The notes under the pieces were generated by a model. That model saw only the letters and a program-made list of their open reading frames with translations. It searched no databases and was not told where the DNA came from. DNA of 62,245 bases, counting the filler, from Basidiobolus ranarum (Eukaryota), in NCBI GenBank assembly GCA_040143965.1. It is 24 parts of 24 records of this genome, joined end to end, with 100 filler letters (N's around TTAATTAATTAA, not from the genome) between each part and the next. Parts side by side here need not be neighbours in the genome. Positions count along the whole stretch, not along the records: positions 33,842 to 36,337 come from JASJQH010010147.1; 23 more parts are not named here. One strand, written 5' to 3'. This document shows, piece by piece, positions 1 through 62,245 of this stretch. The translations under genes and the position numbers were made by a program. Position 1 is the stretch's first letter. Each line of letters starts with the position of its first letter.

Positions 1-1623
1 ACTAGTAGAAGCGCTGGAACCACTGACACTCCCGCTGTTGGTTCCTGTCGCACTAGTAGACGATCCACTGCTACTACCTCTGTTGGTATCTGTAGCACCA
101 GTAGAAGCGCTTGAACCACTGACACTTCCGCTGGGGGAGGTAGCTGTAGTGGGAACTGAGGTGACACTGGTTACAACTGAAGATGTCGCGCTTGAGCCTG
201 TGGGGCTAGAAGCGGAAACACTCGATCCACTAACACTACCACTGTTGGTGTCTGTAACACTAGTAGAAGCGCTTGAACCACTAACACTACCACTGGGGGA
301 TGTAGCGGTAACAGATTCAGTAGAAGTAAATGTGGATGTGGCAAAAGTAGTCAAAGTCGTAGTAGTAGGCCCACTAGGACCAGTTTGAATGGAAGTAACT
401 GTAGTGGGAACTGAAGTGGTCACAACTGAGGATGTCGGATTTGTAGTAGAAGCACTCGATCCACTGACACTACCACTGTTTGTACTGGATGCACTAGTAG
501 ATGTAACGGACCCACTAACACTGCCACTGGGGGACGAGCTAGTCAAAGAGTTGCTATTACTTGGCTCAGTACCAGATTGAGTCTGAGTATTAGTACTGGT
601 GCCGGTGACGGAAGTAACCATTGTGGTAGTGGAAGGTCCACTAGGTCCACCAGTAGTTATGGTAATAGTGGTGGGAACAATAGAGGTAGTGATAACAGTA
701 AAGGTTGTGGGAGGAGTGTTGGTCTGAGTAGTAAAGGAAGTAGTATCAAGAGTTGTTACCGCATTCGTGGTGGGAGTGATAGTTGCAATCACTGTAGAAG
801 GCACTACGGTGTTACTCGGCTGAGTTACTGTAATGGTAGGCGTAGCAGTTACAAATACAGGTGGGAATATATCCGTAATGTAAGTTGAATCTACTGGCCT
901 CTCAACTGCAGTAGAAGGAAGTGTCTCAGTAAAGTATGGCACTCCAGTATGAGTAACTGTTCTTCCTGGATAAACAGAAATAATGACACTGCCGAAGTCA
1001 CTGTAGGTAATCGTTTGTGGTGGCACAATAATGGTATTAACACTATTCCCAAGCAGATTCGTGATTGTCGCACCTCGAATGGTTTGTAAAATTTCCAATG
1101 AGCTTTTTGCTTCACTATAAGTCCAAACACTGCTCCTATTTGGGTCGTCTGGACCAGTCAAAGTCGCCGTAGGGAAAGGAGTATTTGGAAACAACGTTTC
1201 TGTAACCTGATCAAGAGTTGCGGTATACAGTGAAGTTGGCAAAAATCTTGTGATAGTGGTTGGTTGCACGTTTTGAGTCACTGTTCTCGGTGGAAGCTGT
1301 CTTATGGCCGTACTTTCTGGATAAGTACTGATAACTGTTTCTCCACGAAATACATCGGTGAAAGTTATAGCTTCAATAGTATCAGTGAAAACTGCTGATG
1401 AAATGGTTTTCGTGGCAGAATAGCCTTGCACTGTGCCCGTCACACTGTGAGAAGGTACAAAATAGGTAACGGTAGCTCTTGGTAATCCTACTGTGTAGGT
1501 ATAAGATGCTGTTAAACCCGAGTTCCCCGCAGGGGAAGTTGTTTGAGCCTGTGCTGCAATGGGCTGTGAGAGTGCAAGTAAAAGTACTCCGGCGTAGTTT
1601 CGTCTCCTATTGTTCAAATGCAT
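1..1623 (-). CDS. Secreted Ser/Thr-rich mucin/adhesin-like cell-surface protein, 3'-truncated (at least 541 aa)
   Basis: Manual translation from ATG at 1623 stays open to base 1. It starts MHLNNRRRNYAGVLLLALSQPIAAQAQ (signal-peptide-like), continues through a T/V/P-rich region, then repeats of SPSGSVSGSSASTS / TNSGSVSGSS. It is absent from the ORF track because there is no stop codon in the window. Confidence 0.88.
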   Translation of the reverse strand, partial: MHLNNRRRNYAGVLLLALSQPIAAQAQTTSPAGNSGLTASYTYTVGLPRATVTYFVPSHSVTGTVQGYSATKTISSAVFTDTIEAITFTDVFRGETVISTYPESTAIRQLPPRTVTQNVQPTTITRFLPTSLYTATLDQVTETLFPNTPFPTATLTGPDDPNRSSVWTYSEAKSSLEILQTIRGATITNLLGNSVNTIIVPPQTITYSDFGSVIISVYPGRTVTHTGVPYFTETLPSTAVERPVDSTYITDIFPPVFVTATPTITVTQPSNTVVPSTVIATITPTTNAVTTLDTTSFTTQTNTPPTTFTVITTSIVPTTITITTGGPSGPSTTTMVTSVTGTSTNTQTQSGTEPSNSNSLTSSSPSGSVSGSVTSTSASSTNSGSVSGSSASTTNPTSSVVTTSVPTTVTSIQTGPSGPTTTTLTTFATSTFTSTESVTATSPSGSVSGSSASTSVTDTNSGSVSGSSVSASSPTGSSATSSVVTSVTSVPTTATSPSGSVSGSSASTGATDTNRGSSSGSSTSATGTNSGSVSGSSASTS

Positions 1624-2430
1624 ACTGTTGAGGGAAAAGAAAACTAAGAAAGTTAGTTAGAGAAGAAGAGGAATTGTCGCTTTGTTTGTAAATGTCTGAT
1701 GTTTCTTGGAATATATATATGAATTCTCTTGCTCCATAACACCTATACAATTACACTTGTTATTGGTAGCAGGAAAGTTCTACAGGTCATTTCCACATGA
1801 TTTCTCCAGACTCTTCGTAGTCATGATCTTTGGTTACTACAAATTGATTGGAAGGGACGCTTGGGGTAAAATGGTTGGTTATTTGTTACGCCTACTTAAA
1901 ACTTAAACTCTAAAGTTCCTTCCTTCTTCGTAAAAGTGACAGTTTCTCTCATAACCACTAATAGCAATTTGCCAATTTCTTGGCTTAGTGCAGAAGCAAC
2001 ATATTAAAAGTAATAAATCAATGGTAAGGGTATACTATATTACACACTAGATAAAGTGACGACGTAAGAAGCCTCTGGGGCACGTATTTCCCATTTGTCG
2101 TTAGCTGGTCTATTTGTGCTATGAATAGCTTATAGAATATAAGCAGATTGAATGAGTAATTCACACAGTGTATGCAAAAATAATCCATGCCAACATGACA
2201 CTGCCATTTGGCTACAGTAATTGTTTTCCGCTCGATCATCAAATCAACTGGTTGCCAAGGAAGATATGCCCATATTGGCATGAGTGTAATTATAGGCTTG
2301 ATTCAAACAAAGAAAATTCGCCATCCTAAGATCGACAGGTCTGTTGCTGAATTTTACTGGTGAATAGTGGGATCGCCTGATTAGGATGTCAGAGTATCCT
2401 TTCGGGAGGGAAAAGGTGGGGGGGGGACGG

Positions 2431-2508
2431 TGACCATTGAGCTATTACGCTTTCACTCTAAGATGGCTGCTTCCAAGCCCACTTTCTGGTTGTCTTTTCG
2501 GTTCACTT
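2431..2508 (-). rRNA. Fragment of bacterial/mitochondrial-type LSU rRNA (GTPase-associated centre, H43/H44); probable NUMT
   Basis: Reverse complement reads AGACAACCAGAAAGTGGGCTTGGAAGCAGCCATCTTAGAGTGAAAGCGTAATAGCTCAATGGTC. This matches the 23S L11-binding motif (GGCTTAGAAGCAGCCATC...GAAAGCGTAATAGCTCACTGGTC) rather than the cytosolic 28S version. It runs off the contig end. Confidence 0.8.
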
Positions 2509-2608
2509 NNNNNNNNNNNNNNNNNNNNNNNNNNNNNNNNNNNNNNNNNNNNTTAATTAATTAANNNNNNNNNNNNNNNNNNNNNNNNNNNNNNNNNNNN
2601 NNNNNNNN
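2509..2608. other. Artificial contig-joining spacer (first of 23)
   Basis: N44-TTAATTAATTAA-N44, with stops in all six frames. Spacers start at 2509, 5116, 7723, 10329, 12934, 15538, 18142, 20745, 23347, 25948, 28548, 31146, 33742, 36338, 38934, 41529, 44120, 46711, 49302, 51892, 54482, 57071 and 59659. Contig lengths fall from 2508 to 2487 bp. Confidence 0.98.
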
Positions 2609-2622
2609 GCAACATCATGAAT

Positions 2623-3069
2623 TTAACAACCAGAGCCGAATGGAATATCCCAATATTTGGAGTGATTGCCGAAGTCTACAGGAAGAGCAACCCCTAAGAT
2701 ACAATTAGAATCCTCTTTGACTTTGCCATTAACTACATCTTGGCAAGTGACAGTGTGGTATCATCCTTACGAATATAGATTTCGTGTGGGTGATGGTGAT
2801 ATCCCATGTCTTGAGGCGGAAGTCTGGTCACTGGGTCGCCCTTACTGGTGATTCTCACTAATGTTGTACGAGTGGTACCCAGCTCAAATGTATTGTACAC
2901 CAGTTGAGAAAAATCGGAATTTCCAGCTCTTGGTCGACCATAGGCATGTAGGTGTATTTGAAAGCGATCAATAATTAGCAACTCAGACTTGAAAGATCTT
3001 CCACTGCTTGGATTCAAGTAAATTCTCTTTATATCCATTGCGCAAAATGTTGTTACAGCAGCTTAAGGA
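2623..3069 (-). pseudogene. Class 3 (fungal triacylglycerol) lipase C-terminal half, frameshifted
   Basis: AVTTFCAMD...HAYGRPRAGNSDFSQLV...VRITSKGDPVTRLPPQDMGYHHHPHEIYI, then after a frameshift near 2752-2757 TVTCQDVVNGKVKEDSNCILGVALPVDFGNHSKYWDIPFGSGC*. This matches the lipase_3 motifs YGxPRxGN, RxxxxxDxVxxLPP, GYxHxxxExxI and the C-terminal catalytic His. The GHSLG elbow is damaged. Confidence 0.75.
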
Positions 3070-3679
3070 CTTTATTTCAACAAGATATTATTTACATATA
3101 TTAGTGATTATTAAATGGCGATTTGTACTCTTCGACTGTATTAAGTACCTGTTCTCATTCCTCTGTGTATATCGGAAGAATACCATTTTGATGGCCATTG
3201 CTGGTAAAAACAATATGAGCGACTTTTTCATGCAGCAGCTTAGGCAATGCTTTGATATGCTTATAATGTATATATTCATATCTTTTATTGGGCTCTCAAC
3301 CTTATTTATGCGAACATTATTATAGCACTTGTGATTTGTGAAAGATTTGCCGCCAAAAATTCTAGTGCGTATTATGACGTAGTGTTGGAGACCTTGAACT
3401 ATGACGCGATGTTTGTTTATGGACTGGAGAATATATATATATGGTAAACTAAGTAATTTAGTATAATCAATTTTTGTTTTGGGATCAGCTAATCTAGCCT
3501 CTATTTGGAAATCAGAGTATATATTTAACGGACTATTTTTAGATACCTATAATTATCACATTCTATATACTTTTCTTCGATTTTCGTTTCCAAAGCATTT
3601 TTTTTGTTCCCGTCAGTAATATAAATATTGGATCAAACACTCTCATCCATCCATATTCAGTTGTCTCGTTATTATCTAA

Positions 3680-4129
3680 ATGAAAAACTTCTTTGCATAC
3701 GCTTTGATTGCCTTGGGTGTCCAAGTCTCTGCACTCCCTCACCCTGTGAGTATGTGTGGTGACTGGTCAGTCTCCTCACTTGAACACACTCTGCCAAATA
3801 CCGAATCCACCTTCACCTCCAATGATCAAGTCACACTTAGATGGGATACTCGTAACGCGAATGTCCAATATATTAGCACGATTGGTCTCTTCAGCGCTAA
3901 AACCAATGAGTTTCTTCATACTCAGTTTCGCAGTTATCCTGGAGTGGATGCAAGCAATGGCGAATTGACCTTTGCACTAACTGTCCCACTTTGCTTACAA
4001 AGAGAAGGAGAGTATTACCTCCAAGTATATGGCGGCACTCCCGCAGCTGACAGTAACTGTTCTCTTCGAACTCAGTCTTTCAAGTTGACCCCAGATCCTA
4101 ACGGAGACTACTCTGTGTGTTCTCTGTAG
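3680..4129 (+). CDS. Small secreted protein (149 aa, 4 Cys), possibly Kre9/Knh1-N-like beta-sandwich
   Basis: Intronless ORF with signal peptide MKNFFAYALIALGVQVSALP and a TATAAATA about 60 nt upstream. The pattern VTLRW...IGLF...GEYYLQV...SFKL resembles the fungal Kre9/KNH N-terminal domain (tentative). Confidence 0.8.
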   Translation: MKNFFAYALIALGVQVSALPHPVSMCGDWSVSSLEHTLPNTESTFTSNDQVTLRWDTRNANVQYISTIGLFSAKTNEFLHTQFRSYPGVDASNGELTFALTVPLCLQREGEYYLQVYGGTPAADSNCSLRTQSFKLTPDPNGDYSVCSL

Positions 4130-5215
4130 GAAACAACTTATAAATATAATCATTAATGTACTATATAATACCCTGCCTAATAAATCCTCCATCTGAATGG
4201 ACTTTATCCTGTTTGCGTCCTTACCAGTTTCCTCTCTTGATCACAAGTAACCCTTCTGCCAAGTGATTTATTCAGTTGATGTAGAAACTGTCAAGATGCA
4301 CTTGAAGTATCTCTAATTAATGTCATCATGATATTCTCACTTCTTTAATTTTATTCACAAAGAGAAATAGACAAGAAGGTTGGGTGCAACATCGAGGTCG
4401 TCTATTATGTTTGTACAACCAGCAACCATACATCATGAGGGGATCTCAGTCCTTGGAGTTTTCCAATTTTTAATACCTTTACCAGTGGCAACTATATATT
4501 AAATCTGATCAATCGAACTCTCACTGATTTGACCAGTTTGGCTATCTGATAGTTACTTACGAATAAAGTCAATGAAATGTCCAATTAATTGTTTTAATTC
4601 ATCTCATTTTGGATTAAAACACTGTAGGATAGATGAAACACACCCAATTTCTAACTGCTTAGCGGGTATATTTACCATAATACAAGCTACCATCCAATAA
4701 TCAAGAAGGTTGAATTAATTGGAACAGATTCTAGTTAACACTTGCTCAGTTCTTAGTGATATGTCGTTCATGTCTGGTTTCCCAGGCTCTGATATTAATT
4801 TAATATTTACGGGATTCATTGCCATCGTACATGAGAGAACTCCATCTGATTAAGGTATTTGAATTACTCACTGTTTCTAGTTTTGTCGTCGCACTGGCCA
4901 CCAAGTCATGAAACAATCTTGATTACTTCCTATGACTGCTTGCGCAAGCTCAGCCATTATATACATGCGCTTCGTCCAGTGTTGATTGTGTGCTATGGGT
5001 GAGTTGCAGGAAAAAGGAGTCTCCAACAATAAGGCAATGCGATCAGTAAGTGATGTTGTTGATAATGTTATGGGCTGGCACGGAGAAAAAAAGGAAAACA
5101 GTGGCACTCGAGGACNNNNNNNNNNNNNNNNNNNNNNNNNNNNNNNNNNNNNNNNNNNNTTAATTAATTAANNNNNNNNNNNNNNNNNNNNNNNNNNNNN
5201 NNNNNNNNNNNNNNN

Positions 5216-6855
5216 GCATATTTTTCCACTCAAATCACAGTTCTTGATCCAGAAAGCACAATCAGCACTGTTCAGGAAGTGTCTGACAAAATTCCAGCTG
5301 TATTTAAGTCCTATTCAGCCAAATTGCAGTCCCAATAACATCAGAGGATTATTAAGGACCCTGAAGATCATCCAGAGGGGGAGATAGGCCCAGAAACTGG
5401 TTGAACACTTCCAATGATCATGTATTTCATTATGCAGCATTCTGTGACCAGCCACAGATCCTAGATCAAGCCCTGGAGTGTCCAGAATTAGAATTATGCT
5501 AAAAAAGCAATGTCTGCTGAGTTTTCTTGACTAAAGGACAATAAAAAGTGGGCTTTAAGACCCCTACAATCAGGGAGAAAGCCAATAGGTTGCAAATGGG
5601 TCTACAAAGTGAAAAAACTAGCGGATGGATTCATAGAAAGGTTTAAGAAACTTTAACTGTAAAAGTTATTTGCATACTCCAGGAGTCAATTTGTATGAAA
5701 CCTTTGTTGCCAAGTTTAGCTCCATTAGAACAATTGTGGCACCCTCAGTGGTCTACAATTTTGATTTACATCAAATGGATGTAAAAACAGCCTTTTTGAA
5801 TGGAAATCTAGATGAAGAGATCTTTTTGGAGCAACCAGATGGATTTGTTGACCCAAAACCCTGATATGGTCTGTGAGCTGCAAAAATTGCTCTATGACCT
5901 CAAGCAAGCACCTAGGGCATGGTACAACAATATCTTTTTGGAATCACTAAAATTCCAAATATGCACAGGAGATTACAGTATTTACATGAGAACAACCAGA
6001 AATGGGATCCTTATCATGGCACTCTATGTGGATGACCTGTTCATAACTGTATTTGATCTAGAAGCACTTAATCAGATGAAAAGCAGCTTATCAACAACAA
6101 TGGATCTAAATATGAAACCAATCCAAACTTTCATCCAATTTGGCCCAAAATGACTCAAATCAAAGCCACGAGTTCCCTTATCAATCTATGATGCATAATT
6201 TAATGTATACAATGGTTAGAAAACATTGAGACATTGCTGTGGCAGCAAGAACAGTCAGCTAATATCTCCAAAATCCGGATCTGAGTACAATAATGCTATC
6301 AAACAAATATTGCTGTATTTGAGAGGAACTGCAGATCTAGTTCTGGAATACTCTGCCACCCCTGATGCTCAAGCCTTGAGGGCTACAGTAATGCAGACTG
6401 GCGGAGACACCTTGATGATATAAGATCAACAACTGAGCACACCATTCTCTAAGGCAATGGAGCCATAACTTGGCATAGTAAGAAGTTACCAACCATGGCA
6501 CTTTCCACTACAGAAGAAGGGTATATGGCTACCTCTACACCAAAGCTATGTGGTCAAGGATATTATTTACATACTTAGCATATGGGCATACATGTGCTAT
6601 TATTGTATTTGAAGAGATTCAAAGTTGTTTTTCATTAGCTAAAAACCCTATATTTAATGCTAGAACAAAAGATATAGATATTAGGCAGTGTTTTGTTATA
6701 GAAACAAAAGAGGATGATATAATTGAACCTGTCTATTGCCCTACCAACAAAATGATTGCTGACATCTTAACAAAACCTTTAGCTAAAACCCAATTTGAAT
6801 TGTTCTAGTAGAAGATAAGTTTAAGAGAAATACATAATAATCAGTTGAGTGGGAA
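5216..6855 (+). mobile_element. Degenerate Ty1/copia pol (reverse transcriptase + RNase H), family A, ending in a polypurine tract
   Basis: IGCKWVYKVK, LHQMDVKTAFLNGNLDEEIF, LYVDDL, RTKDIDIR...MIADILTKPL, with many stops and frameshifts. PPT AGTTGAGTGGGAA at about 6843-6855 directly precedes the LTR. Same family as 55077-57070. Confidence 0.93.
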
Positions 6856-7173
6856 TGTTCAAATTAGGTTAATAGCAACTCATAATTAAGTAGTTAGTTT
6901 ATTCGTACCCTGATTATTTAACACTCAATTCTGCTATTCAAAATATATGTGTTTATTGTTCTGATTCCACTATTTTCTCAAACTATCTCTGAAGCACCAC
7001 AAATTGTCACCCATGCTTATCTACCATATTTGCTATGATCTAAGCACATCCAATAGTCTTGTTTCATAGTAAACTATAGGTAGGATGTATTCAACTCTAT
7101 CAACCTCAAGTGTCTAATTCTCAAATCCAAATCTTGTCCAAAACACATCGCAATCCCCTAAACACTTTGATCA
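6856..7173 (+). repeat. Copia family A 3' LTR
   Basis: Starts TGTT after the PPT and ends ...CACTTTGATCA. Homologous to 7329-7680 and 22365-22716. Confidence 0.85.
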
Positions 7174-7328
7174 AAGATCACTATATGGACTCAAGCTAGT
7201 ACCCAGGGCATGGTTGAATCACATAGATACCACACTTGTTCCCTGTGATAATGCCAGATTGTGCTGCATATATCATATTATTTCAGGTATTCTAAAATTG
7301 ATGAGGCTGATTATGGCAGTATCCAGCT

Positions 7329-7680
7329 TGTTGAAAATAGGTATATAGCAACTCATTATTTAGTAGTTCATTTATTCATATTCTGATTATTTAGTACTCA
7401 AATCTGTCATTCAAAGATGTGTGTTTATTGCTCTAATTGATAGTAATATCGATTGGATCACTTTTACCAATTTTCACTATTTTCTTAAAACTTCTCCAAA
7501 TCACCTCAAATTTTCACCCATGCTTAACAGGCATGTTTTTTATGATCTAAGCACATCTAATAGTCCTATTTTGTAGTAAACTATAAATAGGACATATTCA
7601 ATTCAGTAAAACTTAAGTGTCTAATTCACAAATCCAAATCTTGTCCAAAACACTTCCAAATCCCCTAAGCACTTTTATCA
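7329..7680 (+). repeat. Copia family A 5' LTR
   Basis: TGTTGAAAATAGG...CACTTTTATCA, followed directly by the PBS and the gag start MSPKLAVKGMST. Confidence 0.88.
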
Positions 7681-7692
7681 GGTTATGAGCCC
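7681..7692 (+). promoter_or_regulatory. Primer-binding site GGTTATGAGCCC (complementary to the tRNA-iMet anticodon stem-loop)
   Basis: Lies immediately 3' of the LTR and has the Ty5/copia half-tRNA PBS sequence. A variant GGATATGAGCCC occurs at 22353-22364 (-). Confidence 0.85.
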
Positions 7693-7822
7693 CAAGCTAG
7701 CTGTTAAAGGAATGTCAACCAGNNNNNNNNNNNNNNNNNNNNNNNNNNNNNNNNNNNNNNNNNNNNTTAATTAATTAANNNNNNNNNNNNNNNNNNNNNN
7801 NNNNNNNNNNNNNNNNNNNNNN

Positions 7823-9540
7823 CAAAAGTCAGCATGCAGATGAAACAAAAACTACACAAGCATTTTATTCTCAAAATAGCCAACCAGAAAGGAGCACTGT
7901 GAAATGTTACAAATGTGGAAAACTGGGACATATAGCACGTTACTGCAGATCAAAGAAGAAATGGGTTTCAAAGAAAAAGGAAGCATATAACACCACTAAA
8001 AGAGGAAATGAACACTATGTACTTATGGCAACCTCTAAATCAGGAAATGACTCTGCTGATGTATGGATTCTAGATTCTGGTGCAAGTGATCATATGTGTC
8101 ACAATAGAAACATAATGCATGACTATAAGGAAATAGAACCTCTGGACATCATGGTAGCTGGAAGAAACAAACTGGTTGCATATGGAATGGGAAAGGTCAC
8201 ACTTGACTTACAAATAAGTAAAACCAAAAGTGCAATGGTAACTTTGGAAGATGTCTTATATATTCCATCATTTACAATAAATCTATTTTCACTTGGAGCA
8301 GTTGAAAAGAAACAATATGATATCAAATTCAGCCAAAGAAAGGCAGCCATATACAAATCAAAGGACTTGATAGTAGTAACTGGAACAAGAATTGGGAATC
8401 TATATTACCTGGATATTGCACCATTAACTGAGACTATTTCTAACAGTGCAAACATTACTTGTGGAAACTTGATGACTTGGCATCAGTGCTTGGGTCATCT
8501 AAGCTTTAATAGTGTGAAATTATTATATAAAAATAGCATATGTACTGTAATGGATCTTATGCCCACAGATATTACTAAATGTGAAAGCTGTAGTTTAGGG
8601 AAAATTGCCAGAAAACCATTTTTAATAGAAGAAGCTAGCAGAGCCAGAAATTTATTGCATCTTATTCATAAAGACTTATGTGGCCCAATGCAAACTCTGA
8701 CACCAAGTAAGCTACAAAATTTACTCATCCTGATAGATGATAAATCTCACTTCACAGTATCATATATTTGGTCAAGCAAATGAGAAGTGTTTCAATATTT
8801 TAAGATATATGAAGCAATGGTCATAACTGTAACAGGAAGAAAGAGCAAAGACCTATGCAGTGATGATGGAGCTATATTTAGCAACAAAGCTGTGACTAGC
8901 TTGTGTAAAGAAAAGGGAATTCATCAGTATTTTAGTATACCACATAGTGCAGAGCAAAATGGAGTTGCAGAAAGGATGAATTGGATTTTAGTTGAGAAAG
9001 CACAAACAAAGCTGATTGATTCAGATCTTCCCAAGACCTATTGAGGTGAAGCATTTTTAACAGCTACATATCTCCTAAAAAGAAGTCTGACACTTAGGAA
9101 CCATGACTCTGAAACTTCTATTAAAATCTGGACTAGAAGCAAGCCTAATCTAAATCACCTTGGATTATTTGGATTAACAGTATATGCTCTTTCTCCTAAA
9201 CCTCAGTATAGGAAATTGCACATAAAGGTAATTAAACAAATCCTACTAGGATATCAGAACATAGGCTATTGTCATTTAATTGCTGGAACAAATCAAAGCA
9301 TCAACCACAGAGACACTATATGCATTGAAGAAAGTTGCAAATCATCTAATCAAAGGAATTTGATTTTGGCTGAAAATCAATTTCACAATTACTCAAATTG
9401 TGAGTTAACAAGTTCTTCAACCACCCTTGAGATAACAAGCATTGAAACCAATGTCAAAAATGATAAATTGGAAATAGATACAAGAATTAGGCCAAATTTG
9501 GAATCTGAAACTATCTATCAACATTATCCAAATTGAGAAA
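7823..9540 (+). mobile_element. Degenerate Ty1/copia gag-pol: zinc knuckle, protease, GAG-pre-integrase, integrase
   Basis: CYKCGKLGHIARYC (CCHC), WILDSGASDHMC, WHQCLGH...CESC, DLCGPMQ, SDDG, EQNGVAERMN. Protease-then-integrase order is the copia order. In-frame stops are present. Confidence 0.93.
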
Positions 9541-10177
9541 ATACCACATCTGGGACAAGGTCTGAAACATAAGCCACCAGTTAATATATGAAAGAGCTCA
9601 AATCATTACCAATCCCTATGGTGGATCTTCCTAGCAGAAAACCAACAAGCAATAATCATATCTCAACTTCACTACAAGTACTAAAACCAAGGAGAACAAA
9701 CTATTATATGATGTTTTTGGAATCAAGCAGCTATACAAGTAGTTAAACATTAGGCAACACTGGAAATGCCCCAGTTACTACCTGAAATTGTGATAACTAC
9801 TTGGAGGAAATTGATAATTTGTAACCAGCTTCTGGAAATCAGCATATTATCTCTGCTAATGAAAGATACAGTCATCAGAAAAAGGATACATTCCAGCCAA
9901 TCAGGAATCAGAAAATTGGGCTAAGAACCAAGGCAATAATTATCTGACCAATCATAGAGTTAAGAAATATCCTACTCTCAATTTGGCTGATATTAGATGC
10001 AATCAATTATTGAAAGTATGCAATCAACCACAACAAGTTTTGTTCAGTCACAAAACTCAAGTATGCAGGTCTCAAAAATCCTATCAAGTGGAAATCAGAA
10101 ACACCCTATAAGTGAAACATTTGACCATTCAACGGAATACTTTGGATGTCATAAATCAGAGCAAGAAATCATTATTC

Positions 10178-10328
10178 CTCTAACAAAAATTTGAGGATTG
10201 TTATTGTAGGAAAACCATCACAATTTTAATCCATTTGGGGTTGACCGTTTACTTACCATCATAAAATTGTCAAGTTAGATTTGATTTTAATCAATTTTTT
10301 CAGTTTCAGGAGTGAAATTTCAAGATCT
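10178..10328. mobile_element. Terminus of the CACTA/EnSpm-type element
   Basis: C(C/T)CTAACAAAAATTTGAGGATTGTTATTGTAGGAAAACCATCACAATTTTAATCC. The same sequence with the same outer boundary and different flanks occurs at 16892, 44370, 47234 and 49550. Confidence 0.8.
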
Positions 10329-10428
10329 NNNNNNNNNNNNNNNNNNNNNNNNNNNNNNNNNNNNNNNNNNNNTTAATTAATTAANNNNNNNNNNNNNNNN
10401 NNNNNNNNNNNNNNNNNNNNNNNNNNNN

Positions 10429-10848
10429 GAGAATGTCTGAGATGCTATTTAAATTGATTCAGAGTAAAAGATTTGCTTAATATATCTGTATGGAGCCACA
10501 GACCAAAAAATACATGAGTTCATCTAAATCAATCAGGTTTAATTGGACTGATAGATCTCTGTTGGTGTTCCTGAGAGCTTCATCCTTATTGGTAGCCATA
10601 ATCAGATCATCTACATATAAGGCAGGTATCACGTGACTGTTCTTATCTGTCTTAGAGTAGATCCCAAAATCCACCACACTCTATTAGAAATCAAATGACT
10701 CCAAGTATGTGTCTATCTTAGTGTAGAAGGCCCTGGGTGATTGTTTAAGTCCATAAACTGATTTTTGAAGCCTGCACACATCCTCAGGGTGCTCAGGACC
10801 CACAAAACTTTCTGGTTGATCCATGAAAATATCCTCTTCCAAGTCCTT
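10429..10848 (-). mobile_element. Copia reverse transcriptase fragment
   Basis: EEDIFMDQPE, QKSVYGLKQSPRAFY, ALYVDDLIMA. Confidence 0.88.
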
Positions 10849-10849
10849 C

Positions 10850-12933
10850 AAACTATGCTCCTATCTCAAATGGCTCAGTGATATTGAATTATCCATTATA
10901 TAGCTGAGTAGGAAGTATTGGTATGTTGTTGAATAGTAAGCACATAGTGCCTAATGGGAAGCTCTGGCCCTAGCTGGTCCCCTTTACCAATATAATCTTA
11001 GGCTTATGGCAAATACCAGGTTTGATGTTAGCCTGACTATTTTGTGAATTGATATCAGTGAACATGTTGAAATCTGACCGGGATATTGATGGTTAAATCA
11101 CAGAGTTTATTTTTGTATTTGCATAGTAGTAATGTGTGTGCCTGATTGAGTAGACTCCATTGATTTGACAAAATCTACTGTAAGATAGTGCATTGTGCCT
11201 GCAAAAACCTCCATGTTTACTAATGCCAGGAGTGTCACCAATACATACAATGATATTTACTTTAATAAAACATTCACCCATCTGACCCCATTAGATAACC
11301 ACTCAAACTGGAAATCAAAGGCTCTAAGAAGTTATCTATAAGCATTGGTGCTTTTGGTCCAGATACAAAGGATAGTATCCAGATATTATGACTCTGATAC
11401 TCTTGGGCAGGAGGAAGATTTAAGTTTATTAAACTTATTGGCCAGCAAGCCTTTCCAACAGTATATTTGTTTAGCAAGAAACCATCCAGAGCCAATGCAA
11501 AAGCACAATCATAGGTGTTTTCAAATTAACCTTGACTTTTCAGATTCTAGTAGTGATATCCATCAAGTAGATTGGTAATACCATCAGCTTTATGGTGAGC
11601 ACTTTGATATTGGATCAATGATTTATATTTGGGTGATTTCATCAAAAATTTAAGACAGGGAATGAATGGTATATAAGCCATATTTGAACCATATTTACTT
11701 GATTCAGTGATAGCCAATTATGTGTGACAGTACATGACTTTAGGTTTCTCAAATTACCAGTAAAGCTAAACAACCATCTGGACATGAAGGTAGCTTAATT
11801 ATTAAAGGACTATAAGTCATATGAGTGACAAGCATTTTCCACTTGTTGCAGATCTGTGGCAAGTAACAGTTACCAATCAACTGTGGTAAAAGTGTAAGAA
11901 ACCCAATGAACACCTGGTTGTTAAGATTGCATTAAACTCTCCACTCCTCAATAATCAAAGCTGCTTCCTTTAATATAAGTGTTATGAGTGGACTAATGCT
12001 TGCCAATAACAAAGAGTCCATAAAAAAACCGTTGTATTCTTCTTCAACTTCTGATATACTACCATCAGTACTGGAATAACCAAGTTCAACATCTAGCAGC
12101 ATGTCCTCAAAGTTGTCTGGACTTACTAGTTTACAAAAGTCGCATTTCTATCTACATCATTCTGGTCATATAGCTATGGTAGCTCCATAGTATCTTGACT
12201 TTTGGCAATGTTACCAAAACTTTGAGGCAAAGTACAGTCAGTGGCTTCAGTGGGCAAGACTAAGGTTGATTTTATGCACTGATTACTGTTGGTATTCACC
12301 AGGCTTTGTGCAGCTGGTGGCTTTGTACTGTGTCCATGCTTGTGATTAGTTTTTTTAAGAAGCCTCTGGCTTTACAGCACAAGAATTTGAGACAATAATA
12401 GCAGGGCTGCTTTGAATGTATGTGCTGTGGCATGAGAAGGATATTGTGGAAAAATGAACACCTCCTGTGTAAGGGTGGTGTTTTAGGTATAGCCCTTCAA
12501 TATCATCAGCCAATTCAGACACAATGCCATAGATGACTCATCAGGGGATTTGCAAGATATTACCAACAATTGTTGGCAATTTTGGTTTATTACAATATGT
12601 TCTAAGCAATTTCATTACACCAGGTTCACCATCTGAAATTTTCAATGCCACTCAAAAATAGTTCAAATCTAAATCAAAATTGGCTTCTAAGCCAAAGCCT
12701 GCTGGCACAAAAAGAAAAAACTAGCAAGAACAGAGGACTAAATTGATGAGCTGTCCATCAATCCACTATCCACTTCAGAAGGCATTAACATGCCAGAAAC
12801 TAATCAAGTAATGATGAAGAATTAATCAATTTACCAGATGGGTTCCTCTCCAGCAATAGTGCAAGTGAAGAGATTGTAATCCCCCAATTAGGTAGTAAAT
12901 CCATGGTTGAGCAAAGTTCAACCAAAACACTGT
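10850..12933 (-). mobile_element. Degenerate CACTA/EnSpm element: Tnp2-type transposase (-, from about 12433) and start of divergent ORF2 (+, from about 12640)
   Basis: ALDGFLLNKYTVGKACWPISLINLNLPPAQEYQSHNIWILSFVSGPKAPMLIDNFLEPLI and IIVCIGDTPGISKHGGFCRHNALSYSRFC match Transposase_21 (Tnp2) motifs DG, WP, NLPP, GPKxP, FLxPL and GDxPA. Colinear with contigs at 15638, 36662 and 47234. Confidence 0.85.
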
Positions 12934-13033
12934 NNNNNNNNNNNNNNNNNNNNNNNNNNNNNNNNNNNNNNNNNNNNTTAATTAATTAANNNNNNNNNNN
13001 NNNNNNNNNNNNNNNNNNNNNNNNNNNNNNNNN

Positions 13034-13293
13034 TAAATCAATAAGTGAAAACCACCAATTCCTCTAATTCTCCAAACCACTTCCAACAGGCTCCCAAATA
13101 CTTTAACAGGAACATGTGTGCAAAGTTTGGGGCTTCTTTGAAAAATCTATATATCTGAAAACTTCTAAGTTGGTGTCAATATTCTAAGTAAATTCCTCAT
13201 GAGAATAATGGATAATATCTTAGTGAATTATAAGATAACAAGTACTAAGCTATATATGACTATATAGGTGTTTAGGCAATGCTAATTTCCACA
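13034..13293. repeat. Two copia family B LTR pieces in opposite orientation (13034-13108 +, 13109-13293 -)
   Basis: The LTR end ...CCAACAGGCTCCCAAATACTTTAACA abuts the interior of an inverted LTR that ends GGCAATGCTAATTTCCACA. Confidence 0.82.
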
Positions 13294-15637
13294 GTTTGAT
13301 CGTTTAGATCTCCAAGAAGAGCTGTGTAAGAGGAGAGACATGATACTATGCCAAAGTTGAGGAGAATAAAATATAGCACATAAACCATGTATCATTCTTT
13401 TTGTTAGAAAGGGTTCTCGAATATTTGCTAAACTTCAGTACTGTTATTCATTCCAATGTAATACTGCCATTACCTTGCTAGATTTAGGCAATTGCAAGTT
13501 ATGTATGCATAGATAGTCTTATGTAAGTTTCCATATCAATGGAAACATACCGATACTTAAGCATCAATGATGCACAAGTAATTTCGAGTGAAATGACATC
13601 TAGATATCAGTTTAACTAGTGATAGAAAGCAGCTCAATCAACAGTAGTGCCTGGAACATCTATGATTGTGTAGAGTGGATTGGCCTTACTTAACAATAAT
13701 TACCAATAAAATCTGCTAAACAGCCTGTACTTTAATTCCCAACTGGAATAGCAACAGTAGAGAATCAGGAATCGAATGGGATCTGATGATCATATTGCTT
13801 AGGTATTACCACAATAAGGTACTTGATTATAATGGATCGAGTAACGACCACTAGTTTCAAGTAAACATCGATAAAGAGGCACCCAAAATACTGAAGGCTA
13901 TTGGAGTTTATATATCACATAATATCTGCTAAATGATACTCTGTCTGAGCAGAAATAGAGTACCAAGTGACAAAGACATAATCTATAAAAAGCGCAGCTA
14001 GCAGCATGCCTCTACTTATACCTACACTATCTCCAGTAGTACAACGCAACAACTTTGCGGCAACATAAAAGATATACTACTTTCAAAAACACTGGATGAG
14101 ATTTTTTGTACTCTCTTACTTGCTACAAGCTTAGTGCTTTTTTGGCGACCTCCTGCCTAGAATCGCTAGTGTCTGAGTGTTAGATATACAGTGGAAAATA
14201 TATACATATCTATCAGGAAATTCCCAACTATCACTATTTTAATAAATAGTTGGCTTACTACTCTGCGAGTTTAGTGGTGGTTATATTTATTCTATCAAAT
14301 TTGTAGATAGGCAGCTTCAAGCTCAGTATGCCGAATAGATGAATAGACCTGTATCCTTCTCACGAATCCTACTAGAATACCGTTTCAACCTTGGCTGACA
14401 TGAGACCAGATATTTTAAGGATTTGAATACATTTCTTTCGCAAAGCCCCAATTCAACGATGGGATCTCATATGCATACATCCCCATGATAATTTTTCATC
14501 CATCATAACAAAAAGAATTATAAAATGTTTATAAATTATAAGATGCGCATTTCAAATACATATTCATTACCTAGAGCAGTAGAGGAAAAATATGGAGAAA
14601 TCCTCGAAACGCAATCTTACTCTGAGGATCCAAGAAATTCATGCATCTCACTTAAATAATCTATCCCTATATCAATTATTCATTAATTAACTGTGCGTAA
14701 ATAAATTCCATATTACAGATCGTCATAATGGTTACATTCTTCGATGTGTGCATGCCGCATGGAGCACCAGATCAAATCTCTGACTTCAAGTGTAAGGCTA
14801 CCATGCTCAATGCCGAAAATTTCCACGAAGAAATACAAAATCGAATGGGAAAAGAATGTTTCCTGGACTGTCAACCACAGCATAAAACCTTGAACATTAA
14901 CTTTGGTGGATTGGTCCTGCATTCCATCTAAACAAACCCAGCCTTGTATTATCTTCGTCGAATTGGCATTGCAGAGCCAACGTGGTGTTCGTGTGATCAG
15001 TCTATCAATACGACAAGCCCAAATCCTCATATAGCATCGGCTTAGGAAGAGCGACACTTGAAACAATTGCGAACAATCTATAGAACTGGATGTGAATCAA
15101 ATAAGCAAATGATTGTGCCAAGAGTCCATCATCGTAAATGAGCAGTAATGACAAAGCAAAAGATAAAGTAATCACATGGGCCAAGACTGTGGCATGTTGA
15201 GGAGATGAAACCTTGGTTTAGCCTTGGTCTGTCGCTAAGTCATACAATATAAAGAATTCACCAGAATCTCTGCTATTCGTGAAGTGCGCTTATTCAAATG
15301 GAGAATCGCATAATCCAATAGGTAGAATAGGTGCCAACATGGACAAGTGCTTATTCTACCGCTTAGCCGATAACCTTTTCATGGGATCTGAGCATGCAGC
15401 AATCTCGATTCAGAATTCGAAGATTCCGCTTTTGGTGCGATCACTATATCCTGCTATATCGATCTATCAGCAGCCAATCCGGTCTCTGTACCCAAACATT
15501 ACGTCGATTCACTAGCAAACTTAACTTGTCTACCCCCNNNNNNNNNNNNNNNNNNNNNNNNNNNNNNNNNNNNNNNNNNNNTTAATTAATTAANNNNNNN
15601 NNNNNNNNNNNNNNNNNNNNNNNNNNNNNNNNNNNNN

Positions 15638-16892
15638 CCAGGTCTGTGGCCAGCAACAGTTGCCAATCAACTGTGGTAAAAGTGTAAGAAAACCAATAAA
15701 CACCTGGTTGCTAAGATTGGATTGAACTCTCCACTCCTCAGGAATCAAAGCTGCTTCCCTTACAGTAAGTGTTATGAGTGGACTAATTTTTCCAATAACA
15801 AAGAGACCATAACAAAACAATTGTCTTTTTCTTCAACTTCTGATATACTATCATTGGTACTGGAATAACCAAGGACAATATCTAGCAGCAAGTCCTCAAA
15901 ATTGTCTGGACTTTTTGGTTGGACCAAAGTTGCATTTGAACCTACATGATTCTGGTCATATAATTGTTTTAAGTCCATGGTATCTTGACTTTTGGCAGTG
16001 TTACCAAAACTTTGAGGCAAACTACAGTCAGTGGACTCAATAGGCAAAACTAAAGTCAACTTAGTACACTTATTATTGTTGTGATATACCAGGCTTTGTG
16101 CAGCTGGTGACTTCATAGAGTGACCATACTTGTGATTATTTCTTCTATGGAGCCTCTGGCTTTTATAGCACAAGAATTTGCAACAATAATAGCAGGGCTT
16201 CTTTAAACAATTATGTTGTGGCATGAGAAGGATATTGTAGAAAAAAGAACACCTCCCATGTAAGGGTGATATTTTAGGTTGAGCCCATCAATATCATTAG
16301 CTAATTCTGAGATGGTGTCACAGATGAGTCATCAGAGGATTTACCAGATATTGCCGGTAATGGATTGCAATTTTGGTGTATTAAAAGCTGTTTCTAAGCA
16401 ATTTTATTACACCAAGTTTACCATCTGAAATGTCAAAACCATTCAAAAAGCATTCAAAATCTAAGTCATAATTGGCTTCTAAGCCAAAGCCTGCCAGCAC
16501 AAAAGGAAAAAAACCAACCAGAACAGAGGACTTAATTGATGAGCAGTCTAGCAATCCACTGTCCACTTTGGAAGGCATTAACATGCTGGAAACTAGGAGA
16601 ATATATAACAGAGACTAGGGATTGCAAAGATGACAAGTTAGCATTCAAGTAGTAATTGTGTAAAATTTGGGTTATGTTTCTTGCACATGTGTTGATCCAT
16701 AGGTCTCTGAGATTGTAGCCAATCATATGCAACTATTTTGTGAGATCTTGAAATGTCCTCCTGAAACTGAAAAAATCAATTAAAATCAAATCTAACTTGA
16801 TGATTTTATGATGGTTAGTTAAAGGTCAATCCGAAATGGATTAAAATTGTGATGGTTTTGCTACAATAACAATCCTCATATTTTTGTTAAGG
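15638..16892 (-). mobile_element. CACTA element end: transposase 5' part (-, ATG 16224), internally deleted ORF2 (+, from about 16430), terminus at 16892
   Basis: MPQHNCLKKPCYYCCKFLC...EEWRVQSNLSNQVFIGFLTLLPQL is shared with contigs 5, 15 and 19. The ORF2 5' end is fused to its own 3' end near 16590-16600 (compare 47510-48740). Confidence 0.82.
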
Positions 16893-18011
16893 TTTACTGT
16901 GGTTGAAGAAGCAATTACTACCAAGCACAAACCACAAGGTAGACAACCTGCTCAAGCACATGCTGCCATGTGACTGCAGGCAAGGCTAGTTGAAAGAGAT
17001 GAAGCTTCTACCATGGTTGAAGTGGCAAAAACTGCCAAACACAAACCTCAAGACAGAGAACTTGCTTGAGCACACATTGCCATGCAACAATGGCCAAAGC
17101 CAGTCAAAAGAGATTAAGCTGCTACCCTGGCTGAAGAATGAATAATAGGCAAGCAAAAACCTAAAGTAAGACATTCCAGGCCAACATGTAGATTTACAAG
17201 TTACAAGTAATGGTTGGTTGACCCATCAAATGAAGGATCCACATCTGAAGAAGTAACTGTAGATATAAACAAACCGCAAACTTGACCAGACAAGCCAACA
17301 CTTACCACAGTACATTGACCTCAAGCCACAACTCTTACTGGGGTATGTACAAAAACTTCAGCAGGATCAAATCAATCAACCCAGATCAGAGGGTCAAGCA
17401 AAGTTCCTTCTGTGAAAGTATCAAGGAGACAACAAAAATAACAGAAGCAAATAAGCATGTACTGCTTCAAATCTGGACAACTCCTGAATGCTCTTGTTGA
17501 TAGTTACATTATCCGGTTTTTACTGTGTAGCACATTGTGCATATTCAAAATGGATTGCTGTCACATTGACATAAATTCCTTCAGATGGAACACAAATGCT
17601 TATGTCTTTATGAAACACTGATAGCATGAAATTTTCATCTATCAAAAATATCAATCATAGCCTATTAATACAAGCAATTTCATTACAAATGGAAGAGAAA
17701 TGTCTGTCAATAAAATGCTTGTGCTGCTGTATTGGTTCAATATGGCTCAATCTGTTGACATTCTCACCCAATTAGATGCTGACATGTTTGAGTGAATAAT
17801 TTGCTGATCTAATAATAATAAATCAAGCAATCTGGATCAATACTATCATACTGCAAAGCTATCCCCCATTGAGTTTGGTGATTTGCCACTGGTGTGCCAA
17901 AACTACTGGTGTGTCATAATGCAGAGGCCATGGGTCCTAATTGAAAATCAAGATACTGTGTTAGTGAGGGACAAATGATTGGCCTAAAAAAATGTGAATG
18001 TCTTGGTTATT

Positions 18012-18141
18012 GATAACATTGGGATTTGTTCGTGGATATTGTTAATATATTCTTATGGCATCAACTCACATTGGCAGATATCAGGCAGATATAGCAACTG
18101 TGTGAAGATTTTGTAATTGGATATGAAAAACTTTATTAAAG
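18012..18141 (+). mobile_element. CACTA transposase fragment
   Basis: HWDLFVDIVNIFLWHQLTLADIRQI*QLCEDFVIGYEKLY, homologous to 37137-37463. Confidence 0.8.
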
Positions 18142-18241
18142 NNNNNNNNNNNNNNNNNNNNNNNNNNNNNNNNNNNNNNNNNNNNTTAATTAATTAANNN
18201 NNNNNNNNNNNNNNNNNNNNNNNNNNNNNNNNNNNNNNNNN

Positions 18242-18581
18242 AAGAATTCCTAGTGGACACCTAGGCATCTGTAAAATCATTAGGTGCATGCTGATGTGTG
18301 CCATCTATACCTTCATTTGAATGTGCATGCAAAAATTTGGAAGTAGTGGTTTCTGTGCCAAAGTAGGTTGTGTAGCAGGAAGAATCTGTTTTGAGATAAT
18401 ATGTAGCTACCGTATATATCTATGATGTCAGACTTTATTGGTTTCAAACAGAATCAGGGATCTTTTTATATTATTGGTTAAAATGTCAAAGTTAATTTCC
18501 TATAGTGTGATCAAGTATAATGCATTCCACATTGAGCCATTTTGCTATGTGCACAAAACAAATTGATTCAGATCAAACTAT
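18242..18581 (-). mobile_element. PHIS-type element copy (ORF2 5' region and intergenic spacer) interrupted by a second copy
   Basis: Diverged reverse complement of about 19850-20185. Confidence 0.8.
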
Positions 18582-20744
18582 AGACTTCTTCCATTTTATT
18601 GAGCCAGATCAGGCCTGCCAAAAAGTGTGCCAGCAGAAATTGGCATGATTGGGCACTATCCTGCACAATGTTATTTACCATTTTGGAAACAGTCTATTTT
18701 ACCTATGTGTTATATACAAGAAAAGTACTTTTAGACATTATTGCACATTCAAAATATGATGAAAGTTTTATTTGTAGTGTCTTAAGTCTAGAGCTCTCAA
18801 TGGATATCTTTGAGTATGAATGTATTGAGAATTAATCAACATTTTGACTACTTTGGCTAACTTTGATTGAGGCCCACAAAATGATTTTCCTCTATACTTT
18901 CCTGTTACAATCCTATATCTCATAGAAAAACAAACTCTGTTCTACTCTTGCTCTAAAACGGAAAAAATGTTGTTACAAAGCTTTTGCCTCTCTGTGAGAA
19001 TCCCTCCTCTGGGCCTCTTGTTAGCAGTGACACATCCTTGCCCTCTGCATTCTTCCCCAACATATGCCAAATCAGCCATAGTCTTTTAATATCTTACAAA
19101 TGGTGCATGCCTCTCAACCCAAAGCCTTTTGTCATGGTGTCTCCCTGGATGAGGCCCACTAAACCAAATAATGTTTCCTTCCTAATATGTCAAAGCCTGG
19201 AACTTTAGACAGTGGGCTTTGTACTTGCCAGACTAGAATAGCTTTTGGTTGCTTTTGGGCTTGTTAATTCTGACTGGAAATGTGTCCAGAATACTTCTGA
19301 TATGAACTATTCTGGGAAATTCTCCAGGAAATGGAAGGAAATTAGAGTCTCTAAATCTTTTGTCCCAGGTGCCTTCAACATCATGTATCATTAAAGCTAG
19401 AAACTTATCACTTACTTGAAGCCTGCTATGGAAGCTTCTCCCACTTTTGCTACCATTAATAGTGCACTGAAATCTGATTGGACAATAGTTTTTGCAGTAA
19501 CAAAACAAATTGACTAGCTGCTTTCTGGTAGGTATTGGAGTATATGAGCCTCAGTACTTCTCAAATATAGCTTCTAGGGTGGTGACTGGAAAGCCAGTAG
19601 TTGCTTTTGGATTAATGAGTAATGACCATTTAGAGTTGATGGAGAGCAAGATATTAATCTTGTATTGAGGTGGCACAATACTGATCAATCTGGTGCATGC
19701 AGGTTATTGATTTAAGAAGTTCAATTATTATGGTAAAATTCCCTACATTCTGTATAATAAATTTCTGTTTGCATTGATGATCCTATTTATTTCAATTATT
19801 TGTAAATCCATGGCAATTATTTAATATACTGCTTGAGCAAAGTAAATCATAGTTTGATCCAAATCAATTAATTTAGCATACATATCAAAACAGCTCAATG
19901 CAGAATGCATTATGCCTGATCACACTATAGGAAAATAACTTTGACATTTTAACCAACAATATAAAAAGATCCCTAATTCTGATTGAAACCAATAAAGTCT
20001 AACTTCATAGATATATATGTTAGTTATGTATCATGTCAAAATGGATTCTTCCTGATTCACAACCTACTTTGGTACAGGAAACCACCACTTCCAAAATTTT
20101 GCATGCCAAATTGAATGATGGTGTGGGCGGCACAAAGCAGTATGCACCTTATGATTTTACAGATGCCCAGGTATCCACTTTGAATCCTTGCTTCGATATA
20201 TAGGAATTGTGGATAAACATGACAGAAGCTGGGGAAGGGGGTATTAGACAAAAGCAGAAGCAACTTTCCACTCTGCTTTGGAGAGAATACTATATCTTGA
20301 TGCTTTCAGAAGATTGCAAGAAAAAAACAAGAAGACTCATGAGGATTGAAAGCATGAATTGTGAAATAGGAATTTCAATTTTGAGTCTGCAAAAACACAA
20401 TTCTAATCACATTTTTGCTTGTATGGACCAGAAGCAACCATTGCAGCCTCAACTTTAGAGACAAAAGAAGTTCTAAATAGATATCTACCACTACTCAATG
20501 AGCCTTTTCAGCAACTGTTGATGGAGGTTGCAGAGTTCAAAACAACATTTCAGGAAACTATGGTAAGAGTAATCAACAGAGGTGTAAAGAGAAAAGCAAG
20601 ACAATTTAGTGAATCAGAAGATATTCCCAAAAGCAAATTGGAGCAGTCTAGACCATTGCAGAGATGTACTAGATCACTCCAAATTGAAGAGACTCCTGAA
20701 AAGATCTCTATTTCACAAGAAGAATCTACACAACTCACCACTAG
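18582..20744 (-). mobile_element. PIF/Harbinger/ISL2EU-type (DDE_Tnp_4) DNA transposon: terminus at 18582, decayed transposase (-, about 18770-19660), divergent ORF2 (+, from about 20033)
   Basis: ILDTFPVRINKPKSNQKLF*SGKYKAH.LKFQ...GPHPG.HHDK...MADLAY...RARVE are the DDE_Tnp_4 catalytic motifs. Terminus AGACTTCTTCCATTTTATTGAGCCAGATCAGG is shared with 55076 (reverse). Confidence 0.85.
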
Positions 20745-20844
20745 NNNNNNNNNNNNNNNNNNNNNNNNNNNNNNNNNNNNNNNNNNNNTTAATTAATTAA
20801 NNNNNNNNNNNNNNNNNNNNNNNNNNNNNNNNNNNNNNNNNNNN

Positions 20845-22364
20845 ACCTTTTCCCACCCAGTGAGATGCTCATCATGGGCCCACATAGATCAGAATGAATC
20901 AGGGAAATACTCTGGGTGGATTTGCTCCCTCCAGAGCATAAAAATGGCTGTCTGTGATGTTTTCCATATATGCAACCTTCACACAGATCCAATTTAGTGA
21001 TATTTCCAATTTCCCAGCCTGAAACAAGCTGATTTTGGATCATTTAAGTCATTTTTTGTTCCCCAATATGGCCTAATCGTCTATGCCATGTTTGACAACT
21101 TATTTCACCAGTTTTGGCCAAGTTTGCATGCTCAGAATGCAATTTGTCAATTTCCAGACTGTATAAGTTTTGAGTTTTGATCCCAGTAGCTAATTTGGTA
21201 TTTTTCTGATCTGTGATAGTGCATCCAGCCTTACTGAACATGAAATCTAATTCTTCAGTTGATGCTTGGCTTACTGAGAGTAGATTCTTGGCTATATTTG
21301 GCACATAGAGTACATCATCTAATTTGGCAGATGGTGTAGCTGAATTGTGGTCTAAATTGAGTACAACTCTGCCCTTACCAACTGCCTCTAGTGTATAATC
21401 ATCACCCAAGTAGACTTTTCTAGTTTGGATTGGTTTTAAGCTGAAGAACCAATCTTTCCTGTTTGACATATACAGGGAAGCTCCTGAATCAATGTACCAT
21501 GTTTCTAAGTCTTCTTTAGTTGTTACTAATAGGGCAGACACAAATAAATGATCTCTATCAGTGCTTACTTGACTTGCTTGTTCCAATTTTTGCTTTTTGG
21601 CAACAATCCTTTTTCTTCAAACTTTGATTAAATGGCCTGGTTTCTTGCAATACTTGCAGATGATTAATTTCCTAATAGGGGCACCATTGTTGCAGCCTGT
21701 TGGATGTTTTACAGCTCCAAAAAAGGCCTGTTGTGCGTTATTTTGCTGAGAATTAGATCTCCTTAATTCTTCAGTCAAAAGTCTAGTACCAACAAATTCC
21801 ATTGTTATTGGCTTTGATCTTGATTCTGGGGCAATTATGAGGTTCCCAAACTTGTCTGGCAGGCTCCCAAGTAGTGTCATGACTAAGTCATCTTCATTTA
21901 GAGGTACTCCAATGGATGAGAGCTGATGTACCATAGTTTTTATCCAATTTATATGATTAAGAGTAGAATCATCAGGATTCATCTGAATTGAGGACAACTT
22001 TCACCTAAGATACAGCCTATTAGCCAGACATTTACTCTAATATAGCCCCTCAAGCATTTCCCAAGCTTTTTGGACATTTTTGGCTGATTTAATGTGCCTC
22101 AATTGAGAATCTCTGCGATGTAGACAAAGTGTAGAGAGTGCTTTCCTCTGCTTCTTGTGAAAGGCAAGGATAGCTTCTGGTGGTTCCTTTGGCCCTATTT
22201 CTTCTCCTGTAACCAATCCCCAAAGGTCCTGGTCTTCTAGCACCATTTGCATCTTGAACTTCCAAATGTGAAAGTCTTCATCATCAAACCTCTTTGTGAA
22301 TGCAAAAGTGCTGGTGATAGTACTGGTAGACATTCCTTTAACAGCTAGCTTGGGGCTCATATCC
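20845..22364 (-). mobile_element. Copia family A internal 5' part: PBS, gag, zinc knuckle, protease, start of integrase
   Basis: FHIWKFKMQMVLEDQDLWGLV, LLGSLPDKF, CKYCKKPGH, WYIDSGAS, WHRRLGH, CEGC, IHSDLCGPM. Few disablements, so a relatively young copy. Confidence 0.93.
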
Positions 22365-22716
22365 TGATAAAAGTGTTTAGGGGATTTGGAAGTGTTTTGG
22401 ACAAGATTTGGATTTGTGAATTAGACACTTATGTTTTATTGATTTGAATATGTCCCATTTATAGTTTTCTATGAAATAGAAATATTGGACATGCTTAGAT
22501 CATAAAAAACATGCCTGTTAAGCATGGGTGAAAATTAGAGGTGATTGGGAGAAATTTTGTGAAAAAAATGAAAATTGGTAAAAGTGTTCTAATTGATATT
22601 TCTAACAATTAGAGTAATAAACACACGTTTTTGAATGACAGAATTGAGTGCTAAATAATCAGAATATGTATAAGCTAACTACTAAATAATGAGTTGCTAT
22701 TTACCTAATTTCAACA
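22365..22716 (-). repeat. Copia family A 5' LTR, adjoining a partial older family A LTR (22717 to about 22812)
   Basis: On the minus strand TGTTGAAATTAGG...CTTTTATCA, homologous to 7329-7680. The adjacent ~95 bp repeat the LTR 5' portion. Confidence 0.85.
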
Positions 22717-23089
22717 ATAAACACACATTTTCAAATGGCAGAATTGAATGCTGAATAATTAGAATACAAACAAGCTAAGTACTAAATAGTTAGTTGCTTT
22801 TTATCTAAATTCAGTGGCAATCAGAGCTGTTTCTGATGTTATTTGATTTCCTGGTTTGGAATAAGGGTACCAGAACTTCTGACATTGTATTGCACACTTC
22901 ACTACACAAAATATGGATTGAAGGGTCCTCAGGAATGCTATTTTTTCATTGTTTTGGTTGATTTAATGTGAACAATTGGATATGAAGAAAATTGACTTTT
23001 GTCATCATCTGAGCTCATTGTTGATGAAAATGTTTCATTTTCACTGAACAAAAATCACTGGACTTGATTAGTTTCAAAATTTCTGTAAC

Positions 23090-23346
23090 ATATAGTCTTT
23101 AGGCCCTAGTTTTAGTACAATAACCCAGAAATATGCATATCTTACTTTTTGATCATAGTTAGACCAATTTTTTGATCATAACTCTGACATAAGCAATGCA
23201 TCCTCTGATCCCCCAATGTTTTACATCCAATTTAACATCACACCAAGCCTCATATGGTGTAGGGTTAAAAATACTGCTAGTATAATATAATTATTGAGAT
23301 ATACAGCTGTAGCAACAGATTTGACCTAAAAGTTAAGAGATAAGTT
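23090..23346 (-). mobile_element. Copia integrase C-terminal fragment
   Basis: SVATAVYLNN...PTPYEAW...GCIAYV...CIFLGYC pattern on the minus strand. Confidence 0.7.
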
Positions 23347-23446
23347 NNNNNNNNNNNNNNNNNNNNNNNNNNNNNNNNNNNNNNNNNNNNTTAATTAATT
23401 AANNNNNNNNNNNNNNNNNNNNNNNNNNNNNNNNNNNNNNNNNNNN

Positions 23447-23581
23447 AGCTAGCTTTTGTTGTTCAGCTTCTACTTGCTTTTGTTCGCCCTTGGCGACCAT
23501 ACTTTCACTGTTGAACATCTTACCAACTCCTTCTTGGATGTTACCAGCGGCGTTCTTAGCGGCAGCAGAGATTTTAGACAT
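23447..23581 (-). CDS. CsbD/LEA-like small stress protein, 5' part (truncated by contig end)
   Basis: MSKISAAAKNAAGNIQEGVGKMFNSESMVAKGEQKQVEAEQQK, a CsbD-like GxxKExVGxxxxxxxLxxxG pattern. Confidence 0.7.
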
Positions 23582-24404
23582 GTTGATATTAGATTGATAT
23601 GATTTGGAGGCAGTTGATTATAATAATAATGGTGATAACTGACTGCGTTTTTATACTAGTTCAATTCGATACGAATTTATTTTGTCAATGTATATTTCGC
23701 AGATCATGTCATATGAGCTACGTTTTGATTTCGTCACCCTAATTACCTCATAGCTGAGTTTGGCTTCAAAAGTATTCATCCTAATATGGTATAATCTCAA
23801 GTCTATTGTCAACAAGTTCATTATCACTTTAATGAGTACCGTTGTGTATACAAAAAGCAATTGTATGAAGTCAGATACATATCAACTAGTCTTAGTGCTA
23901 GTGGAATCCTCGATATATATTTTGATTTAAATAAAACAAATTATAACGTGACCATCGTTTGTATTTTTCTCGTGTTTTCTATAATTGTTAACTATTACCA
24001 CTGTGACCACTCTTAAAGAATACTCTGGTACTTTGACGCACTAATACTTTCACTATCTCATATGTAATCTCAGGACCGATCAAATCTGGAAACAACTATC
24101 AGCTATAGGAGTAATTATTATGATTCGCATACAGAGTATGTAGAAGCTCTATGCTTTATATTGCTTCAAAATAAGTTTGAATTTTTTTAAAAATAAACCA
24201 GCTTTCAACGTACCCGCGTAAAATATCATAACACCTTATCTGTAATAAAACCAAAATTGACAGTCCACATAGAAGGTGACAAGTCAAATACTGAGTCAAG
24301 CGTGTTTATTTCAAACAAAGCTTATTTTACTATTTAACAAAAAATGGAGATGGTATACATGAGAAGATTTAGCTGACGGTATATTGTTCGGAGAGGTAAA
24401 TCTA

Positions 24405-24881
24405 TTAAAATACTCTTCCGTTATAAGCCACATTCTGTTGTGCATCACCATGTACTCGTTGTGAAGCTCCATTGAGCTCCATGGATGGGTTACCAGTACT
24501 GGTTGAATGGCCATGAAGAACGTCTGCTTTCGTGCCCGTATCGGCAATATTTGTGGCTGCTGAAGTACGACTACTCACCGGATGAGTACCACATAAGCTA
24601 GCTCCAATGACTCCAGTTCTAGTATGCTAAGTGTTAGTTAAACCGGTTCCAGTATGGTAAGTACCAGTAACCCTGGTGCCAGTGTGATATTTGTCGGTAT
24701 TATCAGCGCCCACTCTATCAGTTGGAGCATTTGACTTGCCATCGTACTGGGCATTTCCACACTAATGTTCAGCCTTACCTATAGCAGTTAAGAGTGGGTT
24801 GTTAGTAGCATCAAAAACGTTTTGTTCGGTTGCATCTTCGGCTGAGTGAGCATTGTCTGGACGTTTTTGTTCACCAGCCAT
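24405..24881 (-). pseudogene. Pseudogenised tandem paralogue of the CsbD-repeat gene at 25224-25946
   Basis: MAGEQKRPDNAHSAEDATEQNVFDATNNPLLTAIGKAEH*...TGNPSMELNGASQRVHGDAQQNVAY. It has two in-frame TAG stops and an internal deletion. The 3' flank is also homologous to the neighbour's. Confidence 0.8.
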
Positions 24882-25223
24882 CTTTTTTTGCACGGCAGCT
24901 ATCTTTTGTTACTCAATTTCTATTGTTGTTGAACTTGTGATTGAGATACATTGATTCGGGAATATATATTCGTTCACTACCTTTATAGTGTGTTTCAGTC
25001 ATCTACGCAACAATAAACCAAACATAATTTAAATATCAGGCACTACCGTAACACTCTCTTTGTCAATTTGGCATTTCAAATGTAGTAGATCACTGCATGC
25101 ACTGTGGACATAGTCAAATGAGTTATTATAAATGAATATTTATTATACTATTTAACAAAGGGTGCAAGTGATATACATGAGGAGTGGTTAACTGACTGTA
25201 TGTTATTTGGTCAAGTAAATATA

Positions 25224-25946
25224 TTACAATCCTCTGTTGCTATAAGCTGCGTTCTGTTGTGCATCACCATGTACTCGTTGTGAAGCTCCATTGAGCTCCA
25301 TGGATGGGTTACCAGTGGCATAACCGACATTTTGCTTCACCGCACCAGTAGCAGCATTAGTAGTTCCTGTGACAGCTCCTGGTTGATTCTTAGCCACATG
25401 CTCTTGTAGATGGCCTTCTTGACGTTGGCCTGCACCTTGAACTTCAATAGATGGCTTGTTGAAGGTACTTCCGACACTCTGCTTCATTGCTCCTACGGCT
25501 TGATCCTTCTTGGCTGACATGGTCGAAGGCTTTTCCCCAGACACATTGTGATAAGGATCATTGCTGGTAGCAGTACCAGTGGAAATTGGACTAGTAGTTT
25601 GATGAGTTGTGGGGTGACTTGTGCTTGTTGAATGGCTATGAAGAGGATCAGCTCCGACGTAGCCAGTTCCTGTAGTATTTGTGGTTCCAGGAATATGGCT
25701 GTTACCAGCATTAGTACCAGCTAAGCCAGCACCAGTAACTCCAGCGCCTGTATGATGAGTACCGGTAACACCAGTTCCGGTATGATGGGTGCCGGCAATA
25801 CCAGCGCCTACTCTATCACTTGGATCATTTAACTTCCCAGCATTGTGCTGAGCATTTCCATGATAGCGTTCGGCTCCACCCTCAGCAGCTAGGTGTGGGT
25901 TGTTGGTAGCCTCACCAATGTTTTGTTTGGCTGTACCCTTGGCTGA
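25224..25946 (-). CDS. CsbD-repeat / LEA-like hydrophilin, 5'-truncated (at least 240 aa)
   Basis: The frame is open from the contig edge. Three CsbD-like modules (AKGTAKQNIGEATNNPHLAAEG; AVGAMKQSVGSTFNKPSIEVQG; ATGAVKQNVGYATGNPSMELNG) and GTHHTGxGV repeats. Confidence 0.82.
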   Translation of the reverse strand, partial: SAKGTAKQNIGEATNNPHLAAEGGAERYHGNAQHNAGKLNDPSDRVGAGIAGTHHTGTGVTGTHHTGAGVTGAGLAGTNAGNSHIPGTTNTTGTGYVGADPLHSHSTSTSHPTTHQTTSPISTGTATSNDPYHNVSGEKPSTMSAKKDQAVGAMKQSVGSTFNKPSIEVQGAGQRQEGHLQEHVAKNQPGAVTGTTNAATGAVKQNVGYATGNPSMELNGASQRVHGDAQQNAAYSNRGL

Positions 25947-26047
25947 GNNNNNNNNNNNNNNNNNNNNNNNNNNNNNNNNNNNNNNNNNNNNTTAATTAAT
26001 TAANNNNNNNNNNNNNNNNNNNNNNNNNNNNNNNNNNNNNNNNNNNN

Positions 26048-27324
26048 TATTCTCAATTGGAATTTACTTAGAATATTTTTACCAACTTAGAAGTTCTCAG
26101 ATATATAGATTTTTCAAAGAAGCCCCAAACTTTGCACACATGTTCCTGGGACCTTCCTGAACATATTCTACACATTAGTTTGTTTACATCTTGACAACAC
26201 TATAAATGTCAACTTTCTACTCAATAAATCAATAAGTGAAAACCACCAATTCCTCTAATTCTCCAAACCACTTCCAACAGGATCCCAAATACTTTTACTG
26301 AAGCAACAAAAGAAGCAATATGGTTGAGAAATTTCTTAACAGATTTGGGTTATTCTTGAAATTCACCAACTGCAATTTTACAAGATAATAAATGTTATAT
26401 CAAATTAGCTAAAAATCCCATGTTTCACAAGAGAAGCAAACATATAGATATTAGATATCACTTCATTAGAGAGACTATATAGAATAAGTTTATTGACTTC
26501 ACTTTTTGCTCTATGGAAGACATGATTGCTAATATATTAACCAAATCATTAGGTTGACAGAAATTTGAGAAATTTAGACCTTTGTTAGGATTTGTTTATA
26601 TGACTATTTAGTTGAGAGAGAGAATTGGAATTAGCATTGCCTAAGCACCTATATAGCATGTATAGCTTAGTACTTAGTTATCTTATTGTTCACTAAGATA
26701 TTTTCCATTATTCTTATGAGGAATTTACTTAGAGGTTCTCAGATGTACTGATTTTTTCAAACTTGTGCTAGAAGCCCAAAACTTTGCACATGTGTCCCTG
26801 GGACCTTCCTTAACACATTTGACATGCTAGTTTTCTTTCATTTTGATGAAACTATATACATCAACTTTCTACCCATTAAAGCAATAAGTGAAAGCCATCA
26901 ATTCATCTAATTCTCCAAACCACTTCCAACAGGCTCTGAAATACTTTAACAATATAACTATTTAGTCGAGGGAGAGTGTTGAAATTAGCATTGCCTAAGC
27001 ACCTATATAGTTATATATAGCTTAGTATTTAGTTATCTTATATTGAACCAAGATATTACCCCTAATTCTCAATCAGACTTGACTTGAAATATTTTTACCA
27101 ACTTTAATGTTCTGAGATATATGGATTTTTCAAACTTGTGCTAGAAGCCCCAAACTTTGTGCACATGCTTATGGGACCTTCCTTAGTACACTCTACATGC
27201 TAGTTTGCTTATATCTTGATAAAGCTATAAATTTCAACTTTCAACTCAATAAATCAATAAGTGAAAACCACCAATTTCTCTAATTCTCCAAACCATTAAC
27301 AAGAGGCACCCAAATATTTGAACA
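26048..27324 (+). mobile_element. Copia family B cluster: partial LTR (26048 to about 26297), RNase H fragment (about 26298-26610), PPT+LTR (26623-26951), PPT+LTR (26977-27324)
   Basis: EATKEAIWLRKFL...HKRSKHIDIRYHFIRE. PPT AGTCGAGGGAGAG precedes TGTTGAAATTAGCATTGCC...TACTTTAACA. Confidence 0.88.
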
Positions 27325-27731
27325 ACTCTATTATTATATGTTTATATTTTGTGCAGCACCTCTGGGAATAGGATTTTAGATGTAGGCTGCTGTATACCAA
27401 ATCTGTGATCTAATCCAATGATATATAGTTATGTAACTTGATAAGTCAGCTAAGGGAGTGCTTTCAGCGGGTGATTCCAATCAAGTATATCAAACTGAGT
27501 TATTGACCCATGCATTATCATCTATTAATTTATTAACGTATAGATTGATCTTAGACTATCCTACCGAGTTTTTACTTGAATGAATATCACAACTAGAGTG
27601 ATGGTAGTGTTGACACAATTACTTGTGTTTCGTTTATTCAAGTACATTACTCAACGGATGCACACAGTAATGTCACAACTTCACTTAGAGACTCTCTAGT
27701 CTCAGTAGACTAATGAGCAATATAAGCTGCA

Positions 27732-28003
27732 TTACAGGACAATACCATAATTACCACCAGCGTTACAGAACAATACCATCCTTACAACCAGTGTTACGGG
27801 GCAATACCATGTTTATGGGAATCGTTACAGGCGAATACCATCATTATAAGCATCATTACAGGATAATACAATCATTACAAGCAGTGTTACAGGACAATAC
27901 AATCATTACAAGCAGTGTTACAGGACAATACCATCATTACAAGCAGCATTACAGGACAATGCCATATTTACAAGCTTCATTATAGGGCAATGCCATGTTT
28001 ATT
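27732..28003. repeat. Tandem minisatellite, ~31-bp unit, about 9 copies
   Basis: Consensus TTACAGGACAATACCATCATTACAAGCAGTG, head-to-tail with no unique spacers. Confidence 0.9.
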
Positions 28004-28647
28004 TCCAATTATGAGTATTTTAAAATTTATATGGCTGAAAACTAAACAAATATCATAGTTAATCACAAGTGTAGTACAAATCTTACAAAATGCATAAATA
28101 CTTCAAATAGCATAATAAAATATGTCACATTTTGATTATGATAATTTTTATATTTTTTAATTTTTTTTTGATGAAAATATTCAGTTTTTATGAAATTCCT
28201 AGCCCTAACCCTTAAGGTATATAAGGTAAGATACTCCTCAAATGTTGGCATTTCAAACGTTTGTTGATTGGGATAAATTGATAAATATATTTTTGAATGG
28301 CTGTTCTCCAATTTCCTGATTAACAATCGCTCGCTTCTAGTTTTTCACATAACCCGCGGTCACTTCTATACTTCAGACAAAACCTTTCTTTCGTCTCTTC
28401 TCGGTCAACTTATTTCAATATGGAACCGGAAGTAAAATCCAAGAAGCCAGCGAGTACGTTTTAATTTGTTGAACCGGAAGTTCTTATACATATTATTTAC
28501 TGTATTTTATTTCAATAGACTCCGCTTTTAAGCAACAGAGTTTAAAGNNNNNNNNNNNNNNNNNNNNNNNNNNNNNNNNNNNNNNNNNNNNTTAATTAAT
28601 TAANNNNNNNNNNNNNNNNNNNNNNNNNNNNNNNNNNNNNNNNNNNN

Positions 28648-29657
28648 ACTAGCCGCGAGTAGTTTGAGGATGTGCACCACCATCATTGCTGTGTACGCGT
28701 CCAATCCGGAAGTTGGTTCATCCAGGAACAGGATTGAAGGGTCGGTTACCATCTCCATGGCAATGGCTGCTCTCTTCCTCTCTCCACCAGAAACTCCTTT
28801 CGTTGTTGCTGTCCCAATAATGGTATCTGCGGCTTTCTCCATCTGGAGTAAGGAGATAATCTCTTGGAGTTTAGCCTCTTGTTCCGACACACTCTTCATT
28901 GGTGAGCGTAGCTTGATCGACATCATGACAGCTTCTCGTACAGTCATTGTTCCAAGAATTAAGTCATCTTGGTGCACATATCCAGAGATCAATCGAACGG
29001 CTGACCCGGTCACTTTCCTTCCATTCACAAGGATGTCTCCACTGACATCTCCTTTGTTAGTAGCTCCAGCCTATTCAAAAATCGAACAATATTTAGCATC
29101 TCTATGATATATATGTTCTGTTTCTACAGTGGTGGCTGTGGTAAGTTATAGACGAATAGCACGATGCGAAGAAATCTTTGGTGGGCCAAATGAGATTGAT
29201 ATCATCTCACTCCTCCACAACTGACACCATCATCACTACCACCACTATCACAACTGTAGAAATAGTGACATTAGTAGTTCTATCCTAAATCTCACTCATA
29301 CTTACAAGAATATTGAGTAGACTTGTTTTTCCCGATCCACTAGGCCTATAGTTTAAAAGTAGAGGTATGCACCCCATACATTAGTATTCTGCATTTAGAA
29401 AAATGACATTGTCTGTTAGGTCAGTCAATCACTTACCCAAGGATTGCTGTCACTCGTCCTGGTTGAAATACTCCAGTGATCCCCTTCAAGATCACTTTGT
29501 CAGTCATTTGGGTCTTCGATAAGAAACCTGATTTCTTAGAAGTGTCTTTAATGGGAACTGAGTAAGTCAAATCCCTGAAGACAACTTGGACTGGCTCCGG
29601 CTTGGATAGACATTTCCCTGGCATGGACAGACTAGTATGTTGGTTTGATGAGACCAT
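28648..29657 (-). CDS. ABCG (White-like) ABC transporter, N-terminal nucleotide-binding domain; exons 29657-29437, 29345-29306, 29070 to contig end
   Basis: Spliced translation gives Walker A GPSGSGKT, Q-loop GYVHQDD, signature VSGGERKR and Walker B ILFLDEPTSGLD. Both introns are GTAAGT...TAG. Confidence 0.93.
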
Positions 29658-31245
29658 CGGTTTGCTATGATTGTTGAATCAATTAGATGAAATTAAATGA
29701 TAACTGAAGGAAGTATTATGCTCCCAGCTTATATAGTTTGGTCCAAGAGGTGCTCTTTACTGAGAACCTCGCATCAGATCGCTAACTTGGGGAAGTCTAC
29801 TCGATGGAGAAACGGATAAATGGACAAATGGACAAAATAAGCGTTTGCGTTCAACCACCAGTGCCAATCAAATTATTGCATAATATCAGTAATAGTAGAT
29901 CGATTTTGCATGCAATTGGTGTATAATATCAAAAAGAGTAAGATAACCTCCGTGATATTTTCAAAATTTAGTGCATCATTGGCCTAAATCAACCGACTGG
30001 AGAAAGGTCCGCAGCTTATAATATACAATTAACTTGGCCATAACCTGTTGAAAGAGTTTTATCAACTTGGATGGCCAAAGATACTCTAATGGCAGTTAGA
30101 GGAGGATCAGCAACGGAAACTTCCAACGTATTGATCTCTAGCTGCGTGTTTACATGTAAATTTTCTTCAATATAAAGATTTGTTCCTAACGATGGAGAAC
30201 GCTCTCCATACCTTGCCCATGCTCCTTCACAATCGTGATTTGATGTTAATATATCGAACAATTTGGAATCAATGAGGGATTGTTGTAATAGATCTGAGAT
30301 GCAAGATTCACCAAGTGTCACGTATGGAAATTAAGCACTAAATGATAAGTCCTGCCAACAAAAACCTTAACCTTAGTCGAATGAAACCGTGACTAAATAG
30401 ATGGTGTATATTTGTACAACTTTGGTTCAAAATAAAACTTCATCCAAACACCAACGAGTAATTATTATTATTACCCAATAATTTCAGTTCACTACGTCTT
30501 TTTTCGGACAACATTATGTCACTAGAATAATTCCAAATGGCTATTAGCTGAAGGAAGCTTCGATCATGATTACAAAAATGGATGGTAATGTTGTTAGCAA
30601 TATTTCAACTGATAATAATATAGGGATCAGACTTGGGATATACAGCATTGTTCTTGCCAGATGTGGCTCATCCTGTGGTAAACGTTTAGAGTTAAGAGTA
30701 TCGAACTATTTCACGTAAGAATCTATATTAGGCTTCTACAAGTGTAGTTTTCAAGTAGCAAGTCGATTCGGATGCCATGATAAATATATAGACATGGCGA
30801 TATCACAAGTATCATTATATCTGCATATTTTTACCGAAAGGATTTTCTGTTTACCTTGTTGCTAAAATACTTCGTTGCCTATCTCCTTCCCTGGTATAAA
30901 CAATGTCACCACCACCAACTAAAGGATTTCAGTTGTATTCATGAGACTATACAAATTAGAGCTAGTACAAGGATTATAGCTAATGCACTAAACATAGTAA
31001 TATTTATTCGTGTAATTAGTAGATACATGCAAATGGAATACAGATGAAGTCGTATGATAAAAATGAAGAATGCTGAATGCCATGAAAACGATTAAATAGA
31101 AATTACAGTATGCTTGACTTCTACTTCGTGTTTGCTTCCGAAGAGNNNNNNNNNNNNNNNNNNNNNNNNNNNNNNNNNNNNNNNNNNNNTTAATTAATTA
31201 ANNNNNNNNNNNNNNNNNNNNNNNNNNNNNNNNNNNNNNNNNNNN

Positions 31246-31737
31246 AAGGACGACAAGTACGTTCGTGACAGTTTCATCGCCCTATGGACCCTGTGGATGG
31301 TGTGGGCTCTACTTCAGTTAGCCAAATACTTCTTCACTTGGAACGACCGCAACCTTACTACTACTACTACGGGTCCAGTTATGCGTGAGCGGGTGGGTTC
31401 AACTGAGTCAGCCCATCCTGCCGTGGAAAGTCAGACACCCGCTCCTGTCACCACTGGTGCTACTACTTTGTCTGCTTTTGGTACCAAGGTAGCAAGGGCT
31501 GAAACATTAGCACGCAACCTATTCCTCACTCTCTTATGGGTATTGGTGGCCAGTACTCTAGGCTATGGCATCACTCGAGGCTCCATGATTGTTGCCTGGC
31601 TATACTTTGCCTTTGCGATTGTATGGATCGGGGTTGAGTTTGTTGTATCTCATCCAATCTCCAGGGTTAGTTTCGGAGTTGTGGAATTTGGATTTGCCTT
31701 AGCAATCATGGGTATTGCTTTCCACTTTGGATGGTAA
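31246..31737 (+). CDS. Uncharacterised ~4-TM membrane protein, 5'-truncated; paralogue of 33146-33601
   Basis: KDDKYVRDSFIALWTLWMVWALL...ARNLFLTLLWVLVASTLGYGITRGSMIVAWLYFAF...VEFGFALAIMGIAFHFGW. Confidence 0.85.
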   Translation, partial: KDDKYVRDSFIALWTLWMVWALLQLAKYFFTWNDRNLTTTTTGPVMRERVGSTESAHPAVESQTPAPVTTGATTLSAFGTKVARAETLARNLFLTLLWVLVASTLGYGITRGSMIVAWLYFAFAIVWIGVEFVVSHPISRVSFGVVEFGFALAIMGIAFHFGW

Positions 31738-33145
31738 ACTATACGATAGTACGGTCATCACTCAATCACCTTTGTAATACCATGTATAATTCCTTTAATT
31801 TTCCCTCAAATAATAAGAGTAATGTGAAGTTCTTCTGCAATCAAAGAACATGGAATTTGTGAATAAAATTTCTCCTAACTAATTTTTGGAGTAAACTCTT
31901 CATTTCATACCTATAACTGCATATTTTATGGTAAGAATATAGCATTATACCAGTCTTTATCTTCTAAAATGCTATTTGGCAGTGATAACGACATCAGTAC
32001 CAACCTTATTTGTCGTGTATTTGAAGTTATTTAATCTGATAGAGTCTAGGGTTTATTTTGATGTTTTTATGGCGGCGTTCGGCTATCAAGCTGCTTCCGA
32101 TATACGATATCGGCACCAATAGTTTTTGAAATAATATGAACCAAGGCACTGTTTGAAATATTTTACCATTATAAAACATTACTAGCATTACTTTAGATTA
32201 AAATCCTGGTGCAATGATCATCACTATACTTTATGAATGTACTTTCAGACAAGCAATCTTATATTGAAATTAATAATGGTGTTGCAATCTCCTATTCATT
32301 AAACTGGTTAATTTGAAGATGTTTGTCGATTGATGTGGCTAAACCACTAATAACGAACAATTATATTTGGTAGTCTGACCTGTGAGAATGTAGGTGATAT
32401 AGTATGGAGTGATATCATGCCATGGCAACCAACAGAAGTGGAGTACAGAGGAAAATGGTGTGGACAACTTCATTGATCCGAAATCACCTGGAGATGTACA
32501 ATATTCACAACTATATCATTATACTAACTGAAGCCGCACGAACTGTGTTATTAAGACTACATCTGCCCAAACACAAATGAGAGGATTACAACAATTGATT
32601 CAACCCCACTTACGGTTAAGAGTCAAACTATTACTCTAATAATATCCACCTCATCAGTGTCAACCAAGCTAGTGTCAGCATACTATCTTTCTATCAACTT
32701 CTTCGCAGTATTTATCACCCGAGCTGTAGGCTATAGCATCAATTGAGACTTGTCGGCTATTCGTGGTTTCCGCATCTTCACTTTGATATGTAGCGATAAC
32801 GAATTTACGAGGAAAAGTTCAATTTCTAGAATTTAATAAAAACATGTTGATGTACAGAAAATGCAAAACAAATACGATATGGATCAAAACGACGTTGTAC
32901 GAGTAACAATTAAAAAATTGCTACTGATATTCGGATCTTTGAGTTGTATTTAGCCTATACTCTGATCATAGCTAACTCTTTTGTATTATTGATTTGTAAG
33001 CTATCTAGAGCTGCCATTACCGTTGTTGACCATTTTTGGGTGTAAAATATTTATTTAATTAAAAGGAAGTGACTTAAATTTTACATATTAAAGGTACAGA
33101 ATACGGGACTACTATGGAAACATGCGCTTAGGTTCCCGAAGACGG

Positions 33146-33601
33146 CTACCAGCCTTTGCTAAATCCGATACCCATGACTGCTAAAGCTAGACCAAACTCG
33201 ACTAGACTAAATACTGAGTCAATGATGCCATTAGCTAGCACAAGATCTACTCCTACCCAGGTGACTCCGATAGCAAAGTAAATCCATGTCAGAATCATTG
33301 AGCCATGAGTGAGTCCAAGTCCAAGAGTACTGGCTGTCAACATCCAGATCATAGTGATGAAGAGATTACGTGCAACCTTTTGAGCTCGAGTGACGTTGCT
33401 TCTGGATCCAGTGTAGCGCTTAGTAGTTGTGGTTGTGTTGGTAGCAGGAGCGTCGTTGTGTGCTACGAATCCCATTCCATGGTCGGCAAGGAGCAGCAAA
33501 GCCCAGATGATCCAGAAGGTGAAGAGTGCAATGAATGAGCTGCGGACATTGGAGTTGTCAGCAAAACGTAGAGAGGCATACATTGGATTAGTAGCGTCCA
33601 T
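33146..33601 (-). CDS. Uncharacterised ~4-TM membrane protein (151 aa)
   Basis: Complete ORF that aligns by eye with 31246-31737 (VRxSFIAL, ARNLF, ASTLGxGxTxGSMI, VEFGxALAxMGIxFxxGW). Confidence 0.87.
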   Translation of the reverse strand: MDATNPMYASLRFADNSNVRSSFIALFTFWIIWALLLLADHGMGFVAHNDAPATNTTTTTKRYTGSRSNVTRAQKVARNLFITMIWMLTASTLGLGLTHGSMILTWIYFAIGVTWVGVDLVLANGIIDSVFSLVEFGLALAVMGIGFSKGW

Positions 33602-35075
33602 TTCAAGTAAGTTGTTTTAATTTGTGTACAATATTTGGAGTTTTCTTGATATTATACTTCTATATTGAAGGTAGATCTATTATTTATTTATAATTTTAAA
33701 CAGTTACTCGAATGTGTTTATGGTAATGCATATAAAATATANNNNNNNNNNNNNNNNNNNNNNNNNNNNNNNNNNNNNNNNNNNNTTAATTAATTAANNN
33801 NNNNNNNNNNNNNNNNNNNNNNNNNNNNNNNNNNNNNNNNNATTAGATCGGATTAGCCCTAATCACGGTGAAAGACTAAAGTTAAATTGCGAGCTCAACA
33901 AAGCGACTTGCTTAACATAACAGTATAGGTGAGTAAGATATCCACCAATGGATAGAGAGATTTGTTACGTAACTAAGAAATCGTTGAGAGTGTCCATTTG
34001 ACGCATTCTAGAGATAGAGTATAAACCACCTCCTTTTATTGAACGTGGTATGCGAATATAAATATATTTGTTTCTTATTGGGGACTAATATTAAGATGCA
34101 AAACATTTAGATATCAGCTAGATTAGGGGGGATTGTTCCCATGTGGTAAAAATTAAAGAGGTTGCCTGCATATTGAGAATCTTGGCAGTTAAAGGATTGC
34201 CGGAACTTTCCAATTTTAAGATAATAACGTACATATTACTCTACCGTAGCCATGTCTGTGATATGAGTGTATGTCATATCATAAAGCTGAACAATGCATT
34301 GAAGGTCATCGATTGGTATATTAAATCAAGTTTCATTACGTTTCAAATACACTTGGTTCTACATCTTCCCTCTTTTCATTTACACAATGGTTAGTTCATA
34401 TCTCCAGGTTTAAAATCGGAAGAGAGGTAAATTTAATCAATACTAACGGACCTATCTTTGTAGGCTTGGTCAGCTCAATACGATACATACAATATAACCA
34501 ACGAAGTACAAAATGAATCACCTGCTGAGATATACATGGTTCTTTAGTCACGCCACGGTACCCCAGAATTTTTCACCTAAAACCTGTGAAACCTGATACA
34601 CTACTGGGTATGGTAAAAGCAATACAATGAAGCTGGGAAATGTTGGTGAATTTGGAAATATAAATGGTGGTCATAAAAAAAGTATTGGTAAAAAACTGAA
34701 AAATGGTTGGTCAGATGTATTTTAGAAATTATCGCTTTCCTCTAATAAATAGAGAAACTTTAATTGAAGGTTATCTTACTTTGGAAGAGGTAAAAGAATA
34801 ATTCTGCTTTATTCCAATGCTAAATTTAGCTTTGCAATAGCCTCGATCTCTGAAAATTTCTAAAATAAATCTTTTCAAGAGCATTCATTGGAAGCAAGAG
34901 AACCTATTCGTTGAGTATAAATCTGCCTTCGTGGATCATAAGTCTTCTGTAACTGTTACTACATGGACAGAATATGCATTTTTACTGGCAACTTTATCAC
35001 CTCTTCATCTTTCTGTTTACATTCTCTGTATTATATATTTTACTTACATGACTAAAGAAAAGATAAGTGGTATAT

Positions 35076-35386
35076 TGTTAAAGTATTTTGGGAGCCTGTT
35101 GGAAGTGGTTTGGAGAATTATAGAAATTGGTGGCTTTCACTTATTGAGTTGAAAGTTGACATTTATACTTTTGTCAAGATGTAAACAAACTAACATGTAG
35201 AATGTGTTAAGGAAGGTCCCAGGAACATGTGTGCAAAGTTTGGGGCTTCTTTGAAAAATCTATATATCTGAGAACTAAGTAAATTCCTCTTGAGAATAAT
35301 GGGCAATATCTTAGTTCAATATTGGATAACTAAATACTAAGCTATATATGACTATATAGGTGTTTAGGCAATGCTTATCCCCAGCA
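35076..35386 (-). repeat. Copia family B solo LTR
   Basis: TGTTAAAGTATTTTGGGAGCCTGTTGG...GGCAATGCTTATCCCCAGCA, homologous to 26977-27324. No clean target-site duplication is visible. Confidence 0.85.
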
Positions 35387-36337
35387 TGCATCAAGACATC
35401 TACATCCTATACAAACCATATTGTAGAACTCTTTGAAGAGTGTTGAGTTTGTTTCAACAAAAGATGAAAGAAATACTTCCTGATGATGTAAGTATAGCAC
35501 ACAACTTCAATAGAACACATTCTGAACCAAAATATACATTAGGCCCTCTTGTCTGACAAAAGAAAGCAAATAATAGAAAAGTACTAGTGTTTGACTTCTC
35601 ACATCTGAATCTCAAGAGGTATAGTATTGTTGAATAAAAATGTATAAGGGTATGTAATTAACACATATTGTAGTTTTGAAGAGCAAAAAGAAAGTGGACA
35701 TTACATGCAATATATTTTTTCTAATCTCATAAAAATCGATGGTTACCCTGCCGAGGTTACTATTTACAAGCCAAAACCAAAGCATCTTGGTACCAGCAAG
35801 GAAGACTACACTCTTGAAGATTTGAGAAAAGCCTTTCCGCAAGATGAAATTCGAGTGATTATTACTTAACAGCAATTGATCCTGGTCGCTCTTGTGTCTT
35901 CACGTCCGCGTCTGGCGGTGAAGGTGGAAAATACCAAGTAAGAAGACTTACCAGAAAGGAGTATGATGGGTGCTCTGGTTCCAGAAGATTAGTGAAAGAA
36001 GAACTGGAAAGAGCAAAAAGCAAAGAAATGCTTTCTATCTTTGAAAACACGCCTACCTCAAAAACCATCTCAAGTATAATCAGAGTAAGATCCCTATTAT
36101 CGCTTTCGACAATGGTATGAAGGGAAAGGATTCAGCAAAGCTCTACGGGCATCAGGTGGGTTTAACTGGAAGTCTGTATCGCCTCTTAAAGCGTCGAGAG
36201 AACGAAGGAAGACTTTTGGTAGCATGTGTTAATGAGTTTCGAACGTCAAAGGTAAAATCAAGCATAGTGGGCTTTTATTGTCGTAAGACAACTAACATTT
36301 GTGAATAGGTATGTCATTGTTGCAAACAAGCAGACAT
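35387..36337 (+). pseudogene. Fanzor1 (eukaryotic TnpB/IS200-IS605-derived RNA-guided endonuclease) remnant with spliceosomal introns
   Basis: In order: TSTSYTNHIVELFEE; VFDFSHLNLK[intron 35619-35673]SFEE...FSNLIKIDGY (FxxxIxTDG-like); YYLTAIDPGRSCVFT (RuvC-I Asp at 35878); QVRRLTRKEY...PTSKT; KIPIIAFDNGMKGK...LYRLLKRRENEGRLLVACVNEFRTSK (RuvC-II Glu at 36234); [intron 36252-36308]; VCHCCK (zinc finger). Frameshifts and deletions are present, and the contig ends before RuvC-III. Confidence 0.82.
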
Positions 36338-36437
36338 NNNNNNNNNNNNNNNNNNNNNNNNNNNNNNNNNNNNNNNNNNNNTTAATTAATTAANNNNNNN
36401 NNNNNNNNNNNNNNNNNNNNNNNNNNNNNNNNNNNNN

Positions 36438-36661
36438 ACATGTAGAATATGTTAAGGAAGGTCCCAGGAACATGTGTGCAAAGTTTGGGGCTTCTAGCAC
36501 AAGTTTGAAAAATCTATATATCTGAGAACTTCTAAGTTGGTAAAAATAGTACAAGTAAATTTCAATTGAGAATAATTGATAATATCTTAGTGAATTTTAT
36601 GATAACTAAGTACTAAGCTATATATGAGCGTATAGGTGTTTAGGCAATGCTAATTTCAACA
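36438..36661 (-). repeat. Copia family B LTR (partial) abutting the CACTA transposase
   Basis: Ends ...TAGGCAATGCTAATTTCAACA, as do the other family B copies. Confidence 0.85.
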
Positions 36662-38933
36662 TAGATTACCTCATAACTAAAACAATAATACTGCATATCT
36701 TGATCTATCTCACCAAGAAGTCTGTCTTGCTGCTTTCCTAGAAATACCATCAGATTATTACACAAACAAATTGGTTCAAAACATAGAGGTACTTACTCTA
36801 TGTCCATGGATTGGGCTTTGTTGCAGTTATTGTGCTCAAACAATGCAAAAACTCATGAGCACATTTAAGAGATCCCTTTGTTGGAAGGCTAGTATACTCT
36901 GGAGTCTCCTTAACTCATTACTTTACATCCATTGCCAATTGTGCTTATATATTGTTAATCAGATTAGCATACAGTAATACTGATGATTTCACACAGAGCA
37001 TCATTTCACCACAAGTGCACTCCATTGGGAACTCCCAGAATGTTAAGCAAGGGCCTATAATCTCTAAGAACTGAGAAAGATGCAGCAGGGAATGTATTGA
37101 ATTCCAGCATAGATATAGTCTATCTTCTTGAAACCTTTAATAAAGTTTTTCATATCCAATTACAAAATCTTTGCACAATTGTCGTATCTGCATGAGATCT
37201 GCCAATGTGAGTTGATGCAATGAGAATATAAGAAGAATATCCACAAACAGCTCCCAATGTTGCCAATAGTTATTAGGCAGAAATATTTTCAAGATTTCAC
37301 TTGAATATATAATAATCCAAATCTTCAAGTCTTTGCATTTGAATAAGCTCCTATATGAGTCAATATTGATGGGAGTCCTGGTAAAATATGATGGTATCTT
37401 GACATTTTCAAGCATTTTCCCAATTGATTCCAGTTTTGATGCTATCTTGAATGGCTCATTCATATTGAATCTTCAACTATGAAGCTGAGTGAGTAGTTTT
37501 GGAATGTGGTTGAATAGTAGGTGCATAGTTCCTTATGAGACACTCTGGCTCCAGCTGATCCCCTTTAACAATATATATTGGGAAAATATGGGCTGTTTGG
37601 AGGAGCTTTACAAAAGTGGAGTTGCAAATAGCTTTGTGAGATAATTATTTATTGTCCAGAAATAAAGCATTTATACATTTTGATGGAAATACAGAAACTA
37701 ACACTGGGGTTGTGCTCAGAACATCTGTGGGAGTAAAAAGAGCTATATTTGGGGCAATTGGGACAAGTTTGAAATTTCCAATACGGAATTGCTAATTCTC
37801 AGATTATTCATATATTTATATAATATATGTTCTGATTTTCAGTTAAGTGATATTTGACTAAGTAATGTTAACTGACTTATATGCAATATAAGAAATAGTT
37901 AGATGTATAGAGATAGGGATAACAAATATGATAGAGACAATAAGCTTCAACAATATAACCTTGGGCTTATGGCTAATATCAAGTTTGATGTTGGACTGAC
38001 TCTTGGGTGAATTGATGTGAGTGATCATGTTGAAATCTGACTGGTCTGTTGAAGGTAATATCATGGAGTTTAGTTTTGTATTTGGATAGTAGATATGCAT
38101 ATACCTGATAGAGTAGACTCCATTGCTTTAACAAAATCTACAGCAAGAATGTGCATTGTTTCTGCAAAACCTCCAAGTTTGCTGATGGCAGGAGTGTCAC
38201 CTATGCATACATTGATATTAGCTTCAATAAAATATTCACCCATCTCAACCCCATTAGATAACCATTAAAATTCTGCAATGAAAGGCTGCAAGGAGCTGTC
38301 TATGAGTGCTGGTTATTTAAGTCTGGGTATGATGGATAGTATCAAGATATTATGACTCTTATACTACTCAGAAGGAGGAAGATTGAAGTTAATTAAAACT
38401 ATTGGCATGCAAGCCTTTCCAATGGTATATCTGTTTAACAAGAAACCATCCAGAGCCAATGCAAATACTTCATCACATGTGATCTCAAAGAAAGCTTGAC
38501 TTTTCAGTTTCTGGTAGTGATATCCATCAAGTATGTTGGTAATACATCAGCTTTATGGTGAGTACTCTGGTATTGCATCAATGATCTATACTTTGATGAT
38601 TTCATCAACACTTTGAGATGGGGAATCATTGGTATATAAGCCAAATATGAGCAATATTTACCTTATTCAGTGATTGTCAATTGTGTGCAAGCAGTACATT
38701 ACTTCAAGTTTTTTAGATCACTGGTGAAAGCCAAACAACCATTTGGCCATGAAGGTAGTTTAATTACTGAAGGATTGTAAGTCTTCCAATTGACAAGTGT
38801 GTTCCACTTGTACCAGGTCTGTGGCAAGCAACCGTTGCCAATCAACTGTGGTAAAAGTGTAAGAAAGCCAATAAACACCTGGTTGCTAAGATTGGATTGA
38901 AGTCTCCACTCCTCAATAATCAAAGCTGCTTCC
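36662..38933 (-). mobile_element. Degenerate CACTA Tnp2 transposase, central to C-terminal part
   Basis: PNGCLAFT, ALDGFL, NFNLPPSE, IGDTPAISKL, MHLLFNHIP, IPSYFTRTP...HWELFVDI...FVIGYEKLY, GPCLTFWEFPME (DUF4218-like). Colinear with 10850-11970. Confidence 0.87.
37576..37952. repeat. Solo LTR (fourth type, 377 bp) with 5-bp target-site duplication ATATA
   Basis: Absent at the equivalent position of the CACTA copy in contig 5 (about 10990). Termini TATTGGG (mutated TG) ...TTCAACA, flanked by ATATA at 37571-37575 and 37953-37957. Confidence 0.8.
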
Positions 38934-39034
38934 NNNNNNNNNNNNNNNNNNNNNNNNNNNNNNNNNNNNNNNNNNNNTTAATTAATTAANNNNNNNNNNN
39001 NNNNNNNNNNNNNNNNNNNNNNNNNNNNNNNNNC

Positions 39035-39358
39035 ATATATATCACGTCGAAAACTTTGGGCTTACCACCTGCCGTCCACCATGCCTCGGACCTGTTGCCA
39101 ACATTCCTTCAAACTGCTAGGTTGACTCCACATGAAACTCTGGTTGCGCAGAAATTGGTTGAATACTGGGTCCGGTTTGCATATGGCGAGGACTTATCGC
39201 ATAGTGGTTGGAACAGCTTTGACACCGGCAAGGTTATGTTATTTGGACCTGATTCAGTAAGCCGCGAAACTGAGGATGACAGGTCTGTTGCTCAAATGAA
39301 TTTCTACAGTAAATATGTGAACGAGGCCTTCTTATCAAACGCAACATCAACGAAATGA
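39035..39358 (+). CDS. Type-B carboxylesterase/lipase, C-terminal part
   Basis: PAVHHASDLLPTF (catalytic His motif), then VAQKLVEYWVRFAYG...WNSF...MLFG, typical of the carboxylesterase C-terminus. 5'-truncated. Confidence 0.72.
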   Translation: MYITSKTLGLPPAVHHASDLLPTFLQTARLTPHETLVAQKLVEYWVRFAYGEDLSHSGWNSFDTGKVMLFGPDSVSRETEDDRSVAQMNFYSKYVNEAFLSNATSTK

Positions 39359-42300
39359 GCTTTTATGATAAATATGTAAACAAGAATCCTCACTCCAGGC
39401 ATCAATAAAATCATTCAGTTTGCATACTATCGAAATTCCCCAATTGACATGGTTCGTATACATTAATGAATATGTCGAGACACAGATCTCACAAAACCTG
39501 AGACAGGAATTTATGAGTATTTGTCCCGAGCCCCAGTTGAACTATACCGATGAATGACACCTGTACAAATGGTGATTTCAAATTCCATCTATCAATACGC
39601 CAAGAACTGGGCAACTCACGGCGTGGTACTACCAATTCGATCAACAAACATTCCAGTACTGGTGATGTCAAAATGAAAGTTTTGAAATGTCAAGATTATC
39701 GTTGTCTCCAAAAGGCGAATTTGACGACATTGTTAACCTTGAAACTGATCTTTTACCAATCATGGGCAAGGATATTCCTAATACAGATGAGATGTTTCAG
39801 CCTGTAATCGATGAAGAAGTCCTGCCTGATCAAATTGACGAAGTAATGGAAATTTTTATAAGGTACCCTTAATGCTCGGAACTAACAAAGATGAATACGG
39901 GCTCCTCCCACCCGCTCAATTACAAAACATCATTAATACTCAAGATGCCATTGGTGTTCTCTTTTTTAAAGCATTATTACTCACTCAGTACATACCATTG
40001 ATCCAAGCACTATCACATTAACATTCGCTTATACGCTTGATACTTGACAACAATCCTGCAGATATATTCATCGGTGGCACCTATGAATTCTCAGTATTCA
40101 AGCAATATCTATTCAAGTGCAAGTTTAATGGTTTATTTAAGTTCTACATATCTTGCCGATTGATTTTGATCACTGACCAGAATCTAGATTATTTGAAAAA
40201 TGTTATTGCGATTTATCGGGTGAAATGCAGTATTCCCTTGTTAACAGAAACTCGAGACAAAATGCATATGGCTTATCATAGCATCTTAGTGTTTGGTAAT
40301 AGTAAGATCAGCCCTATTGTTTCATTCGCCACCAATGTACTACCCATTTGTCACACATTGTCTTAATTTTCCTTGTCTAGAAATGATCCATTTTGGCATA
40401 TTTTTATTGCTGAAAGTATAGAATTCAATAGTTATTTTGCATACATTTAAACCTACACAAATATTGAACTCATTTAAACCAAAATTTGTAAAAAGTAAGG
40501 TTTATATAAATAATTTATTCATCACTTAAGTAATCATCACGCAAATATTAATGAATCTTGGATCAATTCATATCACACACAACTTCAAGGAATCTTCGCA
40601 TCCACTTTTGTTCTTATTTGCTAACGATGTACTACTTAGCTGCTATTTTGATCCTTCTTGCTTATAAAGGATCTCCTTACTCTAAGTTATAGAACTAGGA
40701 CTCAGTAGCTCTTGATTCACACTCGTAGAGGTTCTTATGGTTTTCCTATTACTTGACATCTTATTGTACTCTTCTATTTCAGATTAGAAAGAGCAAAGTC
40801 AAAGTTTAGTTAAATAATAAAATAGTTAATTACAAAAACATCAAGATAGCATTACATAACAGTATACAGTCGATTATGTTCGGCAACATTTGCACTCTCT
40901 TACCGGACAACCAACCATGTCTTGGTCAAGTGGCCATTTCTTGCACCTACTTTTCCCCCATTTCCTTTACTAAAAAGATAATAACGGATAGTGAAATTAA
41001 CTTCGAGACTCATAAATTTATGAAAAAATTGTGGCTCCAAAGTGGAATTGTATCGCACATACATATGGCCTTGAATTTAATAAAAACCAATTATTGCGTG
41101 ATTCTTTCATGACATTGCTTCTATATAAAGTGCATCATTATTCTTGTGGAAATTCCTGTTGACAAGTTTAAACAATGGCCAATATACTGCCACAGTATTT
41201 ATGGAGGATTTTAAGATAATAACGATAATATAAAGTATGAAACAGAATAGGCTTTGCACTTAAAAAGAGAATAGCGCGGAGAATATTAGTTTGATGAGAA
41301 AGTAAGGATAAGATAGGTATATTTTATTGGCAATAGGGAAAGATTGTTAGGAGAGGCTATGTAAATACATATGTATAGTGAATTACATTTTAACTGACAA
41401 GGCAAAACGAAATATTCATTATTCAGCTTTAAGATGCATATCTCGTTCATACAGCCGTGGCAACTGCAGCAGAGAATTGACCACTATGGCTAATTGTTAC
41501 TTTTATATTATTGATCCCAATGGCCTTGNNNNNNNNNNNNNNNNNNNNNNNNNNNNNNNNNNNNNNNNNNNNTTAATTAATTAANNNNNNNNNNNNNNNN
41601 NNNNNNNNNNNNNNNNNNNNNNNNNNNNAATACCTGGCACGATAGAGGGGAACAGATCCAATAAGGTCGGATACGATTTCATCCGTCTTCTAGTGATTTT
41701 AATATTTAGTCTCCGAAAATCCTCGCCCCAAGATTGAGAATTGAAAGAAAACCTTTGCCAGGAATTTGAACATCCTTTCGAAGGACCACTTCTCTGCAAT
41801 ATACTCCATCTCATCTTCTCACCCTGAAGATGGACACTTGTTCATTCTCTGGATGAACGGCATCACTCATTCTTCTACACCATTGCTTTTTCCCATGACT
41901 GTGACGATTCTCAAGTGGAATCAAGATCTCAAGCTGCCCTAATATCATTTTTGATCAATCGTGTGAAAGATCCTAGATATTCACAACAAAATGTCGACAT
42001 TATGTTGAAAGGAATGCCGGTAAGCGAATCATATTTGTCACATGAATCCTTCCTTGACCAAAAAAAGTCTAGCTATTTGCGAGATACCCATGAACTGGGA
42101 CTTGGAAATCAGAGAAATTCGAACAATATTTATCACATTTACATAGATCCTCCCTACGTATTCTTGGTTGGTCCAATGACCACCTTGAGAGACTCAGATT
42201 GGTACTCTTGGTTTCAATTTACTCGGCCACCGCTCCTGAATTGCCGACATCCATAAATAAAGCTGACATAAGAGATATCCCAATATATATCATGTGAATC

Positions 42301-42392
42301 CTATGAGATCCGTTAAATATAGAGCAATTTGAGTTCACTCCAAGTTATTAAACTCTCCGCTAGCAATTTTCTTCGAACATTCAAAATATATC

Positions 42393-43660
42393 ATGTCTGT
42401 TTCAAATAAACAAATTCGGTTTATGGAACGTCCCAAGGGAGAGGTCGATATCTCTCGTACTTTCAAAGAAGTAACCGAAACTATTTCCACTAAAAGCGAA
42501 GATTTGAAGCACGGTACTTTCTTGGTTAAAATTCATTACTTGAGTTTGGACCCAGCTATGAGGTAAGTGAAGTCCTCCTTTACTTGGACGGTTAAGCTAT
42601 TGGATATACATGTAGGCAGGTCTTTTAATTCCTTGGATTTATTTTTGAATAAGAGGGTGGATGAACAACGTTAGGTCATACATTGCACCTGTCGAAATCG
42701 GAAGCGTTATGAGAAGCATGTCTTTAGGAACAGTCATAGCTTCTCAACACTCTAAATATCAACCTGGTGATATTGTCTTGGGTGCTTTCGGTTGGCAAGA
42801 GTATGCGATAACCAATGGAGTTGAAGTTAAAAAAGTAAAGTAAGTAACCTTAAAACACCTGATTCTTCAGTTGTTACTCCAATTAATTTCTCGACTCTCC
42901 CAGTGTTCCCAAAGGTATACCAGTGAGAACCATGTTGAGTACTCTAGGTACCACCGGGTTAACTGCATTCTTTGGTCTTTTCGAAATCGGAAAGCCCAAA
43001 CCTGGCGATACTGTTATCGTATCTGGGGTAAGTCAAGAGTGAATACCTCACCATCCTTATTGAGGTACTAACTGAACAGCCAACTTAATATTTTAGGCTG
43101 CAGGTGCCACCGGTTCCGTTGTTGGTCAAATGGCCAAAATATGTGGATGTCGTGTAATCGGAGTTGCTGGATCCGATGAAAAATGTCGTTGGCTTAAAGA
43201 GGAGCTCGGATTTGATGTAGCATTAAACTATAAATCACCCACTTACTATGAAGAATTTGTCAAAGCCACTCCAAAGTATGTTGACGTTTACTTTGATAAT
43301 GTCGGTGGTCAAACATTGGAATATTCCCTACAGCGTATCAATCTCAACGGCAGAATTGTCGTTTGCGGTGGTATTTCGCAATATAACACATCTAAGCCAC
43401 AAGGTCCTAAGAATTACATGAACCTTATCTCCCAGCGCGCTAAGATGGAGGGATTTGTTGTGTTTGATTACAAAGACAAATACCCTCAAGCTATTGCAAA
43501 GATGACTGAATGGATCCTCAGCGGTCAACTCAAATTCAAGGAGCATATCGTCGATGGTTTGGAAAACGCGCCTCAGGGTTTGCTCGACCTGTTCAAGGGT
43601 GTAAATACTGGTAAAATGCTTGTTAAAGTTTCTGACGAAGCTACCAAGAGCAAATTGTAA
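42393..43660 (+). CDS. NADP-dependent MDR oxidoreductase (prostaglandin reductase/CurA-like); exons 42393-42562, 42654-42839, 42904-43027, 43097-43660
   Basis: Splices in frame: YLSLDPAMRGWMN, GTTGLTAFFG, VSGAAGATGSVVGQ, YFDNVGG, CGGISQYN, GVNTGKMLVKV. All three introns are GTAAGT...AG. Confidence 0.95.
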
Positions 43661-44219
43661 CCTATAAAACCTGATACAACAATCAAAGACCTCTATCACC
43701 AATAAATCTGTATTATGATGCATACTACATAAACATTGAATCTATTCATCCATAAACTATTCATCTTCAGCACAAGGTGATGATTGACTCGGTACCACAA
43801 GCACAGATGCACATTGATGAGCGTCATATTCTACTGAGGGACACTTTCAAACCACACTCCATGTTCGTCTCAGTTCTAATTCAATTTCTCTGATCGAACC
43901 GGTTTTGCAGCTGAAATTCTAATATTTGGAGTTTTAATTATTGAGTTATTGAAGATACGTATATGCTGCATTCCTATAACCCACGCTTTTTGGTGATGAA
44001 TCGTGAGCCTCAAACTAACAGGTATTTACCATCTGACATGATTGTCAAAAGACGATTTTGGGAATGATCCAGGGCGAGATACTGTTGTGTATATTGCAGC
44101 TTGCCGTACAAGTGAGACTNNNNNNNNNNNNNNNNNNNNNNNNNNNNNNNNNNNNNNNNNNNNTTAATTAATTAANNNNNNNNNNNNNNNNNNNNNNNNN
44201 NNNNNNNNNNNNNNNNNNN

Positions 44220-44370
44220 CATATGCCACCATATTGCAAGATCTTTAAATAAGTTGATTAAAATCAAATCTAACTTGACAATTTTATGATGGTAAGTAAA
44301 TGGTCAACCCCAAATGGATTAAAATTGTGATGGTTTTCCTACGGTTACATTCCTCAAATTTCTGATAGGG
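44220..44370. mobile_element. CACTA terminus abutting the PHIS element ORF2 region
   Basis: The reverse complement starts CCCTATCAGAAATTTGAGGAATG. Confidence 0.8.
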
Positions 44371-46270
44371 TGCTGTTGTGTGGCAGTACACATTAAACCA
44401 GTATGCCTGTTTGGTGGCATGCTCCTTATATTAGCTGATGAACCACACTTGTTGTGCTCTTGGCCTTTTTAGTAATGTTACTCTAATTCTAGTGGTGAGG
44501 CATATAGAGTCAACTTTTGAAATAGATTCCTTGTCAGGAGTTTCTTGAAATTTGAGGGATCTAGTATGTTTGTGCAATGAGCTGGACTGCTCCAACTTGC
44601 ATTCCAGAATATCTTCTGAGCCATTATATTTTCTTGCTTTTTCTTTATATCTCAGTTGATCACTCTTGCCATAGTATCCTGGAATGGTGTTTTGAACTGT
44701 GCAACCTCCATCAATAGTTGCTGCAAGCAGAATTCTGAAGGCATGAAGATATAGTTTTCTCTACACAGTAGAGTCAAACGTTTCTTTAACCTCTATTTAA
44801 TGCCCCCTTCCCCATCTTCTGCCAAGTTTATGAATAACTCCCATGTATCCAAGCAACAATTTATAGTGGTTACCTGGGCATCAGTAAAATTGTTAGGTGT
44901 GCACTGCTTTATGCCACTCACACCTTCATTTGACTGCTTGCATGAAATTTTTGAAATGGTGGTTTCCTGCACTAAAGTAGATTGTGAATCCAGAAGAATC
45001 TGTTTTGATAAGATATGTAACTATCATATATATCTATAATGTTAGACTTTACTAATTTCTATCAGAATTAGGGATCTTTTTATATAATTGGTTAAAATGA
45101 AAAGTATAGTGTGATTAAGCATAATTCATTTTCCTGTGAGCTGTTTTGATTTGCATGTCTAATAAATGGATTAAGATCAAACTATGATTAACTTTGTTGA
45201 TGCAGTATATTATATAATTGTGATATAATAACACCTATTGGAAGTAAAGAGAATAGTTAAAGCAAACAGAAATTTTATCAAGTAGAATGTAGGGAAATAC
45301 ACCAGGATAACTAAAATTCTTAGATAGATATCATTTACAAACCAGATCACTCTATATTATACTGGCTCAATTAAAATTAGTAACATGATCTCCATCTACT
45401 CTAAACAGTCATTGCTCATCAATCTAAAGCATCCACTGGCTTTGCAATCACCAGCTTAGAGGCTATATTTGAGGAATACTGTGGCTCATAAGTTCCAATA
45501 CCTCCCAGAAAGCACTTGGTCAATTTAATATGTTGCTACAGAAACTATTGCCTAATCAGATTTCAATGCACTATCAATGGTTGTAAAAGTAGAAGAAGCT
45601 TCTGTTCCAAGCTCCAGATAAGCGAAGATTATCCAGCTATGGTGATTAATGAAGTTGGGGATGCCTGTGACAGTAGATTCAGAGACTCTGGATTCCTTCT
45701 GTTTCCTGAAGTATCCCCAAATAAAGCTTATATCAGAATTATCCTTGACACATTTCCTGTAAGAATCAACAGGCTCATGAGCAACCAAAAGCTATTATAC
45801 TCTGGCAAGTATAAAGCTCTTGATGTAAAGTTCCAAGTACTGACAGATTTGAAAGGAAACATCATTTGGCTGTGTAGGCCACATCCAGGAAGTCACCATC
45901 ACAAAAGGCATTGGGCTGAGACACAAGCCTCACTTGCAACATATGAAAAGACTATGGCTGATTTAGCATCCATTGTGGAAGAATGAAGAAGGCTAGGATA
46001 TGTCATAGCTAACAAGAGGCCTAGAGAAGAGAAACTTACACAGAAGCAAAAGCTTTATGATCATATTTTCTTCCATTATAGATCAAGAGTAGAACATAGC
46101 TTTGGCTTCCTAAAGAGATATAGCATTGTGGCAGGAAAGTGTAGAAGAAAATCTATTGTGGGCCTCAATAAAAATTAGGTAAAGTAGTCAAAACCATGAT
46201 TAATTCTCAATACTTTGTACTCAAAGATATACATTCAGATCTCTAAACTTAAGACACTGTGAACAAAGCA
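44371..46270 (+). mobile_element. PHIS-type DDE_Tnp_4 element: transposase (+, about 45390-46260) and divergent ORF2 (-, about 45030-44430)
   Basis: ILDTFPVRINR...YSGKYKA.DVKFQVLTDLKGNIIW...PHPGSHH...MADLA...RSRVEHSFGFLKRY. Same layout as 18582-20744. Confidence 0.87.
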
Positions 46271-46810
46271 TTCAACATTCCCCAACAAAAATAAAATTGT
46301 TTTGATCCGGATTGGATCCACCCTCCAAAATAGCAAAACTGTCAAAGAACCGTCACAATATCATTGGCTTGCATTCTGCCAGGGATTCTGATGGGATAAT
46401 GGTGGTTTCTTGATGATATTCATACATGTTAAAATATTGATCCTCAAATTTGGCATGCATAATTCAATATCCAGCAATTTTTGTAAAAATATAATTTTCA
46501 AACGGCAAATTACTGGGTTTACTGCTGTAGGAATTTGAATTAATATGCATGCCTTTATTTAGATATTTTAGGCTTTGTATTCCAGCCATAATGAGAATCA
46601 AAAAATACAAGAATCTTGTTGTGTTTAGTCTCTACATATGCACATATTTGACTGATTAGACATAACTCAACAACATCAATATGCTTTACCAGCAAACTAA
46701 CAGTGGAAAANNNNNNNNNNNNNNNNNNNNNNNNNNNNNNNNNNNNNNNNNNNNTTAATTAATTAANNNNNNNNNNNNNNNNNNNNNNNNNNNNNNNNNN
46801 NNNNNNNNNN

Positions 46811-47233
46811 TTATTGTCCCACTTACCAAATTCTTCACACCATTATGAAAATTTGCATATCCAGAGTCAGATATACTGGCAAAAAAGCCAAATTTCACCA
46901 TGGAACCAGGTACATCAGTTGGAAGAGTGCTAAATTTGGAAGTTTATCCAACACCTGGCACCTCTCAACAAGCCAAAACACAAGCAAATAGAACCTATGG
47001 CTCTCTATCCTCAACTAGTACTTTCCAAAGTATTGAAATTAGTGACAAACTTAACAGCAGGCAAAAAGCTGCATAAACACTGCAAAGCACCTTCAGTAGT
47101 GTCACACTACAAAGATGTACAAAAATAGTCAAGATGCTTGAGGAGTATTTTCAATAGTATGAAGGGAAAAACATAGTGCAAGTATGCAGAAAGTGGCTTC
47201 AGAAGAAGAACATTCAACTTTACATTCAGTCTG
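46811..47233 (+). mobile_element. CACTA ORF2 fragment interrupted by an inverted copy of the same family
   Basis: Homologous to 59030-59456 and to the reverse complement of about 47720-48140. Confidence 0.8.
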
Positions 47234-49301
47234 TCCTTGCAGAAACTTGAGGATTGTAATTGTAGGAAAACCATCACAATTTTAATCCATTTGGGATAGA
47301 CTGTTTACTTGCCATCATAGAAATGTTAAGTTAGATTTGATTTTAATCAATATTTTCAGTTTCAAGAGTGAAATTTCAAGATCTTGCAAAATAGCTGCAC
47401 ATGATTGGCTATATTGTTGGCAAACTATGGATCAATGCATGTGCAAAAAACATAACTCAAATTTTAGCATTTACCACTTGAATGCTAATTTGTAACCTTT
47501 AAAATTCCTAGTTTCTATGATATTTTCTCCTAAAAATTTTCATAGAGTTCTTCATATCCAGGTTTAGTTCATATCCAATATAAGTTTGTATCAATATCTC
47601 CATCAAAGCACATCATTGTATTAACATTGCTGAATCAATATTCTTCCAGCTATCTAGTGGATACACTGCAATCTTGTGCCACTCTGTATTAAGTTCTTCC
47701 CAGATATCTGCACAGTCAACACCTGACTGAATGTCAAGTTGACTGTTCTTCTTCTGTAGCCACTCTCTGCATACTTGCACTGTGTTTTTCCCTTCATACT
47801 TTTGAAAATGCTCCTCAAGTATTTTACAATTTTCTTACATCCTTGTAGTGTGATGCTACAGAGGGTGCTTTGCAGTGTTTGTGCGGCTTTTTGGCTGCTG
47901 TTAAGTTTATTGCTAATTTCAACACTTTGGAAAGTACTAGTTGAGGATGGAGAGCCATGGGTTCTATTTGCTGGTGTTTGGCTTGTTGAGAGGTGCCAGG
48001 TGTTGGATAAACTTCCAAATTTAGCACTCTTTGAACTTGCGCACCTGTATCCATGGTGAAATTAAGCTTTCTGGCTAGTGTATCTGACTCTTGATATGCA
48101 GATCTTTGTAATGATGTGAAAAATTTGATAAGTGGGACAGTGGAGCCAAAACTTACTGGCTCCTTTGCTTTTCCCTTGGGTTCACTAACTCTCTGCTCCT
48201 TGAGTACTTCTTAAGCTGCTTTTCTTACTTTTCCAATTCAATAGTTGCATATATTTTTGAGATGTTTCATGAATAGTCCAATCCAGTGTGAAAATGGATG
48301 GAGGGAGCAGCATGTTGCTGTAGCTCAAGCACAACATTCTGAAGGTGTTGAATTGTTGTTAACTGACTCAATAACTTTTGAATAGTTGCTTCCAAACAAT
48401 GCATTAATTGCAATATTGTGTCATTATTGCTTGTCATGGCCTGTATAGCAACTTTGTAGTTTTTACTTATGATTGCATACAAATCATTACGGTGTTCTGC
48501 CTGCAATTCCCTTGTTATAATAATTCTATCCAAATCTTCTATGGAGGATTGTTCAATAGTGGGCAAAGTAGCCATTTTGGAAGTTGATGGTCTTGATGGT
48601 GTTTTTGTTGAACCTTGCTCAACTATTGAGTTACTATGTAATTGAGGGATTACAATCTCTTCACTTGCACTATAGCTAGAAAGAATCACATCTGGTAGAT
48701 TGATTAATGCTTCATCATTACTAGAGTTAGTATCCAGCATGTTAATGCCTTCAAAAGTGGATAGTGGATTTCATGACTGCTCATCAATTAAGTCCTCTGT
48801 TGTTGCTGGTTTTTTTTCTTTTGTGCCAGCAGGCTTTGGCTTGGAAACCAATTTTGGCTGAGATCTTGAAAGCTTTTTGAGTGGCATTGAACTTTCCAAA
48901 GGATAAACTTGGCAAAATGAAAATGCTTGGAAACATCTTATAATAAACCATAATTGCCATCCATTACCAGATAGATGTTCTAAATCTCCTGATGACTTAT
49001 CTGTGACACCATCTCAGAATCAGCTGATGATATTGATGGGCTCTACATAAAATACCACCCTTGTGTACAAGGTTTTCTTTTTTCTAAAATATCCTTCTCA
49101 AGCTGCAACTCAACTGTTGACACAAGCCCTGTATTATTGTCACAAATTCATGTGGTATGAACACCAGAGGCTTCATAGAAAAACTAATCACAAGCACTGT
49201 CACTGTACAAAGCCACCAGCTGCGCAAGGCCTGGTAAATATCAACAGTAATAAGTGCACAAAATTAACTTTAGTTTTGCCCACTGAGTCCACTGACTGTA
49301 C
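47234..49301. mobile_element. CACTA element: terminus (47234), ORF2 (-, about 48900 to 47500), transposase start (+, from about 49095)
   Basis: Terminus consensus, ORF2 segments matching 58890-59658 and 12640-12933, and a transposase N-terminus matching 16224 (HQRLHRKTNHKH...KCTKLTLVLPTESTDC). Confidence 0.83.
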
Positions 49302-49401
49302 NNNNNNNNNNNNNNNNNNNNNNNNNNNNNNNNNNNNNNNNNNNNTTAATTAATTAANNNNNNNNNNNNNNNNNNNNNNNNNNNNNNNNNNNNNNNNNNN
49401 N

Positions 49402-49550
49402 ATCTTGAAATTTCACTCCTGAAACTGAAAAAATTGATTAAAATCAAATCTAACTTGACAATTTTATGACGGTAAGTAAACGGTCAATCCCAAATGGATT
49501 AAAATTGTGACAATTTTCCTATGATAACAATCCTCAAATTTCTGTTAGGG
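49402..49550. mobile_element. CACTA terminus abutting a copia integrase
   Basis: The reverse complement starts CCCTAACAGAAATTTGAGGATTGTTATC. Confidence 0.8.
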
Positions 49551-50875
49551 GATATGGTGCAGAGTTAGCCAGACTTCTATGAATACTCCTATTTTTCAGC
49601 TATACAACTGTAGCAACAGATTCCACCCAAAAGTCATGAGCTAACTTTTGTGCATTTAACATAGATATTGCCATTTTTATTGTAGTCCTGTTAGCTCTTT
49701 CAGCAACTCCATTTTGTTGAGGTGAATAGGGGGCAGTAGTTGCTTGCTTAACTCCATGAACTATGCAAAAGTGATTAAATGGTGTTGAAGCATATTGTCC
49801 ACCATTTTCAGTATGTATTTTCTTGATGTTAGATCCAGTTTCAGTCTCTACATAGGTTGTAAAGTTTCTAAAGATAAAGAGAGTTTCCTGTTTTCTTTTT
49901 ATAAAGTAGACCCAAGTGTATCTTGTATATTCATCAATAAATTTGATTAAAGTTCTTGTTTCTGCTTAAAGATAAACTTTATATAGGTCCACACATATCT
50001 GAATGAATTTGATCCAATTCTTTGACATATTTGATTAAACCAGAGCTCTTGAACAGTTGCCTGGGTTGTTTTCCTCATATACCATCCTCACAAATTTCCA
50101 ATTTGGTTGGGGAGGATTAGTTTAAATTCCAGAAATTAGGCAACTTTTGACCATTTTGCTCAAATAATCAAATCAAATAGGGCTAAATCTCTTATGCCAT
50201 AGTTGATTAGTGTTTTGATTTGAATAACTTATATTTACACATAAATCTCTTGGATTATATGTAAGTTTGTATAAGTTCTGATTCCTTTTCTCATGAAGCT
50301 AAATAGTTCCCATTTTGATCCACAATGGTGCATCCTAACTTTGGTTTAAAAAAGTTTTGCATTGTTTTCTTTTCCTGCAATAATGTCCCAAAGACCTTTT
50401 TGGGCAGCAGCATTTTTATTTTAATTTTCCAAACTTGCTAATTGGTTCCATCCAGTTTTTAAGAAGAGACAAAAGTTCCATAAATTTGAGATGTAGACAT
50501 CAGAGAGTGTGAGCTTGAGGTTCATAACTGGTTAAAGTAAATGGAAGCCTGTTGGAAGTGGTTAGGAAAATTAGAGAAATTGGTGGTTTTCACTTATTGA
50601 TTGATTGAGTAGAAAGTTGACATTTAAAGTTTTGTCAAGATGCAAACAAACAAGCATGTAAAATATGTTAAGAAAGATCCTAGGAACATGTGTGCAAAGT
50701 TTGGGCTTCTAGCACAAGTTTGAAAAATCTCTATATCTGAGAACTTCTAAGTTGGTAAAGTATTCTCAGTAAATTCCAATTGAGAATAATGGATAATATC
50801 CCAGTGAACTATAAGACAACTAAATACTAGGCTATATATTACTATACCAGTATTTAGGCAATGCTAATTTCAACA
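49551..50875 (-). mobile_element. Internally deleted copia family B element: 5' LTR (50875-50529), degenerate PBS, gag start, integrase
   Basis: The LTR is followed by GTTATGAACC, then KLDGTN*QVWKIKIKMLL (gag), IHSDMCGPI, TENGGQY and PYSPQQNGVAERANRT. Confidence 0.85.
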
Positions 50876-51891
50876 ACTAAAACTGGTAAATGCAATCCTA
50901 TATCTACACTGAAGGAGATAAACTTTAACTTTACCAAAAATGGCACAAATCTCATGTTCTAGGATTCAAGGAAGAGCCAGGGAATTTTCATATCATACTA
51001 TAGTTGGAAGTTTGATGCATATTATGGCTGAAATAGGCCAGATATTCCATATGCTATGGGTTTTGTGTGCCAATTCCTTCAAAATTATGGATTTGCACAA
51101 ATCATAGCAGTTAAGCAAGTTTTGATATTTGAGAGTTACCAAGGATCTGTGCTTCAAATACATGTATTTGGGATTAAAAATTGATCTGTTGAGATATTTA
51201 GATGTCAATTGGTTATGAGATAAAGAAGACAGAAAATCTACAATAGGATATTTTTTTCTATGCTGTAATGAAGCTATTTCTTAGATTCAAAGAAAAAATC
51301 TATGATAGCTCTTTCAACAATAGATATAGAATACATGGCCACTTGTGAATTAACAAAAGAAGCAACAAGGTTAAGAAAACATCCAACTGAAAGATATAGA
51401 TATTCTACATCATTTTATAAAGAGATTGTAGAGAATATGTTGGAGGATCTTGATGTAATGGGGGTAGGCTTTGTATTTCAGAGGCAACTTTTGATAGTGT
51501 TTTTGTTGGATAAGTAATCTTTATTCAACATCGTAATTAACTTTAGTTATGATACATATATCAGAAACAGAAATGGTAAGCTCTATGGCTGTTCCAGAAG
51601 CTATATGGCTAAGGAGTCTTCTCAAGGAACTAGGATATGATCAAGTTAATCCTACCCCAATATATCAAGATAATATTAGTTGTATCCAAATGCCCAGAAT
51701 CCTGAGCATCACTCAAGGATGAAACATATTGATGTAAGACATCATTTTATATGGGAGAAAGTTCAAGACAAAGAGGTGCACTTTATTTATTGTAATACTG
51801 AAAACATGCTTGCAGATATAATAACAAAACCACTCAAAACTTCAAGCTTTGAGAAGTTAATAGCAGGAATAGGCATTAGTGAATATAAGCA
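50876..51891 (+). mobile_element. Copia RT/RNase H fragments separated by two family C LTR pieces (51438-51503, 51504 to about 51573)
   Basis: IALSTIDIEYMA, EAIWLRSLL and HSRMKHIDVRHHFI...MLADIITKPL. The LTR pieces match the two ends of 57948-58265. Confidence 0.82.
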
Positions 51892-51991
51892 NNNNNNNNN
51901 NNNNNNNNNNNNNNNNNNNNNNNNNNNNNNNNNNNTTAATTAATTAANNNNNNNNNNNNNNNNNNNNNNNNNNNNNNNNNNNNNNNNNNNN

Positions 51992-52312
51992 TGGATGAAA
52001 TGGTTCTGAATGAGAACAACCTTCAAGCAATTCCAACGTTGAGCACTGGTCACCTCCTTGTTCTACAAAATGTGGCGTCATTAATGTGTGGGCAAGGACA
52101 TACCAACTGAGAATAGCTAGGCTTACATCTTGAATCTTGTACTTGTCCATTGCTGGGATATACTCAGCAATCCAAAATGGAACATAACGACCGTAGTAGA
52201 AGAGTTGGTGAGTAATGAATGTGATGGCAGCTAGCACAAACGCATGGTTTCTCCCTTCGAAAAGGGATAGCCACCAAGATTCAAGCATAGAAGGTTGATA
52301 TTCCATGTCCAT
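51992..52312 (-). CDS. ERG25: C-4 methylsterol oxidase, N-terminal part (one intron, 3'-truncated)
   Basis: MLESWWLSLF...TFITHQLFYYGRYVPFWIAEYIPAMDKYKIQD[GTAAGC...TAG]NKEVTSAQRWNCLKVVLIQNHFI matches the ERG25/SC4MOL N-terminus. The His boxes lie beyond the contig end. Confidence 0.78.
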
Positions 52313-53523
52313 TGCGGTTCCGTTGAAGGACCTTTTGAACTGATGTTAGTAATGGGAATGTACACAGCAATTAATAAAAAAGCACCAACATAGTAGGCAG
52401 GGAAGGTGTAATAGAGTTAAGCTTTCGACATCACTCAGCCCATTTATATGAACTACTGGTATGGCCAGGCTGGTCTATGAAAAATAGCGACCTTCCTCTT
52501 ATGGAATTTAGAGAGTGTCTTTGAAATCAAATGATTTAGTGAGATTCATTTGCTCTTTCATGGCAATCTAAAAAACCCAGAAATTGACCATATTGTCGCT
52601 TATGCATCACGGGCCGAAGCGCATCTATATTCCGTTACGTCAAACGGATATCTCGTCCTCGGATTTAGCATACATTGACTATACTCGAGTCCAACGGAAT
52701 GGATGGACTCCTCAAAAGAGTTGAATCCAGTCAGGTTCGGTGTTCTTTCAACAGGTAAACTAGTCCACATCCCAGTTCCTGGATTACCTTGGCAGGCTTG
52801 TATTACCACGGGTACCTCTTTACGAGCATTTGAAATCACTCAGATGGCTTGGTAAGGTCTATGTTAGTGTTCCCATGTTGTGAACACCACATTGGTGGAG
52901 CTAAGTAATCAAGCGGTATACATGCCTACTGTGGTACCAATCGAATTAAGAATACTTGATGCTTTGAAATCGTACTCTAGTAATAACCAAATGTAACATT
53001 GAGTTCAAAATGGTTCATGCAATCAGATGTGCTTCATTTTCATTGACTCAATCCCAATCATACTCGGGATTTGGGAACAGCTGTGCGCCTTGAGTGCTGA
53101 TAAAGCCTGAGTCTAGATGCTCTTGTTTGCATCTCTGCACGTAGAGAATTGAAAATACGAAATGCATATGTTTATATGGAAATTCACTTTTCTTGACCAC
53201 ATAGAAGAGATTGCAAACACATGCAATCACTTCCTCAACTCAAAGTCTGGGAAACTAGACTATCCGGAAGCCACTCCTAACTTTGAGAAAGTGAGGGTAG
53301 AAATCAGTCTATTTGTTAAAAAATAGCTTTAATCATTTGGATAGCAACTGAATATATATAAAGATATCAAAATCATTTTTTACTCGTACAGTCTTATAAG
53401 CAAAATACACGCAATGAACGTGAAGATATACGACAAATCTGACTTTGGCCATTCATTTCGATGATTGAGAAGGTTCATACAAAGCAAGCTATAACGGTAA
53501 CGGTAAATAGATGAAATAGAGGG

Positions 53524-54481
53524 CTAATACTCTTGGATATCTCGCTTGGGAAAGTATGCAGAATACCGTTTGAGCTTTGCTGGATTAATCCCTACGTCTT
53601 CGCTCGTGCTTGCTCTATATAGCTTTTTGGGGGCCATTGATTTGGGTCGCTCGCTTCGAGATCCATCTTTCCAGCTTTCAAACCCATTCCCTTGAGTAGT
53701 GGCTGCTGATACCGCATTAGATTTGGTAGCATGTTTCGAACCTATGTCATCAGGAACTAGGTGTGGGTACAAGCTCTCTGGGAAAAGGACATCCACATAC
53801 TCTATACAGAGACGTACGATACTTCCAACTGTTCCGGCTCCTACTGTACACATCGAAACATCTACCATAGGGTTACCACTACGTACCAAATTGGGGGACC
53901 ACACAACAGCTAGATTATAAGGAGTCATCAAATTTATGGAGCTTTTTGCTGATATATCATTCATTAGTCGGAATATTTGTGCAAGTAAAACAAGTGTTGG
54001 TTTCGAGAAGTTTTGGAAGATGTTGGTTCGGATATACTGAATAGATTCAGTATCATTGGTGCAACTTCTCATATCTCTAATAGTTACGTAGTTCTCAGCT
54101 GAGAAAACTGGAGTAGGTAGTTCACGGAAAAACATCTTTAGCAATACGGCAGCAACGTGAACACCGTACTCTTCCAAATCCAAGCAATTTCCTAAGAGAT
54201 TCTCTGAGGGTTACTAATGAACTTCATTCGTGAGTGGATTGGAAATTTACCTCTATTATAGGTTTCTTTAGCTTCCTTAAGTGCTGAGGAAGAAGGTGAT
54301 CGTCGGAAAATACCTTCCACTTCGATGCCTTCAAGTAGATGTTTGTTAAACTAGTTTATCATGAATTATATTTAAACTGAAATAGAAACCTTGAGTCCTG
54401 ACAAATTCAACGCATTCGTAAAAGAATTGCGCCACCTATGTCGACCTTGAAGAACCCCTCGTCTCCCGAAATTATCTCGCC
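53524..54481 (-). CDS. RhoGAP-domain protein, 5'-truncated, at least two introns
   Basis: Spliced: FFYECVEFVRTQ-GIEVEGIFRRSPSS (arginine finger)...VHVAAVLLKMFFRELP...NLMTPYNLAVVWSPNL. Confidence 0.9.
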
Positions 54482-54581
54482 NNNNNNNNNNNNNNNNNNN
54501 NNNNNNNNNNNNNNNNNNNNNNNNNTTAATTAATTAANNNNNNNNNNNNNNNNNNNNNNNNNNNNNNNNNNNNNNNNNNNN

Positions 54582-55076
54582 CTATGGCTGATTTGGCATA
54601 TGTTGAGGAAGAATGCAGAAGGCTAGGATGTGTCACTGCTAACAAGAGGCTCAGAGGAGGGATACTCACTGAGAGGCAAAATATTTATAATGACATTTTT
54701 TCCCATTTTAGAGCAAGAGTAGAACATAGCTTTGGTTTCCTAAAGAGATATAGCATTGTAGCAGGAAAGCATAGAGGAAAATCATTTTGTGGGCCTCAAT
54801 CAAAGTTAGGCAAAGTAGTCAAAATCTTGATTAATTCTCAATACATAAAGATATCCATTGAGAGCTCTAGACTTAAGACACTATGAATAAAGCTTTCATC
54901 AGCTTTTGAATATGCAATAATGTCTAAAAGTACTTTTCTTAAACATACCACATAAGTAAAATAAACTGTTTCCAAAATGGTAAATACCATTGTGCTGGCT
55001 AGTTCCCATTCATGCCAATTTGTGCTGGCACACTTTTTAGCTGGCCTGATCTGGCTCAATAAAATGGAACAAGTCT
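54582..55076 (+). mobile_element. PHIS-type transposase 3' end and element terminus, abutting a copia integrase
   Basis: MADLAYVEEE...RARVEHSFGFLKRY. The element ends ...GCTCAATAAAATGGAACAAGTCT followed by AT. Confidence 0.87.
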
Positions 55077-57070
55077 ATTATTCATGACAAAAAAATATAA
55101 ACTTGGGTATTCTTTCTCAAATCAAATCTGAAGCCTTGGCTATGTCCAAGCATTAAGAAAGCAATGATAGAAAAAGAATCAGCACAAAAAATAAAGGTAC
55201 TAAGGGGTGATAATGGTGGAGAATCCTGCTCTGAAGACTTTGCTATTTTTTGCTCTAAACATGGAATTAAGCAACAAACTACCATACCTTGTCCTCCACA
55301 GCTAAATGGAGTTGCATAACGTGCTACTAGGACCATGGTGGTGATGGCAAGATCAATGTTACATGATCAAAAGTTAGATTACCAACATTGGGCTGAGTCT
55401 GTCTCCACTGCAGTCTATATCAAAAACAGATGCCCAACAAGAGTGCAACAAAATTCTACTCCATTTGAAGCCCTATATGGATAAAAACAAGTGTGGATCA
55501 TCTCGGGATCTTTGGTTGCACATTGTATTGCCTAATTCCAGCTCAAAAATGCTCTAAATTGGAACCCACAAGCAGAAAATGCATATTTCTTGGTTACTGT
55601 GATGGATCAAAGGCCTACAGACTGTTGTGTTTCAAAATCAGAAGTTAATCAAGTGTAGAGTTGTGATTTTTGATGAAAAAGCAAATTTCTCACCTCAGAT
55701 CACAGTACTTGATCCGGAAAGCACAATCAGCACTATTCAGGAAGTGTCTGACAAAATTCCAGCTGTAACTGAGCCCTGTTCAGCCAAAAATCCAGTTCAA
55801 ATTAGATCAGAGAATGATGCAGGACCCAGAAGATCATCCAGAAGGAGAAATAAGCCAGGAAACTGGTGGAACACTTCCAATAATGATGTATATGCCTATG
55901 CAGCATTCTGTGACATGCCACAGACTATAAATCAAGCTCTGGAGTGTCCAGAATCAAAATTATGGAAAAAAGCAATGTCCAATGAGTTTCTGCACTTCAG
56001 GACAATAAAATATGAGTTTTAAATCCTTTTCCATCAGGGAGAAAGCCAATAGGTTGCAAGTGGGTCTACAAAGTCAAAAACCAAGCTGATGGAACCATCA
56101 AAAGGTACAAAGCAAGATTAGTTGTAAAAGAATAGTCCCAGACTTCAGGAGTTGATTTAAATGAAACTTTTGCTCCAGCAGCTAAGTTTAGCTCCAAAAG
56201 ATAAATCCTGGTGCTCTCAGCCATCCATAACCTTGATCTACATCAAATGGATGTGAAAACAGCCTTTCTGATTGGAAATCTAGAAGCAGAGATCTATATA
56301 GAGCAACTGAATGGATTTGTTGACCCAAAACATCCTGATATGGTCTGTAAACTGCAAAAATTGCTACATGGACTCAAGCAAGCACCCAGGGCATGTTACA
56401 ACAAGATAGATACCTATTTGGAATCACTGGAGTCCCAAAAAGGCATGGCAGATCACAGTATTTACTTCAAAACAACCAGAAACAGGATTCTTATCTTTGC
56501 ACTATATTTGGATCACTTGATCATAGCAACAAATGATCTAGAAGCTTTTAATCAGACAAAAGCAGCTTATCAAACCAATTACAGATGACTGATATAGGGG
56601 CATTCAGTTATATTCTTAGAATCCTAATCAAGAGAGATAAACCCAATCAGAAAATCATTCTGAATCAGTCTAGACACATCCTAGACATCCTATAATGCTT
56701 CAACATGGAGAATAGCAAGCCTGTATCAACCCCAATGGAACCCACTGTGAAATTAATCAAAATTTCATCTGATTTGGCACAAAATGACTCAAATCAAAGC
56801 TAGGAGTTCCCTTATCAATCCATGGTTGGTAGTTTAATGTATACCATGGTTGGAACACATCCAGACATTGCTGTGGTAGTGGGAACTGCCAGCCAATATC
56901 TCAAACATCCAGGATCTGAGCACCAAACTGCAGTAAAACAATTATTCAAGTGTTTGAGAGGAACTATACATCTAGTTCTGGAATACTCTGCCACTCCTGG
57001 TGCACAAAATTTTGAAGGCTACAGTGATGTAGACTGGGGAAGAAATCTTGAAAATAGAAGATCCACAACT
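55077..57070 (+). mobile_element. Degenerate copia family A pol (integrase to RT)
   Basis: LRGDNGGE, PQLNGVA, KCIFLGYC, LHQMDVKTAFL, GLKQAPRA, YSDVDWG. Homologous to 5216-6430. Confidence 0.92.
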
Positions 57071-57947
57071 NNNNNNNNNNNNNNNNNNNNNNNNNNNNNN
57101 NNNNNNNNNNNNNNTTAATTAATTAANNNNNNNNNNNNNNNNNNNNNNNNNNNNNNNNNNNNNNNNNNNNTTCATAAAGCTGCATAGAATTTGCTACTAG
57201 TAAGGTGTAAGTAGCTATTAGAATGGGATATTACGCAACGGGCTCATTGTGGGCATGTCTTTACTGTAAACCTAAAAGGACCAAGATCTATTTTACGGAT
57301 AATCTCTGAGACCGAGATTTTTTACCCCGATTAAATGTTTGAACATTCGACCAATCAATTCTCTCAAAATTTAATAGGCGTGGACAAACTCTGTTAATTA
57401 GGTAGCATACCCAAATTTGGATCGTCTGTAACATACCATTTAGCAAGATAACCAATAATTCATAATTACGGTGCAACCCAAGTATTGTGTCAAAAAGTAA
57501 GTCGCACCTACAGTATCATTTAGAGTTCTGATTTCACCTTTGAAGTATCAAAGAATGCCGCTTAGGCACTGCTGAATTAGGTGCCTAATATGAAGTTAGA
57601 ATAAGGAGCGAATGTAGAGATGCTTTATATGCCGAGTTCATTTGGTAACTTTTTGAATGTTGACAAACAATAAATTGCATCATATATCTCTAGATATATA
57701 CAGTTAGTGTTGAAAATTGGTAGTTAGTGCAAGGTGTCTCACCAATCAGCTACATAGTTTTACCTATCAGTAAAACCATATTTTAGTTCACAGGCCAGTG
57801 AACATTTCAAAAAGACCAAGCCATTTTCTAAATGCTTGCATTCCAATTCAAACACAAGAAGATATATTAAGTATTTATTCATGATTTTGTAAAGTATAGA
57901 CTTCTACTTATAGTAGGATGGAATTACTGCAAAATTTATATGGATAT

Positions 57948-58265
57948 TGTTGGATAATTAATCTTTATTCAACATCTCAGTTTACTTGAGTTATGATATA
58001 TATATCAGAAACAGAAAGCAACAAATTAATAACCCCTATATTCTAAATAAGAATATCTCTATATTTATATAACAAGTATGTCTTATTAACCCCACTTATC
58101 TATTATATCTTATTACATAAACTCCTGGATATCTCAAACAATTGATTTATTTCTCTACTCTATAAGTTATCATATTCTCTTACGAATAAAGTAACCAAAA
58201 AATATTATCATAAGTTGTCTCTAATATACAAAGTCTGCCCCCCATTATGTCAAGATCCTCCAACA
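57948..58265. repeat. Family C solo LTR (318 bp) with near-perfect target-site duplication
   Basis: TGTTGGA...TCCAACA termini, flanked by GATAT and GATAC. Another copy lies at 59759-60056. Confidence 0.87.
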
Positions 58266-58650
58266 GATACTGTACTTGATAAAAAGAAAAATTAGAAGAC
58301 ATTCTTGATTATAAGGTCTCTATATAATCCTTGGTATAATTTCAAATAGTATTGATCAACATTCTATGCTTCAGAATGTGTATAGATAGAATCCTCAAGT
58401 CTAGCAATAAAAATTACCAGTATACCAAATGTTTCTTACTCTTCCCTCTTTTATCAAGTATTAGTGAGCACCTTGTATAAAGTTATAGTAATGAGTTAGC
58501 TTCCTCTATTTTCTAGATATCCTTTATAGATGGTTTTTTTTATGAGCTATGCTTATTTCCCTTTCTAATAAATTGAATTCTGCCTCTTGTGATTGCATAT
58601 TTTTTTGACTTTATCTATCCTTCATCAACTTCTCTGGCAAAATCTGGCAA

Positions 58651-59658
58651 GATGGAACCTGTGGTGTCCAAGAGAGAAATAATAAAACTATTGAACTTCA
58701 CTGAACTAACAAGACCATTAAGTGCAGAATCTCAGAACTGTCTTAAGCAGGAGATATGAACAAATAAAAAATCATCTTGATTTGAGCCAATTGTGGAAAA
58801 ACCAAAAGTCAAGCATTACTCTGAAGGTTCTTGACTTATTTGATGTAGCTTATCCTGGGTTTTTGCAAGTAAATGGCAATTGGGCTAATATAGGCCTATT
58901 CATGAAATATCTCAAAAATGTGGACAATTATTGACTTGAAAAAAAATGAAAGAAAAGCAGCTAAAGAAGTACTCAAGGAGCAGGAATTTAGTAAACCCAA
59001 GGGAAAAGTAGAGGAGCCGGTGAGTTTAGGCTCTGCTATCCCACTTACTGAATTCTCCACACCATTACCAAGATCTGCATTTCCAGAGTCAGATATACTG
59101 GCAAAAAAGCTTAATTTCACCATGGAACTGGGTACACCAGTTGGAAGAGTGCTAAATTTGGAAGTTTATCCAATACCTGGCACCTCTCAACAAGCTAAAA
59201 CACCAGCAAATAAAACTCACAGCTCTCCAACCTCAACTGGTACTTTTCAAAGTGTTGAAAATAGCCCCAAAGGTAAAGGCAAGCAAAAAGCTGCACAAAT
59301 ACTGCAAAGCACCCTCAGTAGTGTCACACTACAAGGATGTACAAAAATAGTCAAAGTGCTTGAGGAGTATTTTCAAAAGTATGAAGGGAAAAATGCAGTG
59401 CAAGTATGCAGAAAGTGGCTTCAGAAGAAGAACATTCAACTTGACATTCAGTCTGGTGTTGACTGTGCAGATATCTGGGAAGAACTTAATACAGAGTGGC
59501 ACAATATTGCAGGGTATCTGCCCAATAGCTGGAAGAATGTTGATTCAGCAATGTTAATACAATGGAGGGCTTTGATGGAGATATTGACACAAACTCATGT
59601 TGGGTATGAGCCAAACCTTGGGTATGAAGAACTCTATAAAAATATTCAGGAGAATATA
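58651..59658 (+). mobile_element. CACTA ORF2 (accessory protein) C-terminal part, frameshifted
   Basis: ...YPGFLQVNGNWANIGLFMKYLKN...CRKWLQKK...GYEELYKNIQENI. Homologous to 47520-48280 (-), where it runs toward the element terminus. Confidence 0.75.
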
Positions 59659-59758
59659 NNNNNNNNNNNNNNNNNNNNNNNNNNNNNNNNNNNNNNNNNN
59701 NNTTAATTAATTAANNNNNNNNNNNNNNNNNNNNNNNNNNNNNNNNNNNNNNNNNNNN

Positions 59759-60266
59759 ATTCAACATCATAGTTAACTTTAGTTATGATACATGTATCAG
59801 AAACCGAAAGCAACATATCTATAGCCCCTATATTCTAAATAGGAATATCTCTATATCTATATAACAAGTGTGTCTTATTACCCCCACTTATTTATTATAT
59901 CTTATTTCACAAACTTCTGAATATCTCAAACAATTGATTTACTTTTCTACTATGTATGTCACCATATACTCTTAAGAATAAACTAACTAAGACACACTAT
60001 CATAAGTTGCCTCTAATACTCAAAGTCTACCCCCATTATGTCAAGATCCTCCAACAGCATCCCCCATACCCCCTGCTTTCTTTTTATACTGGGAGGACTG
60101 CATCCCCCTGACCCCCTCTTTTCATCCTCACCCCAACCCCTAAACTGACAACATTCTAAGTAAATTCCTTATGAGAATATTTGGTAATATCTTAGTTCAA
60201 TATAAGATAACTAAGTACCAAGCTATATAAGACTATATAGGTGTTTAGCCAATGTTAATTTCAACA
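59759..60266. repeat. Partial family C LTR (59759-60056), a C-rich linker, and a partial family B LTR (about 60155-60266)
   Basis: Direct similarity to 57968-58265 and to the family B LTR end AATG(T)TAATTTCAACA. Confidence 0.82.
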
Positions 60267-62245
60267 CCATGTACCCGGGTGATTCTCTACTTGACTTTAT
60301 GCTCGGAATTTCATATTCTCAATCAATTGATTCTTTCCACATTTCTTGTGTTACCTTTTAAATAATTATTTAAAGGTTGGAAAGAATTAGAAATACTTTT
60401 GATAGTAATAGAAAATATGTGACTTCCATTTGTATTGAAAATAAGTGTTTATACATATAATGTAAATGAAGAAATATAAAAATCAAGACGTGATTCCAGG
60501 ATGGTTAGTTGCATTTTCTAATAAATTAAATGATATCAAGTATGCAAGTGCTGATTGATCAGCAGGAGAGTACACTAAACAATTTTACATTGACCCAATT
60601 TGTAGGAAGGCGTGGATAAGTGCCACTAGTCACCAGATGATTCAGCATTATAGGATAGTGAATCTATGGTAAGCATATCAGCCGATCCAAATGACTGGTT
60701 GGCCAAGCAAAAGGGGTTTATTTGGACTGTATAGGAGATTACAAGGGACTGTATTGAATTGTTAGAAAGATGCATTTCACTACTCCCTAACGAATACTTG
60801 ACTAAAGTACTATTGAAGTAGCATAGCTGCGTGGGCTTGGGGATGTACCGAATGTACTAAACCTAACTTAGATGCCAAAGCCTGAGTTGAAAATTTTGTA
60901 GAATCCGGATACGCCCTTACTTATCTCGATACGGAGAGTTTCATAGATTAGTGATCATAGCTACTAAAAGCAATAAAAGGCCTCTATGTATGGAAAGTAT
61001 GCGTGGGTAAATATGGAAAAGGGGGGATGTGATGTTTGGATAAGAGCTCTGAAAGCCCAAACCAGAAAGGGTGATAGTAGAAGTAATATTTAGCCTAATT
61101 GTTTTGCAGGTCAAACGGCACTTTGTTTACATGAGATTACTCAAGGCTCTGATATGTTTGTTGCAGTAAATAGTTATTTTTGCCGATAAAAAAGGTATTA
61201 AAATGGCTCACACCAGACTTAAATTATTTACTTTATACTGGATTATTTCACATCCTCTGATCCGAGAGTAAACTGAAACTAGGCAAGCAAAGCTGCGCGT
61301 ATATTGTCAATTTACTACGTTGTGCCCTGTACGAGCTAAATGACAATTAAAAGTCACTTCCAATTGAATTGTACAAGTACTTGGCCATGTACTGGTTCAA
61401 CTATCCCCGAACGTTGCCAGTAGGGGAGTCAGACACCAGAAATGCTCTCGGAATTATTAGAAATAGATCTTACGAGCAAACGATCTCCAAATGATTTTCA
61501 GTAATAATATGTGATTATTAAGACATAATTCACTGAACCGACCAATAAACACAAGCACTCTGTTGTTGAGACTGATTCGTTCGGAACGTAGACTAATCTC
61601 GATATCAGCCAAAGATACTAACTCATCACTATTGATGCACTTGGGCCTATCCTGAGTAAATCTCATATTCCCAATTCATCCACATCACATCCATAATATA
61701 TCCCAAAATATAATGGATTTACCTTGGACTTGTGCACTCTATAAACTGATGGACACCCAGTTAGTGGGCTAAACCTGCAGTGGACATCAACTATGAATAG
61801 TCAAAAGTACGGAAACCATCCACAGATAATATAGGAATACCCTTGGCCATCTACAGCATATTCCTGGTCAATGCAATCTTACAGCAAGGATAATCCAAGT
61901 ACCCTGCATCCGAAACACTAATTATGTCGCAAGTAATACTAAGCATTCTCAAAATGAAGGATCTGAGTGGAAGAATAGAAGATGGCATTATATTCAGTGC
62001 CAAGGCAATACAAATCGGTTCTTTTACCAATTTGGTCTGTGGAAAATTAGATTTCTAGAATCCACTAAGATCCGCATGCGATGTATCGCCAGTGACACCA
62101 TAGCCGCCAACAGACAAAATAGTCCGACCGTCCCAGGTGGCCAAGCCTTCAGTTTTTACGCAGTCGCTAGATGTGGAATAGACAACCACTGCATTCATCT
62201 CTCACTCAGGGTTAACTGCAACCCTTATCTTCAAACCCCATACAT

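What the first reader, a model, noticed from the sequence alone, without database searches (positions are those of the whole stretch)
35387..36337. Hidden Fanzor (eukaryotic RNA-guided TnpB-like nuclease) gene relic
Seen: pieces in different + frames read in order SYTNHIVELFEE, VFDF, FSNLIKIDGY, LTAIDPGRSCVFT, VRRLTRKEY, PTSKT, KIPIIAFDNG, LKRRENEGRLLVACVNEFRTSK and VCHCCK. Known: this is the Fanzor1/TnpB order of REC, WED (FxxxIxTDG), RuvC-I (hhDPG), RuvC-II (hDExxTS) and a CxxC zinc finger. Fanzors are omegaRNA-guided endonucleases carried by eukaryotic transposons. Inference: this genome hosts a Fanzor lineage that may be undescribed. The RuvC-I Asp (35878) and RuvC-II Glu (36234) are intact, but this copy is dead: a frameshift at about 35850, a deletion at about 36070 removing the bridge-helix region, and another at about 35585. 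RuvC-III and the expected 3' omegaRNA lie beyond the contig end.
Basis: partly seen in the sequence, partly recalled or inferred. Interest (0 to 1): 0.9.

Follow-up and report, generated by a model that had tools for sequence, protein, structure and literature searches.

The report
Broken Fanzor1 nuclease gene relic
This is a decayed, cut-off copy of a Fanzor1 gene, a transposon-borne RNA-guided DNA cutter of eukaryotes, on a short fungal-type contig; it is real but ordinary, because such genes and their dead copies are already known in Mucor-like fungi.

Summary
All nine peptides are present in the stated + frames, with the Asp at 35878 and the Glu at 36234.

The window is 24 contigs of about 2.5 kb joined by linkers. 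The finding lies on contig 14 (33842-36337) and runs off its 3' end.

- **Relatives.** The RuvC-I piece finds 19 relatives at E<=1e-3 among 1.84 billion proteins, the best at 1.4e-17. The named relatives are Mucoromycota fungi.
- **Link to Fanzor1.** A profile of 10 relatives, built without any window sequence, hits solved Spizellomyces Fanzor1 (8GKH) at 1.4e-20. The same profile hits four collinear + strand pieces of contig 14, at E from 3e-5 to 1.7e-21.
- **Catalytic residues.** The window's Asp and Glu align with SpuFz1 D383 and E541.
- **State of the copy.** It is dead. It is truncated at the 5' end by a ~305-bp repeat. It lacks profile positions 204-396 and 533-622. It is frameshifted near 35850. 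It is cut by the contig end inside the zinc finger.
The frame change at 35619-35673 is a 55-nt intron, not a lesion. A second intron lies at 36252-36308.

Fanzor1 has been described in Mucorales since 2013, so novelty is low.

The parts
35071..35378 (+). Copy of a ~305-340-bp interspersed repeat family. It forms the 5' boundary of the relic.
   Evidence: blastn within the window gave 9 further matches on 5 other contigs: contig 11 (4 matches), contig 6 (2), and contigs 15, 20 and 24 (1 each). They share their ends at about 35075-35077 and 35378. No Fanzor homology lies upstream on the contig.
35366..35443 (+). Remnant of the N-terminal (probably REC) region: ..SPACIKTSTSYTNHIVELFEE.
   Evidence: Stop-to-stop piece 35360-35443 matches positions 179-203 of the relatives' profile, E=3.1e-5. 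The REC label is inferred from position only.
35444..35586 (+). Stretch with no detectable homology. Profile positions 204-396 (193 positions) are missing and only 143 nt are present, so this is a large internal loss, with stops.
   Evidence: No piece in this stretch scored better than E=5.6. There is an in-frame stop at 35554-35556.
35587..35618 (+). Exon end, VFDFSHLNLK plus 2 nt of a split codon.
   Evidence: Aligns to profile 397-406 once it is spliced to the next exon.
35619..35673 (+). Intron 1, 55 nt, GT..AG.
   Evidence: Splicing raises the HMM score from 16.9 to 30.4 bits with an ungapped extension over profile 397-459. It is the best of 40 GT-AG candidates.
35674..35850 (+). Exon segment before RuvC-I (probably WED): SFEEQ..IFSNLIKIDGYPAEVTIYK..LEDLRKAFPQDE.
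   Evidence: Profile 405-459, E=4e-6 unspliced and 3.3e-10 spliced. The WED label is inferred from position relative to SpuFz1 WED residues 291-345 (PMC10432273).
35843..35860 (+). Frameshift, from coordinate mod 3 = 2 to mod 3 = 1. No profile positions are lost.
   Evidence: Profile 459 ends at 35833 in one frame and profile 460-465 resumes at 35845-35860 in another. Alignment with relatives agrees.
35860..36075 (+). RuvC-I segment: YYLTAIDPGRSCVFT..VRRLTRKEY..NTPTSKTISS. The catalytic Asp codon is at 35878-35880.
   Evidence: - phmmer E=1.4e-17 to P0001.
- Profile 465-532, E=8e-14.
- The Asp sits at profile position 471, which is SpuFz1 D383.
- The Lys of PTSKT corresponds to SpuFz1 K440.
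36072..36085 (+). Deletion junction with a frame change (mod 3 = 1 to mod 3 = 0). About 90 profile positions (533-622) are missing.
   Evidence: Every relative whose sequence extends past this motif continues after PTxKTxS with Y..Y..F.FY..RF.LYQGRQRA..NIL.GGKKYN plus a K-rich linker. Positions 533-576 are conserved with SpuFz1, so a core segment was lost.
36078..36251 (+). RuvC-II segment: YNQSKIPIIAFDNGMKGKD..LYRLLKRRENEGRLLVACVNEFRTSK. The relocated catalytic Glu codon is at 36234-36236.
   Evidence: - Profile 623-688, E=1.7e-21.
- 47% identical to Mucor flavus P0021 residues 531-589.
- The Glu sits at profile position 679, which is SpuFz1 E541.
- The nearly invariant Gly of FGdG is Asp here.
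36252..36308 (+). Intron 2, 57 nt, GT..actaac..AG, phase 0.
   Evidence: Splicing raises the HMM score from 67.8 to 77.7 bits and joins TSK to VCHCCK, as in the family consensus TSKvCnsC. It is the best of 29 candidates.
36309..36337 (+). Start of the zinc-ribbon (TNB) domain, VCHCCKQAD, holding the first CxxC pair. It is cut by the contig end.
   Evidence: Profile 685-692. The contig ends at 36337.

Best explanation
Window 35366-36337 (+) is a pseudogene fragment of a Fanzor1-type gene. Fanzor1 is the eukaryotic TnpB homologue that, when intact, is a transposon-carried, omegaRNA-guided RuvC DNA endonuclease. The host genome is probably a Mucoromycota fungus.

What remains, in the family order:
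- a short N-terminal (REC-side) remnant;
- the segment before RuvC-I;
- the RuvC-I strand with its Asp;
- the strand at the canonical RuvC-II position;
- the relocated RuvC-II Glu in NEFRTSK;
- the first Cys pair of the zinc ribbon;
- two retained spliceosomal introns.

The copy cannot make a nuclease, for five reasons:
1. The first ~180 profile positions are gone, and a ~305-bp repeat sits there instead.
2. About 190 profile positions of the REC/WED part are missing.
3. A frameshift precedes RuvC-I.
4. About 90 profile positions of RuvC helices between RuvC-I and RuvC-II are deleted, with a frame change.
5. A nearly invariant Gly is replaced by Asp.

Shown here: homology, collinearity, the lesions and the introns. 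Inferred: the ancestral copy worked like SpuFz1 (guide RNA from the 3' end, cleavage by D-E-D with Mg2+), and this copy now does nothing.
For: 1. All peptides and coordinates are verified.
2. phmmer of 35848-36117 found 19 relatives at E<=1e-3, the best at 1.4e-17 and 54% identity. The named ones are from Rhizopus azygosporus, Umbelopsis and Mucor flavus.
3. Full-length relatives were found. P0021 (Mucor flavus, 657 aa) and 36 more Mucorales proteins came, and P0020 (Rhizopus microsporus). P0021 alone hits SpuFz1 8GKH at 1.6e-8.
4. Profile A1 holds 10 relatives and no window sequence.
   - It hits 8GKH at 1.4e-20, in two collinear blocks covering RuvC-I and RuvC-II/zinc finger/RuvC-III.
   - Its next hits are LaTranC (1.4e-4) and Cas12m (0.094).
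   - 7 of its 10 members hit Pfam PF07282, Cas12f1-like TNB.
5. A1 hits only contig 14 among the 24 contigs. Four collinear pieces score 3.1e-5, 4e-6, 8e-14 and 1.7e-21.
6. Catalytic mapping. Chain 8gkh_P numbering equals native numbering plus 394. That offset fits D383, N385, K440, R531, E541 and D606 alike. The window's Asp aligns with D383 and its Glu with E541.
7. The Glu lies 42 residues after the canonical RuvC-II position. Jiang et al. describe a relocated Glu about 45 residues away (PMC10530073, passages).
8. Two GT-AG introns are each the best-scoring choice among 40 and 29 candidates.
9. The lesions are shown, and the repeat boundary.
Against: - No piece of the window hits Pfam directly: 0 families for 3 pieces at E<=10.
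- No piece hits the PDB directly.
- A word-indexed search with the RuvC-II piece found nothing.
- The link to Fanzor is therefore transitive, through relatives. Each step of that link is strong.
- RuvC-III, the second Cys pair, the omegaRNA and the transposon ends cannot be seen because the contig ends.
- The single-base frameshift could be an assembly error. Reads could not be consulted.
- The REC, WED and 'bridge helix' labels are positional inferences only.
Confidence: 0.92

Rival explanations
1. The relic is part of an internally deleted, non-autonomous derivative of the Fanzor-carrying transposon, and the ~305-bp repeat at 35071-35378 is that element's left terminal region. The repeat copies elsewhere would then be 'ghost'-like partners that intact Fanzor or transposase copies mobilise or target in trans.
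For: - The repeat ends at 35378, exactly where Fanzor homology begins.
- The repeat is multi-copy, with 9 further matches on 5 of the 23 other contigs.
- S. punctatus has 134 Fz-less ghost loci that share element ends with Fz loci (PMC10432273, passages).
Against: - None of the other repeat copies in the window is followed by Fanzor sequence.
- In SpuFz1, ghost loci share the 3' omegaRNA end with Fz loci, not a 5' block.
- On contig 11 the repeat copies lie in tandem, and on contig 6 they are nested or inverted. That pattern looks like an independent repeat.
- No terminal inverted repeats or target-site duplications were identified.
Confidence: 0.1
2. The gene is intact in the organism, and the apparent lesions are artefacts of a poor, fragmented assembly: collapsed or chimeric repeat contigs and indel errors.
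For: - The contigs are only about 2.5 kb long, and this one ends inside the gene. That is typical of multi-copy sequence breaking an assembly.
- The frameshift at about 35850 is a single-base event.
Against: - There are four independent defects, two of which remove 193 and 90 profile positions.
- A nearly invariant Gly is replaced by Asp.
- There is an in-frame stop at 35554.
- Assembly errors of this size and number on 1 kb are unlikely. Partial Fz copies are common in real genomes: 23 of 42 Fz loci in S. punctatus are partial.
Confidence: 0.05
3. The sequence is not Fanzor. It could be a bacterial TnpB from a contaminant or endosymbiont, or an unrelated fungal gene that shares short motifs by chance.
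For: The window pieces have no direct Pfam or PDB hit.
Against: - There are two spliceosomal introns with an actaac-type branch site.
- The G+C content of 35% matches the neighbouring contigs.
- All named relatives are Mucoromycota nuclear genes.
- The best solved match of the family is eukaryotic Fanzor1, at 1.4e-20. TnpB-derived prokaryotic proteins score 1.4e-4 or worse.
Confidence: 0.02

Closest known systems
Spizellomyces punctatus Fanzor1 (SpuFz1; PDB 8GKH, 9CEU-9CEZ)
   Same: - It is the best solved match of the relatives' profile, at E=1.4e-20.
- The order of elements is the same: RuvC-I (hIDPx), the IPSxKT motif, the helical RuvC segment, the relocated Glu in (D/N)E(Y/F)(K/R)TS, a CxxC zinc ribbon, and WNRD as RuvC-III.
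- The window keeps the equivalents of D383, K440, R531 and E541.
   Different: - The window copy lacks the N-terminal third, much of REC/WED and the equivalent of SpuFz1 residues ~445-500 (RuvC helices that hold the omegaRNA contacts N480-K483). Everything after the first CxxC is missing too.
- SpuFz1 has IDPN where this family has (I/L/V)DPG.
- The SpuFz1 locus is described as a single ORF (passage). This copy has introns.
Mucorales 'Cas12f1-like TNB domain-containing' hypothetical proteins, e.g. Mucor flavus MFLAVUS_002581 (P0021, 657 aa) and Rhizopus microsporus RMATCC62417_10637 (P0020)
   Same: - They belong to the same family as the window copy.
- P0021 residues 531-589 are 47% identical to 36078-36254.
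- The motifs are shared: FxNxIxTDGY, DPGR, RRxSxKEY, PTxKT, FGDG and NEFxTSKxC.
- The family is multi-copy, with 37 proteins from Mucor, Thamnidium, Gilbertella, Rhizopus and Backusella.
   Different: - These proteins are full-length or nearly so. The window copy is fragmentary and frameshifted.
- The window's nearest relatives (49-56% identity, P0001-P0005) form a closer subgroup. Except for one Rhizopus azygosporus fragment, that subgroup is known only from unnamed assemblies.
Fanzor1 families of Rhizopus oryzae (ROr, 4), Mucor circinelloides (MCi, 10) and Phycomyces blakesleeanus (PBl, 3), Bao & Jurka 2013; and Parasitella parasitica PpFz1
   Same: - They are the same kind of element in the same fungal group. 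Some are carried by MuDR-like non-autonomous transposons (PMC3627910, passages and Table 1).
- The window keeps as much of the motif D-X(125-275)-[TS][TS]-X-X-C4 zinc finger-RD as the contig allows.
   Different: - Whether the window copy belongs to one of those named families could not be tested, because their sequences are in supplements that are closed.
- PpFz1 (9CF1-3) and GtFz1 (9CER-T) did not appear among the PDB hits of the A1 profile even at E<=10. This family is therefore a different Fanzor1 lineage from PpFz1.
Prokaryotic TnpB (IS200/IS605, IS607) and Cas12f/Cas12m/TranC
   Same: They share the RuvC plus zinc-ribbon (TNB, PF07282) core and RNA-guided cleavage. The family profile hits LaTranC at 1.4e-4 and Cas12m at 0.094.
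   Different: - This family has the relocated RuvC-II Glu typical of Fanzors.
- It has introns.
- It has a longer N-terminal half.
- Its host is a eukaryote.

Membership tests
Fanzor1 (eukaryotic TnpB homologue) | Significant sequence or profile similarity to experimentally characterised Fanzor1 | tested here: met
   The link has two steps. The window pieces match profile A1 at E from 3.1e-5 to 1.7e-21. A1 matches SpuFz1 8GKH at E=1.4e-20. The window pieces have no direct PDB hit.
Fanzor1 (eukaryotic TnpB homologue) | RuvC-I catalytic Asp | tested here: met
   The Asp of AIDPGR (35878) sits at profile position 471, an invariant column (D402 of P0021). It aligns with SpuFz1 D383.
Fanzor1 (eukaryotic TnpB homologue) | Rearranged RuvC-II: a non-Glu residue (Gly/Pro) at the canonical position and a conserved Glu about 45 residues downstream, before [TS][TS] | tested here: met
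   - The Glu of NEFRTSK (36234) aligns with SpuFz1 E541 and lies 42 residues after the FDNG position.
- The canonical position is not Glu.
- The window has Asp where the family has a nearly invariant Gly.
Fanzor1 (eukaryotic TnpB homologue) | [TS][TS]-X-X-C4 zinc finger (TNB / OrfB_Zn_ribbon, PF07282) | tested here: inconclusive
   TS-K-V-CHCC is present, which is the first Cys pair. The second pair lies beyond the contig end. 7 of 10 relatives hit PF07282.
Fanzor1 (eukaryotic TnpB homologue) | RuvC-III Asp (RD motif; WNRD in the relatives) | not testable with these tools
   It lies beyond the contig end at 36337. No other contig of the window carries it, and no whole genome is held.
Fanzor1 (eukaryotic TnpB homologue) | Eukaryotic nuclear gene context (introns) | tested here: met
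   Two GT-AG introns of 55 and 57 nt are each the best of 40 and 29 candidates by profile score.
Fanzor1 (eukaryotic TnpB homologue) | Associated 3' omegaRNA and transposon ends | not testable with these tools
   The 3' end of the locus is not on the contig. Rfam found nothing in the window.
Functional Fanzor1 nuclease | Uninterrupted ORF covering WED, REC, RuvC and TNB | tested here: not met
   Profile positions 1-178, 204-396 and 533-622 are absent. There is a frameshift at about 35850, a frame change at about 36075 and an in-frame stop at 35554.

The most novel reading that the evidence does not exclude
The relic marks a Fanzor1 sub-lineage whose closest proteins are only 49-56% identical to it. 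Apart from one Rhizopus azygosporus fragment, those proteins come only from unnamed assemblies. Intact, active copies with their own omegaRNA and TAM may survive elsewhere in this genome. The abundant ~305-bp repeat that abuts the relic may be a 'ghost'-like non-autonomous partner of that element.
Probability: 0.15. Interest if true: 0.4.

Novelty: new member of a known kind. Interest (0 to 1): 0.2.

Why it matters
The finding shows that this genome, probably a Mucoromycota fungus, has hosted a Fanzor1-carrying element. That agrees with the known multi-copy spread of Fanzors in fungi. Published counts are 3,655 unique Fanzors, up to 122 copies per genome, and many partial copies (passages read).

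The copy itself is dead and has no function. Its only practical value is as a probe for intact copies in a better assembly. The retained introns fit the published picture of Fanzor genes acquiring introns during long residence in eukaryotic genomes.

Tried and rejected
**Searches that found nothing**
- Pfam on the three raw ORF pieces: 0 families at E<=10.
- phmmer of two pieces against PDB sequences: only chance hits, E>=0.25.
- Word-indexed search with the RuvC-II piece against longer proteins: none of 85 candidates reached E<=1.
- Scan of metagenome contigs with the alignment of the closest relatives: 31 pattern matches, none confirmed. A first try with a broader alignment had no searchable stretch.
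- Rfam and ARAGORN on the whole window: 0 matches each.

- Whole-genome search and download: no genome is held.
A stored homologue was used instead.
No structural comparison with SpuFz1 was made.

**Ideas considered and dropped**
- I guessed that 35437-35553 (RVLSLF..) matches the family's PRxFSLFPNP block. The profile gave no support (E=5.6).
- The profile alignment of 35982-36044 in the third frame to the K-rich linker was rejected as low-complexity overlap. That DNA is strongly homologous in another frame.
- Short GT..AG pairs at 35488-35512 and 35650-35673 were rejected as introns because they are too short.

**Rows left out**
- P0007, a 1173-aa repetitive protein, was left out of all alignments as a probable spurious hit.
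- P0012 was also left out of A2.
- A1 used 10 of the 58 relatives found.
Full report
**Setting**

The 62,245-base window is not one locus. It is 24 contigs of 2,487-2,508 bases, sorted by length and joined by N44-TTAATTAATTAA-N44 linkers, with G+C of 32-43%. The finding lies on contig 14 (window 33842-36337) and reaches that contig's 3' end. Everything below therefore rests on this contig and on relatives from public protein collections.

**The observation**

The Asp of AIDPGR is encoded at 35878-35880 and the Glu of NEFRTSK at 36234-36236.

**Is it more than chance, and what is it?**

Direct searches with the raw pieces failed:
- Pfam gave 0 families for the three ORF pieces.
- phmmer against PDB sequences gave only chance hits.
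- A word-indexed search with the RuvC-II piece found nothing.

The exhaustive phmmer of 35848-36117 against 1.84 billion representative proteins succeeded. It gave 19 hits at E<=1e-3 and 5 at E<=1e-10, the best at 1.4e-17 with 54% identity. Most of these hits are short ORF-type predictions. The named ones come from Rhizopus azygosporus, Umbelopsis sp. and Mucor flavus.

Two relatives tie the family to known proteins:
- P0017 (Mucor flavus, 243 aa) carries DEFKTSRICCRCG..C..C..WQRDVNAAKN. It hits Pfam PF07282 (Cas12f1-like TNB) at 1.1e-9, above the gathering score. Its best PDB matches are SpuFz1 (8GKH), mimivirus TnpB-like L79, Cas12m, TranC and TnpB.
- P0014 (295 aa) spans both the RuvC-I and RuvC-II pieces of the window in one protein.

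Full-length relatives followed. They are P0020 (Rhizopus microsporus, 719 aa), P0021 (Mucor flavus, 657 aa, PF07282) and 36 further Mucorales proteins. P0021 alone matches SpuFz1 at 1.6e-8.

I aligned 10 of the 58 relatives as alignment A1:
- the six full-length proteins with a precomputed PF07282 hit;
- P0020, P0029, P0014 and P0017;
- no window sequence.

The A1 profile gave these results:
- It hits SpuFz1 at 1.4e-20, in two collinear blocks (RuvC-I to the RuvC helices, and RuvC-II/zinc finger/RuvC-III).
- It then hits LaTranC at 1.4e-4 and Cas12m at 0.094.
- 7 of its 10 members hit PF07282.
- Against all 144 reading frames of the 24 contigs it hits only the three + frames of contig 14. The next best frame scores E=0.21.
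- Against the 53 stop-to-stop + strand pieces of 34800-36337 it hits four, in profile order:

| Window piece | Profile positions | E-value |
|---|---|---|
| 35360-35443 | 179-203 | 3.1e-5 |
| 35648-35866 | 405-459 | 4e-6 |
| 35848-36117 | 465-532 | 8e-14 |
| 36045-36305 | 623-688 | 1.7e-21 |

The ESM Atlas places P0021 in a cluster of 86 proteins, all eukaryotic and mostly Mucoromycota. Giant-virus PF07282 clusters are its nearest neighbours.

**Catalytic residues**

The MBP-fused chain 8gkh_P is numbered native plus 394. With that single offset, the residues named in Saito et al. all fall on the matching letters in the alignments (passages read in PMC10432273; alignments). Those residues are D383, N385, K440, R531, E541 and D606.

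Through the profile:
- the window's Asp (35878) corresponds to D383;
- the Lys of PTSKT corresponds to K440;
- an Arg in LLKRRE corresponds to R531;
- the window's Glu (36234) corresponds to E541.

The Glu lies 42 residues after the strand IIAFDNG, which occupies the canonical RuvC-II position. Jiang et al. report that Fanzors have Gly or Pro at that position and a compensating Glu about 45 residues downstream (PMC10530073, passages). The window has Asp where the family has a nearly invariant Gly (FGdG). I read this as decay. RuvC-III (WNRD in the relatives) and the second Cys pair lie beyond the contig end.

**Gene structure and lesions**

Two of the frame changes and stops are introns.
- *Intron 1.* Removing 35619-35673 (55 nt, GT..AG) joins VFDFSHLNLK to SFEEQKES... 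This raises the profile score from 16.9 to 30.4 bits, with an ungapped extension to profile 397-459.
- *Intron 2.* Removing 36252-36308 (57 nt, GT..actaac..AG) joins NEFRTSK to VCHCCK. This raises the score from 67.8 to 77.7 bits.
- *Control.* Each is the best of all GT-AG pairs of 30-150 nt nearby, 40 and 29 candidates respectively.
- *Support from relatives.* P0014 ends ..TSKV. P0005 begins with residues that match the translated 3' end of intron 1. Both fit introns at the same places in those relatives' loci. This is an inference.

The real defects are:
- **(a) 5' truncation.** Profile positions 1-178 are absent. The DNA immediately upstream (35071-35378) is a copy of a ~305-340-bp repeat. 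That repeat has 9 further matches on contigs 6, 11, 15, 20 and 24.
- **(b) Internal loss.** Profile positions 204-396 are missing. Only 143 nt lie between the flanks, with a stop at 35554.
- **(c) Frameshift.** It lies between about 35843 and 35860 and loses no profile positions.
- **(d) Core deletion.** Profile positions 533-622 are lost at about 36072-36085, with a frame change. All relatives that extend that far continue there with Y..Y..F.FY..RF.LYQGRQRA..NIL.GGKKYN and a K-rich linker. Positions 533-576 are conserved with SpuFz1. By position, the lost part covers SpuFz1 residues ~445-500, including the omegaRNA contacts N480-K483. That mapping is an inference.
- **(e) Contig end.** The contig stops 29 nt into the zinc-ribbon exon.

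Its "deletion at about 35585" is better described as the gap at 35444-35586 plus an intron.

**How it works**

An intact family member is expected to act like SpuFz1. That means a transposon-carried protein which binds an omegaRNA transcribed from the element's 3' end, recognises a TAM, and cuts DNA with one RuvC site (D-E-D, Mg2+) supported by a C4 zinc ribbon. This is established knowledge for Fanzor1 and is inferred for this family. This copy cannot do any of that. It is a pseudogene.

**Rivals**
- *The repeat is the element's left end and the relic is part of a deletion derivative.* I give this 0.10. No other repeat copy in the window is followed by Fanzor sequence.
- *The lesions are assembly artefacts.* I give this 0.05. 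That would require four independent defects within 1 kb, though the single-base frameshift alone could be an error.
- *It is not Fanzor, or it is bacterial TnpB.* I give this 0.02. The introns, the composition and the fungal relatives all speak against it.

**Comparison and novelty**

- Fanzor1 families were listed for Rhizopus oryzae (4), Mucor circinelloides (10) and Phycomyces blakesleeanus (3) in 2013, some in MuDR-like elements (PMC3627910, abstract, Table 1 and passages).
- Parasitella parasitica PpFz1 has been solved (PMC11423790, passages).
- Partial copies are common. In S. punctatus, 23 of 42 Fz loci are partial.
- Fanzor genes with introns and up to 122 copies per genome are described.
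- The A1 profile did not list PpFz1 or GtFz1 among PDB hits even at E<=10. This Mucorales family is therefore closer to SpuFz1 than to PpFz1.
- I could not test whether the sub-lineage is one of the named ROr, MCi or PBl families. Their sequences are in supplements I could not see.

**Verdict**

This is a real, correctly recognised but ordinary Fanzor1 pseudogene fragment. It is a new member of a known kind. Interest is 0.2.

Noticed in passing
window 1-62245: The window is a concatenation of 24 contigs of 2,487-2,508 bases, sorted by length and joined by N44-TTAATTAATTAA-N44 linkers. Neighbouring stretches are therefore not physically linked.
   Followed up: yes
35071-35378; also 26048-26071, 26092-26298, 26627-26956, 26984-27325, 50531-50868, 36438-36654, 13035-13108, 13107-13286, 60156-60254: A ~305-340-bp repeat family at 77-93% identity occurs on 6 of the 24 contigs. 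On contig 11 two copies lie in tandem, 27 nt apart. On contig 6 the copies are head to head. There is no tRNA or Rfam match. Its nature (SINE, MITE or satellite) is undetermined.
   Followed up: partly
7824-8780 (+) and 21047-21616 (-): ORFs with Pol_BBD, GAG-pre-integrase and (first ORF only) zinc-knuckle domains. These are Ty1/copia-type retrotransposon fragments on contigs 4 and 9.
   Followed up: no
45492-45983 (+): ORF with a DDE_Tnp_4 (PIF/Harbinger-type) transposase domain, E=2e-7. This is another DNA-transposon remnant in the same assembly.
   Followed up: no
25227-25946 (-): A 240-aa ORF with two CsbD-like domains, E=1.3e-25. It lies on the contig with 40% G+C. Other host-type genes are RhoGAP at 53527-54210 (-) and zinc-type alcohol dehydrogenase at 43097-43657 (+).
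   Followed up: no
1-1656 (-): The longest ORF of the window (552 aa, open at the contig start) has no Pfam family at E<=0.001. Its contig has the highest G+C, 43%.
   Followed up: no
P0005 and P0014 (relatives), compared with 35650-35673 and 36252: The ORF-type predictions of two relatives begin or end with residues that equal read-through of the window's intron edges (INTY.. and ..TSKV). This suggests both intron positions are conserved in related loci.
   Followed up: partly
36108-36110 (Asp of FDNG): The nearly invariant Fanzor1 Gly at the canonical RuvC-II position is Asp in this copy, so an acidic residue sits where classical TnpB has its Glu. I read it as decay, but it is a curious substitution.
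   Followed up: no
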